DNA from: Myxococcota bacterium
GTDB lineage: Bacteria; Myxococcota_A; UBA796; CAJQPC01
Direction: 5' to 3'
DNA length: 64,000 nucleotides
Assembly (NCBI GenBank): GCA_036229005.1
Contig: JAZAMN010000021.1
Span: 1-64,000, forward strand
Shown here: positions 1-64,000 of the stretch, one piece after another
Position numbering within the stretch: the first letter of the stretch is position 1
How the letters are laid out: each line of letters opens with the position of its first letter
Notes under the pieces: model-generated
The model's database searches: none
What the model saw: the letters and a program-made list of their open reading frames with translations, nothing else
Told to the model about the DNA's origin: nothing
Translations under genes and position numbers: made by a program

Positions 1-116
1 AGCGGGGCAAGCCACCCAAGGTCGCCTTGGTGGCCTCCATGCGGAAGCTGCTCACCGTCGTCTACGCAGTCGCGAACCAGGGTCATGGTTTCGTCGTGAG
101 ATCAGAAACCGGTTGA
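1..116 (+). CDS. IS110-family transposase/recombinase, C-terminal fragment (truncated by window start)
   Basis: Frame starting at nt 3 reads RGKPPKVALVASMRKLLTVVYAVANQGHGFVVRSETG* (TGA 114-116), matching the typical IS110 C-terminus (GKPxKVAxVAxMRKLL). Not in the ORF track. Confidence 0.85.
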   Translation, partial: RGKPPKVALVASMRKLLTVVYAVANQGHGFVVRSETG

Positions 117-134
117 CTGGACCAGCCGGTATCT
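1..134 (+). mobile_element. Right end of an IS110 (IS621-like) element ending in ...CCGGTATCT
   Basis: Short right end TTGACTGGACCAGCCGGTATCT after the transposase stop. It contains a -35-like TTGACT (113-118) and a terminal GTATCT with a CT core (133-134), as recalled for IS621-type donor ends. Confidence 0.7.
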
Positions 135-1177
135 CAGAGCCACTTCTTGTAGCGGAAGTAGGCCAGCAGCCCGCCGCTGGTGGCCACCATCAAACCCAGG
201 GCGATGTAGTAGCCGTAGCGGCTGTGCAGCTCCGGCATGTAGTCGAAGTTCATCCCATACAGACCCGTGATGAAGGTCAGGGGGATGAAGATGGTCGCGA
301 TGACCGTGAGCACCCGCATCTCGTCGTTGGTGCGGTTGGAGACCGTGGCGTTGTAGAGATCCAGCAGCGACTGGCAGGTCTCGCGCAGGATGTCGATGGT
401 CTCCACCTCCTCGGCCAGGTTGTCCGAGAGGTCGCGCAGGTAGGGCTGGGTCTGGGGGTCGATCCAGCCGTCCGGCGAGCGGGTGAGGGCGGCCACCGCC
501 TCCCGCAGGGGGCGCAGGGACTGTCGCAGGCGGCGGAGCTGTCGCTTGATGCTGTGCAACCGCTCCGGGGTGTCCGCGGGGAGTTCCTTGGGCTTGAGGC
601 TGTCCAGGGCGTCGACCTGCTCCTCCAGGGTCTCCAGCACGCCAAAGTAGTCGTCCACGACCGCATCCAGCAGGGAGTAGGCCAGAAAGTCCGCTCCGTG
701 GCGTCGCACCCGGGCCTTCGAGTCGCGCAGCCGCTTCCGCACCCCCCCGAACACGTCGCCGTCCTGCTCCTGGAAGGTCAGCACGAAGTCCCGGCCCAGG
801 AAGAGCGAGACCTGCTCGGTGTCCAGCAGGCCGTCCTCCTTGCTGTGGGTGACCATGCGCAGCACGACGTAGATGTAGTCCTCGTAGTACTCCGCCTTGG
901 GCCGCCCCTCGGGCTCCATGACGTCCTCGATGCTCAGGGGGTGGATGCCCCAGAGCTCGCCGATGCGCTGCACCACCTGCACGTCGTGGATGCCGTCGAT
1001 GTCCACCCAGGAGATCGACGACGAGCCCTCCAGGCTGCGCCGGGCCTGCTCCGCGCTCACATCGTCCAGCGCCCGCACGGTCGTGGGCGTGAACTCGACG
1101 AGGTCGATGTGGATGGGGCTGTTGCGCGGCTCGCCGGTGTACTCCGCCTTGCCGGGTGCCGCTCCTGGACGGGCCAT
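134..1177 (-). CDS. corA: Magnesium/cobalt transporter CorA
   Basis: YGMNF and MPEL signature, two C-terminal TM helices, HPLSIEDV motif. Confidence 0.95.
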   Translation of the reverse strand: MARPGAAPGKAEYTGEPRNSPIHIDLVEFTPTTVRALDDVSAEQARRSLEGSSSISWVDIDGIHDVQVVQRIGELWGIHPLSIEDVMEPEGRPKAEYYEDYIYVVLRMVTHSKEDGLLDTEQVSLFLGRDFVLTFQEQDGDVFGGVRKRLRDSKARVRRHGADFLAYSLLDAVVDDYFGVLETLEEQVDALDSLKPKELPADTPERLHSIKRQLRRLRQSLRPLREAVAALTRSPDGWIDPQTQPYLRDLSDNLAEEVETIDILRETCQSLLDLYNATVSNRTNDEMRVLTVIATIFIPLTFITGLYGMNFDYMPELHSRYGYYIALGLMVATSGGLLAYFRYKKWL

Positions 1178-1211
1178 GGGGTCTCCTGGGGGGAGGAAAA
1201 ATAGCGGGTGC

Positions 1212-4200
1212 TCAGATCACGGCAAGGCGCAACCTCTGGCCATCCAGCTCAAAGCCCCCCTTGAGGAAGCTGTCCTTCGCCGGCGAGGACAACGCGGGCT
1301 CGCCGCAGATCTCCTCCACCAGCAGGCTCTGCTCCAGCATGCGCTGCGCGGAGCGGGCCACACAGCGAGCGGCCTCGGCCAGCGCCTCCGGGTCTTCGGT
1401 GAAGGTGATGCACTGACCGGGCCGCAGCCAGAGCAGCAGGCGCCCTTGATGCAACACCACCAGGCTGCCCGCGCGCCGGCTGGGGCGGGTGGTCCCGGGG
1501 TGGCCGGGCCAGGGCAGCAGGGTGCCGTAGGGGTTGGCTGGATCCAACGCCGAGAGCAGCACGGGGGCGGCCTCCTGGGCCGGAGCGCGCAGCGCGTCCA
1601 CGGCGCCGGGCAGCGCGAACTGGGCCCCGCCCAGGCCGTCCACGAACCAGCCCCGCCGCAGCCGCCCGGCCTCCTCCATGGCGGCCAGCACCCGATACAC
1701 CGGGCCGAATCCGCCGCTCCAGCCCTCGGACTGCAGCGCCTCCCGGGTGCAGACGCCGTAGCGCTCCAGCAGCATCACCGCGCGGGCGTGCGTGCGCTCT
1801 GTAGGAGGGGCAGACTGTGTGGGGTGCAGGCTCTCCACCAGCCACCAGCGCCCGCCCGCCGCCAGGGCCGTGCTCCGCCGCGCCCGCAGACCCCGCCGCC
1901 GACCGCGCTGGCTGCGCTGGGGGGCTCGGAGCGCGCGCAGAGGGGCGGTCGTGTCGTTGGACACCAGCCCCCACCAGACCAGGTCCCACAGACAGGCCAG
2001 CAGCTCGTCCTGGGGTGGGCTGCCGCAGGCCGCCGCGATGCCCACAAAGAAGTCCGCGCCGTGACCGCGCAGGTGATCCAGGATGGCCTCGTGCAGCGCC
2101 GTGGTGTCCTCGGGTGGGGTCGGGGGCTCCAGCAGGACCGGGAGCATCTCCCGGGTCAGGAGTTGTACCTTCCCGTCCCGAGCGCCCAGAGCCCCTGCGC
2201 CCACCCAGACCACCGCCCCCATCGCGCCCAGCTCGTCCAGCAGCGCCCCGCTGTAGCCCTTCACCCGCAGCGGCAGGATGCGCCGCTCCCACTCCGACCA
2301 GGGCAGCGCCAGGCCCTCGAGCTGCTCGACGACCTCCAGCAGCCGCGCCTGACCGCCGCTCTTGCTGTCCACCCCCTGCCAGCTCTGGAGAAAACGTGAC
2401 AGCGAGGCCGCGTCCACCGCCGCGATCTCCGAGCGCAGGTGCGCCAGCGTGCGCCTCCTCAGCCGCCGCATCACCCCCCGCTCACACCAGTGTTCGCCCG
2501 GCTGCTCGGGGTGCAGGGGGCCGCGCACCAGCTTGCCCTCGCGCTCCAGCAGCTCCAGCACGCCCAGACACTGCGCCGCCGGCAGCGCCAGCCAGTCCGC
2601 GAGCGCCTGGATCGAGAAGGGGACGTGCGTGCGGGCGTAGCGCATCACGAGCTGTCGCAGGGGATCCGGGTGCGACTCGAGCCAGACCGAGGCCAGGCCC
2701 GGGGGGAGCACCACACCCAGCGCGTCCCGGTAGAGGGAGGCATCCTCGACCGCCACCAATACGGGCACACCGCCCAGGTGGGTACGCAGCACCCGCCTCT
2801 GTGAGATCAGCCCATCAACGAGGTCACCCGCAGGCAGAGCGCAGCGCGCCTGAATCTGCGACAGCTCCAGGTGACCCACCCGCCGCAGCAGGTCGTGGAT
2901 CCCGTCGGCGTGTCGCACCTGGCGGTCTTCGCTGAGCCACTGCAGCTCCGCCTGCACCTGGTGCAGGATGGCCGGCTCCAGCAGGGCCCGGATCTCCGCC
3001 TCGCCCAGCAGGTCGCGCAGCAGCTCGGGATCCAGGCGCAGGGCCTGCGCCCGCCGCTCGGCCAGGGGGGCGTCGCCCTCATACAGATGGGCCGCAACCC
3101 ACTGGAAGGACAGGCTCTGGGCCATTGGGCTGGGCTGCGCGGTCTCCACGTTCACCACGCGCACTTTGCGGCTGCGGATGTCCTCCAGCAGGCGCTGCAG
3201 GCCGGGCAGGTCGAAGTGGTCCTGCAGGCAGGCCCGGGTGGCCTCCAGCAGCATGGGGAACCCGGGGTACTGAAGCACGCCCGCCATCAGGGACTGGGCG
3301 CGCAGGCGCTGGGCCCACAGCGGGGTGCGCTTCCCGGGGCGCTTGCGGGGCAGCAGCAGGGCGCGGGCGGCGGACTCCCGGAACTCCGTCGCGAACACCG
3401 CGCTGCGATCGAGCTGTCGCATCAACAGCTCCTGCAGGGCCTCGGGGTCGGGCATGAGCACGCCGTCGGCGGGGAGCTCCTCGCTGTCGGCCAGGCGGAT
3501 GGCGATGCCGTCGTCGCTCACCAGGGTCTGGACCTCGAAGCCCACCTCCAGGTCGAGCTGGGCCTCGATGGCCTGGGCCCAGGGGGCGTGGATGCGCCGG
3601 CCAAAGGGGCTCAGGATGCAGATGCGCCAGTCCCCCAGCTCGTCGCGGAAGCGCTCCACCACGATGCAGCGGTCCGAGGGCAGCGCCCCGGTGGCCTCGA
3701 CCTGCTCCTGGACGTAGGCGAGGAGGTTCTGGGCCGCGAGGGCGTCCAGGGAGCAGCGCTGCATCAGCCAGGCTGTCGCATCTTCCGGGGACTGCTCCGA
3801 GAGCTGTCGGCAGAAGGCCCCCAGCGCCCGCCCCAGCTCCTGGGGTCTGCCTGGTCCCTGGCCCCGCCAGAAGGGCATGCGCGCGGGCTCCCCGGGGGCG
3901 GGTGTCACAAGAACCCGGTCCCGGGTGATCTCCTGGATGCGCCAGGTGCTCGCGCCCAGGACGAATGTGTGTCCGCGCCGGGACTCGTGCACCATCTCCT
4001 CGTCGAGCTGGCCGATGCGCGGGCCGTCCGGCGCGATGTGGACAGTGTAGGTCCCCCGGTCCGGGATGGTGCCGGCGTTGAGGATGGCGAGCTGCCGGGA
4101 GCCCCGGCGGGCGGTCAGGGTGTCCGTGTCCCGGTGCCAGGTCAGGCGGGGCCGCAGCTCCGCCGAGATGTCGGAGGGGTAGCGCCCGGAGAGCATGTCC

Positions 4201-5654
4201 AGGCAGGCCGAGAGGAGCTGACCCGAGAGCTCCGAGAAGGGCGCCGCCCGCTTGACCAGCGCGTGCAGCTCGGCCACCGACCAGTCGTCCTGCGACACCA
4301 TCGCCACGACCTGCTGACACAGGACATCCAGGGGGTTGCGCGGCAGGCGGGTGTGCTCGATCTCGCCGGCCTCCATGGCCATCGCGACCGCCGCCGCCTC
4401 CAGCAGGTCCCCCCGGTGCTTGGGGAAGATCCGCGCGACCGAGCGTTGCCCCACGCCGTGTCCAGCGCGACCGGCCCGCTGCAGCCCTCGGGACACAGCC
4501 CCGGGCGACTCCACCAGGATGACCAGGTCCACCGCCCCCATGTCGATGCCCAGCTCCAGCGAGCTGGTCGCCACGATGCCCTTGAGCTTGCCTTCCTTGA
4601 GGCGCTCCTCGATGAAGGTGCGGCGCTCGTGCGCCACGGACCCGTGGTGGGCCATCACCAGCTCGTGCCCGGCCAGCTCGTTGAGCTTCTGGGCCAGCTT
4701 CTCGCAGAGGATGCGGGAGTTGGTGAACAGGATGGTGCTGTTGTGTTTTTGTATCAGCTCCAGGATGTGGGGGTGCAGCGCCGGCCAGATGCTGCGGTCG
4801 TCCTGGCCGTCGCGGTCCCAGGGCAGCACCGCGTCGTCATCCTCGGCCGCTTCGGGGGCCTGCTGGGGCTCCAGATCGGCGGGCAGCGCGGTGGCCCAGG
4901 GGCGCGTCATGTCGCCCATCGGCACGCGGATCAACAGGTCCAGGTCCGGGCGCTGCGAGGCGTCCACGATCCGCACCGGCCGGTCGCCGCCCAGGTAGCG
5001 CGCGACCAGCTCCAGAGGCCGCTGGGTCGCGGAGATCCCGATGCGCTGCGGCTCCTCCTCACACAGATGCGACAGCCGCTCCAGGGACAGCGCCAGGTGG
5101 GCGCCGCGCTTGGAGCCCGCCATGGTGTGGATCTCGTCGATGATCACCGCCTGCACGCTGCGCAGCGTCTCCCGCGCCTGCGAGGTCAGCATCAAATACA
5201 GAGACTCCGGGGTGGTGATCAGGATGTCCGGCGGGTGACGCTTGATCGCGGCGCGGGCCTTCTGGGAGGTGTCTCCTGTGCGCACCGCGTGGGTGATCGA
5301 CCGCAGAGCCTGTCCCTGTCGCTCCGCCAGGCGCTGCAGACCGTGCAGAGGCGCCCGCAGGTTCTTCTCCACGTCGTAGACCAGCGCCTTGAGGGGCGAG
5401 ATGTAGAGCACCCGCACCCCCGGCTCGGCCTGCTCCGGCAGCCTGGCCAGCCGGTCGATCGCCCACAGAAAGCCCGCCAGGGTCTTGCCCGAGCCCGTGG
5501 GCGCCACCATCAGCGTGTGCTCCCCCCGCGCGATGGCCGGCCACGCCTGCTCCTGCACCGGGGTCGGGGCCGCGAACACCGCCTGGAACCAGGCCTGGGT
5601 CAGGGGGGAGAAGGGGGTCAGGGCCGCTGGGACCTCGCCGATGCTCGTGTTCAT
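1212..5654 (-). CDS. lhr: Lhr-family DEAD/DEAH helicase, long form with C-terminal winged-helix/glycosylase-like region
   Basis: APTGSGKT, DEIH, SAT, ATSSLELGID, QRAGRAGH, GTIPDRG, GQLDEEMV; C-terminal DPANPYG. Start moved to ATG 5654 (MNTSIGE). Confidence 0.92.
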   Translation of the reverse strand: MNTSIGEVPAALTPFSPLTQAWFQAVFAAPTPVQEQAWPAIARGEHTLMVAPTGSGKTLAGFLWAIDRLARLPEQAEPGVRVLYISPLKALVYDVEKNLRAPLHGLQRLAERQGQALRSITHAVRTGDTSQKARAAIKRHPPDILITTPESLYLMLTSQARETLRSVQAVIIDEIHTMAGSKRGAHLALSLERLSHLCEEEPQRIGISATQRPLELVARYLGGDRPVRIVDASQRPDLDLLIRVPMGDMTRPWATALPADLEPQQAPEAAEDDDAVLPWDRDGQDDRSIWPALHPHILELIQKHNSTILFTNSRILCEKLAQKLNELAGHELVMAHHGSVAHERRTFIEERLKEGKLKGIVATSSLELGIDMGAVDLVILVESPGAVSRGLQRAGRAGHGVGQRSVARIFPKHRGDLLEAAAVAMAMEAGEIEHTRLPRNPLDVLCQQVVAMVSQDDWSVAELHALVKRAAPFSELSGQLLSACLDMLSGRYPSDISAELRPRLTWHRDTDTLTARRGSRQLAILNAGTIPDRGTYTVHIAPDGPRIGQLDEEMVHESRRGHTFVLGASTWRIQEITRDRVLVTPAPGEPARMPFWRGQGPGRPQELGRALGAFCRQLSEQSPEDATAWLMQRCSLDALAAQNLLAYVQEQVEATGALPSDRCIVVERFRDELGDWRICILSPFGRRIHAPWAQAIEAQLDLEVGFEVQTLVSDDGIAIRLADSEELPADGVLMPDPEALQELLMRQLDRSAVFATEFRESAARALLLPRKRPGKRTPLWAQRLRAQSLMAGVLQYPGFPMLLEATRACLQDHFDLPGLQRLLEDIRSRKVRVVNVETAQPSPMAQSLSFQWVAAHLYEGDAPLAERRAQALRLDPELLRDLLGEAEIRALLEPAILHQVQAELQWLSEDRQVRHADGIHDLLRRVGHLELSQIQARCALPAGDLVDGLISQRRVLRTHLGGVPVLVAVEDASLYRDALGVVLPPGLASVWLESHPDPLRQLVMRYARTHVPFSIQALADWLALPAAQCLGVLELLEREGKLVRGPLHPEQPGEHWCERGVMRRLRRRTLAHLRSEIAAVDAASLSRFLQSWQGVDSKSGGQARLLEVVEQLEGLALPWSEWERRILPLRVKGYSGALLDELGAMGAVVWVGAGALGARDGKVQLLTREMLPVLLEPPTPPEDTTALHEAILDHLRGHGADFFVGIAAACGSPPQDELLACLWDLVWWGLVSNDTTAPLRALRAPQRSQRGRRRGLRARRSTALAAGGRWWLVESLHPTQSAPPTERTHARAVMLLERYGVCTREALQSEGWSGGFGPVYRVLAAMEEAGRLRRGWFVDGLGGAQFALPGAVDALRAPAQEAAPVLLSALDPANPYGTLLPWPGHPGTTRPSRRAGSLVVLHQGRLLLWLRPGQCITFTEDPEALAEAARCVARSAQRMLEQSLLVEEICGEPALSSPAKDSFLKGGFELDGQRLRLAVI

Positions 5655-5788
5655 TCTGGCAACTTGGCACGGGCCCCCGATCTGGACAAGGTGAGCCCCG
5701 GGGGACTCAAGGCCCCGTGGGATCCATCCGACCCCCCAGAGAGGCGCCCCCCAGCGCACGTCCTCTTCGACCCTTTCCGGAGCCCGAG

Positions 5789-7786
5789 ATGTCGCCCCTG
5801 TTCCTCCTCTCTCTCTACGCCTGCACCCCTGAGAGCACCGAGCCTGCCGAGACCACCACGCTGGAGGGGCCGGTAGACGAGGACGGGGACGGATACTCCG
5901 TCGAGGTGGACTGCGACGACGCGGATCCCGCGATCCACCCGGGCATGCAGGAGAGCTGCAACGGCGTCGACGACGACTGCGACGGGACCCTGGACGAGGA
6001 GCCCCAAGACGGGGTCGTCTACAACATCGACGCCGATGGGGACGGCTTCGGCAGCGCGGCCTACACGGTCGCAGCCTGTGATGGCCCGCCCCAGGGCTAC
6101 GTGGACAACGCCGACGATTGCGATGACCTGGAGGCCGGCGTGTTCCCGGGCGCGCCCGAGACCTGCAATGGGCTGGACGACAACTGCGATGGGGCCGTCG
6201 ATGAGGGGATCGAGGGCAGCGCCTACTTCCAGGACAGCGACGGGGACGGCTACGGCGATCCGGGGGTCTCGGAGAGCTTCTGCGCGCCGGTCGAGGGCTG
6301 GGTGGTCTCCGACCAGGACTGTGATGACGGCGATCCCGCCGTGAGCCCGGACGCGGTCGAGGTCTGCGGGGACGGCATCGACAACGACTGCGACGGCACG
6401 GGCAACGGCTGCGGGCTGGCGGGCGTGGCCAGCGCGGATGACGCGCGCACCGTGCTGCTGGGCGCTGCGGCGGGGGACCTCTTTGGGGCCCCGGTGAAGA
6501 ACGTCGGCGATCTGAACGCCAACCGCCTGGACGAGCTGGCTGTCTCCGCGCGTGGGTCGGACCTCGGCGGCGAGGACGCTGGGGCGATCTACCTGTTCCA
6601 GTGGCCGATCAGCGGCGGGACCTACGACGCGGGCAGCGCGGACGGGGTGCTCGTGGGGGAGGCCCCGGGCGACCAGGTGTTCTCCGTGGTCGGGCTGGGC
6701 GACTCCAACGGGGATGGGAAGGGGGACCTGCTCATTGGCGCGCGCGGCAACGATGATCGGGCCGAGGACGCGGGCAAGGTCTACTTCTGGTCGGGTCCGG
6801 TCGCCGGCGAGGTCTCCTTGGCCGACGCCGACGCGACCTGGACGGGCGTGGGCGCGGGGGATCAGACCGGCCTTGTGATGACCGGCGACTTGAACGGCGA
6901 CGGCCACCAGGACGCGCTGATCGGGGCGCAGAAGAACGACAATGGGGGCACCGACGCGGGCGCTGTGTTCGTGGTGCATGGGCCCTTCGGCGCGTGGCTG
7001 GGGGACCAGGGGCTCTACTCCGCGAACGCCTTCATCAAGGGCGTGGCCGGCAGCCAAGCGGGCGGCGGCCTGGCGTCGGTGGGGGACCTCTCCGGCGACG
7101 GCATCGAAGACCTGCTGATTGGGGCCCCCTACGAGAACAGCGGCGGACAGCAACGGGTCGGCGCGGTGTACCAGCTCAATGGCCCCGTGACCGGCACCGC
7201 TCGGGTCACGGACATGGCCGACGCGCGCTTCCACGGGAGCGCCGGGGACGAGGCCGGCTGGGGCATCGCGTCCGCGGGGGATGTGGACGGGGACGGTGTC
7301 GTGGACTTCATGGTCAACGCCCAGCGCGCGGACTCGGAGGGCGGCGGCGGGAATGAGGGGGCCGTGTACGTGATCACCCAGGACTGGTCCTCGCAAGAGG
7401 ACGTCTCCCTGGACGAGACCTGGATGCGCATCAACGGAGCCGCGGCTGAAGACCGGCTGGCCGCGGTGTCCGGCGGCGGGGACTTCAACGGTGACGGCCA
7501 CCCCGACCTGGTGGTGGGCTCCCGCTGGCACGACAGCTCCGGCGAGGATGCTGGGGCGAGCTGGGTGCTCTACGGGCCCTTCACCGGCGGCACCTTCAGC
7601 GTCGAGGAGCTCCCCCACACCCGCATCGAGGGGGCCGCAGCCGGCGATGGCTTCGGCGCTCCGGGCGGGTCCATCGGCGACCTGAACGGCGATGGGGCCG
7701 ATGAGCTGGTCATCGGGGGGCGCTGGAGCGACGAGGCTGGCGAGGACGCCGGCGCGGCCTACCTCTTCCTGGGCGAGAGCCTCTGA
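5789..7786 (+). CDS. Lipoprotein with 3 MopE-like Cys/Asp metal-binding repeats and an FG-GAP (integrin-alpha-like) propeller
   Basis: [12 protein letters not shown] lipobox; three DCDD..PG..E.C.G.D.DCDG units; multiple GDLNGDG..DLLIGA repeats. Confidence 0.85.
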
Positions 7787-8073
7787 GTGTCCGCTGAGTG
7801 GGGGCCCGCTCCAGTCGGGGGCGGGGCCACCGCCGCGCGGGCCAGGTCGACCGCCCCCAGGATCCCCCGGGCGTGGGGCAGGAAGCGCGCCCCTGCGTCC
7901 GTGAGGCGCACCCCGCGGGCGTGTCGCTCGAACAGCGGGCTCCCCAGCTCCTCTTCCAGCGCCCGGATCTTGCGGGTCAGGGGGGGCTGGGAGATGTGCA
8001 GCCGCTGGGCAGCGCGCACGATGGCGCCCTCTTCCGCGACGGCCACGAAGCTCTCGACTTGATCCAGGGACAT
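7759..8073 (-). CDS. Stand-alone LysR-type HTH protein lacking the effector domain (104 aa)
   Basis: [61 protein letters not shown] is a canonical LysR HTH plus linker helix, then the ORF ends. The 3' end overlaps the convergent gene by 28 bp. Confidence 0.8.
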
Positions 8074-8125
8074 GGGGGCAATCTGGCACGGCCCCGGGGG
8101 GGCGGCAAGTGGCGCTGAGCCCGCC

Positions 8126-8140
8126 ATACCCACACAGTAT
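8126..8140. promoter_or_regulatory. LysR-type binding box ATAC-N7-GTAT
   Basis: ATACCCACACAGTAT between the divergent LysR-HTH gene and map; fits the T-N11-A / BenM-CatM type dyad. Confidence 0.7.
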
Positions 8141-8175
8141 TGGTCCCCGCTCGCCGCGCCCGGCACCTTGGGGGC

Positions 8176-8934
8176 ATGTTCATCCCCCGACTCTCCGCCT
8201 CCCAGCTCAAGGGCATGCGCCGCGCAGGCGCCTCCGCCGCCCGCACCCTGGCCCACGCCTGCGCCCAGATCCGCCCCGGACTGGACCTGGGGGCGCTCGA
8301 CCAGCGCGTCCGCGCCCACACCGCCGGCGAGGGCGGGACCCCGGCGCAGCTCGGATATCAGGGCTTCCCCGCCAGTTTATGTGTCAGCCCCAACCAGGTC
8401 GTGTGTCACGGCATCCCCCGTCGCGGGCAGCGGCTGGCCGAGGGCGACATCGTGAACCTGGACGTGACCACCTGCCTGCGCGGCTGGCACGGGGACACCA
8501 GCCGGATGGTGGCGGTTGGCCCCATCTCCCCGGAGGCCCAGCACCTGATCCAGACCACCGAGCGCGCTATGTGGGCGGGCATCCGGGCCATCCGGGTGGG
8601 GGCCCCGCTGGGCGTGATCGGCGACGCGGTCGAGCGCCTGGCCCAGGCCGAGGGCTGCGCAGTGGTGCGGGATTACGGGGGCCACGGCATCGGTCGGCGC
8701 ATGCACCTGCCCCCCCACGTCCACCACCACGCGGGCACCGGTGGCCCCACCCTGCGCGAGGGCATGTGTCTGACCGTCGAGCCCATGCTGGTGCTGGGCA
8801 GCCCCGAGCTCCGCACGTTCGAGGACGGCTGGACGGTGGTCACCGCGGACGGCAGCTTGGCCGCCCAGTTCGAGCACACACTGTGTGTCACCCGCGACGG
8901 CCCAGAGGTGCTGACCTTGCCCCCGGACACCTGA
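8176..8934 (+). CDS. map: Type I methionine aminopeptidase
   Basis: [48 protein letters not shown] motifs. Confidence 0.93.
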
Positions 8935-8973
8935 GAGCTTGACCCTCATCGCAGATGCAGGCTTTGATGCGAC

Positions 8974-9894
8974 ATGTCCGCTCTGCTTCAGCTTGTCCTC
9001 GCCTGCGCCAGCCAGCCTGACTGGGTGTTCGACGCCTGCGAAGATCCCGAGTGGGTGTACCAGGGAAGTGTCTGGCGGACGCAGCCCCTCGGAGACCAGG
9101 TCTTTGTGCTGGGGGCACAGATGCTGACCCGCGTGGACGGTGGGAGTCCGACGCAGCTCACCCCGCCATTGGAGAGCGTGGAGCAGGTGTTTCTGTATCA
9201 GGACCGGCTGTGGGCCAGCGACTGGCGGGAGGGCCTGGCGGTGTGCGATCAGGAGGGCTGGCGGCTCGTAGAGACCCCGCCGCTGGGGGGAGAGTCCGGT
9301 GATCGCCTCAAGCCCTTCGTGCTGGAGCGGGGCCTGGTGATGGTGGGCAGCTTCAACCCCGACCCCGACTGCACGGTGGGGGACTGCAGCGCCGGCTACC
9401 AGGTCAGCGTGTGGGAGGACGGCGTCTGGGAGTCCATCGCAGGGGGCGGGGCGCTTGAGATGCGCGTGGTGCGCGGTGTGCTGTGGGCGCGCATGGACGG
9501 CGCGTGGCAGGTGCTGGAGGAGGAGGGATTCTGGTCGCCCCTGGATCCGGCCCTACCCAAGCAGCTCTGGGTCGACCCCACCGGGGAGTGGCTGGTGGGC
9601 CGCGACGAGGACGGGCTCTGGTGGGCTGGGCCCCCGGATGACCTCACACAGATCCCCGCCCCCGAGACCCACGAGGCCACCCGCGACTGGCGCGCGGTCA
9701 CCGTGGTCGGCCCGGGGGACTACCTGCTCAGCGACCTGGAGGGCACCTGGCGCTACCAGGACGGGGCGTGGACGGCCTTGCCGCTGGCGGAGGGGAGCTG
9801 GCCCAAGAGCGCGAGCGCGGCGGCGGACGGCGTGCTGGTGACGGACCCGCCGCAGTGGGTGGATGCGTCGGGGGCGCGGGCGCTGGAGCTCTGA
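8974..9894 (+). CDS. Hypothetical Trp-rich lipoprotein, probably a beta-propeller
   Basis: MSALLQLVLAC lipobox; repeated short Trp/Gly beta-strand units; host-like codon use. Confidence 0.6.
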   Translation: MSALLQLVLACASQPDWVFDACEDPEWVYQGSVWRTQPLGDQVFVLGAQMLTRVDGGSPTQLTPPLESVEQVFLYQDRLWASDWREGLAVCDQEGWRLVETPPLGGESGDRLKPFVLERGLVMVGSFNPDPDCTVGDCSAGYQVSVWEDGVWESIAGGGALEMRVVRGVLWARMDGAWQVLEEEGFWSPLDPALPKQLWVDPTGEWLVGRDEDGLWWAGPPDDLTQIPAPETHEATRDWRAVTVVGPGDYLLSDLEGTWRYQDGAWTALPLAEGSWPKSASAAADGVLVTDPPQWVDASGARALEL

Positions 9895-9960
9895 GCCGGA
9901 TCGCCAAGCCTGATCCACCCCCCCCTTGCCGCCCCCCGCAGCGGTGCTTTTCCTGATCCC

Positions 9961-10398
9961 ATGAACAAGCACACCTACCGCTGCTCCCACTGCGGAGGCC
10001 TCAACCAGGTCCCCGCGAGCCGCGTGGCCGAGGGCCCGCGCTGTGGTCGATGCAAGACCCCCCTGAGCCTGGACAACCCCCCCTTTGACGTGGACGACGC
10101 CGGGCTGGCCAAGCTGGTGCGCCAGTCGCCGGTGCCCGTTCTGGTGGACTTCTGGGCGCCCTGGTGCGGGCCCTGTCGCACGGTCGCCCCGCACCTGGTG
10201 GAGCTGGGCAAGCGCAAGGCCGGGCGCATGCTGATCGCCAAGGTCAACACCCAGAACCACCCCCACACGGCCGCCGCGATGCAGGTGCAGGCCATCCCCA
10301 CGCTGGCGATCTGGAAGGGCGGTCAGGTGGTGGAGCGGCAGCCGGGGGCGCGCATGGGGCTGCAGCTCGATCAGTTGGTGGATCCCCACATCCTTTGA
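9961..10398 (+). CDS. trxC: Thioredoxin 2 with N-terminal zinc finger
   Basis: CSHC...CGRC zinc finger; VLVDFWAPWCGPC active site. Confidence 0.92.
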   Translation: MNKHTYRCSHCGGLNQVPASRVAEGPRCGRCKTPLSLDNPPFDVDDAGLAKLVRQSPVPVLVDFWAPWCGPCRTVAPHLVELGKRKAGRMLIAKVNTQNHPHTAAAMQVQAIPTLAIWKGGQVVERQPGARMGLQLDQLVDPHIL

Positions 10399-10431
10399 AT
10401 GTGGAAGCCCCAGATGGAGTAGGGGGGAGCC

Positions 10432-11031
10432 ATGACACTCCTGCTGCTCTTGGGGCTGGGGGATGCGCGCGCGCAGACCTCGTCGTCCATCGTCTTTGAG
10501 TTCAACCCCCAGTTCACCAGCGTGCACCAGAACGACGCGGAGCTGGAGGCCTATGGCTTCGCTCCGGTGGGCGGCCGCTTCACGCCCCAGTACGGGGTGC
10601 GGGGGGTCTACGGGATGGCCTCGGGGCTGCGGATGGGCCTGGTGGCTTCGGCTGGGTTCTCGTCCAACCAGGCCCAGGACAACCCGGTGCCCACCACCAC
10701 GAACTGGACGCAGATCGGGGGGATCGCCGGCTACCGGCTGCACGAGCGGGTGGCCGCCGATCTGGAGCTGGGCTTTGGCTCGTTGACCCACACGGTCGGC
10801 AGCGAGCGGAGCGGGGGCGCGCTGCTCTACCTGGGGCCCTACGCGCAGCCGCAGGTCAACCTGATCTTGAGCGAGGCGCCTTGGGCCTTCGCGCTGGGGG
10901 TGGGGTGGATGCTGCACGTGCCGGTGTCAGCGCCCCACAGCCAGCCCCTCTGGGAGGAGGAGTTCAAGCGCGGGGTCGTTCAGGGCCCTGTGCTGTCGCT
11001 GCAGTCCGGGTTTGGGAGGGTGGGACAGTGA
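10432..11031 (+). CDS. Hypothetical exported protein, possibly a small outer-membrane beta-barrel
   Basis: Signal peptide (ARA-Q), alternating amphipathic strands, GGAG RBS upstream. Confidence 0.55.
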   Translation: MTLLLLLGLGDARAQTSSSIVFEFNPQFTSVHQNDAELEAYGFAPVGGRFTPQYGVRGVYGMASGLRMGLVASAGFSSNQAQDNPVPTTTNWTQIGGIAGYRLHERVAADLELGFGSLTHTVGSERSGGALLYLGPYAQPQVNLILSEAPWAFALGVGWMLHVPVSAPHSQPLWEEEFKRGVVQGPVLSLQSGFGRVGQ

Positions 11032-12071
11032 GTCCGCTTTCGGTGGTGCTGTTGTTGGTCGGCTGCAGTGAGTCCTCGCCGTGCCCTGTGGAGGGTGAGG
11101 ACAGCTTGGGGACGCTCACGGAGTGGGAGCTCGAGCACCGCGCGCAGCCGGGGCCCGAGCTGCCGGAGGTGCAGTCGCTGACCCTGGCAGAGGACGGTCT
11201 GCCCCTCGCCTACCGGGAGTTCGTCCCAGAGGGCTGGGATGGCAGCGGGGTCGCCCTGGTGTTCGTGCCGGGGTCCAGCGCGCACTCGGGGCTCTACGGG
11301 GACCTGGGGGTGGGGCTGGCCGAGCGGGGGGTGCTGGTGCGCATCCTGGATGTGCGCGGGCATGGCCTGTCGGTGTGCGCGGAGAGCGGCTGCGGGGCCC
11401 CGGAGAGCGTGGATCGGGACCCGGTGGACGACGGGGCCTACTGGACCGGGCGGGTCGGTGACAGCCTGGATGAGCAGCAGATCGTGCGGGACGTGGGGCA
11501 CCTGCTGGCGGACATGGCGGAGGCGAATCCGGAGGCGACCCTGGCGCTGGGGGGACACAGCAGCGGCGGCGGGGTGGTGTCCAGGCTGGTCGAGAGCACG
11601 GGCGCACCCGGGGTCCACCGCTTCCTGCTCCTGGCCCCCTACAACCACCCGGAGCAGCCTCAGGTCCGGCCCGAGGTGCTGCTGGACTGTCCGGAGACCG
11701 GCGGGACGCACTACGCGCGGCTGGACCTGGGGGCGCTGGGCGATGCGCTGCGGGGCAACGTCCACCGCTTTGTGCTGCACCTGCACAAGTCGGAGCAGTA
11801 CACGGACCCGCTGGACACGCTGGCCTACAGCTACACGACCATGACGGGGATGGCGGCGTCCAGCCCGCAGGGGTTCTGGCCGGCCTACGGCGCGCCGGTG
11901 CTGCTGTTGACCGGGAGCGACGACCACCTGCTGGATCCGGAGATCTCCGAGACGCAGGTGGCGCTGGCGGCCCAGGGGAGCTTCGGGGAGCTCCCGGAGA
12001 CCTCGCACATCGGGATCATCTGGTCGCCGGAGGCGGTGGACCAGGCCGCGGAGTTCCTGCTCGCGGATTGA
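11028..12071 (+). CDS. Alpha/beta-hydrolase lipoprotein
   Basis: GTG start overlaps the previous stop (GTGA); LLVGC lipobox; DVRGHG, GHSSGG nucleophile elbow, C-terminal Asp/His (TSH). Confidence 0.85.
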   Translation: MSPLSVVLLLVGCSESSPCPVEGEDSLGTLTEWELEHRAQPGPELPEVQSLTLAEDGLPLAYREFVPEGWDGSGVALVFVPGSSAHSGLYGDLGVGLAERGVLVRILDVRGHGLSVCAESGCGAPESVDRDPVDDGAYWTGRVGDSLDEQQIVRDVGHLLADMAEANPEATLALGGHSSGGGVVSRLVESTGAPGVHRFLLLAPYNHPEQPQVRPEVLLDCPETGGTHYARLDLGALGDALRGNVHRFVLHLHKSEQYTDPLDTLAYSYTTMTGMAASSPQGFWPAYGAPVLLLTGSDDHLLDPEISETQVALAAQGSFGELPETSHIGIIWSPEAVDQAAEFLLAD

Positions 12072-12122
12072 GCGCCGGGTTTGGTCGTGGGCAGCCTGTC
12101 CTCGCCTGGATAGTCAGCCCGC

Positions 12123-12464
12123 ATGAAGCCCCTGGACACCGAAGAGCGCGAAGAGTTGGACTGGCTCCTGGAGGAGGGCGCAGGTCTGCTCGCCTCCTGG
12201 GACCGCTTCCCGGAGGACCCCTCGGATCCCGAGGCGATCGAGGCCTCCATCCGGGCCGGCCTGGCGGACAACCCGGTGCCCGATGAGCAGGTGGATGACG
12301 CCGCGTTCGCCCTGGGTGCGCTGCTGGGCGATGCGCTCTGCGCGGCCGAGGGGATGGAGTGGGTCTCCCTGGAGGACGGCCACGCCATCGCGCCGACCAA
12401 GTCCAAGGACAGTCGGCCTCCGAGGCGGATCTTCGAAGAAGTGCGGCAGTGGATTCGGGGCTGA
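12123..12464 (+). CDS. Small acidic hypothetical protein (DUF3806-like)
   Basis: ALGALLGDAL...GMEWV pattern; host-like codon use. Confidence 0.5.
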   Translation: MKPLDTEEREELDWLLEEGAGLLASWDRFPEDPSDPEAIEASIRAGLADNPVPDEQVDDAAFALGALLGDALCAAEGMEWVSLEDGHAIAPTKSKDSRPPRRIFEEVRQWIRG

Positions 12465-13351
12465 CCCCGCAGTGGCTGGCCTCGGCGCCGCGGGACCCTC
12501 GCGGGCTGCTGGAGGTCACGACCCAGACGCTCGTGGACGTGCCCGATGGGCAGACGCGGGTGCTGCATCACGTGCCGGAGCGCTCGGTGGGGTGCCGGCC
12601 GGTGGTGGTGCTCCCGGGCTTCTCGGCGCCCATCGGACCCTGGCAGGCGGTCTACGCGATGCTGCAGGGGCAGGTGGAGTTCTATGTCCTGGAGACCTTG
12701 GAGAAGGCGTCCCCACCGCTGCACAGCCCGCGGCCTGACCTCAGCTTTCTGGGGCTCGCGCGCCAAGTCGAGGCCACCCTGGAGCAGCTCGGACTGAGCC
12801 AGCGGGACCACGTGATGATGGGGGCGTCGCTGCTGGGGACCACCCTGGCGGAGGGCATGGCGGCCGGGGTGCTCAAGCCGCCCACGGCTATCGCCTTCGA
12901 CACGCTTCGCCGCTTCTGGTTTCCGCCCTGGTTCCTGGACTGGTTCGCGCCGCTGCTGCCGCTGTGGTTTTTGCGCTTTGGCCTGGGACCCGGGGCCCGG
13001 CTGTTGCTCTCCGGCATGAAGGAGCAGGCCCAGCGGGAGCGGCTGCTGTCCATCGTGGCGGCGGCGGACCCCTTCCGGTGGCGGACCAGCGCGCACCAGA
13101 ACGCGCGCTACGACCTGTATGAGCGGGCGCCGCGGATCGAGTCCGAGATCTTCTTCACCGTCGGGGTGGGGGACCGGGTGCACGACGACACGGTGTCTCG
13201 CAAGGCCGCCGAGCTCGCGCCGGGGGGCCAGCTTCTGTGCATCCCGGGGGGAGAGGCCCAGCGGGAGGCGCTGCTTGGCGCGCTGCTGGTGGAGCTGGCC
13301 AAGGTGCCCGGGGGTGGGCTGCCCGAGTCGGTGGGGCGCTACCTGGAATAG
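12449..13351 (+). CDS. Alpha/beta-fold hydrolase
   Basis: VVVLPGF oxyanion strand, GASLLG elbow, GDRVH; probable GTG start at 12449. Confidence 0.7.
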   Translation: MDSGLTPQWLASAPRDPRGLLEVTTQTLVDVPDGQTRVLHHVPERSVGCRPVVVLPGFSAPIGPWQAVYAMLQGQVEFYVLETLEKASPPLHSPRPDLSFLGLARQVEATLEQLGLSQRDHVMMGASLLGTTLAEGMAAGVLKPPTAIAFDTLRRFWFPPWFLDWFAPLLPLWFLRFGLGPGARLLLSGMKEQAQRERLLSIVAAADPFRWRTSAHQNARYDLYERAPRIESEIFFTVGVGDRVHDDTVSRKAAELAPGGQLLCIPGGEAQREALLGALLVELAKVPGGGLPESVGRYLE

Positions 13352-13354
13352 GCC

Positions 13355-13386
13355 CAGGCGGTGGTCGGCTCAGGCGGTGGTCGGCT
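13355..13386. repeat. Perfect 16-bp tandem duplication CAGGCGGTGGTCGGCT x2
   Basis: Copies at 13355-13370 and 13371-13386, at the junction of two convergent genes. Confidence 0.85.
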
Positions 13387-14272
13387 CGTCCCGGTCGAAC
13401 AGCGCCTTGCCCAGAGCCCACAGCCCCGCGGGGACCAGGGTGGCCCCGGACTGGGCAGCGAGATCGCCCACGCCGGCCTCCGAGAAGGCCATGCCCACTG
13501 CCATGATGGCCAGCAGGCCAAAGTAGGCGCCCGCCATGGTCACGCGCTTGACCATGGGGACCTGGTAGTAGTCGGCGGGCTGCTTGAAGGCGCGCCAGAC
13601 CTGGAGCAGGCCCAGCAGCAGGATCAGGCCCAGGATGGGGCTCCAGGTGAGCAGGAAGGCCCCGATGCCCAGCAGGTAGCCGGGGATCCAGATCCAGCGG
13701 CTGATCACGCCGGTGATGCGCCCGCCGTCCATGGGGGAGATGGGCAGCATGTTGAAGAGGTTGATCAGGAAGCCGCTGGCGGCCAGGCCGAAGAAGAAGG
13801 GCTCGCCGGTGATCAGGCCGACGCCCAGGACGGCGGCGGCGCCCAGGGTGCCCAGCGCGGGACCGCCGATGCCGACCAGCGCCTCCACCCAGGCGTCCTT
13901 GGGGCGGCCCTTCATGGCGATGACCGCGCCCATGAAGGGGATGAACACGGGCGCGCCCGCGGGGATGCCCAGCCACTTCATGGCCAGCGCGTGGCCCAGC
14001 TCGTGGACGAAGATGAGCAGCACAAAGCCCAGGGCGAACTTCCAGCCCCAGAACTGCGCGTAGACCGCGACCATCAGGAGCATGGACAGCAGGGTGTGCA
14101 GCTTGAGGAACTTGAGGGCCACGATGGCCCACTTGAGCTTGCCCAGGATCAGCACCAGCGCGGCGCCGATGGGGCCAAAGCGCTTGAGCTTGTCGGTGGC
14201 CGGCGCGCCCTCCAGGGGACCCTGGGGCTGGCGGAGGCGGGGGCGGTGATCCGGGTCACTGGGAGGCTGCAT
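13370..14272 (-). CDS. Site-2 protease (peptidase M50) family protein
   Basis: HELGH, IGGP and NLFNMLPISPMDGGR motifs, multiple TM helices; start at ATG 14272. Confidence 0.92.
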   Translation of the reverse strand: MQPPSDPDHRPRLRQPQGPLEGAPATDKLKRFGPIGAALVLILGKLKWAIVALKFLKLHTLLSMLLMVAVYAQFWGWKFALGFVLLIFVHELGHALAMKWLGIPAGAPVFIPFMGAVIAMKGRPKDAWVEALVGIGGPALGTLGAAAVLGVGLITGEPFFFGLAASGFLINLFNMLPISPMDGGRITGVISRWIWIPGYLLGIGAFLLTWSPILGLILLLGLLQVWRAFKQPADYYQVPMVKRVTMAGAYFGLLAIMAVGMAFSEAGVGDLAAQSGATLVPAGLWALGKALFDRDEPTTA

Positions 14273-14338
14273 GGGCTGCAATGTATCCCCGGATGGGGCC
14301 ATGCAAAGGACGGTAGACTGCTGCCCCAAGGAGAGCCC

Positions 14339-14740
14339 GTGGCCGAGCTGCAGTTGAGCGTCGACGTCCCCACCACCCCCCAGAAGCTCTGGGAGGCCTA
14401 CATGGACACCCTCCAGCAGGCCGCCATCACCGGCGCACCGGCCTCGGTGGAGGCCAAGATCGGGGGCAACATCACGCTGTATTCGGGGGCGGTGACCGGC
14501 GTGTTTGTGGCCCTGCGCAAGCCGGACCTCATCGTGCAGACCTGGCGCACGCACGACTTCGAGGACCAGGAGCCCGACGCCCGCACGGAGATCCGCCTGG
14601 CCCCCAGCGCGCGCGGGTGTCGCTTCATCGTGACCCAGGACAACATCCCCCAGCGCCTGCGCAAGCAGTTCATCAACGGCTGGACCACCGCCTACTTCAA
14701 GGACCTGCAGACCTGGGCGGTGCGGTCGGAGAGCCCGTGA
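14339..14740 (+). CDS. SRPBCC / AHSA1-like domain protein
   Basis: KLWEAYMD...IGG.ITLYSG.VTG.F...IVQTWR...GWTTAYF pattern; GTG start after AAGGAG. Confidence 0.85.
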   Translation: MAELQLSVDVPTTPQKLWEAYMDTLQQAAITGAPASVEAKIGGNITLYSGAVTGVFVALRKPDLIVQTWRTHDFEDQEPDARTEIRLAPSARGCRFIVTQDNIPQRLRKQFINGWTTAYFKDLQTWAVRSESP

Positions 14741-15765
14741 GGGCTCTGGAGGCCCGCTACTACCGGGATCCGGCGCTCTTCGCCGCGCAGGCCGACCGGA
14801 TCTTCGCCCCGAGCTGGCAGGTGCTGGACCCCCACCTGACCCGGCCGGACAAGCAGCTCCGCCCCTTCACGCTGCTGCCCGGCATGCTCGACGAGCCCCT
14901 GCTGCGCACCCCCTGGGCGCTGCTCTCCAACGTCTGCACCCACCGCGCCGCCCTGCTGGTCGACCGCGAGTGCGAGCACCGCCTGATCCGCTGCCCCTAC
15001 CACGGCCGCCGCTTCTCACTGGCCGGTCGCTGCGAGGCCGCCCCCGGCTTCGAGGACGTCGAGGGCTTCCCCAGCGCCGCCGAGCACCTGCCCGAGCTGC
15101 CCCTGATGGAGCTGGGCCCCCTGCACTTCACCAGCCTCTCGCCCCGGCGCAGCTTCGCGGAGCTCAAGGCGGGCCTGCAGCCCTGGATCGGCGACCTGCT
15201 CGACCGCCCCGGCCTGCAGCTCCTGCGCGAAGACGACCATCCAATCGCCGCAAACTGGGCCTTGTACGTCGAGAACTACCTGGAGGGCCTGCACCTCCCC
15301 TTCGTTCACCCCGGGCTCTCGGGCGGCCTCAACCTGCCGGCCTACCGTCACGAGATCCTGCCCGTCGGCACCCTCCAGATCGGCATCGCCAAGGACGGCG
15401 AGGACACCCTGGTGCTCTCCCCCGACCACCCCCTGCACGGCCAGCCCGTGCGCGCGCTCTGGTTCTGGCTGTGGCCGAACACCATGCTCAACGTCTACCC
15501 CTGGGGCCTGTCCATCAACCGCGTGGAGCCCCGCGGCGTCGACGAGAGCGTCGTCCGCTACCACACCTGGGTGTTCAACCCCTTCGGCTCCCGCCGCGAC
15601 GTCAGCCTGGTCAGCACCACCGAGTCCGAGGACCAGCAGATCGTCCGCCGCGTCCAGGCCGGCATCTGCTCGCGTCTCTACCGCCCCGGCCGCCTCAGCC
15701 CCGCCCACGAGGCCGGCGTCGCTGAGCTCGGGCGCCGCCTGCGCGAGGCCCTCAAGGGAGCCTGA
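14737..15765 (+). CDS. Rieske non-heme iron oxygenase alpha subunit (choline monooxygenase-like)
   Basis: CTHR...CPYHG Rieske cluster; ENYLEGLHLPFVH iron site; C-terminal ED. Confidence 0.9.
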   Translation: MRALEARYYRDPALFAAQADRIFAPSWQVLDPHLTRPDKQLRPFTLLPGMLDEPLLRTPWALLSNVCTHRAALLVDRECEHRLIRCPYHGRRFSLAGRCEAAPGFEDVEGFPSAAEHLPELPLMELGPLHFTSLSPRRSFAELKAGLQPWIGDLLDRPGLQLLREDDHPIAANWALYVENYLEGLHLPFVHPGLSGGLNLPAYRHEILPVGTLQIGIAKDGEDTLVLSPDHPLHGQPVRALWFWLWPNTMLNVYPWGLSINRVEPRGVDESVVRYHTWVFNPFGSRRDVSLVSTTESEDQQIVRRVQAGICSRLYRPGRLSPAHEAGVAELGRRLREALKGA

Positions 15766-15807
15766 TCGCGCCTTCGGAAAGGGCTCAAGGGTGGGCTCCG
15801 GTGACCG

Positions 15808-17220
15808 ATGGATCGGCCCGGAGCGTGCCCCCTGGAGTCCTTCATCCAAGCCCTGGAGCTGCAGAGCGCCATCGAGCGCCTGGAGAGCGCCGTCCTGGCC
15901 AGTCGGCTGGGGCTGGAGACCCCGGTTCAGGAGCGCTTCGAGGCCCTCAGCGCCGGCCTCTCCACCCTGGAGTCCCAGCAGGCGGGCAGCGAGCTGCTGG
16001 GCACCGTCCTGGCCGGGATGCGCGCCCGCGTTGGCATGCTCAAGGTCGCGCTCCAGGCCTTCATCGCCGGCAAGGTGCCCGTCCAGGTCATCCGGGACCG
16101 CGTCCAGGAGCTGCGGGAGGGAGGGAGCGCGCTGGTTGGTGCCCTCAAGCCCTCGGCCCAACCCCCGGCACCCAAGCCTGCCCCCACCCCTGCACCCCCG
16201 CCCATCAGCGAGGTCACGCGTCCAGCGCCCGCCCCGCGGCCCGCTCCCAGGCCTGCTCCCGCCCCGCGCCCCCGGAGCGCTCCGATCTCGCTGCTGTGGC
16301 GGGACGGGCGGCTGGTGAGCGCGCACGGAGACCGCGCCTTGGACGCTGAGATCCACGCGCGCCTGAGCGAGGTGCTGGGCCCCTACCAGGCGCAGCGCCG
16401 GGCCCAGAAGGCCTCCATGGCGCGCATCCACGCGCTGGACCTCTCGGAGCTGGAGCCGGAGCTGGAGGCGGCGCTTGGGCCCCTCAAGGAGCGCCTGCAG
16501 CCGATGGTGGCGCTCCACGCGGAGGCCGCCCAGATCTTTGACGCCATGCGCCAGCGCGAGCAGCGCGTTCAGGTCGGGATGGGCCGGGTCGCCATGGGCC
16601 TGAGCAAGCTCAGCGAGGTCGCGATGACCAACGCCCAGCGCGTGGGGGAGGTCGCCAGCGTCAGCGGGACCTTGCGGAAGCAGGCTCTGGATGGGCGCGC
16701 CCTGGTGGACGCCAACCAGGAGCGGGTGACCCTGCTGGAGGAGAGCGCCAGCGAGGTCGCCAGCGTGGCCCGCTCCATCGACGGCATCGCCTTCCAGACC
16801 AACATCCTGGCCCTCAACGCGGCGGTGGAGGCCTCGCGGGCCGGCAGCGAGGGCGCGGGCTTCTCGGTGGTCGCCCGAGAGGTGCGCCGGCTGGCGGAGA
16901 CCAGCGCTGCAGCGGCCAAGCGGATCGAGGCTCTGGCTGACGGGATCCAGCGCCAGGTCGCCTTGGCGCAGGAGGCCAGCGCCGGCAGCGCCCAGGTGTT
17001 CGGCGGACTGGTCGCCGGCCTGGAGACGGTGACGGAGACCATGGTCGAGGTTGCCCAAGCCGACATGGAGCATGTGGGCAGCGTGGAGGCCATGCTCGCG
17101 GATCTGGAGCGCGGCCGGGAGTCGCTCGGCGCGCCCCTCGCCCTGGATCGCCTGCTCGACGTCGGCAAGGGCCTGGACGGCCTGCGGCTCTCGCCCGGCG
17201 CCGCGGACCAGGTGGCCTGA
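15808..17220 (+). CDS. Soluble methyl-accepting chemotaxis protein
   Basis: IAFQTNILALNAAVEASRAGSEGAGFSVVAREVRRLA hairpin tip; no TM segment; Pro-rich linker. Confidence 0.88.
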   Translation: MDRPGACPLESFIQALELQSAIERLESAVLASRLGLETPVQERFEALSAGLSTLESQQAGSELLGTVLAGMRARVGMLKVALQAFIAGKVPVQVIRDRVQELREGGSALVGALKPSAQPPAPKPAPTPAPPPISEVTRPAPAPRPAPRPAPAPRPRSAPISLLWRDGRLVSAHGDRALDAEIHARLSEVLGPYQAQRRAQKASMARIHALDLSELEPELEAALGPLKERLQPMVALHAEAAQIFDAMRQREQRVQVGMGRVAMGLSKLSEVAMTNAQRVGEVASVSGTLRKQALDGRALVDANQERVTLLEESASEVASVARSIDGIAFQTNILALNAAVEASRAGSEGAGFSVVAREVRRLAETSAAAAKRIEALADGIQRQVALAQEASAGSAQVFGGLVAGLETVTETMVEVAQADMEHVGSVEAMLADLERGRESLGAPLALDRLLDVGKGLDGLRLSPGAADQVA

Positions 17221-17274
17221 CGCACTCCGGGCCCGCTTTTGGGCTATGCATCATCCCGCTGACTGGAGCTTTGG

Positions 17275-18060
17275 ATGATCGCCCTGCTGTCCCCGGCCAA
17301 GACCCTGCGCACGCTGGAGGCGCCCCCCACCGAGCGCTTCACGCACCCGGCGCTCGAGGAGCATGTCCAGGAGCTGCTGGAGGTCACCCGCCCGCTCTCC
17401 GCCGGCCGCCTGCAGGAGCTGATGCACATCTCGGCCGACCTGGGCCAGCTCAACCAGGAGCGCTTCCAGAGCATCGGCTTCCCCTTCACCCCGGAGAACG
17501 CCCACCCCGCGGTGTTCGCCTTCTACGGCGACGTGTACCGGGGCCTGGAGGCCGAGACCCTCAGCGAGGCCGACCTGGAGTGGAGCCAGGAGCACCTGGT
17601 GATCCTCTCGGGGCTGTACGGGATGCTGCGTCCCCTGGACCTGATGCAGCCCTACCGCCTGGAGATGGGCACGCGCCTGGAGAACCCCCGGGGCAAGAAC
17701 CTCTACGCCTTCTGGAAGCAGGTCATCGCCCCCCGCCTCAGCGAGCAGCTCGACGCGCAGGGCGACCGCGTGGTGCTCAACCTGGCCAGCAACGAGTACT
17801 TCAAGGCGGTCAACAAGAAGCTGCTGGGCGCGCGCATCATCACGCCGGTGTTCAAGGACACCAAGGACGGCAAGACGCGCATCATCTCCTTCTACGCCAA
17901 GACCGCGCGCGGCGCGATGGCCCGCTGGTTCGTGGAGAACCGCGTCACCGACCCCGCCGCGGTACAGGACGCCGAGGTCATGGGCTACCGCTTCGACCCC
18001 GACCTCTCCGAGGGCGACCAGTGGGTGTTCACGCGCCTCCAGCCCCCGCCCAAGAGCTGA
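17275..18060 (+). CDS. yaaA: Peroxide stress protein YaaA
   Basis: LLSPAKT, ILSGLYGMLRPLD, PYRLEMG, LNLASNEY, SFYAKTARG. Confidence 0.95.
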   Translation: MIALLSPAKTLRTLEAPPTERFTHPALEEHVQELLEVTRPLSAGRLQELMHISADLGQLNQERFQSIGFPFTPENAHPAVFAFYGDVYRGLEAETLSEADLEWSQEHLVILSGLYGMLRPLDLMQPYRLEMGTRLENPRGKNLYAFWKQVIAPRLSEQLDAQGDRVVLNLASNEYFKAVNKKLLGARIITPVFKDTKDGKTRIISFYAKTARGAMARWFVENRVTDPAAVQDAEVMGYRFDPDLSEGDQWVFTRLQPPPKS

Positions 18061-18063
18061 GCG

Positions 18064-18438
18064 ATGAGTGACAACCCCCTCAACGTCCTGGGCCTGCCCC
18101 TGCGCCCCTGCAGCCTGGACCCGCTCACCGGCTGGCACCGCGACGGCTGCTGCAACACCGACAGCATGGATCGCGGCTCGCACACCGTCTGCGCGGTGAT
18201 GACCGCGGAGTTCCTGGAGTTCTCCCGGCAGCGCGGCAACGACCTGATCACGCCGCGGCCGGAATACGACTTCCCGGGCCTGACCCCCGGGGACCAGTGG
18301 TGCCTGTGTGCGCCGCGCTGGGCGGAGGCCAAGAACGCCGGCAAGGCCCCCCACGTCGTGCTGGAGAGCAGCCACCAGCGCGCGCTCCAGTACTGCTCGC
18401 TTGAGCAGCTCATGGAGCACGCGATCGACCTCAACTGA
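18064..18438 (+). CDS. DUF2237 family protein
   Basis: NVLG.PL.PCS.DPLTGW.RDGCC, HTVCA, GNDL.TP, PGDQWCLCA.RW. Confidence 0.9.
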   Translation: MSDNPLNVLGLPLRPCSLDPLTGWHRDGCCNTDSMDRGSHTVCAVMTAEFLEFSRQRGNDLITPRPEYDFPGLTPGDQWCLCAPRWAEAKNAGKAPHVVLESSHQRALQYCSLEQLMEHAIDLN

Positions 18439-18447
18439 GGTCCGGGC

Positions 18448-19500
18448 TCAGGGGAGCTGCAGCTCAAAGCTCCGGGTGGCCACACTGCGCCCATTGACCA
18501 GCAGCTCCACGCGCTGGGTGCCTGGATAGTGCTTGCGCACGGTCACCGCCTTGATGGGGTGGCGCTTGCGGAGCTGGATGGGGCCGGCCTGGGCATTCCA
18601 GGTGCGCCACTTGAACACCTTGCGGCCAAAGCTCCCGTCCTTGCGCAGCAGGTGCAGGGCGAAGTCCACGACCAACAGGGTGTCGTGGGGCAGGTTGGCG
18701 TCCAGGGCCAGCTCCAGGTGCTCGCCTTCGGTCAGGGCCTCGGTGGCCTGGAAGTCGAGCGCGGCCAGGGTGACCTCGCCGGCGCCCAGCAGCGACAGGG
18801 CTTGGGGGTGCCCCGCCTTGATGAGGGTGCGGAGGGCGTGCTTGAGCAGCCGCTCCCTCTTCGGCTCCCACCACTGCTCGGCCAGCCCCAGCACCAGCTC
18901 CGGGTGGTCCTTGGACAGGTCGTTCAGGTTGTTCGCGACGCTGCGGCGCACGTACTCGGCGGGGTCATCCTTGAGGGCGTCCAGGATGCGCAGGATGGGC
19001 GCGGGCTCGGCCTGGAGGGCGCGGAGGCGTTGGCCCCAGGGAAGCCGGGTCCTGCACCCCTCGGACGCCAGCCTGCGGCGGTGCTCGTCGTCGCTGTCGG
19101 TCCAGGCCAGGAGCTGCTGCATGGCCAGCTCGGGGTGCGCCTGGATGTAGGGACGCACCGCGAACTCCGCGGAGAAGAGGTGGGTGAGGGTGCCCAGGGT
19201 CTCCAGCGCCGGCTGGGGGTGGCTCAGCGCGTGGCGCTCGACCACGGTGAAGGTGGGCCAGGCGGGCAGGCCGGTGATCGGCGGGGGCTGGAACGCGGCG
19301 GCCTGGAGGGCCTCGAGCATCGCGGGTACGGGCGCGGGGAGCTGGGCGCGCAGGGCATCGGCCAGGTGGACCACGCGGTCCTTGAGCTCCATGGCGTCCA
19401 GGGGGGCGGCGGTGGCCTGGACCCAGGCGGAGTCGAGGTTCAGGCGGGCGGCCCAGTCGGCGACGAGCGCGGGGCTGACTTCTTCTTTGAAGGGAGGCAT
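18448..19500 (-). CDS. DNA alkylation repair protein (AlkC/AlkD-like HEAT-repeat glycosylase)
   Basis: FSAEFAVRPY, RRLASEGCRTRLPW, YVRRSVANNLNDLSKDHP, KHALRTL; start at ATG 19500. Confidence 0.9.
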   Translation of the reverse strand: MPPFKEEVSPALVADWAARLNLDSAWVQATAAPLDAMELKDRVVHLADALRAQLPAPVPAMLEALQAAAFQPPPITGLPAWPTFTVVERHALSHPQPALETLGTLTHLFSAEFAVRPYIQAHPELAMQQLLAWTDSDDEHRRRLASEGCRTRLPWGQRLRALQAEPAPILRILDALKDDPAEYVRRSVANNLNDLSKDHPELVLGLAEQWWEPKRERLLKHALRTLIKAGHPQALSLLGAGEVTLAALDFQATEALTEGEHLELALDANLPHDTLLVVDFALHLLRKDGSFGRKVFKWRTWNAQAGPIQLRKRHPIKAVTVRKHYPGTQRVELLVNGRSVATRSFELQLP

Positions 19501-19540
19501 GGGCGGGAGTGTATTGGCTTGGAGGGGCGGCTGGGTGACG

Positions 19541-19772
19541 CAACCTGGGCTGATTGCACCCGTGTGTGGCGCAACCCGTACTGAGTGCACCGAGCGTCTG
19601 CCCAACCTGGGCCGAATGCACCCGCGTGTGGCGCAACCCGTACTGAGTGCACCGCAGGGAGGGGGCGGCGGCCTCAGAAGGCGGGCCTTTGGTGCACTCG
19701 GCGGGGGTTGAGTCCGCCTTTGGTGCACTCGGTCGGGGTTGAGTCCGCCTTTGGTGCACTCGGTCGGGGTTG
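19541..19772. repeat. Inverted tandem repeat array with 31-bp period (4 forward + 3 reverse units) downstream of the HUH transposase
   Basis: 20-bp core of type CAACCCGTACTGAGTGCACC (variable centre) starts at 19541, 19572, 19603, 19634. The reverse-complement-like core GGTGCACTCGGTCGGGGTTG starts at 19691, 19722, 19753. Confidence 0.92.
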
Positions 19773-19779
19773 AGCGCAC

Positions 19780-20583
19780 TCAGCCGCCGTGTCGCCGGCG
19801 CCAACGCACGCTTCGGCTCCAGTGACCGGGGCCCGAAGGGATGCCGGGGAAGCGCGGGTCCCCAGCGAGGCGCTCGACCAGCGCGACGGCGGGGGACTCG
19901 CCTCTGGGGCAGCGCTGGACCGTCCAGCGGCTGACCTGCACGAAGTCGGCGATCTCCACCGGGCTGGCCGCAGTCAGTGCCAGGGCGCTGCGGATCCAGA
20001 GCTGGCGTGCGGGGCCGCGCGTCCGCAGGTCTACGAGCGGGACGCGCGTCGCGGCGGAGACCGCGGCCTGGAGATCCAGGAGGCTCGGGGTCGCCTGGGC
20101 GATGGGGAGCAGGGTGCCGTCGACCTGAACGCTGGGGTCCGCGCTGGTGTAGCGGTGGAGAGCGTGGGGGTCGGAGGCCCGGCGGCGCGCTGGAGAGAGG
20201 GTCAGCCCGACGGCGTCCCGGTACGTCGACCAGGGCCACTCCAGCGGGTCGGACACCATCCCCGCTCGGCAGGGGTTGAGGTGGATGTAGCGGGTGTCGC
20301 GCCGGCGCTTCTGGGCGTCGGAGGCGACGGTGGGGGTGGGGAGCGGCTCCAGCAGGCGCCCGCGCAGCCCCGACTCCCAATGCAGAGCGCGGCTGTGCCC
20401 GCCCAACACCCTGCCCAGGAGCAGGCGTACATCCCGCTCGTGCTGCAGGTGCACGTGGTTGGGCATCAGGCAGAGCGCCTCCATTCCGGGGATGGCGCGG
20501 GTGATGCGGGTCCAGAGGGCGGCGGCCTGCTCCCAGCTCTCAAAGAGCAGGCCGTGGCGGGTTCTCGCGACGTGGTGGTACAT
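19780..20583 (-). CDS. REP-associated tyrosine (Y1 HUH) transposase-like protein with a C-terminal HTH
   Basis: YHHVAR, CLMPNHVHL (HUH), RYIHLNPCRAGMV..PLEWPWSTY (catalytic Tyr); C-terminal ARQL...SPVEIADFVQVSRWTVQR HTH. ATG 20583 preferred over TTG 20595. Confidence 0.9.
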   Translation of the reverse strand: MYHHVARTRHGLLFESWEQAAALWTRITRAIPGMEALCLMPNHVHLQHERDVRLLLGRVLGGHSRALHWESGLRGRLLEPLPTPTVASDAQKRRRDTRYIHLNPCRAGMVSDPLEWPWSTYRDAVGLTLSPARRRASDPHALHRYTSADPSVQVDGTLLPIAQATPSLLDLQAAVSAATRVPLVDLRTRGPARQLWIRSALALTAASPVEIADFVQVSRWTVQRCPRGESPAVALVERLAGDPRFPGIPSGPGHWSRSVRWRRRHGG

Positions 20584-20594
20584 GGCCGTCGCCA

Positions 20595-20611
20595 ATGCAC
20601 CCGCCGTGCCA
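20595..20611 (-). promoter_or_regulatory. Sigma-54-like -24/-12 element upstream of the HUH transposase
   Basis: Minus strand TGGCACGGCGGGTGCAT: TGGCACG with exact GG-N10-GC spacing, ending 11 nt before ATG 20583. Confidence 0.6.
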
Positions 20612-20624
20612 GCGCGCAGAGCCC

Positions 20625-20682
20625 GACGCCCAGGGGATCTGGGGTGTCAGGGGTGTCAGCCCTTCGACACCCCGGGTGTCAG
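20625..20682. repeat. Cluster of GGGTGTCAG short repeats with inverted partners (REP-like) upstream of the HUH transposase
   Basis: GGGTGTCAG occurs three times (20642, 20651, 20674); complementary GACGCCC at 20625 and GACACCC at 20666 allow hairpins. Confidence 0.7.
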
Positions 20683-23114
20683 ATGCAGGTGCCGCTGGCG
20701 CAAGTGAAGGTCTCGCCGTCCTCGTAGTTGCCCGTGATCGTGGCCCCGCCGGTGTAGATCTGAAAGTCCACGGGGCTGTTGTCGTCGCCGCTGCCGGAGA
20801 CCCCAAAGTCGCAGGAGGTGGCGGTGAACTGGCCCTGGTAGATGGTCAGTGCCCCCGTGGCGGTGAAGACCGTGCTGATGTTGCGGTGGAAGCCGGCGGC
20901 GTTGCTGCTCCCATCGCAGACCAGACTCCCCGCGTTGAAGTACCCGGCGCCGTACTGACTGGCGGTGTTGTCGTCCACGTGGGTTCCGTCCAGCTCCACG
21001 GTGCTGGAGGCGCCGTAGATGCCGCCAGCGAGCGAGCCTCCATCGTTGCCGCTGAGCTCCGAGTCCGTGAGGGTCAGGGTCCCGGAGTAGACGTAGATGC
21101 CTCCCCCGCGAGAGCCGCTGGTGTTGCTGGACAAGCTGCTGTCGCTGATCTCCAGGGTGCCCCAGCCCTGGTCGATTGCGCCGCCATAGGTGCTGGCGCT
21201 CGCTCCGCTGACGTCGGCGTCTTCGATCGTGAGGGTGGAGGACCAGGCGTAGAGCCACCCGCCACGCCCGGAGCTCCCGCCGCTGGAGCTCACGTCGCTG
21301 AGGCTCCCGGTGGCCCCGTCGGCGTAGATCGCCCCGCCGTAGTTGCGGCCATAGGCACCGCTCTGCTCGAGCCCGTCCACCGAGAAGCTGCTGTTGTAGA
21401 AGAAGAGATCCCCGCCGCGGTTGCTGGAGTTGCTGTCCATCGAGAGGTCGGTGGCGTCGAGCTCGCAGCCGTTGAAGGCCAGCGCGCCGCCAAAGTTCCC
21501 GGTGTTGCTGTTGAACGCCATCGCGTCCAGCTCGACGGTGGCGGCGACGTCACAGACCAGGCCGCCGGCTGCGTCCTGTCCGAACAGGAGCGTGTCGGTG
21601 CTGCCGTTCTCGATGCTCAGGTTGCTCAGGCTCACGGTGGTGGAGGCGGTGTCGACCTCGACGACCGTGTTCAGGCCGGCGCCGTCCAGCACGACATCGC
21701 TGGGGGTGTCGCCGTAGCCGACCACGTCGATGTCCGCGGAGAGCGTCAGGTCCACATACCAGGTGCCCTCGCACACCGAGAGGGTGCCCGCGCTGCTGTA
21801 GGCCAGGGCGGCCGGCGCGCTGCTGCTGCCGCTCCAGTCCGCCGTCACGTCGCTGCTCCCGCTGCTGTCGGTCCAGGTGACCATCCCCACCTCGGAGGTG
21901 CTGCTGTCGCAGTCGGTGTCGGCGCCGTCGCAGATCTCCGTCGCGCCGGGGTTCACCTGTGCGTCGCTGTCGTCGCAGTCGGTGTCGTCGCTGACGCTGC
22001 CGCTGGGCTGGGTGCAGGCGGTGGTGGTGGTGCTGGCGTCGCCGTAGCCGTCCCCGTCGCTGTCCTGGTACCAGGTGGCGGCGTCCGCGCTGGTGGCCGG
22101 GTCCACGCTGCCGTCGCAGTCGTTGTCGACGCTGTCACACACCTCTGTCGCATCTGGATTCACGCTGCCGTCCGCGTCGTCGCAGTCGCTGGCGTCGCTC
22201 ACGGCGCCCGAGGGCTGCGTGCAGGCCTGCTGGGGGGCGCTCGGGTCTCCAAAGCCGTCTTCATCGCTGTCGCTGTACCAGGTCAGGGCGTCCGCGCTGG
22301 TGCCCGGGTCCACGCTGCCGTCGCAGTCGTTGTCGACGCTGTCGCAGACCTCGGTGGCCGCTGGGTTCACGGCGGCGGCCAGGTCGTCGCAGTCGCTGCT
22401 GTCGCTCACGTAGATCTCAGGCTGCTCGCAGGCCGACACGCTGGCGTCGGGGTCCCCGTAGCCGTCGTCGTCCCGGTCCCGGTACCAGGTGCTCGCGTCG
22501 GCGGCAGTAGACGGGTCGGTCTGGCCGTCGCAGTCGTTGTCCTGGCCGTCGCAGACCTCGGTCGCGTCGGGGTTCACCGCGGCGTCCTCGTCGTCGCAGT
22601 CTGTCGCATCTTCCCCGTAGGAGGGGGGCGCACTGCACGCCGTGACGCTCAGGTCCGCGCGGCCGAAGCCGTCGCCGTCCAGGTCGGCGTACCAGGTGCC
22701 TGCATCCAGCGCGTCCACCGGGTCCACGCTGCCGTCGCAGTCGTTGTCCAGTCCGTCGCAGATCTCAACGCCAATGGGGCTGGCCGCGGTGTGGGCGTCG
22801 TCGCAGTCCATGTCGTTGTCGGCGCTGTCCGCAGGTTGGCTGCAGGCCTCGAGGGGCACCCCGGGATCCCCGAAGCCGTCGCCGTCGATGTCCGCGAACC
22901 ACAGGCCGCCGGTGCTGCTGTCCCAGTCCGCGTCGGCTTCGTCCAGGTCTCCGTCGCAGTCGTTGTCCAGGCCATCACAGACCTCGGAGTTGCCGGGGAA
23001 GCGCGCCGGGTCCTGGTCGTCGCAGTCCTCGCTGGCGACCACCCCGTCGCCGTCCTGGTCGACGGGCTCGGGCGGGTTGCGGGTGCAGGCGAGGGTCAGG
23101 AGCAAGGCGAACAT
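20679..23114 (-). CDS. Lipoprotein with 6 MopE-like repeats and a C-terminal right-handed beta-helix (GGA[IL] repeats)
   Basis: MFALLLTLAC lipobox; six Cys/Asp repeats of about 60 aa; GGAL/GGAIY/GGGIY repeats in a Ser-rich C-terminal half. Confidence 0.85.
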   Translation of the reverse strand: MFALLLTLACTRNPPEPVDQDGDGVVASEDCDDQDPARFPGNSEVCDGLDNDCDGDLDEADADWDSSTGGLWFADIDGDGFGDPGVPLEACSQPADSADNDMDCDDAHTAASPIGVEICDGLDNDCDGSVDPVDALDAGTWYADLDGDGFGRADLSVTACSAPPSYGEDATDCDDEDAAVNPDATEVCDGQDNDCDGQTDPSTAADASTWYRDRDDDGYGDPDASVSACEQPEIYVSDSSDCDDLAAAVNPAATEVCDSVDNDCDGSVDPGTSADALTWYSDSDEDGFGDPSAPQQACTQPSGAVSDASDCDDADGSVNPDATEVCDSVDNDCDGSVDPATSADAATWYQDSDGDGYGDASTTTTACTQPSGSVSDDTDCDDSDAQVNPGATEICDGADTDCDSSTSEVGMVTWTDSSGSSDVTADWSGSSSAPAALAYSSAGTLSVCEGTWYVDLTLSADIDVVGYGDTPSDVVLDGAGLNTVVEVDTASTTVSLSNLSIENGSTDTLLFGQDAAGGLVCDVAATVELDAMAFNSNTGNFGGALAFNGCELDATDLSMDSNSSNRGGDLFFYNSSFSVDGLEQSGAYGRNYGGAIYADGATGSLSDVSSSGGSSGRGGWLYAWSSTLTIEDADVSGASASTYGGAIDQGWGTLEISDSSLSSNTSGSRGGGIYVYSGTLTLTDSELSGNDGGSLAGGIYGASSTVELDGTHVDDNTASQYGAGYFNAGSLVCDGSSNAAGFHRNISTVFTATGALTIYQGQFTATSCDFGVSGSGDDNSPVDFQIYTGGATITGNYEDGETFTCASGTCI

Positions 23115-23295
23115 GGGGTCTCCGGGGTTCCTCTCCAAGCTACGGCGCGCACCTGCTCGCGTCTGTTTCTCTTGATTTCAGGCCCGCGCTCTCTGTCTGG
23201 AGGAGGAGGGGAGCGAGGGGCGCTCGGGGCTCCAGGGTTCACCGCGACACACCCCGCTAAGGCTCGATTAGACTGGGCTCGGCAGGGCTTGCGAG

Positions 23296-23685
23296 GTGCG
23301 TGTGAGGTGGCTTTCGCGGTGGGTGTCGGCGCCCGTGGCGGCGGTGGGGCTGCTGCCCCTGTTGACCGGCTGTGGGCTGTTGTTCGGCGAGTGCATCGTG
23401 GCGTCGGCGGAGGGCGTTGTGGAGAGCGATCAGGACGAGCCGCTGGCCGGCGCGCTCCTGTATCAGTGCAGCGTGGCGGACCCGGACGACTGCAGCGAGC
23501 CCACGCCGCTGGGGACGACGGAGGAGGACGGCAGCTTCGAGGTCGAGCTCGAGATGTCCAAGCAGGGCTTTGGCTGTCAGGCCGCGAGCCTGCTGATCGA
23601 GGCGGAGGGCTGCACGCCGCGGCTGGTCCATGTGCCGCTTGCGTTCCCCGACGAGCCCATCCAGCTCGACTGCCCCGGAGCCTGA
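23296..23685 (+). CDS. Hypothetical lipoprotein with a carboxypeptidase-regulatory-like beta sandwich
   Basis: LLTGC lipobox; GVVES...EPLAGA...TTEEDGSFEV pattern. Confidence 0.6.
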   Translation: MRVRWLSRWVSAPVAAVGLLPLLTGCGLLFGECIVASAEGVVESDQDEPLAGALLYQCSVADPDDCSEPTPLGTTEEDGSFEVELEMSKQGFGCQAASLLIEAEGCTPRLVHVPLAFPDEPIQLDCPGA

Positions 23686-23710
23686 TTCCACGCCCGCCGA
23701 ACGATCGTGC

Positions 23711-23741
23711 TTGACAGCCTGGCGGGTGCCGGGGCTAAACT
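23711..23741 (+). promoter_or_regulatory. Sigma-70-type promoter of the his operon
   Basis: TTGACA (23711-23716) and TAAACT (23736-23741), with a slightly long 19-bp spacer; predicted +1 falls at about the leader ATG. Confidence 0.65.
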
Positions 23742-23747
23742 GGTTCC

Positions 23748-23816
23748 ATGATCCTCCTGCCGCTCCACCACCACCGCCATTGGCACCACCCCCAGGGTGG
23801 GTCGGTCGCGGTGTAG
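23748..23816 (+). CDS. hisL: His operon leader peptide MILLPLHHHRHWHHPQGGSVAV
   Basis: 22-codon ORF with 6 His codons within 8 positions, directly upstream of a terminator and hisG. Confidence 0.9.
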   Translation: MILLPLHHHRHWHHPQGGSVAV

Positions 23817-23847
23817 CAGGAGCCCAAGAGCCCTCATCCACCAGAAG

Positions 23848-23875
23848 CGCCGACCCCACCCGGGTCGGCGTTTTT
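23848..23875 (+). terminator. Attenuator terminator of the his operon
   Basis: Stem CGCCGACCC / GGGTCGGCG with a 5-nt loop, then TTTTT. The competing antiterminator strand GGGTGGGTCGG (23795-23805) can pair with CCGACCCCACCC. Confidence 0.9.
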
Positions 23876-23924
23876 GTGTCCCACACAGGCGTCACCCCGG
23901 GCCCAGGCGAAGCGGAGTCCCGAA

Positions 23925-24791
23925 ATGACCCAAGCTGTGACCCTCCACCTGGCCCTCCCCAAGGGCCGCATGCGCGAAGGCGTGTTCTCCCTGCTGGAGT
24001 CCGCCGGCGTGCGCGTCCGCATCGGCGCGCGCGGCTACCGCCCCACCGTGGGGCTGGAGGCCTGCGAGGCCAAGCTGCTCAAGCCCCACAACATCGTGGA
24101 GATGCTGGATCTGGGCACCCGCGACCTGGGCTTCGCCGGCGCGGACTGGGTGCGCGAGAAGCAGGCCGACCTGGTCGAGGTCCTGGACCTGGAGCTGGAC
24201 CCCGTGCGCGTGGTCGCCGCGGCGCCCACCGAGCTCTTGGTGAACGGCGCGCTGCCCAAGCGGCCCCTGCGCATCGCCAGCGAGTACGCCCGCCTGACCG
24301 CCGACTGGGTGGAGCAGCAGGGCCTGGACGCCACCTTCGTGCGCTCCTACGGCGCCACCGAGGTCTTCCCCCCCGAGGACGCCGACCTGATCGTGGACAA
24401 CACCGCGACCGGCGCCACCCTGGCCGCCAACGGGCTGGTGATCGTGGGCGAGGTGATGCGCTCCAGCACGCGCCTGTACGCCTCCCAGGCCGCCTGGGCC
24501 GACCCCGCGCGCCGCGCCCGCATCGAGGACCTGCGCTTGGTGCTGGACTCGGTGCTCCAGGCCCGCAAGCGCGTGATGGTCGAGGTGAACGTCAGCGCCG
24601 CGGACCTGCCCGGTCTGGTCGAGCTGCTGCCCTGCATGCGCGAGCCCACCGTCTCCGCCCTGCACGGCGGCAGCGGCTTCGCGGTCAAGGCGGCGGTGCC
24701 CCGGCGCGCCCTGCCCACCCTCATTCCCGCGGTGCGCTCCGCGGGGGGCAGCGACATCGTGGTGTCCTCGCTCTCGCAGATCGTGCCCTGA
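23925..24791 (+). CDS. hisG: ATP phosphoribosyltransferase, long form
   Basis: LALPKGR, DLGFAG.DW, YGATE..PP..ADLIVD...TG.TL.ANGL; C-terminal regulatory domain (PTVS.L). Confidence 0.95.
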   Translation: MTQAVTLHLALPKGRMREGVFSLLESAGVRVRIGARGYRPTVGLEACEAKLLKPHNIVEMLDLGTRDLGFAGADWVREKQADLVEVLDLELDPVRVVAAAPTELLVNGALPKRPLRIASEYARLTADWVEQQGLDATFVRSYGATEVFPPEDADLIVDNTATGATLAANGLVIVGEVMRSSTRLYASQAAWADPARRARIEDLRLVLDSVLQARKRVMVEVNVSAADLPGLVELLPCMREPTVSALHGGSGFAVKAAVPRRALPTLIPAVRSAGGSDIVVSSLSQIVP

Positions 24792-26092
24792 TGCCCGAGC
24801 TCATCTGCGCAGCGCGCGTGCGCGGGGGGAGCGCCTACCAGGTTCCTGCCCACCCCGCACCTCTGGACCTGGACCTGCGCGGGAACGAGGGCGCGCTGCC
24901 CGATCCGGGGCTCTTCGCTCACCTGAAGTCCGTGGACCTGCTGCGGCGCTACCCGGACACGCGCCCTCTGCGGGAGGTGTGCGCGGCGCACTTTGGCGTG
25001 GCGCCGGAGCGGGTGCTGATCACGGCGGGGGGCGATGACGGCCTGGACCGCCTGTGCAGAGCCACCCTGGAGCCGGGGCGGGACCTGCTGATGCCGACGC
25101 CGGGCTTCGAGATGACGCGGCGCTACGCGGCGCTGGCGGGGGCGCAGGTGCGGGCGCCGGAGTGGCCGGGGGCGCGCTTCCCGGTGGAGGCCTGCCTGGA
25201 GGCCCTGGACGAGGGCGTGGGCCTGACCGCGCTGACCACCCCGAACAACCCCACGGGCGCGGTGATTGGGAAGGAGAATCTTGAAGCGCTGATCACCCGG
25301 GCCCAACAGCTCGGCTCGGTGGTGCTCGTGGACCTGGCCTACGTCGAGTTCGCCGACGAGGACCCCACGGCGTGGGCCCTGGAGTACGAGAACGTGGTGG
25401 TGCTGCGCACGCTGTCCAAGGCGTGGGGGCTGGCCGGGCTGCGGGTGGGCGTGATGCTGGGTCACCCCAAGGTGCTGGGCTGGATGGCCGCCGCGGGGGC
25501 CCCCTACGCGGTCGCGGCGCCGAGCCTGGCCCTGGCGCAGGCGGCCGTGGAGCAGATGGCCACCCTCAAGGAGGGCTTCGTGGCGCAGGTGCGCTCGGAG
25601 CGGCTGCAGGTGGCCGCGGCGCTGGAGGCCGCGGGGTGCGCGGTGGTGCCCTCGCAGGCCAACTTCGTGTTCGCGCGCAGCCCGCGGGCGGCTTGGCTGG
25701 CGGACGGGCTGGCCGGCCTGGGCATCGGGGTGCGCAGCTTCCCCGGACAGGCCGGGCTGGAGGACGCGCTGCGGGTGGCGCTGCCGCCGACGGAGGCGGA
25801 CGGGGCGCGCCTGCGGGCGGCGCTGCGGACCTGGGCGCAGCCGAGCGCGCTGCTGGTGGACGACGGGGTGTCTCTGGAGGCGCCGCTGCCCGTGCGCTTT
25901 GGGGTGCCTGCGGGTGACCTCGCTGGCGGGTGGGTGCTGTCTGCGGACCCGGCGCGCATCGCAGAGGCCAGGCGGTGTGCCCTGCTGCCGGTGGGGCTGC
26001 GCAGCCCCTCGGTCCCCCAAGAAACGCTCTTTGCAGCCGGGGCGGCCCGGGTGCTCGAGCGGCCTGAACAGATCCTGGAGCTACTGCCATGA
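24791..26092 (+). CDS. hisC: Histidinol-phosphate aminotransferase with a degenerate HAD-like C-terminal extension
   Basis: RRYP, PNNPTG, VDLAYVEF, RTLSKAWGLAGLRVG, PSQANF; TGATG coupling to hisG. Confidence 0.92.
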   Translation: MPELICAARVRGGSAYQVPAHPAPLDLDLRGNEGALPDPGLFAHLKSVDLLRRYPDTRPLREVCAAHFGVAPERVLITAGGDDGLDRLCRATLEPGRDLLMPTPGFEMTRRYAALAGAQVRAPEWPGARFPVEACLEALDEGVGLTALTTPNNPTGAVIGKENLEALITRAQQLGSVVLVDLAYVEFADEDPTAWALEYENVVVLRTLSKAWGLAGLRVGVMLGHPKVLGWMAAAGAPYAVAAPSLALAQAAVEQMATLKEGFVAQVRSERLQVAAALEAAGCAVVPSQANFVFARSPRAAWLADGLAGLGIGVRSFPGQAGLEDALRVALPPTEADGARLRAALRTWAQPSALLVDDGVSLEAPLPVRFGVPAGDLAGGWVLSADPARIAEARRCALLPVGLRSPSVPQETLFAAGAARVLERPEQILELLP

Positions 26093-26673
26093 GCCAGCGG
26101 ACGGCGCGCCTGGAGCGCGAGACCAAGGAGACGCGGATTGTGTGCGCCCTGAGCCTGGACGGGCAGGGGCGGGCGCAGGTGGACACGGGACTGGGCTTCT
26201 TGGACCACATGCTGGGGACCCTGGCGCGGCACAGCGGGATGGACCTGGAGCTGCGCTGCGCGGGCGACCTGCCCGTGGATGACCACCACAGCGTCGAGGA
26301 CTGCGCACTGGCCCTGGGGAGCTGCCTGGAGCAGGCGCTGGGGGACAAGGCCGGGATCGTGCGCTTCGGCCACGCCTACGTGCCCCTGGATGAGGCGCTG
26401 GCGCGGGCGGTGGTGGACCTGAGCGGGCGCCCCTGGCCGGCGGTGGACCTGGGCCTGCGGCGGGAGATGTTGGGGCAGGTGGCCTGCGAGAACCTCACGC
26501 ACTTCTTCAACTCCCTGGCGATGGCGGCGCGGATCAGCCTGCACGTCGACGTGCTCAAGGGGGAGAACGACCACCACCGGGCGGAGGCGGCCTTCAAGGC
26601 GCTGGCCGTGGCGCTGCGCTCCGCGGTGGCCGTGCGCGGGGGTGGGGTGCCCAGCGAAAAGGGGGTCCTGTGA
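26089..26673 (+). CDS. hisB: Imidazoleglycerol-phosphate dehydratase (monofunctional)
   Basis: RETKET, FLDHML, DDHHSVED, NDHHRAEA.FKA, PSEKGVL. Confidence 0.96.
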   Translation: MSQRTARLERETKETRIVCALSLDGQGRAQVDTGLGFLDHMLGTLARHSGMDLELRCAGDLPVDDHHSVEDCALALGSCLEQALGDKAGIVRFGHAYVPLDEALARAVVDLSGRPWPAVDLGLRREMLGQVACENLTHFFNSLAMAARISLHVDVLKGENDHHRAEAAFKALAVALRSAVAVRGGGVPSEKGVL

Positions 26674-28040
26674 AGGTCCTGATGATCGAGACCGGGCTGG
26701 CGAACACCGCCAGCGTCGCCGCTGCCTTCGACCGCCTGGGGGTGCAGGTGGACCGCAGCCAGGACCCGGCCAAGGTGGCCCAGGCGCCCTTTGTGGTGCT
26801 GCCGGGGGTGGGGCACTTCGAGGCGGGGATGCAGGCGCTGCGGGCGTCCAAGCTGGTGGCGCCCCTGCGGGATCGGCTGCTGCGCGGGCTCCCCACCCTG
26901 GGGATCTGCCTGGGGATGCAGCTCCTCTGCGAGGGCAGCGATGAGGCCCCGGGGGTCGAGGGTCTGGGCGTGATCCCCGCCCGGGTACACCGCCTGGAGT
27001 CCTGGAACCTCCCGCACCTGGGTTGGGCCAGCGTCCAAAGCGAGGAAGGGGTGGTGCTGCAGGGCGGCGCGGCCTACTTCGCGCACTCCTTCGGGCTGCG
27101 GGAGCGCCCCGAGGGCTGGCGGGCGGCCTGGGCGCGGCACCACCAGCCCTTCGTGGCCGCGGTCGAGCGGGGCCGGGTGCTGGGCTGTCAGCTCCACCCC
27201 GAGCTCTCCGGGGCCTGGGGGCTGGAGCTGCTGCGGCGCTGGCTGGAGGCGCGCCCGGCGGTGGCGACGCCCCCCACGCCCGTGGGCCCGCGCATCATCC
27301 CCTGCCTGGACGTGCGCGATGGCCGGGTGGTCAAGGGCGTGCGCTTCCAGGGGCTGCGGGACGCCGGGGACCCGGTGGAGCAGGCGCAGCGCTACGCGGA
27401 TCAGGGCGCTGACGAGCTGGTGATCCTGGACGTGTCGGCCACGGACGAGGGTCGGGAGACCGCCGCCCAGACGGTGGCTGCCGTGCGCCAGGTGCTGCCC
27501 CTCCCGCTGACGGTGGGCGGCGGCGTGCGCCGGGTGGAGGACGCGGCGCGGCTGCTGGCGGCGGGCGCGGACAAGGTGGCCTGCAACACCGCGGCCGTGC
27601 GGGATCCCGAGCTGCTCACCCGCCTGGCGCGCCAGTTCGGCGAGCAGTGCGTGGTGCTGGCGCTGGACGCCGCCCGCCGCCTGGACGGGCCGGGCTGGGA
27701 GGTGGTCGTGCGCGCCGGCAAGGACCGCACCGGGCAGGACGCCGTGGCCTGGGCCAAGGAGGCCGCGCGGCGGGGAGCGGGGGAGATCCTGCTGACCTCC
27801 TGGGACCGGGACGGCACGGGCAGCGGCTACGACACGGCGCTGCTGGAGGCCACGCGGCAGGCCGTCGCGGTGCCGATCATCGCCAGCGGGGGCGCCCGGA
27901 CGCCCGCGCACCTGGCCGCCGCCTTGAGGGCCGGGGCCGACGCGGTGCTGGCCGCGTCCATCTTCCACGACGGCGTCACCAGCGTGGACGCCGTCAAGCG
28001 GGCCCTGCGGGACGAGCAGGGCGTGGAGGTGCGGCTGTGA
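26670..28040 (+). CDS. hisHF: Fused imidazole glycerol phosphate synthase HisH-HisF
   Basis: N-terminal LPGVG, GICLGMQ, HPE glutaminase; continuous ORF into RIIPCLDV, GADELVILD, VGGGV, GAGEILLTS.DRDG, IIASGG cyclase. Confidence 0.93.
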   Translation: MKVLMIETGLANTASVAAAFDRLGVQVDRSQDPAKVAQAPFVVLPGVGHFEAGMQALRASKLVAPLRDRLLRGLPTLGICLGMQLLCEGSDEAPGVEGLGVIPARVHRLESWNLPHLGWASVQSEEGVVLQGGAAYFAHSFGLRERPEGWRAAWARHHQPFVAAVERGRVLGCQLHPELSGAWGLELLRRWLEARPAVATPPTPVGPRIIPCLDVRDGRVVKGVRFQGLRDAGDPVEQAQRYADQGADELVILDVSATDEGRETAAQTVAAVRQVLPLPLTVGGGVRRVEDAARLLAAGADKVACNTAAVRDPELLTRLARQFGEQCVVLALDAARRLDGPGWEVVVRAGKDRTGQDAVAWAKEAARRGAGEILLTSWDRDGTGSGYDTALLEATRQAVAVPIIASGGARTPAHLAAALRAGADAVLAASIFHDGVTSVDAVKRALRDEQGVEVRL

Positions 28041-29323
28041 TCGTACCGAGCATCGACATCCAGGGCGGCAGCACCGTCCAGCTCATCGGCGGCGAGGAGA
28101 AGGCCCTGGACGCCGGCGACCCCCGGGAGATGGCCCGGCAGCTCGGCGTGGTGGGCGAGGTCGCTGTAATCGACCTGGACGCCGCGATGGGCACCGGGGA
28201 CAACGGGGAGCTCATCGCCGAGATCGCCCGGGACCACCGGGTGCGCGTGGGCGGCGGCATCCGCAGCGTGGAGCGAGCCCGGCAGTGGCTGGATGCGGGG
28301 GCTGACCAGATCATCCTGGGCACCGCGGCCCGCCCCGAGCTGCTGCGTCAACTCCCCCGCGAGCGCCTGATCGCCGCCGTGGACGCCAAGGATGGCGAGG
28401 TGGTGGTGGAGGGATGGAAGACGCGCACCGGGGCCCAACTCCTGGAGCGGGTGGCCGCCCTCGCCCCCTACGTGGGCGGCTTTTTGGTCACCTTCGTCGA
28501 GCGCGAGGGCAGGCTGGGCGGCACCGCACTGGAGCAGGTGCCGGCCCTGGTGGAGGCCGCCGGGCAGGCCCGCGTGACCGTGGCCGGCGGCGTGAGCACG
28601 ACTGACGAGATCGCCGCGCTGGACCGCCTGGGGGTGGACGCCCAGGTGGGCATGGCGCTCTACACGGGGCGAATGGACCTGGCCGACGCGCTGGCCGCGC
28701 CGCTGCGCTCGGACCGCCCCGACGGGCTGTGGCCCACCGTGGTCTGCGACGTGCACGGGGTCGCCCTGGGTATGGCCTTCTCGGACGCCGAGAGCCTCCG
28801 GGCCGCGGTGGCCGAGCGCAAGGGCATCTACCACTCCCGCCGCCGGGGGCTGTGGGTGAAGGGGGCCTCCTCGGGTGCCACCCAGCGTCTGCTGCGGGTG
28901 GATGTGGACTGCGATCGCGACGCGCTCCGCTTCATCGTGACCCAGGAACAACCAGGGTTCTGTCACAACGACACCTGGAGCTGCTGGGGGCCCACCGGGG
29001 GCCTGCCTGCGCTGGACCGCACCCTGCGCGCCCGCAAGGCCCAGGCCCCCGCGGGCTCCTACACCGCCCGGCTCTTCCAGGACCCCGCGCTGCTGCGCGG
29101 CAAGCTGATGGAGGAGTCCGGCGAGCTGGCCGCCGCCCGGGGCGCCCAGCGCGCCGCCGAGGAGGCCGCCGACCTGATCTACTTCGCCCTGGTGGCCGCC
29201 CAGGCCCAGGGGGCCGACCTGGCCCAGGTCGCCGCCGAGCTGGACCGCCGCGCGCTGCGCACCACCCGCCGCAAGGGGGACGCCAAGCCGCCCCCGCCGC
29301 TGCCCACCGAAGGAGGCCGCTGA
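28037..29323 (+). CDS. Fused HisA - HisI - HisE protein
   Basis: IVPSID, IDLDAA, VGGGIRS, LGTAA (HisA barrel); LWVKGASSG, DCDRDAL, FCH...SC (HisI); SYTARLF, KLMEESGEL, EEAADLIY (HisE). Confidence 0.92.
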   Translation: MIVPSIDIQGGSTVQLIGGEEKALDAGDPREMARQLGVVGEVAVIDLDAAMGTGDNGELIAEIARDHRVRVGGGIRSVERARQWLDAGADQIILGTAARPELLRQLPRERLIAAVDAKDGEVVVEGWKTRTGAQLLERVAALAPYVGGFLVTFVEREGRLGGTALEQVPALVEAAGQARVTVAGGVSTTDEIAALDRLGVDAQVGMALYTGRMDLADALAAPLRSDRPDGLWPTVVCDVHGVALGMAFSDAESLRAAVAERKGIYHSRRRGLWVKGASSGATQRLLRVDVDCDRDALRFIVTQEQPGFCHNDTWSCWGPTGGLPALDRTLRARKAQAPAGSYTARLFQDPALLRGKLMEESGELAAARGAQRAAEEAADLIYFALVAAQAQGADLAQVAAELDRRALRTTRRKGDAKPPPPLPTEGGR

Positions 29324-30585
29324 TGCCCCTGCTCAACGAGATCGCTGTTCAGGACCTGCCCGCGCTGCGCCGCGAGGCCGTGGACGCCCAGACCCTGGAG
29401 CGCGCCGGCGGGATCGTCGACAGCGTGCGCCAGGAGGGCGAGGCGGCGCTGCGCCGCTGGGCCCTGGAGCTGGGCGATGTGCCCGCCGCCGACGCCCCGC
29501 TCGTGGTGGGGCCGGAGGGCCTGCGCGCGGCCTTCGAGTCCCTGAGCCCGCAGGCGCAGGGGGTGCTGGAGCGCACTGCGGCGCGGATCCGGGCCTTTGC
29601 CGACGCGCAGCGGGCCGCCCTGGTGCCGGTGGAGCACCCCGTCCCCGGGGGCGTGGCCGGCCTGCGCTACGCGCCGATGGAGCGGGTGGGCTGCTACGCC
29701 CCCGGTGGGCGCTTCCCGCTGCCGTCCTCGGTGTTGATGACCGCGGTGACCGCCCGCGCTGCGGGGGTGGAGCAGGTGTGGGTGGCCTCACCCCGGCCGG
29801 CGGTGGAGACCCTGGCGGCCGCCCACGTGGCCGGCGCGGACGCGCTGCTCTGCGTCGGCGGCGCCCAGGCCATCGCGGCGCTGGCCTTCGGCGCTGGCCC
29901 GGTGCCCGCCGTGGACTGCATCGTGGGCCCGGGGAACCGCTGGGTGACCGCCGCCAAGCAGCTCGTGGCCGGGCGGGTGAGCATCGACATGCTGGCCGGC
30001 CCCAGCGAGCTGGTGGTGCTGGCCGACGACGCCGCCGACCCCGCGCGGGTGGCCGCCGATCTGCTGGCCCAGGCCGAGCACGACCCGGACGCGCTGCCGA
30101 TCGTGGTCAGCCTCAGCGCCGGGCTGCTGGAGCGGGTGGATGCCGCGCTCCGGGAGCAGCTCCGCACCCTGCCCACGGCGGAGATCGCCCAGCAGGCCCT
30201 CGCCGGCGGATTCAGCGTCGTGGTTGAGGACCTGGAGCAGGGCTGTGCGGTGTGCGACCAGCTTGCGCCCGAACACCTGGCCGTTCACCTCTCCGACCCC
30301 CAGCCGGCCCAGGACCTGCTGCGGCACTACGGCGCGCTCTTTGTGGGGGAGGCGGCCGCAGAGGTGCTGGGGGACTACGGCGCGGGGCCCAACCACGTCC
30401 TGCCCACCGGGGGCACGGCCCGCAGCGTGGGGGCGCTCTCGGTGTCCACCTTCTTGCGGGTGCAGACCTGGCTGCGGCTGGACGCTCCGGAGCAGGCCGC
30501 GGAGCTGGTGCAGGACTGCGTGGACCTGGCCCGGATGGAGGGGCTGGAGGCCCACGCCCGCGCCGCCGAGCAGCGCCTGGTCTGA
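29323..30585 (+). CDS. hisD: Histidinol dehydrogenase
   Basis: GCYAPGG, SSVLM, GGAQAIAALAFG, GPGN.WV..AK, IDMLAGPSE, QAEHD, APEHL, GDYGAGPNHVLPT. Confidence 0.96.
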   Translation: MPLLNEIAVQDLPALRREAVDAQTLERAGGIVDSVRQEGEAALRRWALELGDVPAADAPLVVGPEGLRAAFESLSPQAQGVLERTAARIRAFADAQRAALVPVEHPVPGGVAGLRYAPMERVGCYAPGGRFPLPSSVLMTAVTARAAGVEQVWVASPRPAVETLAAAHVAGADALLCVGGAQAIAALAFGAGPVPAVDCIVGPGNRWVTAAKQLVAGRVSIDMLAGPSELVVLADDAADPARVAADLLAQAEHDPDALPIVVSLSAGLLERVDAALREQLRTLPTAEIAQQALAGGFSVVVEDLEQGCAVCDQLAPEHLAVHLSDPQPAQDLLRHYGALFVGEAAAEVLGDYGAGPNHVLPTGGTARSVGALSVSTFLRVQTWLRLDAPEQAAELVQDCVDLARMEGLEAHARAAEQRLV

Positions 30586-30594
30586 GTCGGGGAG

Positions 30595-31599
30595 TCAGTC
30601 CACGAGGGTCTGTACCCACGCGCGCACCTGGCCGTCGCCGGGGTGTACGCGCAGGGTCTGGCCCTCGGCGTAGCTGGTGGCGCTGGGGCAGCCGGAGGCG
30701 GTGAGGGTGGTGCGGGCGCGCTCGTTGCCGGCGCGGTCGTAGGCCACATAGGTCACCGGGACCAGCTCGGTGGGCATGATGAAGCTGCCGCTGATGCCGT
30801 CGATGCTGCTGTAGACGCAGTCCTTGAAGGGCTTGGGCGTGCCCTCAGCGGCGATCGCGACGAAGAGGTCCGCCTCGCGCAGGTTGAGGCCGTCAGCGGG
30901 GCCCGCGCTCCAGAAGTGCTCGCCGGTGCGGAAGACCGCCACCTTGGGGTCGGGGGTGGGGGCCGAGAGCCCCTGGAGGGTGCCGGGCAGGCCGGAGAAG
31001 AAGGCGCCCATGGGGCTGCCGCGGAAGGAGGCCTTCAGGGTGGCGGAGAGGGGCTCGCCGTCGGGGGACTTGACGACCACGGGGAGCTCGAGCGCGACCC
31101 GCTTGAGGCCGAAGCTGCTCTTTGTGGTCAGGGGGGCGTCCAGGGCCAGGTGCGCGAAGGGGATGCGCAGGGCGTCGTCGGTCAGCACCACGCCTTCGCC
31201 TTCCACGCTGAGGCCCGGCAGCGGGTCCACCGTGACCTGGATCGCGCCGTCCACAATGGGGCACTCCGTTTCGATGAAGCCCCTGTCGCCCTTGTCCATC
31301 ACGGTGGCCTCTCCGCCCTCGCAGCTCGGCATCAGGGCTTGAGCGACGCCGATCGTGGTGTTCACCGTTGGCGGGTTCTCGCCGAAGTCGCCGCCGAGTG
31401 TCCAGGTGTTGCGCCCGGTCTGCATGGCGCTGCGGGGGATGGTGATGGTCTGGCCGTGGGTGACCGTTTGCCCAGCGAGGGTGGCGCTGTCGATGTCCCA
31501 GAGGTGCACCTTGACCGGCAGCCCCTCGGGGGCCACGCCGCCGTACTCCGTGGCGGCGGAGGGGTTGGGGGCGCAGGCGAGCAGAAGCAGCAGGGGCAT
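30595..31599 (-). CDS. Hypothetical lipoprotein (paralog of 38580-39581)
   Basis: MPLLLLLAC lipobox; shares EGLPV.V.L.D..SATL.GQTV..G....IPRS.MQ.G.N.W and YVAYDRAGNE with its paralog. Confidence 0.75.
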   Translation of the reverse strand: MPLLLLLACAPNPSAATEYGGVAPEGLPVKVHLWDIDSATLAGQTVTHGQTITIPRSAMQTGRNTWTLGGDFGENPPTVNTTIGVAQALMPSCEGGEATVMDKGDRGFIETECPIVDGAIQVTVDPLPGLSVEGEGVVLTDDALRIPFAHLALDAPLTTKSSFGLKRVALELPVVVKSPDGEPLSATLKASFRGSPMGAFFSGLPGTLQGLSAPTPDPKVAVFRTGEHFWSAGPADGLNLREADLFVAIAAEGTPKPFKDCVYSSIDGISGSFIMPTELVPVTYVAYDRAGNERARTTLTASGCPSATSYAEGQTLRVHPGDGQVRAWVQTLVD

Positions 31600-31626
31600 G
31601 GGGGGCTCCGGTTGGGGAGCCGCCCT

Positions 31627-32829
31627 CTAATGCCGTAGGGCGTCGATGGGCTCCATCCGGGCGGCGCGGCGGGCCGGGTACCAGCCAAAGCCCACACCCA
31701 CCAGGGCCGAGAACACCACAGCGATCAGCACCACCGGCAGGTTGAACACAAAGGGCACCTCCAGCAGGTGGGCCCCCAGGTAGGAGCCGCCGATCCCCAG
31801 GAGCACCCCCAGCACGCCGCCCATCGCGGACAGCAGGCTGGCCTCCACCAGGAACTGGGTCATCACGTCGCGCTCCAGGGCGCCGATGGCCATGCGGATG
31901 CCGATCTCGCGGGTGCGCTCGGTCACGGAGACCAGCATGATGTTCATGACGCCGATGCCGCCCACCAGCAGGCTCACGCCGGCCACCGCGCCCAGGAAGG
32001 CCGTCAGGGTCGTGGTGATGCCCGAGACCATCTGGGCCATCTCGCGGGTGTCGTGCACCTGGAAGTCGTCGCTGCGGTTGGCGGGCAGGTGGCGGCGCTC
32101 GCGCATCAGGGCGGTCACGTCCTGCTGCACCCGGGAGATGTTGTCCGAGGTGTCGGCGCTGACCTGGATGCTGGCGACCTCGTTGTTGCCCGTCAGGCGG
32201 CGCTGGACCGTGGTCAGGGGGGCGAACACCAGGTCGTCCTGGTCCATGCCCATCGTGTTGGCGCCCTTGGCCTCCAGCAGCCCGATCACCGTGCAGCTCA
32301 TGTTGTTGACCTGGATCTTCGCGCCCAGGGCCGCCTCGCCGCCGAAGAGGGTCTCGCGGGTGGTCTCGCCGATCAGGCACACCGCCGCGCCCGCCGTCTG
32401 CTCGGTCTCGGTGGGCATGCGCCCAGAGGCGACGGAGCGGTTGGAGACCTCGAACCACGGGTTGGTCGAACCGTACACGGTCGTGGTGGTGTCCTCACCG
32501 GCGTAGACGATCTGCGCTGAAGTCGAGGACACCGGCGCGACGGCCGCCACGTGCTGCACCTGCTGGTAGATGGCCTCGGCGTCCTTGGCCTTGAAGTTGG
32601 GGGCGTCGCCGCGCGAGCCCGGACCGCGGCCGCCGCCGGGGTGGACGGACAGCAGGTTGTTCCCCATGGACGCCAGGTCCTCTTCGACCGACGCGGTGGC
32701 CCCCTGGCCGATGCCGACCATGGCGATCACGGCGGCGACGCCGATCAGGATGCCCAGAGCCGTCAGGATCGAGCGGCTGAGGTTGCGGCGGATCTCGTTG
32801 AGCGCGATGCGCAGGGCGTTCCACAACAT
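31627..32829 (-). CDS. MacB/FtsX-like ABC transporter permease
   Basis: RSILTALGILIGVAAVI; VGGIGVMNIMLVSVTERTREIGIRMAIGA; PARRAA..EPIDALR. Confidence 0.95.
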   Translation of the reverse strand: MLWNALRIALNEIRRNLSRSILTALGILIGVAAVIAMVGIGQGATASVEEDLASMGNNLLSVHPGGGRGPGSRGDAPNFKAKDAEAIYQQVQHVAAVAPVSSTSAQIVYAGEDTTTTVYGSTNPWFEVSNRSVASGRMPTETEQTAGAAVCLIGETTRETLFGGEAALGAKIQVNNMSCTVIGLLEAKGANTMGMDQDDLVFAPLTTVQRRLTGNNEVASIQVSADTSDNISRVQQDVTALMRERRHLPANRSDDFQVHDTREMAQMVSGITTTLTAFLGAVAGVSLLVGGIGVMNIMLVSVTERTREIGIRMAIGALERDVMTQFLVEASLLSAMGGVLGVLLGIGGSYLGAHLLEVPFVFNLPVVLIAVVFSALVGVGFGWYPARRAARMEPIDALRH

Positions 32830-32830
32830 C

Positions 32831-33541
32831 TCAGGCCTCCTGGGGTGCAGGCTGCTGCACCTGCTCGATGCGCTCCAGCAGGCCGTCGCGGAAGTGCGCG
32901 ATCTGGTCCACGTAGGTCATCAGCTCGGGTTCGTGGCTGACCAGGACGATGGTGATGCCCCGGGTCTTGTTGAGCTCCCGGAGCAGCGCCATGATGTCGT
33001 GGCTCATGGTGGTGTCCAGGTTTCCCGTGGGCTCGTCGGCCAGCAGGATCTCCGGCTCGGTGACGATGGCGCGGGCGATCGCCACGCGCTGCTGCTGCCC
33101 ACCGGAGAGCTCATTGGGCAGGTGGTCCCAGCGGTCGGCCAGGCCCACGCGCTCCAGCGCCGCCAGGGACCGCTCCCGCCGCTCCTTGGCGCCCACGCCC
33201 TGGTAGACCAGGGGCAGCTCCACGTTCTCGACGGCGGTGCTGCGGGCCAGCAGGTTGAAGCCCTGGAACACAAAGCCCAGCTTCTCCCGGCGCACCAGCG
33301 CGCGCTCCCGGCGGGACAGGCCCACCATCTCGCGGCCCTCCAGCAGGTAGGAGCCCTCGTTGGGCACGTCCAGGCAGCCCAGGGTGTTGAGCATGGTGCT
33401 CTTGCCCGAGCCCGAGGGGCCCATCAGGCTCAGGAACACGCCGCGCTCCACGTCCATGTCGACGCCGGCCAGCGCCCGCACCTCGGCCTCGCCGCGGCCG
33501 TAGATGCGCTTGACGCCGCGGACCTGGATGACGGGGCTCAC
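32831..33541 (-). CDS. ABC transporter ATP-binding protein (MacB/LolD type)
   Basis: [33 protein letters not shown]. Confidence 0.95.
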
Positions 33542-34638
33542 ATCTCCCCCGTGATGACGCGGGTGCCCGCGTCCAGGCCGGAGACGGCCGTGGTGTTCCC
33601 GTCGCTGCCCAGGACGGTGACGGGGATCGCGCTGGGGGGCGACTTCTCGCCCTGCACCTGCCAGACCTTGTCGCCGGCGCTCTCCCCGCGGGGGGCGAAG
33701 CGCAGCGCAGCCGAGGGCACCAGGGTGGCGTCCTCCACGCGGCCCGTCTCAATGGTGGCCGTCGCCGTCATGCCCGGGCGCAGGCGGCCGTCGGCGTTGT
33801 CCAGCCGCAGCTCGGCCACGTAGACCACGGTGTCGGCGTCCTCGTCTGGGGACAGAGCCACGCGGTAGACCGTCGCGGGGAAGGACTCAGAGGGGTAGGC
33901 CGAGACGCTGAAGGTCGCCGGCTGCTCCTCGCTCAGGCGCGCCACGTCGGCCTCGTCGATGTCCACCTCTGCCTTCATCCGGGCCAGGTCGGACGCGACC
34001 GTGAAGAGGGTGGTCGTGCTCATGGAGGACACCACGGTCTGCCCCGGATCCACCTGGCGATCCAGGATCACGCCGTCGATGGGGGAGCGGATTTCGGTGT
34101 CCTCCAGGTCCTGCTGGGCCCGCTCCAGCGAGCTCCGGGCCTGCGCGAGCTGCGCCTGGGCCGAGGCCAGCTGCGCCTTGTAGAGGTCCACCTGGATGCG
34201 GGCGTCGAACACCTCCACCTGCGTGGCCGCGCCCTTGTCCATCAGGCGCTGCAGCCGCGCGTGGTCGGCCTCGCCCTTCTCCAGGTTCACCTTGGCCGTC
34301 GAGATGGCCGCCTGGGCGCTCTGCACGGTGCCCTTGGCCTCGCTCACCGCCATCTCGAACTCCGCGGGCTCGATGCGCGCCAGGACCTGACCCGCCTTGA
34401 CCCGGTCGTTCACGTCGACCAGCACCTCGGCGACCTCGCCGGTCAGGTCCGAGCCGATCTCCACCTCCTCGATGGGGGCCAGGGTGCCCACGGCGGTGAC
34501 CTCAAGCGCCAGGTCTCCGGCGGTGCTCTCCTCCTCCATGTAGCCCTCGGGTCCGGGGGGACCTCCGCGGCAGGCAGACAGCAGGGTCAGGCCCAGGCTC
34601 AGGGTCAACAGGGGCAGGGTGCGGCGGATGGCGGGCAT
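33538..34638 (-). CDS. Efflux periplasmic adaptor (MacA-like) lipoprotein
   Basis: LLSAC lipobox; V..NDRVKAGQVLARI, IRSPIDGVI, LRPGMTA. Confidence 0.92.
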   Translation of the reverse strand: MPAIRRTLPLLTLSLGLTLLSACRGGPPGPEGYMEEESTAGDLALEVTAVGTLAPIEEVEIGSDLTGEVAEVLVDVNDRVKAGQVLARIEPAEFEMAVSEAKGTVQSAQAAISTAKVNLEKGEADHARLQRLMDKGAATQVEVFDARIQVDLYKAQLASAQAQLAQARSSLERAQQDLEDTEIRSPIDGVILDRQVDPGQTVVSSMSTTTLFTVASDLARMKAEVDIDEADVARLSEEQPATFSVSAYPSESFPATVYRVALSPDEDADTVVYVAELRLDNADGRLRPGMTATATIETGRVEDATLVPSAALRFAPRGESAGDKVWQVQGEKSPPSAIPVTVLGSDGNTTAVSGLDAGTRVITGEM

Positions 34639-34679
34639 GGAAACTCTCCGGTCTGCCATCAAGCTATGAGCGGGTTTTG

Positions 34680-34724
34680 GAGAAAGTGTGGAGCCCGCGG
34701 TCTCCGATCTCTCCACACTTTCTC
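34680..34724. promoter_or_regulatory. Perfect 14-bp inverted repeat in the divergent promoter; putative response-regulator sites
   Basis: GAGAAAGTGTGGAG (34680-34693) and CTCCACACTTTCTC (34711-34724), 17 bp apart. The left arm with its flank contains TGGAG twice at 11-bp spacing. Confidence 0.7.
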
Positions 34725-34761
34725 AAAGGTGGGAGGTGAGGTTGGATGCAGGAGGCCACCG

Positions 34762-36189
34762 ATGCCCACACCCCTGCTCATCCTTCTGTCCAGCGCGGCC
34801 CAGGCCGCTCCCCTGAGTCTGGATCAAGCCGTCGTCGAGGCACTGCGCAACAACCCCGACCTGCAGGGGGCCCAGCTCGCCACCGCCCAGGCCGAGCAGC
34901 AGCTCGCCGTGGCCAAGGCCAGCTCCGAGCCCGCCCTGGGCGTGAGCGGCGGCTACAACAGCGCCGACTCCGCGGGCTTCATCGCCGGTACGGCCTACGA
35001 CGCCACCTCCACCCGCCTGAGCAGCGGGCTGAGCGTGGGCGGCAACGTGGCGGCCTCGGGCACGAGCTGGAGCCTCTACTCCAACTTGGAGGGCAACGAG
35101 ACCCAGACGGTGTCCGACCTGACCGGCGACACCCTCCAGTCCACCTGGCAGGCCGAGACCGGCGTGGAGCTGAGCCAGGACGTGCTGGCGCCCTTCCGCC
35201 GCAGCGCCGAGCGGCAGGCCCAGCTCGAGGCTCTGGACAACCTGACGGTCACCCAGATCCAGTCCCGGCAGCAGGAGCAGGAGGCCCTGGCCCAGGTGGC
35301 CGAGGCCTGGTGGAGCTGGGCGGTGACCTCCCGCAGCGTGGAGCTGGCCGAGCAGGAGCTGGCCCGCGCCAAGGAGCTGGAGCGGGTGAGCGTGCTCTGG
35401 TCCGAAGAGGGCATGGTCTCCGCCTCGGAGCTGGGGCAGACCCGCCTGGCCCGCCTGCAGGCGCAGCAGAGCCTGCTGGACGCCCAGAACGCCGAGCAGC
35501 AGGCCGCCGACACCCTGCTGCTGCTGATCGGCCACGACCCGGGGGAGGCCATCGAGGTCGCCGGGGATGGCGCGCTGCGGGGGCACCTGGCCGAGGCCGG
35601 CATGGACGAGCTGATGGAGGGCAACCTGGAGCTGGCCGCCCTGCGCGCGCAGGCTGAGGCCCAGGGTCGGCAGGTGGACTTCGCCGAGTCGGATCGGCTG
35701 CCCACGCTGGACCTGACGGCCTCGGCGGGGGTGGCGTCATTGGAGGACAACGCCAACGCCGCCCTCAGCGCGTTGGGGACCGAGGACCGCCTGCCCTCGA
35801 TGTCCGCTGGCCTGGAGCTGACCGTGCCCTTGGGGAACAAGGCCGCCCGCTCCCAGCTCGAGCTGGAGCGCTTGATCCTGCAGCAGGCCGAGCTCGACAC
35901 CCTCAGCGGGGAGCGCAGCGTGCGCGCCGAGGTGCTGGCCGCCGCTCGGGATCGGGACCAGGCCGCCCAGCAGACCGCGCTCGCGCTGGAGCAGCTCCAG
36001 GTCGCCCGCGAGGTGGAGGCCGCCGAGGAGGCCCAGCTCCAGGAGGGCAACCGCCGCATGGACGAGCTGTTGGAGGCCCGCGAGGATCGGATCAGCGCCG
36101 AGCAGGCCCTGCTGGAGGCCGAGCTGGAGCAGGCGCGGGCCGAGCTGGAGCTGGCGCGCCTGGCCGGCCGCGTGGACGAGGTACTCTGA
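34762..36189 (+). CDS. TolC-family outer membrane efflux protein
   Basis: Signal peptide (AQA-A), LSLDQAV..AL.NNPDL, two OEP-like halves, LPTLDLTAS, LELTVPLGN. Confidence 0.88.
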   Translation: MPTPLLILLSSAAQAAPLSLDQAVVEALRNNPDLQGAQLATAQAEQQLAVAKASSEPALGVSGGYNSADSAGFIAGTAYDATSTRLSSGLSVGGNVAASGTSWSLYSNLEGNETQTVSDLTGDTLQSTWQAETGVELSQDVLAPFRRSAERQAQLEALDNLTVTQIQSRQQEQEALAQVAEAWWSWAVTSRSVELAEQELARAKELERVSVLWSEEGMVSASELGQTRLARLQAQQSLLDAQNAEQQAADTLLLLIGHDPGEAIEVAGDGALRGHLAEAGMDELMEGNLELAALRAQAEAQGRQVDFAESDRLPTLDLTASAGVASLEDNANAALSALGTEDRLPSMSAGLELTVPLGNKAARSQLELERLILQQAELDTLSGERSVRAEVLAAARDRDQAAQQTALALEQLQVAREVEAAEEAQLQEGNRRMDELLEAREDRISAEQALLEAELEQARAELELARLAGRVDEVL

Positions 36190-36192
36190 GTC

Positions 36193-36873
36193 ATGGACCA
36201 AAAGCCGCGCATCCTGGTGGTGGAGGACGACCTGGGGGTCGTGCGCTCCCTGATCCAAGGCCTCCACAAGGCCGGCTTCGAGGTCAGCGTGGCCATGGAC
36301 GGGCGCGCTGGCCTGGAGGCGGCGCTGGCCGCGGATCACGACCTGCTGGTGCTGGACCTGATGCTCCCCGAGCGCACCGGCTTCGAGATCCTGGAGGCTC
36401 TGCAGGGCCGCAGCAGCACCCCGATCATCGTGCTCTCCGCCCGCACCGAGCTGCCCGCGCGCCTGCGCTCCTTTGAGGGCGGGGCCGTCGACTTTGTGCC
36501 CAAGCCCTTCTTCATGGCCGAGCTGGTGGCGAGGATCAAGGCCCACCTGTCCTTCGTCGAGTCTGCACCGCACCGCATCCTGGAGCTCGCGGGCATGGAA
36601 GTGGATCTGGACGCACGCGAGGTGCGGGCGGGCGGCGAGCCGCTGGGGTTGACCACCCACGAGTTCAACGTCCTGGCCTTCTTGATGGAGCGCGAGGGCC
36701 GCGCCCTGAGCCGGGAGCAGATCGCCGACAGCGCGCTCCCGGAGGCCGGGGACCGCGTGGCGCGCACCGTGGACAGCCACGTCTCCCGGGTCCGCAAGAA
36801 GCTGGGCCCGGAGGCCTCCGCCCACATCAAGACCGTGTGGGGCATCGGCTACCGCTACGTGGCGGAGCTCTGA
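36193..36873 (+). CDS. OmpR-family response regulator
   Basis: ILVVEDD, LDLMLP, KPF; winged helix RTVDSHVSRVRKKL, TVWGIGY. Confidence 0.95.
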   Translation: MDQKPRILVVEDDLGVVRSLIQGLHKAGFEVSVAMDGRAGLEAALAADHDLLVLDLMLPERTGFEILEALQGRSSTPIIVLSARTELPARLRSFEGGAVDFVPKPFFMAELVARIKAHLSFVESAPHRILELAGMEVDLDAREVRAGGEPLGLTTHEFNVLAFLMEREGRALSREQIADSALPEAGDRVARTVDSHVSRVRKKLGPEASAHIKTVWGIGYRYVAEL

Positions 36874-38198
36874 TGGCCGGGCCGCGCTTGGGGGTGTCGG
36901 GGCGCGTGCTGGCCAGCGCGGTGCTCTCGGCGCTGGTGGGCACCCTGCTGGTCGCCTTGACCCTGACGGCCAGCCAGCAGCTCATGCGGGACAGCATGAT
37001 CCGGGGCATGAGCAGCCACGCCGACCTGGGCGCCTGTGAGGCGGCGCCGGAGCACTGGGGCGCCAACATGTCGGGCTTCCAGGTGTTCGCCTACGACGCC
37101 CAGGGGAACAGCCGGAACCCCCAGGCGCCGCCGCTGGAGCCCAGCCTGCTTCTGGCGGAGCTGGACGGGGAGCTGGTCGCCCTGCCGGATCAGGGGGACC
37201 AGCGGGAGCGCTTTGGGGTGCGGGTGCGGAGCGACGGCCCCTGCGCCATCCTGCGCCTGACCCTTACGCCGCCCCACGCCCGGGAGGAGCTGGACCCGCG
37301 CACGGTGCTGATCGGCGTGGCCACCATCCTGGCCATGACCCTGGTGGGCCTGGCGAGCTGGGGGCTGGTGGTGCGGCCCATGCAGCGGCGCATCGAGGGC
37401 ATCGCCGACAGCGCGGGCAGCGTGGGGCACCAGGACTTCGAGCCGCCGCCCCCCCAGCAGGAGGATGACCTGGGCACCATCGCCCGGGTCCTGGGCGAGA
37501 GCCACCAGCGCATCCAGACGGACCGCCAGGAGCTGATCGCCCGCCACAAGGCTCTGGAGAAGCACCTGGCCGGAATCGCCCACGACCTGCGCACGCCGCT
37601 GGCCAGCATGCAGCTCTCGCTGGAGGCCCTGCTCGAAGACGGCCACGACGCCCAGGGGGCCCTGTCGGACATGGTCTACCTGTCCTCGCTGGTGGAGAAC
37701 CTGCATCAGGGCGTGCGGCTGCGGCACGGGCTCTCGGCGGTGGACGGACAGGTGGAGCTCGGCGAGCTCGTCGAGCGCCTGGGTCGGCGCTTCTCCCTCA
37801 TCGGAAAGCACTCCGGGATCGAGGTCGCGGTGAACACCCCGGAGCGCCCGGTCCCCGTGCTCTGTGCGCCCGCTTTGGCCGAGCGGGCTCTGGCCAACCT
37901 GGTGCAGAACGCCGTCGCCCACAACCGCCCCGGGGGCCACGTCGCGGTGCTGCTGGACCTGCACGGCGACCGCTTCGAGCTGCGCGTGCTGGACGACGGC
38001 CCCGGCCTCCCCGCCGACGTGATGGCCTCTCTGGAGCTGCCCACCTTCAGCGAAGACCAGGCGCGCCAGCGGGGCCCCGGACTGGGTCTGCTCATCACCC
38101 GCGAGATCGCCCACCGCGCGGGCTGGGAGATCGCCTGGGAGCCCCAGGAGGACGGCCTCTGCGTGCGCATCGAGGGCGCGCTGGCCCCCCCGGCGTGA
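36873..38198 (+). CDS. Sensor histidine kinase (2 TM, HAMP)
   Basis: AHDLRTPL H-box, NLVQNA, DDGPG, GLGL; TGATG coupling to the regulator. Confidence 0.93.
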   Translation: MAGPRLGVSGRVLASAVLSALVGTLLVALTLTASQQLMRDSMIRGMSSHADLGACEAAPEHWGANMSGFQVFAYDAQGNSRNPQAPPLEPSLLLAELDGELVALPDQGDQRERFGVRVRSDGPCAILRLTLTPPHAREELDPRTVLIGVATILAMTLVGLASWGLVVRPMQRRIEGIADSAGSVGHQDFEPPPPQQEDDLGTIARVLGESHQRIQTDRQELIARHKALEKHLAGIAHDLRTPLASMQLSLEALLEDGHDAQGALSDMVYLSSLVENLHQGVRLRHGLSAVDGQVELGELVERLGRRFSLIGKHSGIEVAVNTPERPVPVLCAPALAERALANLVQNAVAHNRPGGHVAVLLDLHGDRFELRVLDDGPGLPADVMASLELPTFSEDQARQRGPGLGLLITREIAHRAGWEIAWEPQEDGLCVRIEGALAPPA

Positions 38199-38321
38199 CC
38201 AGAGCCTGATCCAGAGCGCCCCGGGGTCCCCCCGCGCTTGACCGCCGCCCGATCCGCGCACAGGGTTCGGCGGGCCCCGGCTCCCGGCGGCCTTTGTCTT
38301 GCACTGCACTTGGGGCGCATC

Positions 38322-38576
38322 ATGCTCAAGGAACACCGGGTCGAGGTCCAGCAAGTGGGCTTCTGGACCCTCGGATCCCTCTCCCTGGGGCTGGCCCCCT
38401 TCTTTCCGGAGCCCCACGTCTGGGGCAAGCTGCGTTGGGTGCTCGGGGGTGCCAAGGGCATGCAGCTCATGGACTTCTTCGACCTGGCCATGCACGGCCT
38501 GCCCTGGGTGATGCTGCTGGTGTCCCTGGGCAAGCTGGGGATGGCGGTCTCCAAGAGCAAGGCCAAGCCCGCCTGA
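38322..38576 (+). CDS. Small conserved membrane protein
   Basis: LGLAPFFPEPH..GKL.W...D.FDL.MHG.PW, a recognisable small hypothetical family. Confidence 0.7.
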   Translation: MLKEHRVEVQQVGFWTLGSLSLGLAPFFPEPHVWGKLRWVLGGAKGMQLMDFFDLAMHGLPWVMLLVSLGKLGMAVSKSKAKPA

Positions 38577-38579
38577 GCC

Positions 38580-39581
38580 TCAGCGCAGCAGAGTCCGCAC
38601 CCAACGCCGGAGCTGCGCCTCGGAGGGCCCGACGTCGATGGGCTGGCCGGGCTTGTAGTGGAGGGTGCTGGGGCAGCGGAAGGTGGGCGTGATCGTCTTG
38701 CGCCCAAGCTCGTTGCCGGCGCGGTCGTAGGCCACGTAGGTGGTGGGGTTCAGGCGCGTGGGGACCGACGTGGGCCCGCTGCTCCCCGAGAACATGCAGC
38801 CCTGGCCCGGCTCGCCCAGCTCGTGGGAGAGCTCCTTCACGAACACATCGGCCTCGGCGACGGTCCGGCCCTCGGCCGCAGCCCCCTGCGCCCAGTAGAC
38901 GCCATCGGCGGGGAACACCGCCACCCGACGCCTGCCGCTGGGGGCCTCCAGCCCCTCCAGCGTCCCCGGGAGCCCCTGGAAGAAGGCCGCGACCACCGAC
39001 TCCCTGCTCGAGAAGGTGAACTCCATCTCGATGGGCTCGCCCTTGGACAGGCTCGCGGTGACGGTCCGCGGACGCCAGTCGGCTTCCTGGGTGCCGAAAG
39101 GCTCCGTCGGGCTCAGGGACTTCTCCAGCGTCAGGGGGACCAGGAGGATCCGGATCCGGTCCTCCTGCAGCTCGATGCGCTCGCCCTCCAGGCGCAGCCC
39201 CTCCCAGGGGAGGATCTGGATCTCCGCGGCGCCGTCCACCAGCGGACAGCCCTCGGCGATCGAGCTGCCCAGGGTCAGGGTCGCGGGGCCGTCTCCGGAG
39301 CACTGCATCTGCAGATCCTGGGAGGTCACCTTCCGCTCCACCCGGTGCCACTCGTCCAGCCCCTCGCCCTCGAAGCGCCACGCGTTGTAGCCCCACTGCA
39401 TCTCCGAGCGCGGGATCACGACGACCGCGCCGTCGTGCACGGTCTGGCCCACCAGCGTGGCGCTCTCCAGGTCGTTGAGCGTGACCCGGACCGGGAGGCC
39501 CTCCCGCGTCATCTCCTGGGGCTCCCCAAAGGCATAGGGTTCCCGGCACCCCAGCAGCAAACCCAGCAGCGAAAGAACCAT
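38580..39581 (-). CDS. Hypothetical lipoprotein (paralog of 30595-31599)
   Basis: MVLSLLGLLLGC lipobox; collinear similarity to the upstream paralog. Confidence 0.75.
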   Translation of the reverse strand: MVLSLLGLLLGCREPYAFGEPQEMTREGLPVRVTLNDLESATLVGQTVHDGAVVVIPRSEMQWGYNAWRFEGEGLDEWHRVERKVTSQDLQMQCSGDGPATLTLGSSIAEGCPLVDGAAEIQILPWEGLRLEGERIELQEDRIRILLVPLTLEKSLSPTEPFGTQEADWRPRTVTASLSKGEPIEMEFTFSSRESVVAAFFQGLPGTLEGLEAPSGRRRVAVFPADGVYWAQGAAAEGRTVAEADVFVKELSHELGEPGQGCMFSGSSGPTSVPTRLNPTTYVAYDRAGNELGRKTITPTFRCPSTLHYKPGQPIDVGPSEAQLRRWVRTLLR

Positions 39582-39669
39582 GCGCGCACCCCCTCTTTGT
39601 GTTGCGCCAGCATAGCGTCTGGACCTCGCCTTGGGGCGGGCCTGCTCCCCGCGCAATAGCAGCAGAGCC

Positions 39670-40635
39670 GTGAGCTCCCCCATCTTCATCGTCGGCAGCG
39701 GCCGCTCCGGCACCTCGCTGCTGCGCGCGCTGCTCAACGCCCACCGGGACATCCACCTGGGCCAGGAGTCCGGGCTCTTCCGCTGGGCCGGGCGCTGGCC
39801 GGATCTGGACGGCGCCGGGTTCCTGGAGGCCTGGTCCCGCAGCCCCTCCGGCGCGCTCTTCAACCCCGAGCCCGTTCAGCTCGCCCCCGGGGCCCCCAAG
39901 CGCGAGGCCATCGCCGCTGTCCTCCAGGCCCGCGCCGCCCGCTTCGGCAAGACCCGCTGGGGCGACAAGACCCCCCTCCACGCCCTGCACCTCGCGGAGA
40001 TCCAGGCCGCCTTCCCCCAGGCCCGCGTCGTGGCCGTGGTCCGCCATCCCGTCGCAACGGTGTCCTCGCTGGGGCGGGTGTGCTGGTCCAGTGGGAGCGC
40101 GCTGGCGGATTCCTGGATGGTGCGCCAGGCGTGGGAGGCGCTACAGGCCTCACCTCTCCCCCTCTACACCCTGCGTCTGGAGCGGCTTCTGGCCGATCCG
40201 GAGCCCGCCCTCCGCGCCCTGCTCTCCTTCCTGGAGGCGCCCTGGGACCCCCGCGTGCTGGAGCACCACCTGCACGCCGACTTCGACGCCGACCCCCGCC
40301 TGCCTTGGCTGGTGGGCGCCGAGAAGCCCCTGCGCCCCTATGTGCCCGGTCCCGTGGCCCTGACCCCGGCCCAGGTCGCCCTGGTGGAGGCCGTGATCCC
40401 CCCCCAGACCATGGGCTACGCGCCCTGGCAGCACCCGGCAGGGGTCTCGCGCGTGGGCACCGTCCTGCAGGAGCTTGGGCGAGCCGTGGGCTTCGGCCTC
40501 CGGGCGGCGGCGGGGCGGCCCAGCCTGGATCCGGCGCGCTTGGATGCAGCGGAGGGGCTGAGGTGGCTGTGGTCCTTGAACCCCCGCAGCCCACCGCCCC
40601 AAGGCCTGGTGGATCAGACCCTGCTCAGACACTGA
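39670..40635 (+). CDS. Sulfotransferase family protein
   Basis: PIFIVGSGRSGTSLL (5'-PSB loop), WGDKTP, VVRHP...VSS. Confidence 0.9.
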   Translation: MSSPIFIVGSGRSGTSLLRALLNAHRDIHLGQESGLFRWAGRWPDLDGAGFLEAWSRSPSGALFNPEPVQLAPGAPKREAIAAVLQARAARFGKTRWGDKTPLHALHLAEIQAAFPQARVVAVVRHPVATVSSLGRVCWSSGSALADSWMVRQAWEALQASPLPLYTLRLERLLADPEPALRALLSFLEAPWDPRVLEHHLHADFDADPRLPWLVGAEKPLRPYVPGPVALTPAQVALVEAVIPPQTMGYAPWQHPAGVSRVGTVLQELGRAVGFGLRAAAGRPSLDPARLDAAEGLRWLWSLNPRSPPPQGLVDQTLLRH

Positions 40636-40665
40636 CCCATCGGCGAGGTCACCCTTCCGTGGAAC

Positions 40666-41667
40666 TCAGTCTTCCAGGCAAACCACGTCGTAGCCGTTCC
40701 CACCGACAAAGGTGAAGCCGCTGGGGCAGGCGTCCTGGCGATCGTCGAGCGCCCGGGCGCTCTCGCCGCTGGTGGTCCAGCTCAGGGAGACGACGGCGCG
40801 TGCCTCGGTGGCGTAGCAGACCACCGAGTAGCTGTTGCCGCCCACGAAGTCGAAGCCGGCAGGGCAGGCGTCCTGGGGGTCGTCCAGATCGGTGGCTGGG
40901 CTGCCGTCGGGGAGCCAGGCCAAGGAGAGCGCGGTGCCGGGACCGGAGCCCAGGCAGTTGACGGCGTAGCTGTTGCCGCCGACGAAGGTGGTGCCGGCGG
41001 GGCAGGCCTCGCTGGGCTCCTCCAGATCGATGGCGACGCTGCCGTCGGGGAGCCAGGTCAGGGCGACAAGGTGTTCCAGGGCGCGCTTGTAGCAGGTGAC
41101 GGCGTAGCTGCTGCCGCCCACGAAGTCGTAGCCGCTGGGACAGGCCTCGGCGCGGTCCTCCAGGTCGATGGCGGTCGCGCCGCTGGTGGTCCAGCTGTTG
41201 TAGACGGCGGTGGAGGGCGCGCTGTCCAGGCAGGTGACGTTGTAGCTGTTGCCGCCCACGAAGGTGGTGCCGCTGGGGCAGGCATCGCTGCGATCGTCCA
41301 GATCGGTGGCGGTGCTGCCGTCGGGCACCCAGGACATGGAGACCTGGCCTGCGGGGGTGTCCGTCAAGCAGGCCACGGCGTAGCCGGTGCCGCCCACGAA
41401 GGTGGAGCCGCTCGGGCAGCCCTCCGCGTAGCTGCTCAGGTTGGTGACCGGGGTGCCGCTGGTGTCCCAGGACAGGTAGAGCGTGGTGCGCGCCCCGAGG
41501 TCCGCGTCCGCGTCGGAGTCGGTGTCCGCGTCCGCATCGGAGTCCGAGTCGCTGTCGGCGTCGGTGTCGGCGTCGGCCTCGAGCTGGGTGTCGGTCGAGG
41601 TGGGGCCGTCCTTGCGGCAGGCCAGCAGCAGGGCCAGGGGGAGCGCGACGGCGAGGCTTCGGTGCAT
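40666..41667 (-). CDS. Lipoprotein with a DADTD linker and six 46-aa Cys-paired repeats
   Basis: LLLAC lipobox; repeat SW..[DS]G..A.DL[DE]D..[DE]ACP[SA]G..FVGG.SY.V.C six times; GGAG 6 nt before ATG 41667. Confidence 0.8.
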   Translation of the reverse strand: MHRSLAVALPLALLLACRKDGPTSTDTQLEADADTDADSDSDSDADADTDSDADADLGARTTLYLSWDTSGTPVTNLSSYAEGCPSGSTFVGGTGYAVACLTDTPAGQVSMSWVPDGSTATDLDDRSDACPSGTTFVGGNSYNVTCLDSAPSTAVYNSWTTSGATAIDLEDRAEACPSGYDFVGGSSYAVTCYKRALEHLVALTWLPDGSVAIDLEEPSEACPAGTTFVGGNSYAVNCLGSGPGTALSLAWLPDGSPATDLDDPQDACPAGFDFVGGNSYSVVCYATEARAVVSLSWTTSGESARALDDRQDACPSGFTFVGGNGYDVVCLED

Positions 41668-41820
41668 GGTCATCTCCGGTGCGCCCAGGAATAGCTGGTG
41701 AGGGCGGGGGTCGGTGAAGGACAGCGGGTCCCCTCGGCTTGTCATTCTCTGTTATGCCACTGGGGCAATCCGAGGCGGGCCCTGCGGGACCCGACTCACC
41801 ACTGAACTGGAGGCCCCTGC

Positions 41821-43152
41821 ATGCTCGCGCTCGCGACCCTGCTGGCTGCTCCCCTGGCACAAGCCCAGGAGCTGAGCATCCCCTATGAGAAGTACAGCCT
41901 GGACAACGGGCTGACGGTCATCCTGGCCGAAGATCACAGCGTCCCCGTGGTCCAGGTCAACGTCTGGTACCACGTCGGCTCCAAGGACGAGGTGGAGGGC
42001 CGCACCGGCTTCGCCCACCTCTTCGAGCACCTGATGTTCCAGGGCTCCGAGAACAACAACCAGGACTACTTCGAGCCCCTCCAGGAGGTCGGCGCGCGGG
42101 TCAACGGGACCACGAACACCGACCGCACCAACTACTTCGAGGGCGTCCCCAGCGAGTACCTGCCCCTGGCCCTGTGGGGCGAGGCCGACCGCATGGGCTG
42201 GCTGGTGATCGACCAGGAGCGCCTGGACAACCAGAAGGAGGTCGTGCGGAACGAGCGCCGTCAGCGCTACGAGAACCGCCCCTTCGGGACGAGCTGGGTG
42301 ACCCTGCAGGCCAACGTGTTCCCCGAGCTGCACCCCTACCACCACACCACCATCGGGTCCCACGAGGACCTGGAGGCGGCCACGCTGGAGGACGTGCAGA
42401 CCTTCTTCGACACCTGGTACGTGCCCAACAACGCGGTGCTGGTGGTGGCCGGGGACTTTGACCCCGCCGTCGCAAAGCCCCTGATCGAGCAGTACTTTGG
42501 GGAGATCCCCGCGGGCACCGCGGCGCTGCCTGAGCGCGCCACCCCCGAGTCCGTCGACTTCACCCTGGAGCAGGAGGTCGTCGTCCGGCAGGAAGAAGCC
42601 GGCGTGCCCTACGCCCAGGTGTGGATCGCCTGGCCCAGCCCCGCGCTCTACGAGAGCGGTGACGCCGAGCTGGATCTGCTGAGCAGCCTGCTCACCGACG
42701 GCAAGGAGGCCCGGCTCTACAAGGAGCTGGTGCTGGAGCAGCAGATCGCCAAGAGCATCGATGCCTACCAGGTCTCCCGCTACCTGGACGGCATGTACGT
42801 GATCCAGGCGGTGCCGGCCGAGGGCCACAGCACCGACGAGATCGTGGCCGCCGTGGACGCCGTGCTGGCCTCCTTCTTCGAGGAGGGCCCCACCGCCGAC
42901 GAGCTCTCCGTGGGCATCGCCCAGTACGAGGCCGGCTTCATCCGCAGCCTGGGCACCGTGGCCAACAAGGCCGACCGCCTGAACTCCTACTACTTCATGG
43001 CCGGTGAGCCCGACTACCTGCAGCAGGACCTGCAGCGCTACCTGGACTGCACCCCCGAGACCGTGCTGAGCGCCGCCAAGGAGACCCTGGGCTCCGAAGG
43101 CCGCGTGATCCTGCACATCACCCCCCCCGCTGACACCGAGGAGGCCAAGTGA
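41821..43152 (+). CDS. M16 (pitrilysin-family) zinc peptidase, catalytic subunit
   Basis: GFAHLFEHLMF (HxxEH), NGTT..DRTNY, VV.NERRQR; signal peptide. Confidence 0.93.
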   Translation: MLALATLLAAPLAQAQELSIPYEKYSLDNGLTVILAEDHSVPVVQVNVWYHVGSKDEVEGRTGFAHLFEHLMFQGSENNNQDYFEPLQEVGARVNGTTNTDRTNYFEGVPSEYLPLALWGEADRMGWLVIDQERLDNQKEVVRNERRQRYENRPFGTSWVTLQANVFPELHPYHHTTIGSHEDLEAATLEDVQTFFDTWYVPNNAVLVVAGDFDPAVAKPLIEQYFGEIPAGTAALPERATPESVDFTLEQEVVVRQEEAGVPYAQVWIAWPSPALYESGDAELDLLSSLLTDGKEARLYKELVLEQQIAKSIDAYQVSRYLDGMYVIQAVPAEGHSTDEIVAAVDAVLASFFEEGPTADELSVGIAQYEAGFIRSLGTVANKADRLNSYYFMAGEPDYLQQDLQRYLDCTPETVLSAAKETLGSEGRVILHITPPADTEEAK

Positions 43153-44588
43153 TGCTCTTCATCTCTCTCTTCATGGCCTGCCCCAAGACCGCCGAGGTCG
43201 AGACCCCGGTGGAGCAGGCTCCCGCGTTCGACCGCAGCGTGCGCCCGGCGCCGCTGGAGGCCAGCAACTTCGAGCTCCCCAAGATGGAGACCGGCACCCT
43301 GTCCAACGGCATGGAGGTCGTGGTCGTCGAGAACCACGAGATCCCCGTGGTCCAGGTGCGGGCCATCTTCACCACCGGTGACTGGAGCGACCCCGCCGGC
43401 CAGGAGGGCCTGGTCACCGCGACCATGGACATGCTCAACGAGGGCGCCGGTGACATGGACGCCCTGGAGATCAGCGCCGCCCTGCGCAAGATGGCCTCCA
43501 GCGTGAGCACCGGGTCCAGCTCGGACACCGCCACCGTGCGCGCCGACAGCCTGGTCAAGCACCTGGAGCCCACCCTGGACATCTGGGCCCAGGTCTGGCT
43601 GGAGCCCACCTTCCCCGACAGCGAGTGGGAGCGCATCCAGAAGCAGTACCTGCTGGACCTGGAGGCGAGCCGCAAGGATCCCAACTCCATGGCCTGGACC
43701 GTGACCGACCGGCTGCTCTACGGAGACAGCTACGACGGCCGGAGCTGGTCCGAGGAGAGCCTGGGCGCCGTCGACACCGAGTCCATGGCCGCCTGGCACC
43801 AGGCCCACCTGGTCCCCGCCAACGGCACCATCCTGGTGGGCGGCGACATCACCCTGGCCGAGATCCTGCCCCTGCTCGAAGAGCGCGTCGGCAGCGTGGC
43901 CCCCGGTGAGCCCACCGAGGCCCCCAGCTTCGCGGGCACCCAGCCCACCGAGACCACCATCTACCTGGTGGACAAGCCCGGCGCGGCCCAGTCCGTGGTC
44001 CAGGCCGTGCGCTTCGTCGATGGGCGGGCAGAGGACGGCTACTGGCCCGTGGTCGTGGGGAACACCGCCTGGGGTGGCATGTTCATGGCCCGCCTGAACA
44101 TGAACCTGCGCGAGGACAAGGGCTACACCTACGGCGCCCGGTCCAGCATCTACGAGGGCGCTGGCGGCGCTCTGTGGGTGGCCAGCTCCAGCGTGCAGTC
44201 CGAGGTCACCGCCCCCGCGATGGCCGAGCTCTTCAAGGAGCTGAGCGAGGTCCAGGAGCCCCGGCCCCTGAGCGCGGACGAGATCGCCTACGCCAAGTCC
44301 AACCGCGTGCTGGGCTACCCCGGCGCCTTCGAGACGGTGGACTACCTGCTCTCCAGCCGCAGCGAGGTCTGGCGCTACGGCCTGGCCAGCGACTGGGAGG
44401 AGCAGTACATCCCCAGTGTCCGGGCGGTCAGCCCCGAGGCGGCCCAGGCCGCGTTCGTGGAGCAGGTCGCCAGCCAGCCCCTGTTGGTGACGGTCGTTGG
44501 TGACCTCGCCAGCATCCAAGAGTCCGTCGAGGCGCTCGGCTACCCCGTGGTGGTGCTGGACGTTGACGGCAACGTTGTGGAGGACTGA
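43152..44588 (+). CDS. M16 peptidase partner subunit (non-catalytic), lipoprotein
   Basis: No HxxEH; RLNMNLREDKGYTYG motif; FMAC lipobox; TGATG coupling. Confidence 0.9.
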   Translation: MLFISLFMACPKTAEVETPVEQAPAFDRSVRPAPLEASNFELPKMETGTLSNGMEVVVVENHEIPVVQVRAIFTTGDWSDPAGQEGLVTATMDMLNEGAGDMDALEISAALRKMASSVSTGSSSDTATVRADSLVKHLEPTLDIWAQVWLEPTFPDSEWERIQKQYLLDLEASRKDPNSMAWTVTDRLLYGDSYDGRSWSEESLGAVDTESMAAWHQAHLVPANGTILVGGDITLAEILPLLEERVGSVAPGEPTEAPSFAGTQPTETTIYLVDKPGAAQSVVQAVRFVDGRAEDGYWPVVVGNTAWGGMFMARLNMNLREDKGYTYGARSSIYEGAGGALWVASSSVQSEVTAPAMAELFKELSEVQEPRPLSADEIAYAKSNRVLGYPGAFETVDYLLSSRSEVWRYGLASDWEEQYIPSVRAVSPEAAQAAFVEQVASQPLLVTVVGDLASIQESVEALGYPVVVLDVDGNVVED

Positions 44589-45511
44589 TGTCCATTCGTT
44601 CTGAAGTCATCTGGATGGACGGCGAGTTCGTCCCTTACGACGACGCCAAGGTCCACGTCCTCTCCCACACCCTGCACTACGGTCTGGGCGTGTTCGAGGG
44701 CATCCGCACCTACACCCAGCCCGACGGCAAGGGCGGCATCTTCAAGCTGGACGAGCACGTCCAGCGGCTCTTCGACAGCGCCAAGATGTGCCGCATCCCC
44801 ATGCCCTACAGCTTCGAGCAGGTGCGTCAGGCCTGCCTGGACACCCTCAAGGCCAACAAGCTCACCGCCGCCTACATCCGCCCCCTGGTCTACCTGGGCT
44901 ACGGGCAGATGGGCCTGGGCGCGCGTCAGAACCAGGTGCACGTGGCGATCGCCGTGTGGCCCTGGGGCGCCTACCTGGGCGATGAGGGCCTGCAGAAGGG
45001 CATCCGCGCCGGCACCAGCAGCTTCACCCGCCACGCGGTGAACTCGAACCTGCAGCGCGCCAAGGTCATCGGCCACTACGTCAACAGCATCCTGGCCCGC
45101 TACGAGGCCAACGATCACGGCTACGACGAGGCCATCATGCTGGACCAGAACGGCTACGTGGCCGAGGGCACCGGCGAGAACCTCTTCGCGATCCGGCACG
45201 GCAAGATCAAGACCCCGCCGATCACCAACATCCTGGGCGGCATCACCCGCGGCACCGCGATCGAGATCCTGGAGCACAACGGCTACGAGGTCATCGAGAC
45301 CACCTTTGGCCGCGACGCGCTCTACGTCTCCGACGAGGTCTTCATGACCGGCACCGCCGCGGAGGTCACCCCCATCCGGGAGATCGACCACCGCACCGTC
45401 GGCAACGGCGAGCCCGGCCCCGTCTCCAAGCTGGTCCAGAAGACCTACCTGGACGGCGTCGCCGGCAAGGTCGACTGGATGCGCGAGAAGATCACGACCT
45501 ACGAAATCTGA
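44588..45511 (+). CDS. ilvE: Branched-chain amino acid aminotransferase
   Basis: LHYGLGVFEGIR, YIRP, AKVIGHYVNS, EGTGEN, ILGGITR, FMTGTAAEVTP. Confidence 0.96.
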   Translation: MSIRSEVIWMDGEFVPYDDAKVHVLSHTLHYGLGVFEGIRTYTQPDGKGGIFKLDEHVQRLFDSAKMCRIPMPYSFEQVRQACLDTLKANKLTAAYIRPLVYLGYGQMGLGARQNQVHVAIAVWPWGAYLGDEGLQKGIRAGTSSFTRHAVNSNLQRAKVIGHYVNSILARYEANDHGYDEAIMLDQNGYVAEGTGENLFAIRHGKIKTPPITNILGGITRGTAIEILEHNGYEVIETTFGRDALYVSDEVFMTGTAAEVTPIREIDHRTVGNGEPGPVSKLVQKTYLDGVAGKVDWMREKITTYEI

Positions 45512-45651
45512 GGTCTCTGTGGGACCGCTCCGTCTGGGCCCGGCGCCTGGGCGGAGCGCCCAAAAATATCCAGATTTCAGGCGATTACAGATTGCTTTCA
45601 TTCTGGAGAGCGCTTTCGGGGCGGGCGCATCTGTGCTAGGCTGATCACGTC

Positions 45652-48600
45652 TTGGACCGCAGCGTTGGGGGGTCGGGCGTGCAGGGTGTCGCAGCGAGAA
45701 AGCAAGAGGAGGGGAGCTCGGCGCTGGAGGCTGCGTCCACACCGGCAGACCACCTGGAGCAGGAGCAGACCCAGCGGCTGTCTGGCGCAGGCGAGGTCCC
45801 CAAGGTGGCTGCCGCCCCCGCGCAGCCAGAGGACGCTGGCGATGCCAGCGGCGCTGGCCCCTACGACTGGATGGGGATGGGCGAGGATGGCCAGGGGGGC
45901 GCGCCGCCTCCAGAGGCCCCGGAGCCGGAGCAGGAGCAGGCCGAGGGGGCGGAGCCGGCCAGCCTGACCTCGCTGGCGGATGGTGGTGACTTTGTGTTGC
46001 CGGAGGCCAGCAGCCCGGGGGGTTTGCTGTCCAGCTTGACGGGGGCACCCGCTTCTTCCCTCCTGGGGGCCTATGAGCGCTCCAGGGCCCAGGCGCCCAA
46101 GCTGCTGGGGGCGCAGTGGGAGGCGACCGTGCAGGGCCTGCCCCAGGTGCCGACGCCGACGGGCATCGCGCCGGGAGCGCCCGCCCCTGAGCCCCAGGTG
46201 GAGGGGGAGCGTTCGGCGCAGGTCAAGCTGGAGGCCGGAAAGGGAGAGGCGCCGCCGGCGACCGCCGATGTCCCGGCGCCCGCGCCGGCGATGGCGAGGC
46301 GGGGCACGGAGATCGGCGAAGATCAGGTGCAGGGGGCCGCGGCTGGAGCGTTGGCGGCGGTGCGACTCCCCAGCGAGGCGGTCAGCACGCGCTTCCAGTC
46401 GCGGCCGAAGATGGCGCTGGGTGGGGACTCGGATCCGGGGCGCATGGCGGGGGCGAAGGGCGCCATGGAGCAGGAGGTCGGTGGGGCTCACCGCGCGGCG
46501 CTGGGAGAGGCGGGCCAGGACTTTGGAGAGGGCGCGATCGCCCCGAGCGAGGACAGCGAGGTCCTCCAGGCGCAGGTGAGCCTGGCGGAGCCCCAGGGCC
46601 TGGATGCGCCGGAGGCCCCCGTGGTGGAGCTGCCCCCGGAGATGGCGGCGCAGGTGGATGGGGCCGCGGGTCCGCTGCTGCAGGGGCAGATGCAGGCGCC
46701 CGTGCTGGAGCACCAGGCGGGGGAGCAGGCCTTCCAGGCGGAGAAGGCGGCGGCCCACGAGCAGGCGCGGGCGGACATGGCCGCTGCTGAGCAGGACGCG
46801 GTCAGGGAGCAGCTTGGTGCGCGGGAGGGCGCGAGCGCGGAGGTCCAGGCGGCCAAGGAGCGGTGGCGGGAGGAGGTCGATGCGGTCCAGGCGGACGCAC
46901 AGGCCCAGGCCACCAAGGCCCACGGCGAGCAGCAGGGGGCCATCGAGAAGCGGGCGTTGCAGGCCAACAGTGAGGCCCAGGCCCACCTGGACGACGCCGA
47001 GAAGAAGGCGGCGGCGCACAAGAAGGAGGCGGAGGCCAAGGCCGCCAAGGAGAAGGCCAAGGCCGATCAGGAGTCCGGGGGATTCCTGGGGTGGGTGGCG
47101 TCCAAGGCCAAGGCCCTGGTGGATGGGCTCAAGGCCGCCATGAACACCATCTACGACGGGCTCCGGGCCGCCGTGAAGCTGGTGTTCGAGGCCGCAAAGA
47201 AGCTGGCGGAGGCCGCCATCGAGCTGGGCCGCAAGGCCATCGTGCTGCTGATCGAGGGCTACGCGACGCTGCTCAAGGGCATCCTCAAGGTCGCGCTTGC
47301 GGCCTTCCCCAAGCTGGCGGACGCTGCGTGCAAGCGCATCGATCAGGCCAAGGCCAAGGCCACCGAGCTGGTGAACAAGGCGGCTGCCACCCTCAAGAGC
47401 GTGACCTCGGGGATCCTGGACTTCCTGGCGACCACCCTGGACAAGGCGCTGGGGCTGGTCCAGAGCCTGTACAACGGGGCCTTCACGCTGATCGGCATGG
47501 TCATCAGCGGGCAGTGGAAGGAGATCGTGCAGGGCCTCAAGAACCTGGGCGACTCGGCCGCTCAGGCGCCGCCCCAGTTCGAGGCCGCCGCCTACGAAGA
47601 GGTGCTGGGCGGGGACATGAGCCAGCCCCTGAGCCCGGCGGAGATGGCGCTCGCTGGCCTGACGCCTCCGGGGGCTGCTCAGGGTGGGGGAGGCGGCCTG
47701 GACGAGCTGAGCGGTCCGCCCTGGACCCAGGACAACGTGGGCGTGGAGCAGGTGCTGTCCGGGCTGGAGCTGTCCCCGGAGCTGCAGGAGCAGCTCATGA
47801 CGCAGACCGGCGGCCAGGGCGAGGTCGAGTTCGGCCAGTCCAATGACCCTTCACGCAGCATGGAGTCCATCCTGGGGCTGGAGCAGGGCGCGGACACCGC
47901 GGGTGCGGGTCAGGAGGTGGTGCCCGACGATGGCCTGAGCGTCTCGGAGCGCGCCGGCGCCAAGTGGACCATCATGAAGAAGGGCATCTCCGACTGGTGG
48001 TCCAAGAACTGGCCGCTGGTGCTGGCCGGTGGTGTCATCGGGACGGCCGCCTTCATCGCGGCGAACATCCTCAGCGGCGGCGCCGTGCTGGCGGCGGTGC
48101 CCCCCATCCTGTCGGTGCTGGGGCCCCTCTTCATGGGCCTGATGGCCGTGCAGATGGGCGGCTATGTGGCCGGCTACCTGGAGAAGGGCTGGGCCGGCGA
48201 CACCCAGCCCGCGGGCAAGTCCCTGGCCAAGGCCCTGGCGGTGGGGGCCATCGAGCTCATCTCCTACCTGACCTTCAAGGCTGGCGGTGCCGCACTCAAG
48301 GGGGCCAAGGCGCTGGCGGGTAGCGCCAAACAGCTCGCCAAGGGCGCCGTCAGCCTGGCCAAGCGCGGCGTGGCCTACGTCATCAAGCAGGGCAAGGTCC
48401 TGCTCAAGGGCCTGAGCAACACCGGCTTCGGCAAGGCCTTCAAGAAGCTGGGCGCGCTGGGCAAGGGGCTGCTGAGCAAGACCAAGTTCAAGGGCTTCCG
48501 GATTCGAGTGGGTGGGGGCCGGTTCAGGCTTGAGGGGAAGGTCAACCCTTGGGTGTTGCTTGCGGATGGCAAGGTTCAGTGGTTGGACAACAGCCAGGTC

Positions 48601-49536
48601 ACCCGGAATGGAAACCGAGGGAACTTCAAGCTTGGGGAGGAACTCAGGCGAACTTCCGATGGCCTGGATGGAGTAGTGGTAGGTACCCAGCAGGGGAACA
48701 AGACCAAGCTCGTTCGGTCGCTGGAGAGCATCTCAGATGCGTCGGGTCAACCCAATGCACTCGGAGTGTCGGGTGATGATGTGCTTCCGATGTACAAGCA
48801 TCTCACTCAGCTGGACATCGACCCAGCCAAGCTCACTCAACTGGCTGCGAAGCACGGCCTCTCACCGGATGAGCTTGCAAAGGTCATGCGACAGCGTGGA
48901 GAGGACTTCATGACACGTCTGGCTGGACGCTCCGAGGACGAGATCATCAAGGCGCTGAAGGCCGCGTCTCATGAGATCGATGATGGTGGGCATAGCCTTC
49001 TCAGGCACGGACCTGATCACACCGACCCGGCGCTCAACAAACGGTTGAACCAGGGAATTGCTCCAGACCAGAGCGTGAGGAATGCCCCAGGGGGCTCGAC
49101 GAAGTTCCAGAGCTACGACGACTGGTTGAAGACTCGGGATAGAGCTCTCCAAGAAATCCAGGCTGGGAACAACAACGCAAGTCTTCCAGTCGATCTGTCC
49201 AAACCACCGGGCGTGGATGGCAATCCGACGAATGACTTCATCAAGACGACTATCGAGTACAGCAGCACTGGTTCAACGAAGGGAAGCGGATTCATCGGCG
49301 ACCGGACGGCTAGTCCGATGAAGCAGAACGTCACTCACAACGGAGCGGATCAGATTCGGGTCTGGAATCAGACGAATCCAGTGAAGGATGGTGTTCAGCG
49401 GGTGACGACCGGAATCAAGTGGGACCCGAGCGCTGGTAGGTGGAAGGTCATCCAGCACTTCCCTGAGGCCACTTCGATGAACTTCAACCACATCTCCGGT
49501 TCGTACACGTCCGGAACTCCAAACGTGGTGCTCTGA
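45652..49536 (+). CDS. Large polymorphic-toxin-like protein with a C-terminal putative RNase domain
   Basis: Ala/Glu/Gln-rich N-terminus, coiled coil, GGFLGWV helical region, hydrophobic hairpin, K-rich linker, then a compositionally distinct tip with GGHSLLRHGP...STKF...WKVIQHFP. Start uncertain (TTG 45652 or GTG 45679). Confidence 0.75.
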   Translation: MDRSVGGSGVQGVAARKQEEGSSALEAASTPADHLEQEQTQRLSGAGEVPKVAAAPAQPEDAGDASGAGPYDWMGMGEDGQGGAPPPEAPEPEQEQAEGAEPASLTSLADGGDFVLPEASSPGGLLSSLTGAPASSLLGAYERSRAQAPKLLGAQWEATVQGLPQVPTPTGIAPGAPAPEPQVEGERSAQVKLEAGKGEAPPATADVPAPAPAMARRGTEIGEDQVQGAAAGALAAVRLPSEAVSTRFQSRPKMALGGDSDPGRMAGAKGAMEQEVGGAHRAALGEAGQDFGEGAIAPSEDSEVLQAQVSLAEPQGLDAPEAPVVELPPEMAAQVDGAAGPLLQGQMQAPVLEHQAGEQAFQAEKAAAHEQARADMAAAEQDAVREQLGAREGASAEVQAAKERWREEVDAVQADAQAQATKAHGEQQGAIEKRALQANSEAQAHLDDAEKKAAAHKKEAEAKAAKEKAKADQESGGFLGWVASKAKALVDGLKAAMNTIYDGLRAAVKLVFEAAKKLAEAAIELGRKAIVLLIEGYATLLKGILKVALAAFPKLADAACKRIDQAKAKATELVNKAAATLKSVTSGILDFLATTLDKALGLVQSLYNGAFTLIGMVISGQWKEIVQGLKNLGDSAAQAPPQFEAAAYEEVLGGDMSQPLSPAEMALAGLTPPGAAQGGGGGLDELSGPPWTQDNVGVEQVLSGLELSPELQEQLMTQTGGQGEVEFGQSNDPSRSMESILGLEQGADTAGAGQEVVPDDGLSVSERAGAKWTIMKKGISDWWSKNWPLVLAGGVIGTAAFIAANILSGGAVLAAVPPILSVLGPLFMGLMAVQMGGYVAGYLEKGWAGDTQPAGKSLAKALAVGAIELISYLTFKAGGAALKGAKALAGSAKQLAKGAVSLAKRGVAYVIKQGKVLLKGLSNTGFGKAFKKLGALGKGLLSKTKFKGFRIRVGGGRFRLEGKVNPWVLLADGKVQWLDNSQVTRNGNRGNFKLGEELRRTSDGLDGVVVGTQQGNKTKLVRSLESISDASGQPNALGVSGDDVLPMYKHLTQLDIDPAKLTQLAAKHGLSPDELAKVMRQRGEDFMTRLAGRSEDEIIKALKAASHEIDDGGHSLLRHGPDHTDPALNKRLNQGIAPDQSVRNAPGGSTKFQSYDDWLKTRDRALQEIQAGNNNASLPVDLSKPPGVDGNPTNDFIKTTIEYSSTGSTKGSGFIGDRTASPMKQNVTHNGADQIRVWNQTNPVKDGVQRVTTGIKWDPSAGRWKVIQHFPEATSMNFNHISGSYTSGTPNVVL

Positions 49537-50219
49537 TGACGTCGATTCCCGTTGCCATTGGCCTCCTCATTGGTCATGTTGACACGCTGTTTTCCCGGCT
49601 TGATCATGAGCTCGACGAGGACCCCTTTCCGAATCATCGGACATCAGCGTTGTGGGCAGGGGAGTGGGACGCCCTGCGCTTGGGCATCGAGAAGGTCTTG
49701 GCGACCCCATCTTTCGACGCCGCTCGTTTGGCACCCCATTGCGAGTGGGAGCATGATGACGAGGAGGTGCGGGAGGTCCTGGAGGCGTTTCGCCGGCGCT
49801 TCTGGGAGCCGTTGAACCCAGCGTTGGTGGCGCGCGTGGTCCTGACGGACGAGACCATGAATCAGTGGCGTCAGCGACAACGAGACGGGCAGGCTTGGCC
49901 AGACGCGGCTCGCGACGCGCTGATGCAGCAGCTCTCGACACAGCTTCAGACTGGGGGCTCCTTGGATCCAAGCGGGCTGGAAGGCTCGGATTCCGAGGAA
50001 GCGTGTGTGGCGTCTCTTGTCGACCTCCTGCGGTTCGAGCTTGGGGAGGCTGCCCGGAGGGACGCGGCCGATGTGCTGGAGCTGATGACTCGCGATCGAC
50101 TGAGTCCAGTGGTGGAGGAGCTGAGTCGACGCAGCGGGTTCGACTGGCAGACTGACGGGAGATGGGGCGCCCTTGCGGCGCTCCTCCAGAAGGTCGAAGA
50201 CAGGCTGCGAGATGGGTGA
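49536..50219 (+). CDS. Probable cognate immunity protein
   Basis: TGATG-coupled to the toxin stop; acidic and helical; same atypical codon use as the toxin tip. Confidence 0.65.
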   Translation: MTSIPVAIGLLIGHVDTLFSRLDHELDEDPFPNHRTSALWAGEWDALRLGIEKVLATPSFDAARLAPHCEWEHDDEEVREVLEAFRRRFWEPLNPALVARVVLTDETMNQWRQRQRDGQAWPDAARDALMQQLSTQLQTGGSLDPSGLEGSDSEEACVASLVDLLRFELGEAARRDAADVLELMTRDRLSPVVEELSRRSGFDWQTDGRWGALAALLQKVEDRLRDG

Positions 50220-50276
50220 AGACCGCCTGCGGATGTCTGAGTGTCGGCAGAGAAACCACCTTCTTCCCTGGGTCCC

Positions 50277-50591
50277 ATGAACGTCCCAATCCGCCATCTC
50301 ATGGAAGAAGACGTCGGCACTTGGTACTACAAGCTGTCCCTGCCCCAGGAGCCAGGGTGGGTTTGGCTGGGGCCCGTGCTCAAGGGTCTGTTGGGGGCCC
50401 TGGGGGAGTTTGCGGAGCTGGACGTGCTGTGGCTCTGCGACGACTCAGGCGAGAACAACCGCCGGCTGGAGGGCTTCTTGCGGCGCTTGGAGCAGGTCTC
50501 GGCGCTGGAGTTTGACTACGCCGAGTCTCTCGTTGGGTTCAAGGACCAGATCCACAGAACCGGCTTCCACCCCAGGGCGGCCGAGACCTGA
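50277..50591 (+). CDS. Orphan immunity-like protein; internally shortened paralog of 50591-51178
   Basis: Shares N-terminal (LMEEDVGTWYY vs LVEDSCGNWVY) and C-terminal (ENNRRL...LEFDYAES..GFKD.IHR.GFHP.A.ET) similarity but is about 90 aa shorter. Confidence 0.6.
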   Translation: MNVPIRHLMEEDVGTWYYKLSLPQEPGWVWLGPVLKGLLGALGEFAELDVLWLCDDSGENNRRLEGFLRRLEQVSALEFDYAESLVGFKDQIHRTGFHPRAAET

Positions 50592-51180
50592 TGCCCGTGT
50601 TGATCGGAAGCGGTGGTCTGGTTGAGGACAGCTGCGGCAATTGGGTGTATCGCCCCTCGGCAGACCTGACTGACTGGTCCAAGCGAGGTCACTGGTTGGC
50701 GGAGAAGGCGCTGGCCTTCCTCCCGCTCTTCAACGGCTTCGCTCGTGTCTCGGCCTTGGAGATCGGCAACCGGGGTCCGGTCGAGCCAGCGCTCAGCTTT
50801 GTACCTGGACAGACCTGGGGTGTTGTGCACTCCCTCTTGCGGAGCGACTCCAAGGTCCATGACCTGACCTTCTGGCTCGCCTTGAAGGTGGTAGATGGCG
50901 CGGCCCAGGAGACCGAGGTGGAGGGCTCGTGGTTTCAGATCGTCGTTTATGAGTCGCCCTTCGAGGTGGATGTGTCCCTGGTGCTCCACTGCAACGCCTA
51001 CGCAGGGCGGGGAGCGCTGCTTCCGGCTGACGTGGTCAAGGAGAACAACCGTCGGCTCACGGCCTTCTTGGAGCGCGTGGAGCAGGTCCCGGGGCTGGAG
51101 TTTGACTACGCCGAGTCCGCCGGCTTCAAGGACCGGATCCACAGATACGGCTTCCACCCCAAGGCTCCCGAGACCTGATG
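50451..51180 (+). repeat. Imperfect direct repeat of about 140 bp (50451-50593 and 51041-51180)
   Basis: Both copies begin GAGAACAACCG, contain CTGGAGTTTGACTACGCCGAGTC and end CCGAGACCTGATG. Confidence 0.9.
50591..51178 (+). CDS. Orphan immunity-like hypothetical protein
   Basis: TGATG-coupled on both sides; lies in the gene array downstream of the toxin. Confidence 0.65.
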   Translation: MPVLIGSGGLVEDSCGNWVYRPSADLTDWSKRGHWLAEKALAFLPLFNGFARVSALEIGNRGPVEPALSFVPGQTWGVVHSLLRSDSKVHDLTFWLALKVVDGAAQETEVEGSWFQIVVYESPFEVDVSLVLHCNAYAGRGALLPADVVKENNRRLTAFLERVEQVPGLEFDYAESAGFKDRIHRYGFHPKAPET

Positions 51181-52401
51181 GCTCGGACTCTCCAGAGTAG
51201 GCGCATGACCGCCTACGCCGGCCCCTTGGTCCCGCTCCCCCGGGAACGGGCGGTGCCAGGCCCCTTCGCTGCGCCCCAGCGCACCTGGCGCGGACGGTGC
51301 CTCCCGGCCCCTGGTCAGTCGAGCGATACGGAGTGGGAGACCCTTGAGTCGGCGCTCGCCAGCGCTGCAGCCAGTGGCTCGGTCCTCTTCCTCCTGGGCC
51401 ACCGCGGGGTGATGCTGCAGGAGCTGGGGAGACTCCTGGACCAACACGGTCCGGGACGCGCCAGCCTTCGGCCTGGGGTCCACCGGAAGCTGCCTTGGAT
51501 CAAAGCGGGCGGATTCTGGGTGGACGTGGAGGTACGCGACCCCGAGCGTGCGCTGACGCTCCTTCTGGCCGGTGGGCAGCTCGCGCTGGGGAGGGACTCG
51601 GACGCCCTGCGGGAGCTGCTTCGCGACCGACGGCCCGACCTGGAGGCGCTCCACGCCGCCTTGCAGGGAGCCTGGCTGCTGTCGTGGCACCAAGGCTTGT
51701 GCATCGAGTCCGCGGAGCCTCTCGAATCCAGCCGGAACCTCCCGCTGGAGGCCTGGTTTCGCGATCCTGCCAACAGGCGGATCGAGCGAGAGGGGGGCTG
51801 GGTCGTCTTGGATGAAGGACCGCTTCCTGGCTTGGAGCGTGGGTTGCGCGTCAAGTTGCGCGGACGACGTTGGTTGGACGAGGAGGGCCTCGCATTCTTG
51901 GCGCCCTCGGCTCTTTGGTGCCAGCAGCCGGCCCCTTCCCGCGCCCTGCCTTCAGTTCAGGAGCTGGACTTCCTGGGCGAGGTGGATCTCCAGCTCTTCC
52001 CGAATCTCCGGGTGCTCAGGGGAGGGCCCTTCCGCGCCGCCCAGGTCTCGCGCCTGCCCCTGCTCGAGGACCTGGAGGGCAGCCTGGACACCGACGACTA
52101 CCGCGCGCTCCTGGGACCGCCGCTTCGGCGCCTCTCGGCGCCCACTCCCCGTGACCTGGAGTGGGTCGCGGAGTGCCCCACTCTGCGCTGCCTGCTCGTT
52201 CCCGACCACCCCGTGGCGCTGAATCCGCTGCGGGGGACGCCCTTGGAAGAGGTGGGGATTCATGCGGAGGGGCTCAGTGAGCAAGCGTTGGTCTCCGTGT
52301 TCTCGGAGCTGCCCCAGCTTCGGATGTTGTGGCTGCGAAACCCCACGCAGGATCTGGACAGGCTCTCTGCTGCCCTGGGCGTATGCGTGCGAGAGGGATG
52401 A
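51178..52401 (+). CDS. Hypothetical protein with a C-terminal leucine-rich-repeat-like region
   Basis: LQLFPNLRVL, LPLLEDL, CPTLRCLLV, LPQLRMLWL; start uncertain. Confidence 0.55.
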   Translation: MARTLQSRRMTAYAGPLVPLPRERAVPGPFAAPQRTWRGRCLPAPGQSSDTEWETLESALASAAASGSVLFLLGHRGVMLQELGRLLDQHGPGRASLRPGVHRKLPWIKAGGFWVDVEVRDPERALTLLLAGGQLALGRDSDALRELLRDRRPDLEALHAALQGAWLLSWHQGLCIESAEPLESSRNLPLEAWFRDPANRRIEREGGWVVLDEGPLPGLERGLRVKLRGRRWLDEEGLAFLAPSALWCQQPAPSRALPSVQELDFLGEVDLQLFPNLRVLRGGPFRAAQVSRLPLLEDLEGSLDTDDYRALLGPPLRRLSAPTPRDLEWVAECPTLRCLLVPDHPVALNPLRGTPLEEVGIHAEGLSEQALVSVFSELPQLRMLWLRNPTQDLDRLSAALGVCVREG

Positions 52402-52407
52402 CCGGCG

Positions 52408-52767
52408 ATGCTTGAACGAGATGGGCGAGAGGCAGGTGTGCGGACGGAGCTCGAGACGGCGGTGTTCTCCGTGATCTGGCTGGAGTACGAAGCGGACTCC
52501 CTCCCCCAGGGAGGGGGCCTGCTAGGTGGTCGCGAACTCCGAGCGGAGGGGGAGAGACTCGCTGGCTTCATCCGCTCGAGTGTGGGGAGTGAGCGGTGCG
52601 GAGACGCCGCGCTGTTCCTGCTGTGGCTCGCAGATGAGGAGTTTGGGCCCTGGATGATGGACTTGGTCCGACGCACTCGCTTTGACTGGAGGGAGGATGC
52701 AGAGTGGCTGGCGGAGTTGGTATTGGTTCTGAGGGCCACAGCGGCTGCACTGCGGGGGATGGCCTGA
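52408..52767 (+). CDS. Orphan immunity-like protein resembling the C-terminal half of 49536-50219
   Basis: DAA.FL.WLA.....P.M.DL.RRTRFDWRED.EW versus DAA.VL.LMT.....P.V.EL.RRSGFDWQTD.RW. Confidence 0.6.
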   Translation: MLERDGREAGVRTELETAVFSVIWLEYEADSLPQGGGLLGGRELRAEGERLAGFIRSSVGSERCGDAALFLLWLADEEFGPWMMDLVRRTRFDWREDAEWLAELVLVLRATAAALRGMA

Positions 52768-52777
52768 CAAGCTTCGG

Positions 52778-52810
52778 GTCTCTGGTCTGGAGTTCGACCA
52801 CGCCGAGTCG
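52778..52810 (+). pseudogene. Relic third copy of the LEFDYAES immunity-like gene family
   Basis: GTCTCTGGTCTGGAGTTCGACCACGCCGAGTCG encodes VSGLEFDHAES; no start codon after the upstream gene. Confidence 0.6.
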
Positions 52811-52888
52811 AACGTGGACCATGGAGCACTCAGACAGCAAAGGGGACGGCGCAGATGTCGGCTGGCAAGGTCTTGATGTGAGGCGTGC

Positions 52889-53452
52889 ATGAATGAATGG
52901 AAGGATCTCTCCCGAGGTGCCCTGCTGGCCGGTCTGGCAGCCCTCGTTGAGGGCGTGGCCCGGCCGCTGCCTGAGTCACCGGTGCGGGCGGCTGCGCTGG
53001 CGGCGGTCGAGGCAGTCTGGGGGTGGCTGGACGCCCCGGAGCGCCCCGAGACCGAGGCTCCGACGCTCGCTCAGGCCCAAGCAATGGCGTCCTCCCGGCT
53101 CTACCGCGCGCACGTCCCAGGACTGCTGTCGCTGACCTCCACGGTCGCCCGGAGCTCCCGGGAGTACGCTGCGATCGGCGCGACGTACCAGATCCTGTGC
53201 TTCGTGGTGTTACAGATCGACGCGGCAGAGGGGGCGTGGTGCCCGGGCAAGCCCAACGTGTTGCCCTCGGATGTCGTCGAGGCCAACTGGGACTCCCTCG
53301 AGGAGGGCCTCTCCTGGTGTCGGAAGGCCGCGGTGGACCCGGCGACCGAGCGGGTGCGTCAGCAGGAGCTGGTCCAGGCGCTCGCCGCCGACTTCCCGAA
53401 CGCGCGGCAGCCCCTCGGGGCGGTCCCGAGGCGTGCTGACCTGGCCCTCTGA
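52889..53452 (+). CDS. Orphan immunity-like protein (possibly Imm6-like)
   Basis: Helical protein with AL.AVEAVWGWL and LPSDVVEA; GAGG RBS; last gene of the array. Family call is tentative. Confidence 0.5.
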   Translation: MNEWKDLSRGALLAGLAALVEGVARPLPESPVRAAALAAVEAVWGWLDAPERPETEAPTLAQAQAMASSRLYRAHVPGLLSLTSTVARSSREYAAIGATYQILCFVVLQIDAAEGAWCPGKPNVLPSDVVEANWDSLEEGLSWCRKAAVDPATERVRQQELVQALAADFPNARQPLGAVPRRADLAL

Positions 53453-53456
53453 GCCC

Positions 53457-55652
53457 TCAAGCCACCAGTCGGGCGCGGGCCGCCTGGGCGTGGGGCAGCC
53501 ACAGCTTCCAGTGGCTGCCTTCGCCCGGCTCGGAGCGCACCGAGATGGCGCCGCCCAGGGCCTTGACCTCGTCCAGGACCGCGGCCATCCCGACGCCGCG
53601 GCCGCTGGTCTCGGAGACCTGCTCGCGGCTGCTCAGGCCGTCGGCGAACAGCGCGGCGAAATGGTCCAGAGGGGTATCGGCGGGGAGCCCGGCCTGGGCG
53701 GCCCGCTGGGCGATGCGCTCCCAGGCGATGCCGGAGCCGTCGTCCTGGATCTCCAGGCACAGGCCCTGCTGGGGGACGGTCCCCAACACCAGCGCCTCGG
53801 AGGGGGCGCCCCGGTAGGGGCTCAGGCGCATGCGCAGGGTGCCCTGGGCGGGCTTGCCGGCCTGGGCGCGGCCCTCGGCGTCCTCCAGGCCGTGGTCCAC
53901 CGCGTTGCGTACCAGGTGCACCAGGCTGGACCACAGCTCGCTGTAGGTCTCCCGGTCCAGGCGGAAGCCACCCGCGTTGACCTCGACGGTGGGCAGAGGC
54001 TTCCCGAGCTTCCGCGCCAGCTCGCTGGCGCTGCGTCCCAGGTGGTCCAGGCGGTTGACCACGCGCTCCCCAGAGAGCCGCTCCAGCTCCTCCTCCACCC
54101 GGGCAGAGGAGACCCCGCTGCGGAGGAGGTGGCGCAGGCCCTGCAGCTCCTGGGCGTCGATGACCAGGCCGCCCGCGCTGTGTTCGCCGGCCAGGGTGCG
54201 CACCTCGGTGGTGAAGGCGCTCCAGTCCGCGGCGAGCTGGTCCAGGGTCTGCTCGCTGACGGGCTCGCCGTCGATGTACTGCTGCTCCAGGGCGTGGCAG
54301 CGGGTGGCCCAGCGCTCCAGGCCGTAGATGCCGGCGTTGCCCTTGAGGGTGTGGAGCTGCCGCTGGGTGACCGCGTCGTCGCCGGAGTCCGCGCGCAGGG
54401 ACGCGACGATCCCGCTGGCCTCGTCCAGGAAGGAGGAGAAGGCCTCCCGGTCGCGCATCAGGTGCTGGAACACCGCCAGGCGCTCGCGCTGTACGGACTC
54501 CTTTCGCCTCTGCTCCACCTCCGAGGTCACGTCGGTGATGACCGCCAACATGCCCTGGAGCTGCTCGCCGTCCAGCAGGGGCTTGAAGCTGAGGGTGAAG
54601 TGGGCGTCGTCGAGCTGGAGCTCCTGGGGGAGCTGCTCGATGGCCATCTCCAGGGGGAGGAAGCCGTCGGTCAGGGACTCCCAGCACAGGCTGAACCACT
54701 CGCCGGCCTTGGGATCCAGGCGGCTCAGGCGCCCGCCCAGGGTCTCGCCCTCGGTGGGCTGCCCCAGCATGGCGTCGAAGGCGGCGGAGCGCTCCTCGGC
54801 CAGCACGCCCTCGGGACTCAGGCTCACCAGCCCCTGGTCGACGTTGTCGAGCACAAGGCGCATCGCGGCGTTGCGCTGGTCCAGGTCGCGGGTGCGCTGT
54901 CGGACGCGCTCCTCCAGCTTCTCCTGGTGGGCGACCAGCTCGGCGTCGCGCTCCTGGATGCCCTCCAGCATGGCGTTGAAGGTGCCGGCCAGCTCGCCGA
55001 ACTCGTCCTGGTTCTCCAGGACCACGCGCACGCTGTAGTCGCCCTCCTCGCTGACCTTGTGGGCGCCCTGCACCAGGCGGTCGATGGGCCCGGTGATCAG
55101 GCGCTGCACGAGCACCGCCAGCAGGGTCACCAGCAGCGAGGTCACGATCAGCACCTTGAGGGCGATCCCGGCCATGTCCTCGGAGCGGGCCTGCAGGTCG
55201 GTGGTGGAGAGCTGGATGACCAGGTCACCGACCTGACCTCCCTGACCCTTCACGGGGGCGTGGATGGTGAGCACGCCGTCGTGGTAGCCCTGGATGGGGT
55301 CCAGGGTCTCGGGGGCCGCGCTGCCCTCCTCGGGCCAGGCGGCGAGCAGGGTGCCGTCGGTCTTCTCGTCCTTGGGGGTGTGCAGGTAGATGCCGGCCCA
55401 CTGGGCGGTGGGCTCAGCGGAGAGCGTGTCGAGCACGTAGATGGCGGACTTTGTGTCCTGGAAAGCCGTGGGGCCCGCGGCCGCGCCGGCGATGGCCGCG
55501 CCGAGCACGTCCATCGTCTGGTGCTTGGCCTGCGCGGAGCTCTGGCTGTCGTAGCGGATGAACGCCACGCAGACCGCGCCGATGGACAGGGTCGAGACGC
55601 CCACCAGCAGGGCGAGCATCTTGCTGCGGACCTTGAGCTTTCCCAGGAACAT
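53457..55652 (-). CDS. Membrane-bound CheA-like kinase (2 TM sensor - HAMP - PAS-like - Hpt - HATPase), no CheW domain
   Basis: DEFGELAGTFNAML (HAMP), LVLDNVDQG, LHTLKGNA (Hpt), HLVRNAVDHGLE, DDGSG, F.DGLSS, SGRGVGM. Confidence 0.88.
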   Translation of the reverse strand: MFLGKLKVRSKMLALLVGVSTLSIGAVCVAFIRYDSQSSAQAKHQTMDVLGAAIAGAAAGPTAFQDTKSAIYVLDTLSAEPTAQWAGIYLHTPKDEKTDGTLLAAWPEEGSAAPETLDPIQGYHDGVLTIHAPVKGQGGQVGDLVIQLSTTDLQARSEDMAGIALKVLIVTSLLVTLLAVLVQRLITGPIDRLVQGAHKVSEEGDYSVRVVLENQDEFGELAGTFNAMLEGIQERDAELVAHQEKLEERVRQRTRDLDQRNAAMRLVLDNVDQGLVSLSPEGVLAEERSAAFDAMLGQPTEGETLGGRLSRLDPKAGEWFSLCWESLTDGFLPLEMAIEQLPQELQLDDAHFTLSFKPLLDGEQLQGMLAVITDVTSEVEQRRKESVQRERLAVFQHLMRDREAFSSFLDEASGIVASLRADSGDDAVTQRQLHTLKGNAGIYGLERWATRCHALEQQYIDGEPVSEQTLDQLAADWSAFTTEVRTLAGEHSAGGLVIDAQELQGLRHLLRSGVSSARVEEELERLSGERVVNRLDHLGRSASELARKLGKPLPTVEVNAGGFRLDRETYSELWSSLVHLVRNAVDHGLEDAEGRAQAGKPAQGTLRMRLSPYRGAPSEALVLGTVPQQGLCLEIQDDGSGIAWERIAQRAAQAGLPADTPLDHFAALFADGLSSREQVSETSGRGVGMAAVLDEVKALGGAISVRSEPGEGSHWKLWLPHAQAARARLVA

Positions 55653-56108
55653 CAGTTGATCTCCAGCACGCGGATGCCGTCGTTCTCGATCTTCCAGGCC
55701 TCACTGGCCAACATGAAACCGATGGCGCCGGGCTGGGACTGGACCATGTTGGCGACCTGGTCCGCGCTGCTGGCCGAGGCCGGGGCCACACCCTGGCCCG
55801 AGGAGCTGCTTGGCGGACCAGTGGCTGTCGTAGCGCTGGCTGCTCATGCCCACGACGTCGTAGAAGGCCGAGCTCGCGCCGGAGCCGTCGTCGCGCACCA
55901 CGAGCTGCACCGGGACCACGCCGTTCCAGAAGGCGGTGTTGCCCAGGTAGAGGCTCTTGACCTCGCCCTTGGACAGGGTCTGTGTGGGGTTGTGGGCGTT
56001 CAGCACGACCACGAGGTCGTCGCCGCCGGTGGCGTTCGCCAGGGGGGCCGCGGTCAGCAGCCCCAGACCCAGGACGGTGAGAGAGAGCGTGTTCTTGAAT
56101 CCGGTCAT
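55652..56108 (-). pseudogene. Small periplasmic binding protein (PBP2-like) interrupted by one extra base
   Basis: Removing one base at 55802/55803 gives ...HWSAKQLSGQGVAP...VQSQPGAIGFM...IRVLEIN*, whose TGA overlaps the kinase ATG (TGATG). Could be a sequencing error. Confidence 0.85.
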
Positions 56109-56116
56109 CGTCTTCC

Positions 56117-57388
56117 TCAGTCCTGGAGCTGCCACATGTAGGAGACCGAGACGCGCCCTTCCGGGTAGAAGACCGTCTCACCGTTGTACTGGTGGTGGTG
56201 CGCGCTGCCGTCCAATTTCATGGCGACCTGGGGGACCGGCCGCAGCACCACGCCGGCGGTGTACTTGTAGAAGGCGCCGTCATCGGACAGGCCGGCCTCG
56301 CCGTCCCCGCCCAGGCTCTTGGACGCCACGATCTCGGGGTTCGAGAAGTAGTCGGTCTGCAGGTAGGGCGTGATGGACCGGTTCTCGCCGATGGCGATCT
56401 GGTACCCGGCCCGGATGTAGCTGGCGCGCACGATGTACTCCGCCTGGGTGCGCACGCCCTTGGTGGGGTCGCCGCCGGTGAAGAAGCGCTCCATCTGGGC
56501 CTCGCTGAGGCCACCATCGGCCATGGCCATCACGGCGTCCTCGTCCCGGGTGCCGGAGTGGTGGGCCTGCCAGTACTCGGTCTGGACGGTGAGCCCGCCG
56601 CGGTTGAGCTGGGCGTAGCCGCCGTAGACCTGGTAGCGGTCCTCGGCCATCCAGTTCGCGACGCCGCCGCGGGGGGAGCCCTCGCCGACCGCCCGGCTGG
56701 GGGTGGCCGCGCCGCCGGTGGTGTAGAAGCTGCTGCCCAGCTTGAGGACGCCGCCCAGGTCGATGTTCGCGTCCGCGCCCAGGGGGATTGCGCCTGCGGC
56801 CCGCTCGTCGTTGCCGGTGGTGACCGACCAGTTCAGGGTGGTCGCGCCGACGGGGACCGCGCCGAACACCATGAGGTTGGTGGTGCGCGTGACCATCAGG
56901 TGGTCCTTGTCGAAGATCTCCGGGGGCTCGATGCCGATGAAGGTGGGCGTGGCGTCGAGGATCTCGTTGTAGAGGCCAAAGCGCCGGTACATCTTGCCCG
57001 CCCGGAAGGCCAGGTAGCCGCCCGCCAGGGGGGCCTCGACCCAGGCGTTCCGGATGCTCAGGGGGGCGTCCGAGGTGCTGCCGCCAGACCCGGGCGAGGC
57101 CAGGTTGAAGAACACCTTGTAGCGCCCGTGCAGGGTGCTCTGCCCCATGACGTTGAAGTTCAGGACGTCGAACTCATAGGGGTTCTCTTCCCAGACCGTG
57201 TTGCCCTGGTCGTCCACGCCGGCTGGGGTCTGGGACACCTTCTCCGTGTAGGCGTCCACGAAGCCGTAGATCCGGGTGTCGAAGGTCTTGGGCTTGTAGT
57301 TGCCCCAGCCGCCGGCATCCTGGGCCAGTGCGGTCCCGGGCAGGACCAGCAGCCCGAGGCCGGCTGCGATGAGAGAGAGACGACGCAT
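56117..57388 (-). CDS. Outer-membrane porin-like beta-barrel
   Basis: Signal peptide (ALA-Q), IYGFVD, RNAWVE, FRAGK...FGLYNE, terminal amphipathic strand VSVSYMW. Confidence 0.8.
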   Translation of the reverse strand: MRRLSLIAAGLGLLVLPGTALAQDAGGWGNYKPKTFDTRIYGFVDAYTEKVSQTPAGVDDQGNTVWEENPYEFDVLNFNVMGQSTLHGRYKVFFNLASPGSGGSTSDAPLSIRNAWVEAPLAGGYLAFRAGKMYRRFGLYNEILDATPTFIGIEPPEIFDKDHLMVTRTTNLMVFGAVPVGATTLNWSVTTGNDERAAGAIPLGADANIDLGGVLKLGSSFYTTGGAATPSRAVGEGSPRGGVANWMAEDRYQVYGGYAQLNRGGLTVQTEYWQAHHSGTRDEDAVMAMADGGLSEAQMERFFTGGDPTKGVRTQAEYIVRASYIRAGYQIAIGENRSITPYLQTDYFSNPEIVASKSLGGDGEAGLSDDGAFYKYTAGVVLRPVPQVAMKLDGSAHHHQYNGETVFYPEGRVSVSYMWQLQD

Positions 57389-57459
57389 GGAGTCCTCCGC
57401 TGGAGAGGACATCGAAACTTTCGCGTGAACCCTTGAGGCCCCGGCGTGACTGTCTCAGG

Positions 57460-58413
57460 TCAGTCGCAGACTGAAATCCTCTGAAATCCGCTCAGCCAGC
57501 GCATCGGACGGAGCAGCGCTTCTTGGTGCGCGTCCCCAAAACGCTCGGGATCCCGCTGCGCCAGGATGGCCCCCCGGCCCTTGGGCACCCCGTTGACCTC
57601 GATGACAACCGGCCCGTGCTGACCCAGCAGCAGGTCCACCCCCAGCTCGGCGGTGTGGTCGTCAGCCAGCGCAGCGGCGGCCTGGATCGCGAGCCTCTCC
57701 ATCTCCTCGTACTGGGCCTGGGGGAGTCGGTCGCAAGCGGGCTCTGCGGCGGCCCCCAGATCCACGTTCACCACCGGGGACCCACCCACCCGCGCCACGA
57801 TCGGACACACCGTCCACCCCGACGAGGTCATGCTGGTGGCCTCCGGCGTCCGCTGCACCAAGGCCCGGTAGGACACGAAGGGCTGGCCGGCTGGAGGGAG
57901 CACGGGGGCCTGCAGGATGGCGGGCTCGGGGTGTCCGGTGGCGCCCAGCAGGGTGGGGGGGAGCGCGTCACCGGGGAGCACGTGGCGCACGCCGCGGCCC
58001 AACCCGCCGTAGCGGGGCTTGAGGAAGCCGCCGCCCCACTGCGCCAGGAGGTCTTGGCTGGGGGTTTCGCTCACGGGGGGCATGGGCACGCCGGCGGCCT
58101 CAAGCGCGCGCTGGGTGGCGAGCTTGTCCCGGCACAGGGCCTGGACAGCGGGGGAGTTGACCACCGGCACGCCGGGGAAGCGGGCCAGGGCGGCCTGGTA
58201 GTCGCTGGGGTGGGTCCAGCTCGGGTAGCGGTCGAAGATGGCGACGGGAGTGTCTGTGCAGGCGGTCCAGCCTCCGGGCACCGCACGCAGGTCTCCAAAG
58301 CGCAGGCGGATGCCTTGGGGCTCCAGGGCCAGGGCGGCGCGGCCCATCGGCCAGGCCTCGGGGGGCGGGGGCGCGCCAGGGCGGGGGCGGGTGAGGACCA
58401 GGATGCAGGGCAT
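57460..58413 (-). CDS. RimK/YheCD-like ATP-grasp protein
   Basis: CRDKL.TQR.L, FLKPRYGGLGRGV, LGVDLL, VIEVNGVP. Confidence 0.85.
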   Translation of the reverse strand: MPCILVLTRPRPGAPPPPEAWPMGRAALALEPQGIRLRFGDLRAVPGGWTACTDTPVAIFDRYPSWTHPSDYQAALARFPGVPVVNSPAVQALCRDKLATQRALEAAGVPMPPVSETPSQDLLAQWGGGFLKPRYGGLGRGVRHVLPGDALPPTLLGATGHPEPAILQAPVLPPAGQPFVSYRALVQRTPEATSMTSSGWTVCPIVARVGGSPVVNVDLGAAAEPACDRLPQAQYEEMERLAIQAAAALADDHTAELGVDLLLGQHGPVVIEVNGVPKGRGAILAQRDPERFGDAHQEALLRPMRWLSGFQRISVCD

Positions 58414-58480
58414 GGGGGATCCCTATTCCGGGATTGCGACTCCTGGGCTGTGTGCGCATCCCTGCCCCAAAGGAGAGACG

Positions 58481-59314
58481 ATGCTCTGGCTGCTGCTGGC
58501 CTGTACCGAGGCCCCCCAGGACACCCAGGACAGCGGGGTGCAGGCCCTGGAGCGGGTGCAGGATCTGGACTTCTTGTCCCAGGTGGTGGGTGACCCTGGC
58601 TACCAGATCGTGGACGTGCGCAGCCCCGAGGAGTTCGCCGCGGGCCACGTCCCCGGCGCGCTGAACCTGTACTGGGAGGACCTGCGCGGAGAGACGGATG
58701 GGCTCACGGGCATGGTGGCCGACAGCGCGACAGTGACCGCTGCTGCCCAGGCAGGGGGACTGAGGACCGACGCGGTGCCGGTGGTCTACGGGGGGCGCGG
58801 CGGCCGCGACGCGGGGCGCTTTGTGTGGACGCTGGACCACTACGGCGACGACCGCGCGCTGGTGGTCGACGGCGGCTGGATCGCCTGGGACCTGGAGGGC
58901 CTGGAGCAGGAGGCGGGCGCCTGGAGTGGGGACCCCGGCGACTGGAGCGCGGCGGGCCCGGTGGACCGGGTGCTGGCCGAGTCCGACTGGATCCGGGACA
59001 ACCTGGACAACCCCGACGTGGTGGTGCTCGACGTGCGCGCCCCCGACGAGTACGCCGCGGGCCACATCCCCGGCGCGCTGAACGTGGAGTGGAGCGAGAA
59101 CGTGGATCTGGACACCGGCCTCTGGCTTCCGGATTCCGAGCTCCAGGCGCTCTACGCGGACATCGACAAGGACGCGACCGTCGTGGTCACCTGCCGGTCC
59201 GGCGCACGCGCAGGCATGGGCTACGTCGTGCTCCCGCACCTGGGCTTCTCGGACGTGCGGCTGCACGACGGGAGCTGGAAGCAGTGGGAGGCCGGGGACT
59301 ACCCCGTGGAATAG
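58481..59314 (+). CDS. Tandem rhodanese sulfurtransferase, lipoprotein
   Basis: MLWLLLAC lipobox; two DVR.P.E[FY]AAGH.PGA domains; CRSGARA active loop; DGSW.QW. Confidence 0.92.
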   Translation: MLWLLLACTEAPQDTQDSGVQALERVQDLDFLSQVVGDPGYQIVDVRSPEEFAAGHVPGALNLYWEDLRGETDGLTGMVADSATVTAAAQAGGLRTDAVPVVYGGRGGRDAGRFVWTLDHYGDDRALVVDGGWIAWDLEGLEQEAGAWSGDPGDWSAAGPVDRVLAESDWIRDNLDNPDVVVLDVRAPDEYAAGHIPGALNVEWSENVDLDTGLWLPDSELQALYADIDKDATVVVTCRSGARAGMGYVVLPHLGFSDVRLHDGSWKQWEAGDYPVE

Positions 59315-59325
59315 GCCCGCTGGGG

Positions 59326-59617
59326 GTGGCTACGCGGGCCCAATGAGCGGGTGGGGGAGGCTACGGCCGCTGGATGAGCGGTCCTCTGAGGCTAGGGCCC
59401 ACCAGTGATCGTTTTGGCCACCGATCCGGCCCTCTGGGGAGGGTTTTGGGCCGGTTCTGGCCTGGATCCGGCCCCAAGGGGGCACATTCGGTGCCCTCAG
59501 CGCTCACCGAGACCCCGTAGCCTCGGCGAGGCGCTCACTCAGGTGCCGTAGCCACCCCCGTGCGCTCACTCAGGTGCCGTAGCCACGCCCGCCCGCTCAC
59601 TCAGACCGGGTAGCCGC
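59326..59617. repeat. Second inverted tandem repeat array with 31-bp period (3 forward + 4 reverse units), between convergent genes
   Basis: 24-bp core G[TA]GGCTA[CG]...TGA[GT]CG starts at 59326, 59357, 59388; the inverse CGCTCAC...GTAGCC starts at 59501, 59532, 59563, 59594. Confidence 0.92.
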
Positions 59618-61357
59618 TGGCTCAGCCTGTCCTCGCTGGCGCCGGAGGGTGATCAGGGCGCCCAAGGCGAGCAACCAGGCCCAGGAGGTGGGGGCGAGGG
59701 TGTTGCTGCAGGACAGTCCGCCGTACTCCCCGGTGAGCCCTGCGGCGTTGCTCAGGACCTCGGGGTCCAGCTCGCCGTCCTCGCAGTCGTTGTCGATGCC
59801 GTCGCCGGCGACCTCGGTGGCCCCGGGGTGCACGGCGTCGTCGGAGTCGTCGCAGTCGCTCTCCTCGGAGGCGGGCACCCAGTCGCCGCCGGGCTCCTCG
59901 CAGGCGCGCACGTTGCCGGTGGTGTAGCCGTCCTCGTCGGCGTCGATGCCGTAGGACTCGCCGTCGCTGGGGTCCTCGTCGGTGAAGCCGTCGCAGTCGT
60001 TGTCGACCTCGTCGCAGAGCTCGGGGGCGTCCGGGTGCAGCTCAGGGGCGCTGTCGTCGCAGTCCTGGTCGTTGTCGACGTAGCCCTCGGGGGGCTCGCA
60101 CGCGGTGGTGGCCAGCGCGGGGTCGCCGTAGCCGTCTCTGTCGTTGTCCAGGTAGAAGGAGGAGGGGGTCTCGCAGTCGTAGGGGGAGCCCAGGTACACC
60201 TCCACGAAGCCCTCGGTGCCCACCACCACGTCGGAGCTCCCGTCCCCGTCGAGGTCAACCGGGCCCAGGAGCCACAGCAGGCGCTCGCCGGCGGGCTGCT
60301 CGGTCCAGGCCAGGTCCCCGACGCCCAGGCGGGAGCTGGAGAAGGCCTGGATCGTCGGCAGGTCGTCCTCGTTGGCGCCGATCAGCAGCTCGGAGTTGTC
60401 TCCGTCCAGGTCCCCGGAGGTGGACAGCCAAGCGCCGAAGGCCTCCAGGCCCTCTCCTTTCAGTTCCTGCTTGTCGTCGGGATCAACGCCTCGGGGGTCG
60501 CCCCAGAGCACGCGCACCAGGCCCGCGCCGGAGTCGGCCTCCGGGAAGCCCAGGATCAGCTCGGGGATCTGGTCGCCGTCCAGGTCGCCGGAGGCCAGGG
60601 CGGTGAGGGGGCCGAGGTTGCTGAACTGGTGGCTCTCCGGCTCGCCGAGCTGGGGGCCCCCGGGGTGGATCCAGAGCTTTGCGTCGCCGTCGTGCTCGCC
60701 CGCGCAGGCCCAGTCGGTGTAGCCGTCCGCGTCCCAGTCGCCGGCGGTGAAGGCCGCGCAGGAGTTGCCGTCGGTGCTGTTCAGGGGCTCGGGGGGCGCG
60801 TCGCCGCCACCGGGGTAGCGCAGCAGGGGGAGCGTTGCGCCGGGGTCGCTGAGCAGGATCTCGGCGCGGCCGTCGGCGTCCAGGTCGGCCACGAGGCAGT
60901 GGGCGCCCAGGCTGTCGGTGCCCACCCAGTCGCTGGGGAGGGGGAGCTCGGAGGGGGCCTGCAGGCCGTCGTCGCTGCCCAGGTAGAGCAGGGCGGGCTG
61001 AGGGTTCGAGGTCCCGTATCGGGGGGCGGCGGTGACCACGAGATCGTCGGTGCCGTCGCCGTCCACATCGCCGGCGCAGAGGGCCTGGGAGAAGTCGGCC
61101 TGGCCGTCCGGGGCGTTGTAGGTCTGGCCCCCGTCGAAGTCCGACTCCAGATCAAAGAGGTAGAAGCGCTGCTCTGCGGGGTGGCCCAGGGCGAGCTCCT
61201 GGACGCCGTCCCCGTCGAAGTCGCCGCTGGCCACGCTCTCGCCGAAGCCGGCGACCTGGGTCTCGCGGAGCAGGGCCGCGGCCTCCCAGGTCCGGTCGGC
61301 CTGCGCGTGGGCGGAGGAGACGGTCAGGTGGGCGATTGCGAGCAGCGCTGTCGGCAT
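59597..61357 (-). CDS. FG-GAP repeat protein with 2 MopE-like repeats and a MYXO-CTERM-like tail
   Basis: Signal peptide (AHA-Q); GDFDGDG/GDLDGD repeats; C-terminal GGLSCS...WAWLLALGALITLRRQR. Confidence 0.85.
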   Translation of the reverse strand: MPTALLAIAHLTVSSAHAQADRTWEAAALLRETQVAGFGESVASGDFDGDGVQELALGHPAEQRFYLFDLESDFDGGQTYNAPDGQADFSQALCAGDVDGDGTDDLVVTAAPRYGTSNPQPALLYLGSDDGLQAPSELPLPSDWVGTDSLGAHCLVADLDADGRAEILLSDPGATLPLLRYPGGGDAPPEPLNSTDGNSCAAFTAGDWDADGYTDWACAGEHDGDAKLWIHPGGPQLGEPESHQFSNLGPLTALASGDLDGDQIPELILGFPEADSGAGLVRVLWGDPRGVDPDDKQELKGEGLEAFGAWLSTSGDLDGDNSELLIGANEDDLPTIQAFSSSRLGVGDLAWTEQPAGERLLWLLGPVDLDGDGSSDVVVGTEGFVEVYLGSPYDCETPSSFYLDNDRDGYGDPALATTACEPPEGYVDNDQDCDDSAPELHPDAPELCDEVDNDCDGFTDEDPSDGESYGIDADEDGYTTGNVRACEEPGGDWVPASEESDCDDSDDAVHPGATEVAGDGIDNDCEDGELDPEVLSNAAGLTGEYGGLSCSNTLAPTSWAWLLALGALITLRRQRGQAEPAATRSE

Positions 61358-61390
61358 GGGGGGCCCCTTGGGTCAGGGGCCACCAATCGG

Positions 61391-63409
61391 TCAGCTCCCG
61401 CTGCGCTTGAGCGCTTTCTGGGGGCGGGCCGTGTAGATGTTCTCGGCGTACTCGGCGACCATGCGGTGGGTGTTGAACACGGGGACGCCGGTGGCCATGG
61501 AGTGGCGCACGCGCTGCAGCCAGGCGGCGGGCTGCTTCCATGCGGGGAGCACGGTGGTCTCCAACAGGGAGTAGAGGGCCTCGGCGTCGTGGGCGTCCTG
61601 GGCCTGGGTGTCCTCCCAGTCGCGGGTGTCGCTGATCGCGAAGCCGCCCTTGCCGTCGTAGGCCTCGGGCCACCAGCCGTCCAGGATGCTGCAGTTCAGG
61701 CCGCCGTTGAGCACCACCTTCTGGCCGCTGGTGCCGGAGGCCTCGCGGGGGCGGCGGGGGTTGTTCAGCCAGAGATCGGAGCCCGAGGTCATCGCTCGGC
61801 CCTGGGCGATCTCGTAGCCGGGCAGGAACGCCACCTGGCCGCGGAAGCGGGGGTCCCGGGAGAAGCGCACCACGCGGGCCAGCAGCTCCTGGCCCAGGCC
61901 GTCGCGAGGGTGGGCCTTGCCGGCGAACACCAGCGTGGCGCCCTGCTGCAGGATGGCCTCCAGGCGCTCCAGGTCGGCGAAGATCAGGTCCGCGCGCTTG
62001 TAGGGGGCGAAGCGGCGGGCGAAGCCGATCAGCAGCGCGTCGGGGTCCAGGCTCTGGCCGGTGGCGGCGTGGACCTGGGCCAGCAGGCCGGCCTTCATCT
62101 GGGCGCGGGCCTCCAGCAGGGCCGCGTCGGAGAGGCGGTCGATGTTCTGGGTCCACCACGCGGTGTCCCGCCAGCGCTCGCGCCAGGAAGGCAGCTCGGC
62201 GTCCAGGGCGTCCTGCATGGGCGCGCCGGTCCAGAACACCGGGTGCACGCCGTTGGTGATGTGGCCGATGGGGCGCTCGGTCTCAACGTGGCTCCACATC
62301 TGGCGGCTGACCTCGCCGTGGAGCTCGCTGACGCCGTTGCTGTCGCGGCTCAGGCGCAAGGCCAGGGCGGTCATGCACAGGGGCTCGCTCAGGTCGCTGG
62401 GGTTCTCGCGGCCCAGGTCCATCAGCGTGCCGGCCCCCCAGCCGGCCTGGTCTCGCCAGGCGCCCAGCAGGCTGTTGATCTGGTCCCAGGAGAAGCGGTC
62501 GTGGCCCGCGGGGACGGGGGTGTGGGTGGTGAACACGGTGCGGTCGCGGGTGCTGCGAAGGGCCTGCTCGAAGTCCACCCCGGCCAACACCTGCTGGCGG
62601 ATGGCCTCCATCGGGGCCAGGGCGCAGTGGCCCTCGTTCAGGTGGATCACCTCCACGTCGTCGCCCAGAGCCTCCAGCAGGCGTACGCCGCCGATGCCCA
62701 GCAGGATCTCCTGGCGCAGGCGCATCCAGGTGTCGCCGCCGTAGAGGGAGCGGGTGACCTCGCGCAGGTGGGGTGGGTTCTCGGGGAGGTCCGCGTCCAG
62801 GAGGTAGAGAGATGCGGTGCCGACCTTCAGACACCAGGCCTCCACCTCATAGACAGAAGACCCCTCGGGGATCTGTAGCCGGATGGGCGCGCCCGAGGTG
62901 TCCCGTACCTTCTCCAGCGGGAGCCGCTCCGGGTGGGCCTCGGGGTAGGCGGCGAGCTGCCGGCCATCGTCCAGGACCTGGCGGAAGTACCCGCCCTTGT
63001 AGAACAGGCCGATGCCCCGGAAGTCCATGCCGAGATCGGCGGCGGAGCGCAGGTGATCGCCGGCCAACACGCCCAGGCCGCCCGAGTAGATCCGCACCGA
63101 CTCGTGCAGGCCGAACTCCATGGAGAGGTAGGCCACCGAGGGCCACTTGGCGCCGGGGCGCTGCTCGCGCTGGGAGAGCCACCGCTCCATGCGGGCGTGG
63201 GCGGCGGCGATCCGGGCGCAGAGGGCCGCGTCGGCCTCAATCCGCGCGCGCTCCGCGGGGGTGAGCTCCGCGAGCAGGGCGACGGGGTTGTGGTTGACCT
63301 GGGACCAGCGGCTCGGCGCGATCTCCTCGAGAAGGGCGGTGGCTTCCTTGTCCCAGGACCACCAGAGGTTCTGGGACAGGCGCGCGAGTTGCTCATGGGG
63401 CTGGGACAT
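61391..63409 (-). CDS. glgP: Alpha-glucan (glycogen) phosphorylase
   Basis: NLWWSW, YSGGLGVLAGD, HLNEGH, FTTHTPVPAGHD, ITNGVH, ARRFAPYKRA, EASGTSGQK. Confidence 0.96.
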   Translation of the reverse strand: MSQPHEQLARLSQNLWWSWDKEATALLEEIAPSRWSQVNHNPVALLAELTPAERARIEADAALCARIAAAHARMERWLSQREQRPGAKWPSVAYLSMEFGLHESVRIYSGGLGVLAGDHLRSAADLGMDFRGIGLFYKGGYFRQVLDDGRQLAAYPEAHPERLPLEKVRDTSGAPIRLQIPEGSSVYEVEAWCLKVGTASLYLLDADLPENPPHLREVTRSLYGGDTWMRLRQEILLGIGGVRLLEALGDDVEVIHLNEGHCALAPMEAIRQQVLAGVDFEQALRSTRDRTVFTTHTPVPAGHDRFSWDQINSLLGAWRDQAGWGAGTLMDLGRENPSDLSEPLCMTALALRLSRDSNGVSELHGEVSRQMWSHVETERPIGHITNGVHPVFWTGAPMQDALDAELPSWRERWRDTAWWTQNIDRLSDAALLEARAQMKAGLLAQVHAATGQSLDPDALLIGFARRFAPYKRADLIFADLERLEAILQQGATLVFAGKAHPRDGLGQELLARVVRFSRDPRFRGQVAFLPGYEIAQGRAMTSGSDLWLNNPRRPREASGTSGQKVVLNGGLNCSILDGWWPEAYDGKGGFAISDTRDWEDTQAQDAHDAEALYSLLETTVLPAWKQPAAWLQRVRHSMATGVPVFNTHRMVAEYAENIYTARPQKALKRSGS

Positions 63410-63484
63410 CGGACCTCCGGTCCTCGCTTGGACCGGCGAGTCCTGACCCAGGCACACCTGCGGTAGGCTTGCGCACTCAGGGAA

Positions 63485-64000
63485 GTGAGTCGGGTGCAAG
63501 GCGAGCCAGCGCAGACACCGCCCATCGACGCCAGGGAAAAGGTGTTGGGCAAAGCCCCCTACGTGGACGACGTCGCGGTCGAGGGGCTGCTGCACGCCGT
63601 GCTGGTGCGCTCCCCCTACGCGGCCGCCCGCGTGCTCGGGATCACGCTGGACCTGGAGGCCGACTGGGATGACGTCACGGTCGTGACCGCCGCGGACATC
63701 GCCGGCGACAACCGGGTGCGGGTGGCCGGGGTCCTGGACTGGCCCATCCTGGCCGCTGAGCGCGTGCGCCACGAGGGGGAGCCGGTGGTCGCCATCGCCG
63801 CCCCCACCTTGGCTCAGGCCCGGGCCGCCGCCCGCCGCATCAAGGTGCGCTACCAGCCCGAAGAGGCCCTGCTCAACCCCCGCCAGTCCGAGGACCACAG
63901 CATCCGGCTCCACGGCGAGGACAACGTGTTCGCCCGCCAGACCGTCGAGCGCGCCGGGGGCCGGGGGCGGGGGCGCTGGGTGGAGCAGAGCTGGAGCGTG
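63485..64000 (+). CDS. Xanthine dehydrogenase family molybdopterin-binding subunit, N-terminal part (runs off window)
   Basis: GTG 63485 frame: DAREKVLGKAPYVDD...LHAVLVRSPYAAARVLGI...VVTAADIAG...VRHEGEPVVAIAA. Not in the ORF track. Confidence 0.9.
   Translation, partial: MSRVQGEPAQTPPIDAREKVLGKAPYVDDVAVEGLLHAVLVRSPYAAARVLGITLDLEADWDDVTVVTAADIAGDNRVRVAGVLDWPILAAERVRHEGEPVVAIAAPTLAQARAAARRIKVRYQPEEALLNPRQSEDHSIRLHGEDNVFARQTVERAGGRGRGRWVEQSWSV

Follow-up and report, generated by a model that had tools for sequence, protein, structure and literature searches.

The window, by which we mean the whole stretch of 64,000 nucleotides analysed here, carries on its minus strand, at 19780..20583, a gene whose product is predicted to be a REP transposase (RAYT, REP-associated tyrosine transposase) acting as a nuclease on single-stranded DNA. 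The host is probably a marine member of the Myxococcota. An element built of two converging arms of repeated units lies directly downstream of the gene, and a cluster of half-sites with a predicted sigma54 promoter lies upstream. The features discussed below are the following.

19538..19653, plus strand: left arm of the family-A element, four two-box units at 31 bp, two variants alternating
19654..19690, no strand: central spacer of 37 bp; the inner units are 60 bp apart start to start, a helically quantised value
19691..19775, minus strand: right arm, made of three inverted units that are nearly identical; 4 nt separate its outer end from the stop codon of the RAYT
19780..20583, minus strand: RAYT/TnpA_Y1 gene, 267 aa, motifs NHVH and YIHLNP (subclass 2.1)
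19852..20088, minus strand: C-terminal domain, aa 166-244, with a predicted DnaA-domain-IV-like fold
19912..19935, minus strand: candidate recognition helix, aa 217-224, inside the C-terminal domain
20287..20289, minus strand: predicted catalytic tyrosine Y99 within YIHLNP, at least 90% conserved and aligned with the Y---NP motif of 4er8
20449..20457, minus strand: HUH motif H43-V44-H45; H43 and H45 are invariant across 55 aligned homologs
20596..20611, minus strand: predicted sigma54 -24/-12 promoter TGGCACG-N4-GTGCA, GG 27 nt before the ATG
20641..20683, minus strand: GGGTGTCAG cluster, three half-sites, two of them forming the palindrome TGTCG-N6-TGACA at 20654-20669; predicted upstream activator site
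59327..59616, no strand: second two-arm element in the window; it belongs to family E, whose partner paralog is on contig C27, and adjoins no HUH gene

The enzyme and the array beside it

The likely start codon of the window RAYT is the ATG at 20583. A profile of 55 homologs matches the E. coli TnpA_REP structure 4er8 (E 6.5e-7), which comes top by both sequence profile and fold, and an AlphaFold model of the protein (pLDDT 95.7) aligns with 4er8 over 135 residues (Z 12.5, rmsd 3.2). Residues 166-244 align with domain IV of DnaA (1j1v: Z 9.9, rmsd 2.2, 77 residues aligned; 3pvp: Z 9.9). The first-pass annotation had proposed a RAYT-like HUH protein with an extra C-terminal HTH, and both proposals are supported, the first by H43-V-H45, Y99 and the profile and fold match to 4er8, the second by a helical domain with the predicted fold of DnaA domain IV. 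Among family models, NCBIfam NF047646 (REP-associated tyrosine transposase) matches the window RAYT with E 2.7e-8 and 33.8 bits, below its 80-bit cut-off; a Pfam search of the same protein gave no match, and some family members give weak Pfam HTH matches.

The Y1 HUH (TnpA_Y1) superfamily is recognisable by the HuH motif, a single predicted catalytic tyrosine and the TnpA fold, which are present, as are the signatures of subclass 2.1 or group 1 RAYTs (NHVH, Y[IV]HLNP and a C-terminal Bac_DnaA_C/HTH-type domain). At the position of the W[EQ]/FQ motif the family consensus has W and the window RAYT has L. Membership of IS200/IS605 is argued against by the motif Y---NP (not Y---Q) and by paralogs in the same genome that are only 53-68% identical to the window RAYT. 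Among the SNPs listed for this gene in other strains, six of eight are silent. Between the HUH and Tyr motifs, at 20321-20440, contigs of runs X2-X4 carry a diverged 118-nt patch of equal length, which looks like an allele replacement.

The array unit has a pair of conserved boxes, GCGCAACC-N6-GARTGCACC, after which come 8 bases that vary. The seven units described in the first-pass annotation, four in one orientation and three inverted at an exact 31-bp period, are all in place: its left-arm positions (19541, 19572, 19603 and 19634) are CAACC starts 3 nt inside units that begin at 19538, 19569, 19600 and 19631, and the inverted units occupy 19691-19713, 19722-19744 and 19753-19775. TRF reports period 31 on both arms (19535-19653 at 70%, 19685-19774 at 96%). 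The alternation of two variants along the left arm, with its 62-bp super-period, is equally clear, 52-nt copies being 94% identical at lag 62 and 63% identical at lag 31. The units are not hairpins themselves, as had been said: folded as single-stranded DNA, family-A units have means of -3.8/-3.6 kcal/mol against -3.4/-3.7 for shuffles, which is no better than the shuffles, and the units of all five families found in this genome fold like shuffles. The contig of run X2 has one additional 31-bp unit in the right arm. A CRISPR reading of the array was rejected on architecture, the 6- and 8-nt variable parts being copied within an arm. Among plasmids there was no match, and among viral contigs only 8, all short and distant.

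Element families in the genome and at homologous loci

Motif scans of the genome counted 811 units. These fall into 140 clusters, and 125 of the clusters have at least two units (family E 47, B 31, D 20, C 14, A 13). Two convergent arms are seen in 116 of these 125 clusters and divergent arms in none, and one two-box frame is common to all five families. Units on the same strand are exactly 31 bp apart in 534 of 555 spacings (62 bp in another 11), so the 31-bp period is not a matter of chance. The first-pass annotation had tied the array to the window gene and had allowed that arrays found genome-wide with no tie to HUH genes would speak against it. The array is not private to this gene: the 125 clusters are spread through the genome, mostly far from any HUH gene; the tie to HUH genes nevertheless holds family by family.

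This pairing can be read from the five RAYT paralogs that the genome encodes. The window paralog has family A beside it, the paralog on C32 has family B, that on C52 family C and that on C24 family D, and the C27 paralog has a two-unit family-E remnant upstream. A copy of the family lies within 300 bp of four of the five paralogs, compared with a 3% chance that a random 800-bp gene is that close to an element. The array upstream of the C27 paralog (L031; G000:C27, ~38100-38286) is interrupted after two units, at the contig end, by sequence that reads like the end of an IS transposase gene. Mixed elements also occur: the one at G000:C65:55502-55708 joins a family-A left arm to a B-like right arm, and elements with mixed units are found at G000 C30:105780 and C57:24804.

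Copying of whole elements is seen in two sister pairs with 92% and 87% centre identity and unrelated flanks. Four of six close sister pairs have common flanks, which suggests segmental duplication, and 91 of 103 elements have less than 0.7 centre identity to their nearest neighbour. When four runs were compared with a 19-kb stretch holding four elements, two of which were not bridged, there was no empty site among the rows listed. Three congeners have neither gene nor array at the window site; their neighbouring sequence differs, so that ends could not be read there. Of 102 elements classified by crude gene calls, 51 have convergent genes on their two sides and 6 have divergent ones, against a background of about 20% each, and many abut stop codons.

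The spacing of the elements follows the DNA helix. The 116 central gaps cluster near 39, 50, 60, 70, 81, 91, 101, 112, 122, 132, 143 and 153 bp (R=0.95 at 10.4 bp), and when they are reduced to 14 family-by-class values R is still 0.94, which was reached in none of 200,000 simulations; the central gaps are whole helical turns. The suggestion that 31 bp, as about three turns, places the units on one face of the DNA is therefore supported and extends to the gap between the arms. In the centres of family E, A/T dinucleotides recur with a 10.3-bp phase (power 0.77; the highest value in shuffles was 0.14). IHF-like sites, scored against the IHF consensus, occur in 12 of 18 long non-E centres, against a shuffle mean of 0.7. 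Identity at the variable positions is 75% inside an arm, 43% among elements of the same family and 32% between the arms, and as the last value is below the second, pairing of the arms is not conserved. Homology between elements stops sharply at the outer box. Together, the geometry points to recognition of double-stranded DNA by a protein on one face rather than to pairing of the arms. At the N6 positions of the elements in this genome, G/C skew agrees between the arms on the same strand (rho 0.46), which means that elements have a G-rich and a C-rich strand.

Of 41 genomes, 18 match the RAYT, four of the 18 being weak or off-clade, with up to 18 matches per genome. Search of genome contigs with the single protein found nothing and with an alignment found loci, three of which were dropped as duplicates. 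From 70 homolog loci we excluded L017 and L018 (no tblastn match) and L015, L016, L028, L048, L067 and L070 (off-clade or truncated), leaving 62 for the element search; L058, L063, L065 and L066 have no reliable start, so that promoter counts rest on 58 homologs. The RAYT tree largely groups by host genus or family.

The check on homolog flanks that the first-pass annotation had proposed came out in its favour as far as the period is concerned. Two-arm elements were detected de novo at 41 of the 62 loci, or at 37 of 57 once the window genome is set aside, compared with 2/57 and 3/30 in controls, those being at other periods. The period was 31 bp in 35 and 32 bp in 9 of 47 detections, so that 31 or 32 bp is kept in 44 of 47, while the unit sequences are other than those of the window family. 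These flanking unit families are dispersed in their own genomes (G034, G008, G021, G039, G027) and stand at background level in the RAYT-less kin searched; within genus g1 the unit counts are 421, 9, 36 and 0, the last in G003, which has no RAYT match. No element was detected at the remaining 21 of the 62 loci, among them a whole deep subclade (L059, L061, L062, L064, L065, L066), whose genes are flanked by different, palindromic repeats and not by two-arm 31-bp arrays.

For co-variation of the unit sequence with the HTH, which had also been put forward as a check, a match appeared post hoc. When the helix has Arg at position 3 and Ser/Thr at position 7, the inner box ends in AAC (4/4 against 0/35), and Arg at position 3 with Tyr/His goes with an inner box ending GAC (7/11 against 1/28); these correspondences recur in separate clades, but kin are not independent and the automatic unit register was wrong for about 10 of the 41 loci. 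The second planned pattern, which concerned the outer box and linked Arg at helix position 7 to CG, fell short of significance (p=0.06).

The predicted promoter and its regulon

The cluster upstream of the gene had been read as a second repeat class, and is better described as the putative activator site of a sigma54-type promoter common to comEC, comM, radC and ssb. A layout with GG at -24 and TGC at -12 is that of sigma54 promoters (PMC3844500). The upstream region has the sequence features of such a promoter with an enhancer and is a predicted promoter of this kind; its GG, 27 nt before the ATG, implies a nearly leaderless mRNA. TGGCACG-N4-TGCW occurs within 60 nt upstream in 58/58 homologs with a usable start. 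The GG stands at -26 to -28 in 51 of these (49 of them with no Shine-Dalgarno sequence) and at -37 to -42 in the other seven, all of which have a Shine-Dalgarno sequence. As the promoter matrix was trained on these homolog loci, the evidence lies in the position and not in the score. Farther upstream sits TGTCG-N6-CGACA, in many cases as two copies some 21 bp apart (49/58). The stretch from palindrome to promoter has an IHF-like site in only 6/58 homologs (1.0 in shuffles), a weak signal. Among distant clade members 12/20 have a sigma54-type site, whereas other subclass-2.1-like loci have it in 1/56. The genome itself encodes an rpoN that scores over the cut-off and gives 23 strong PF00158 activator matches. 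Upstream of the cluster, at 20679-23138, lies a gene for an 819-aa protein with six MopE-type repeats (PF11617), the stop codon of which overlaps a half-site of the palindrome cluster.

The same pair of palindrome and promoter is found elsewhere in the genome. Matrices trained only on other genomes found 15 pairs where 2.4 were expected, and with matrices that included loci of this genome 14 pairs score 33-62, the next being 18.9. These 14 precede the five RAYTs, a RAYT-like gene, comEC, comM followed by recA, radC, ssb, an integron-like integrase and three loci with unclear targets, namely L071 (G000:C59:6740, a strong pair with no obvious leaderless gene), L074 (G000:C54:11297, a strong pair before a 536-aa protein with no family match) and L077 (G000:C14:87313, a strong pair with a possible short ORF). 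The RAYT-like gene (L078:374-1162; G000:C57, promoter 36534) has the same promoter and paired palindromes and has neither HUH nor Tyr; its profile match is weak (probability 61%), and it is possibly a dead RAYT homolog retained as a DNA-binding regulator.

Across the order, this genome counted and genomes in which no RAYT was found included, a sigma54-type site precedes comM in 29/30, radC in 27/30 and comEC in 10/11; together with the palindrome it does so in 11/30, 11/30 and 3/11. The background is 215/2500 for the site and 4/2500 with the palindrome, and the MBL control gave 0/18. To judge from the layout common to them, comEC, comM, radC and ssb appear to be under shared control, and the data point to sigma54 control of DNA-uptake genes across this order, for which we found no precedent in the open-access literature. 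In G003 and G014, two genomes without a RAYT match, the pair stands before comM or radC, so a host activator is the likelier binder of the palindrome. PilR is not supported in this role, as pilin genes are absent from the 14 promoters. At the thresholds used, no pair was found at comEA, dprA or the pilin genes of this genome, so the regulon is not a full competence set.

The genes comEC, comM and radC have been named together as competence genes in Legionella (PMC12378983). The set described here resembles such competence regulons in that the core genes comEC, comM, radC and ssb have one promoter layout; it differs in its predicted sigma54 and enhancer control, in including RAYTs and an integrase, and in leaving comEA, dprA and the pilins with no pair.

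A phased RAYT system and its possible triggers

The reading that we favour, and consider somewhat probable, is a REP/RAYT-type system in which a HUH protein is paired with a helix-phased element family and has a sigma54 promoter in common with DNA-uptake genes, the elements being copied, likely upon induction of competence, by way of single-stranded DNA. Pairing, geometry and promoter layout are legible in the sequence. Because the promoter is common to DNA-uptake genes, the RAYT is likely switched on during competence and likely spreads its elements during DNA uptake.

The steps might run as follows. A host activator would bind the paired TGTCG-N6-CGACA and turn on the sigma54 promoter, as it is predicted to do at comEC, comM(-recA), radC and ssb. 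The C-terminal domain may then bind the 9-bp inner box on double-stranded DNA, one site per three turns, and the A/T-phased centre, sometimes with an IHF-like site, would bend and so bring both arms together on the same face. One strand would be nicked by the HUH domain at the outer box or close to it, which is the point where homology stops, and the nicked strand could be transferred into single-stranded DNA, for example incoming transforming DNA, mostly beside gene ends. Later the arms would gain or lose whole 31-bp units locally. A two-step spread has been proposed for BIMEs (PMC3333891).

More tentatively, and here we would not go as far as even odds, the protein could be a domesticated HUH nuclease within a sigma54 competence programme, its DnaA-type domain reading phased arrays by a simple helix code and transforming DNA being used to spread elements or to start recombination. 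If true, this would give RAYTs both a host role and an on-switch.

The main rival to a competence trigger is a trigger by DNA stress, which we regard as unlikely. It would keep the same protein-element pairing and take the sigma54 regulon as a response to DNA damage or single-strand stress, with the enzyme acting on lagging-strand or repair single-stranded DNA. The presence in the set of ssb, radC, comM followed by recA, and the integron-like integrase is consistent with this, as is the place of comEA, dprA and the pilins outside it, and the lagging strand is an important source of single-stranded DNA for Y1 enzymes (PMC6006769). Against it stand the membership of comEC, with a sigma54-type site in 10 of 11 genomes, and the grouping of comEC, comM and radC as competence genes in Legionella.

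The arrays might instead be binding or bending platforms for a host nucleoid protein, lengthened by slippage, beside a RAYT that does not act on them now. Helical phasing, A/T-phased centres and IHF-like sites all fit architectural DNA, and recent sister copies are few; we nonetheless think this improbable, for each paralog has one family and the units change with the paralog even inside one genome, the unit families were not found in the RAYT-less kin searched, bases at the unit ends turn up together with helix residues in separate clades, and the HUH and Tyr residues are conserved. Still less probable is that the elements act mainly as RNA hairpins at gene ends, as terminators or mRNA stabilisers in the manner of co-opted REPs. 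Their excess between convergent genes and beside stop codons would suit such a role, but at variable positions the two arms agree less than do elements of the same family, gaps of whole turns are nothing that a hairpin requires, and Rfam gave no match in 19300-20900 at E up to 1.

It is just as improbable that gene and flanks form an autonomous IS-like unit (TIRtron), with the GGGTGTC cluster as a left end bound by the enzyme's own HTH: there are up to 18 matches in a genome, the site is empty in three congeners and GGGGTGTC resembles GGGGWSAS of TIRYT ends (PMC3733652), yet comM or radC has the same pair of palindrome and promoter before it in genomes without a RAYT match, the upstream motif is not mirrored downstream, the paralogs are diverged, the tree largely follows the host and no plasmid match was found.

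Among known systems the nearest by protein is TnpA_Y1 subclass 2.1 (Quentin 2018, PMC6006769), which corresponds to the group 1 RAYTs of Bertels and to most TIRYTs (PMC3733652). The window RAYT is like its members in NHVH and Y[IV]HLNP, in length, in its Bac_DnaA_C-related C-terminal HTH and in having several diverged copies per genome (PMC6006769). That paper reports no REP-like sequences near subclass 2.1 genes, and the largest RAYT class has thus been described as free of REPs; REPINs are given only for groups 2 and 3 (10.1101/2021.07.10.451892), and in 10.1101/119735 and 10.1101/2021.07.10.451892 group 1 is treated as lacking REPINs and RAYT function as open. Unlike described subclass 2.1, the paralogs here have dispersed, phased element families, and unlike other subclass-2.1-like loci they have a sigma54-type promoter. 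The two-sided TIR definition of a TIRtron or TIRYT (PMC3733652) failed, the upstream motif being unmirrored and recurring at non-RAYT promoters.

Likeness to E. coli TnpA_REP with its BIMEs and to REPIN-RAYT systems (4er8; PMC3333891, PMC8266576) extends from the HUH fold and one repeat family per enzyme to inverted pairs in intergenic DNA, tandem copies that resemble one another inside a locus and whose number varies between strains, and an IHF site in some linkers, as in BIME-1. As in a REPtron, the gene has its cognate repeats in its flanks, and inverted pairs of them are scattered through the genome. The canonical REPtron of groups 2 and 3 is nevertheless rejected on its definition of a hairpin with a 5' GTAG (PMC8266576): the units here are not hairpins and have no 5' GTAG foot, and GTAG is found only in families C and E, on the outward-reading strand. 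Each arm is, moreover, a direct tandem of 31-bp two-box units with helix-locked spacing, and the enzyme has an extra predicted double-strand DNA-binding domain that TnpA_REP does not.

We found no account of phased arrays or of sigma54 control of RAYTs in the text of open-access papers, and passages of PMC3686654 and PMC3333781 have nothing on a promoter. The reasons for which RAYTs are retained, the timing of their expression and the way in which REPs spread are said to be open questions (10.1101/119735, 10.1101/2021.07.10.451892, PMC8266576). For part of the largest RAYT class, this locus supplies a defined DNA partner together with a predicted binding domain and a trigger that can be tested. 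With its five paralogs and as many unit families, a single genome offers a matrix for specificity, and swaps of specificity are predicted by the helix-to-box pattern.

The C-terminal domain, lastly, can be set beside DnaA domain IV on DnaA boxes (1j1v, 3pvp), with which it has a predicted fold in common (Z 9.9, 77-79 residues). With its 9 bp, the inner box bears a loose resemblance to the DnaA box TT[AT]TNCACA, as quoted in PMC6006769. Unlike in DnaA, the domain here is fused to a nuclease, has no AAA+ domain beside it, and has a predicted target that differs between paralogs.
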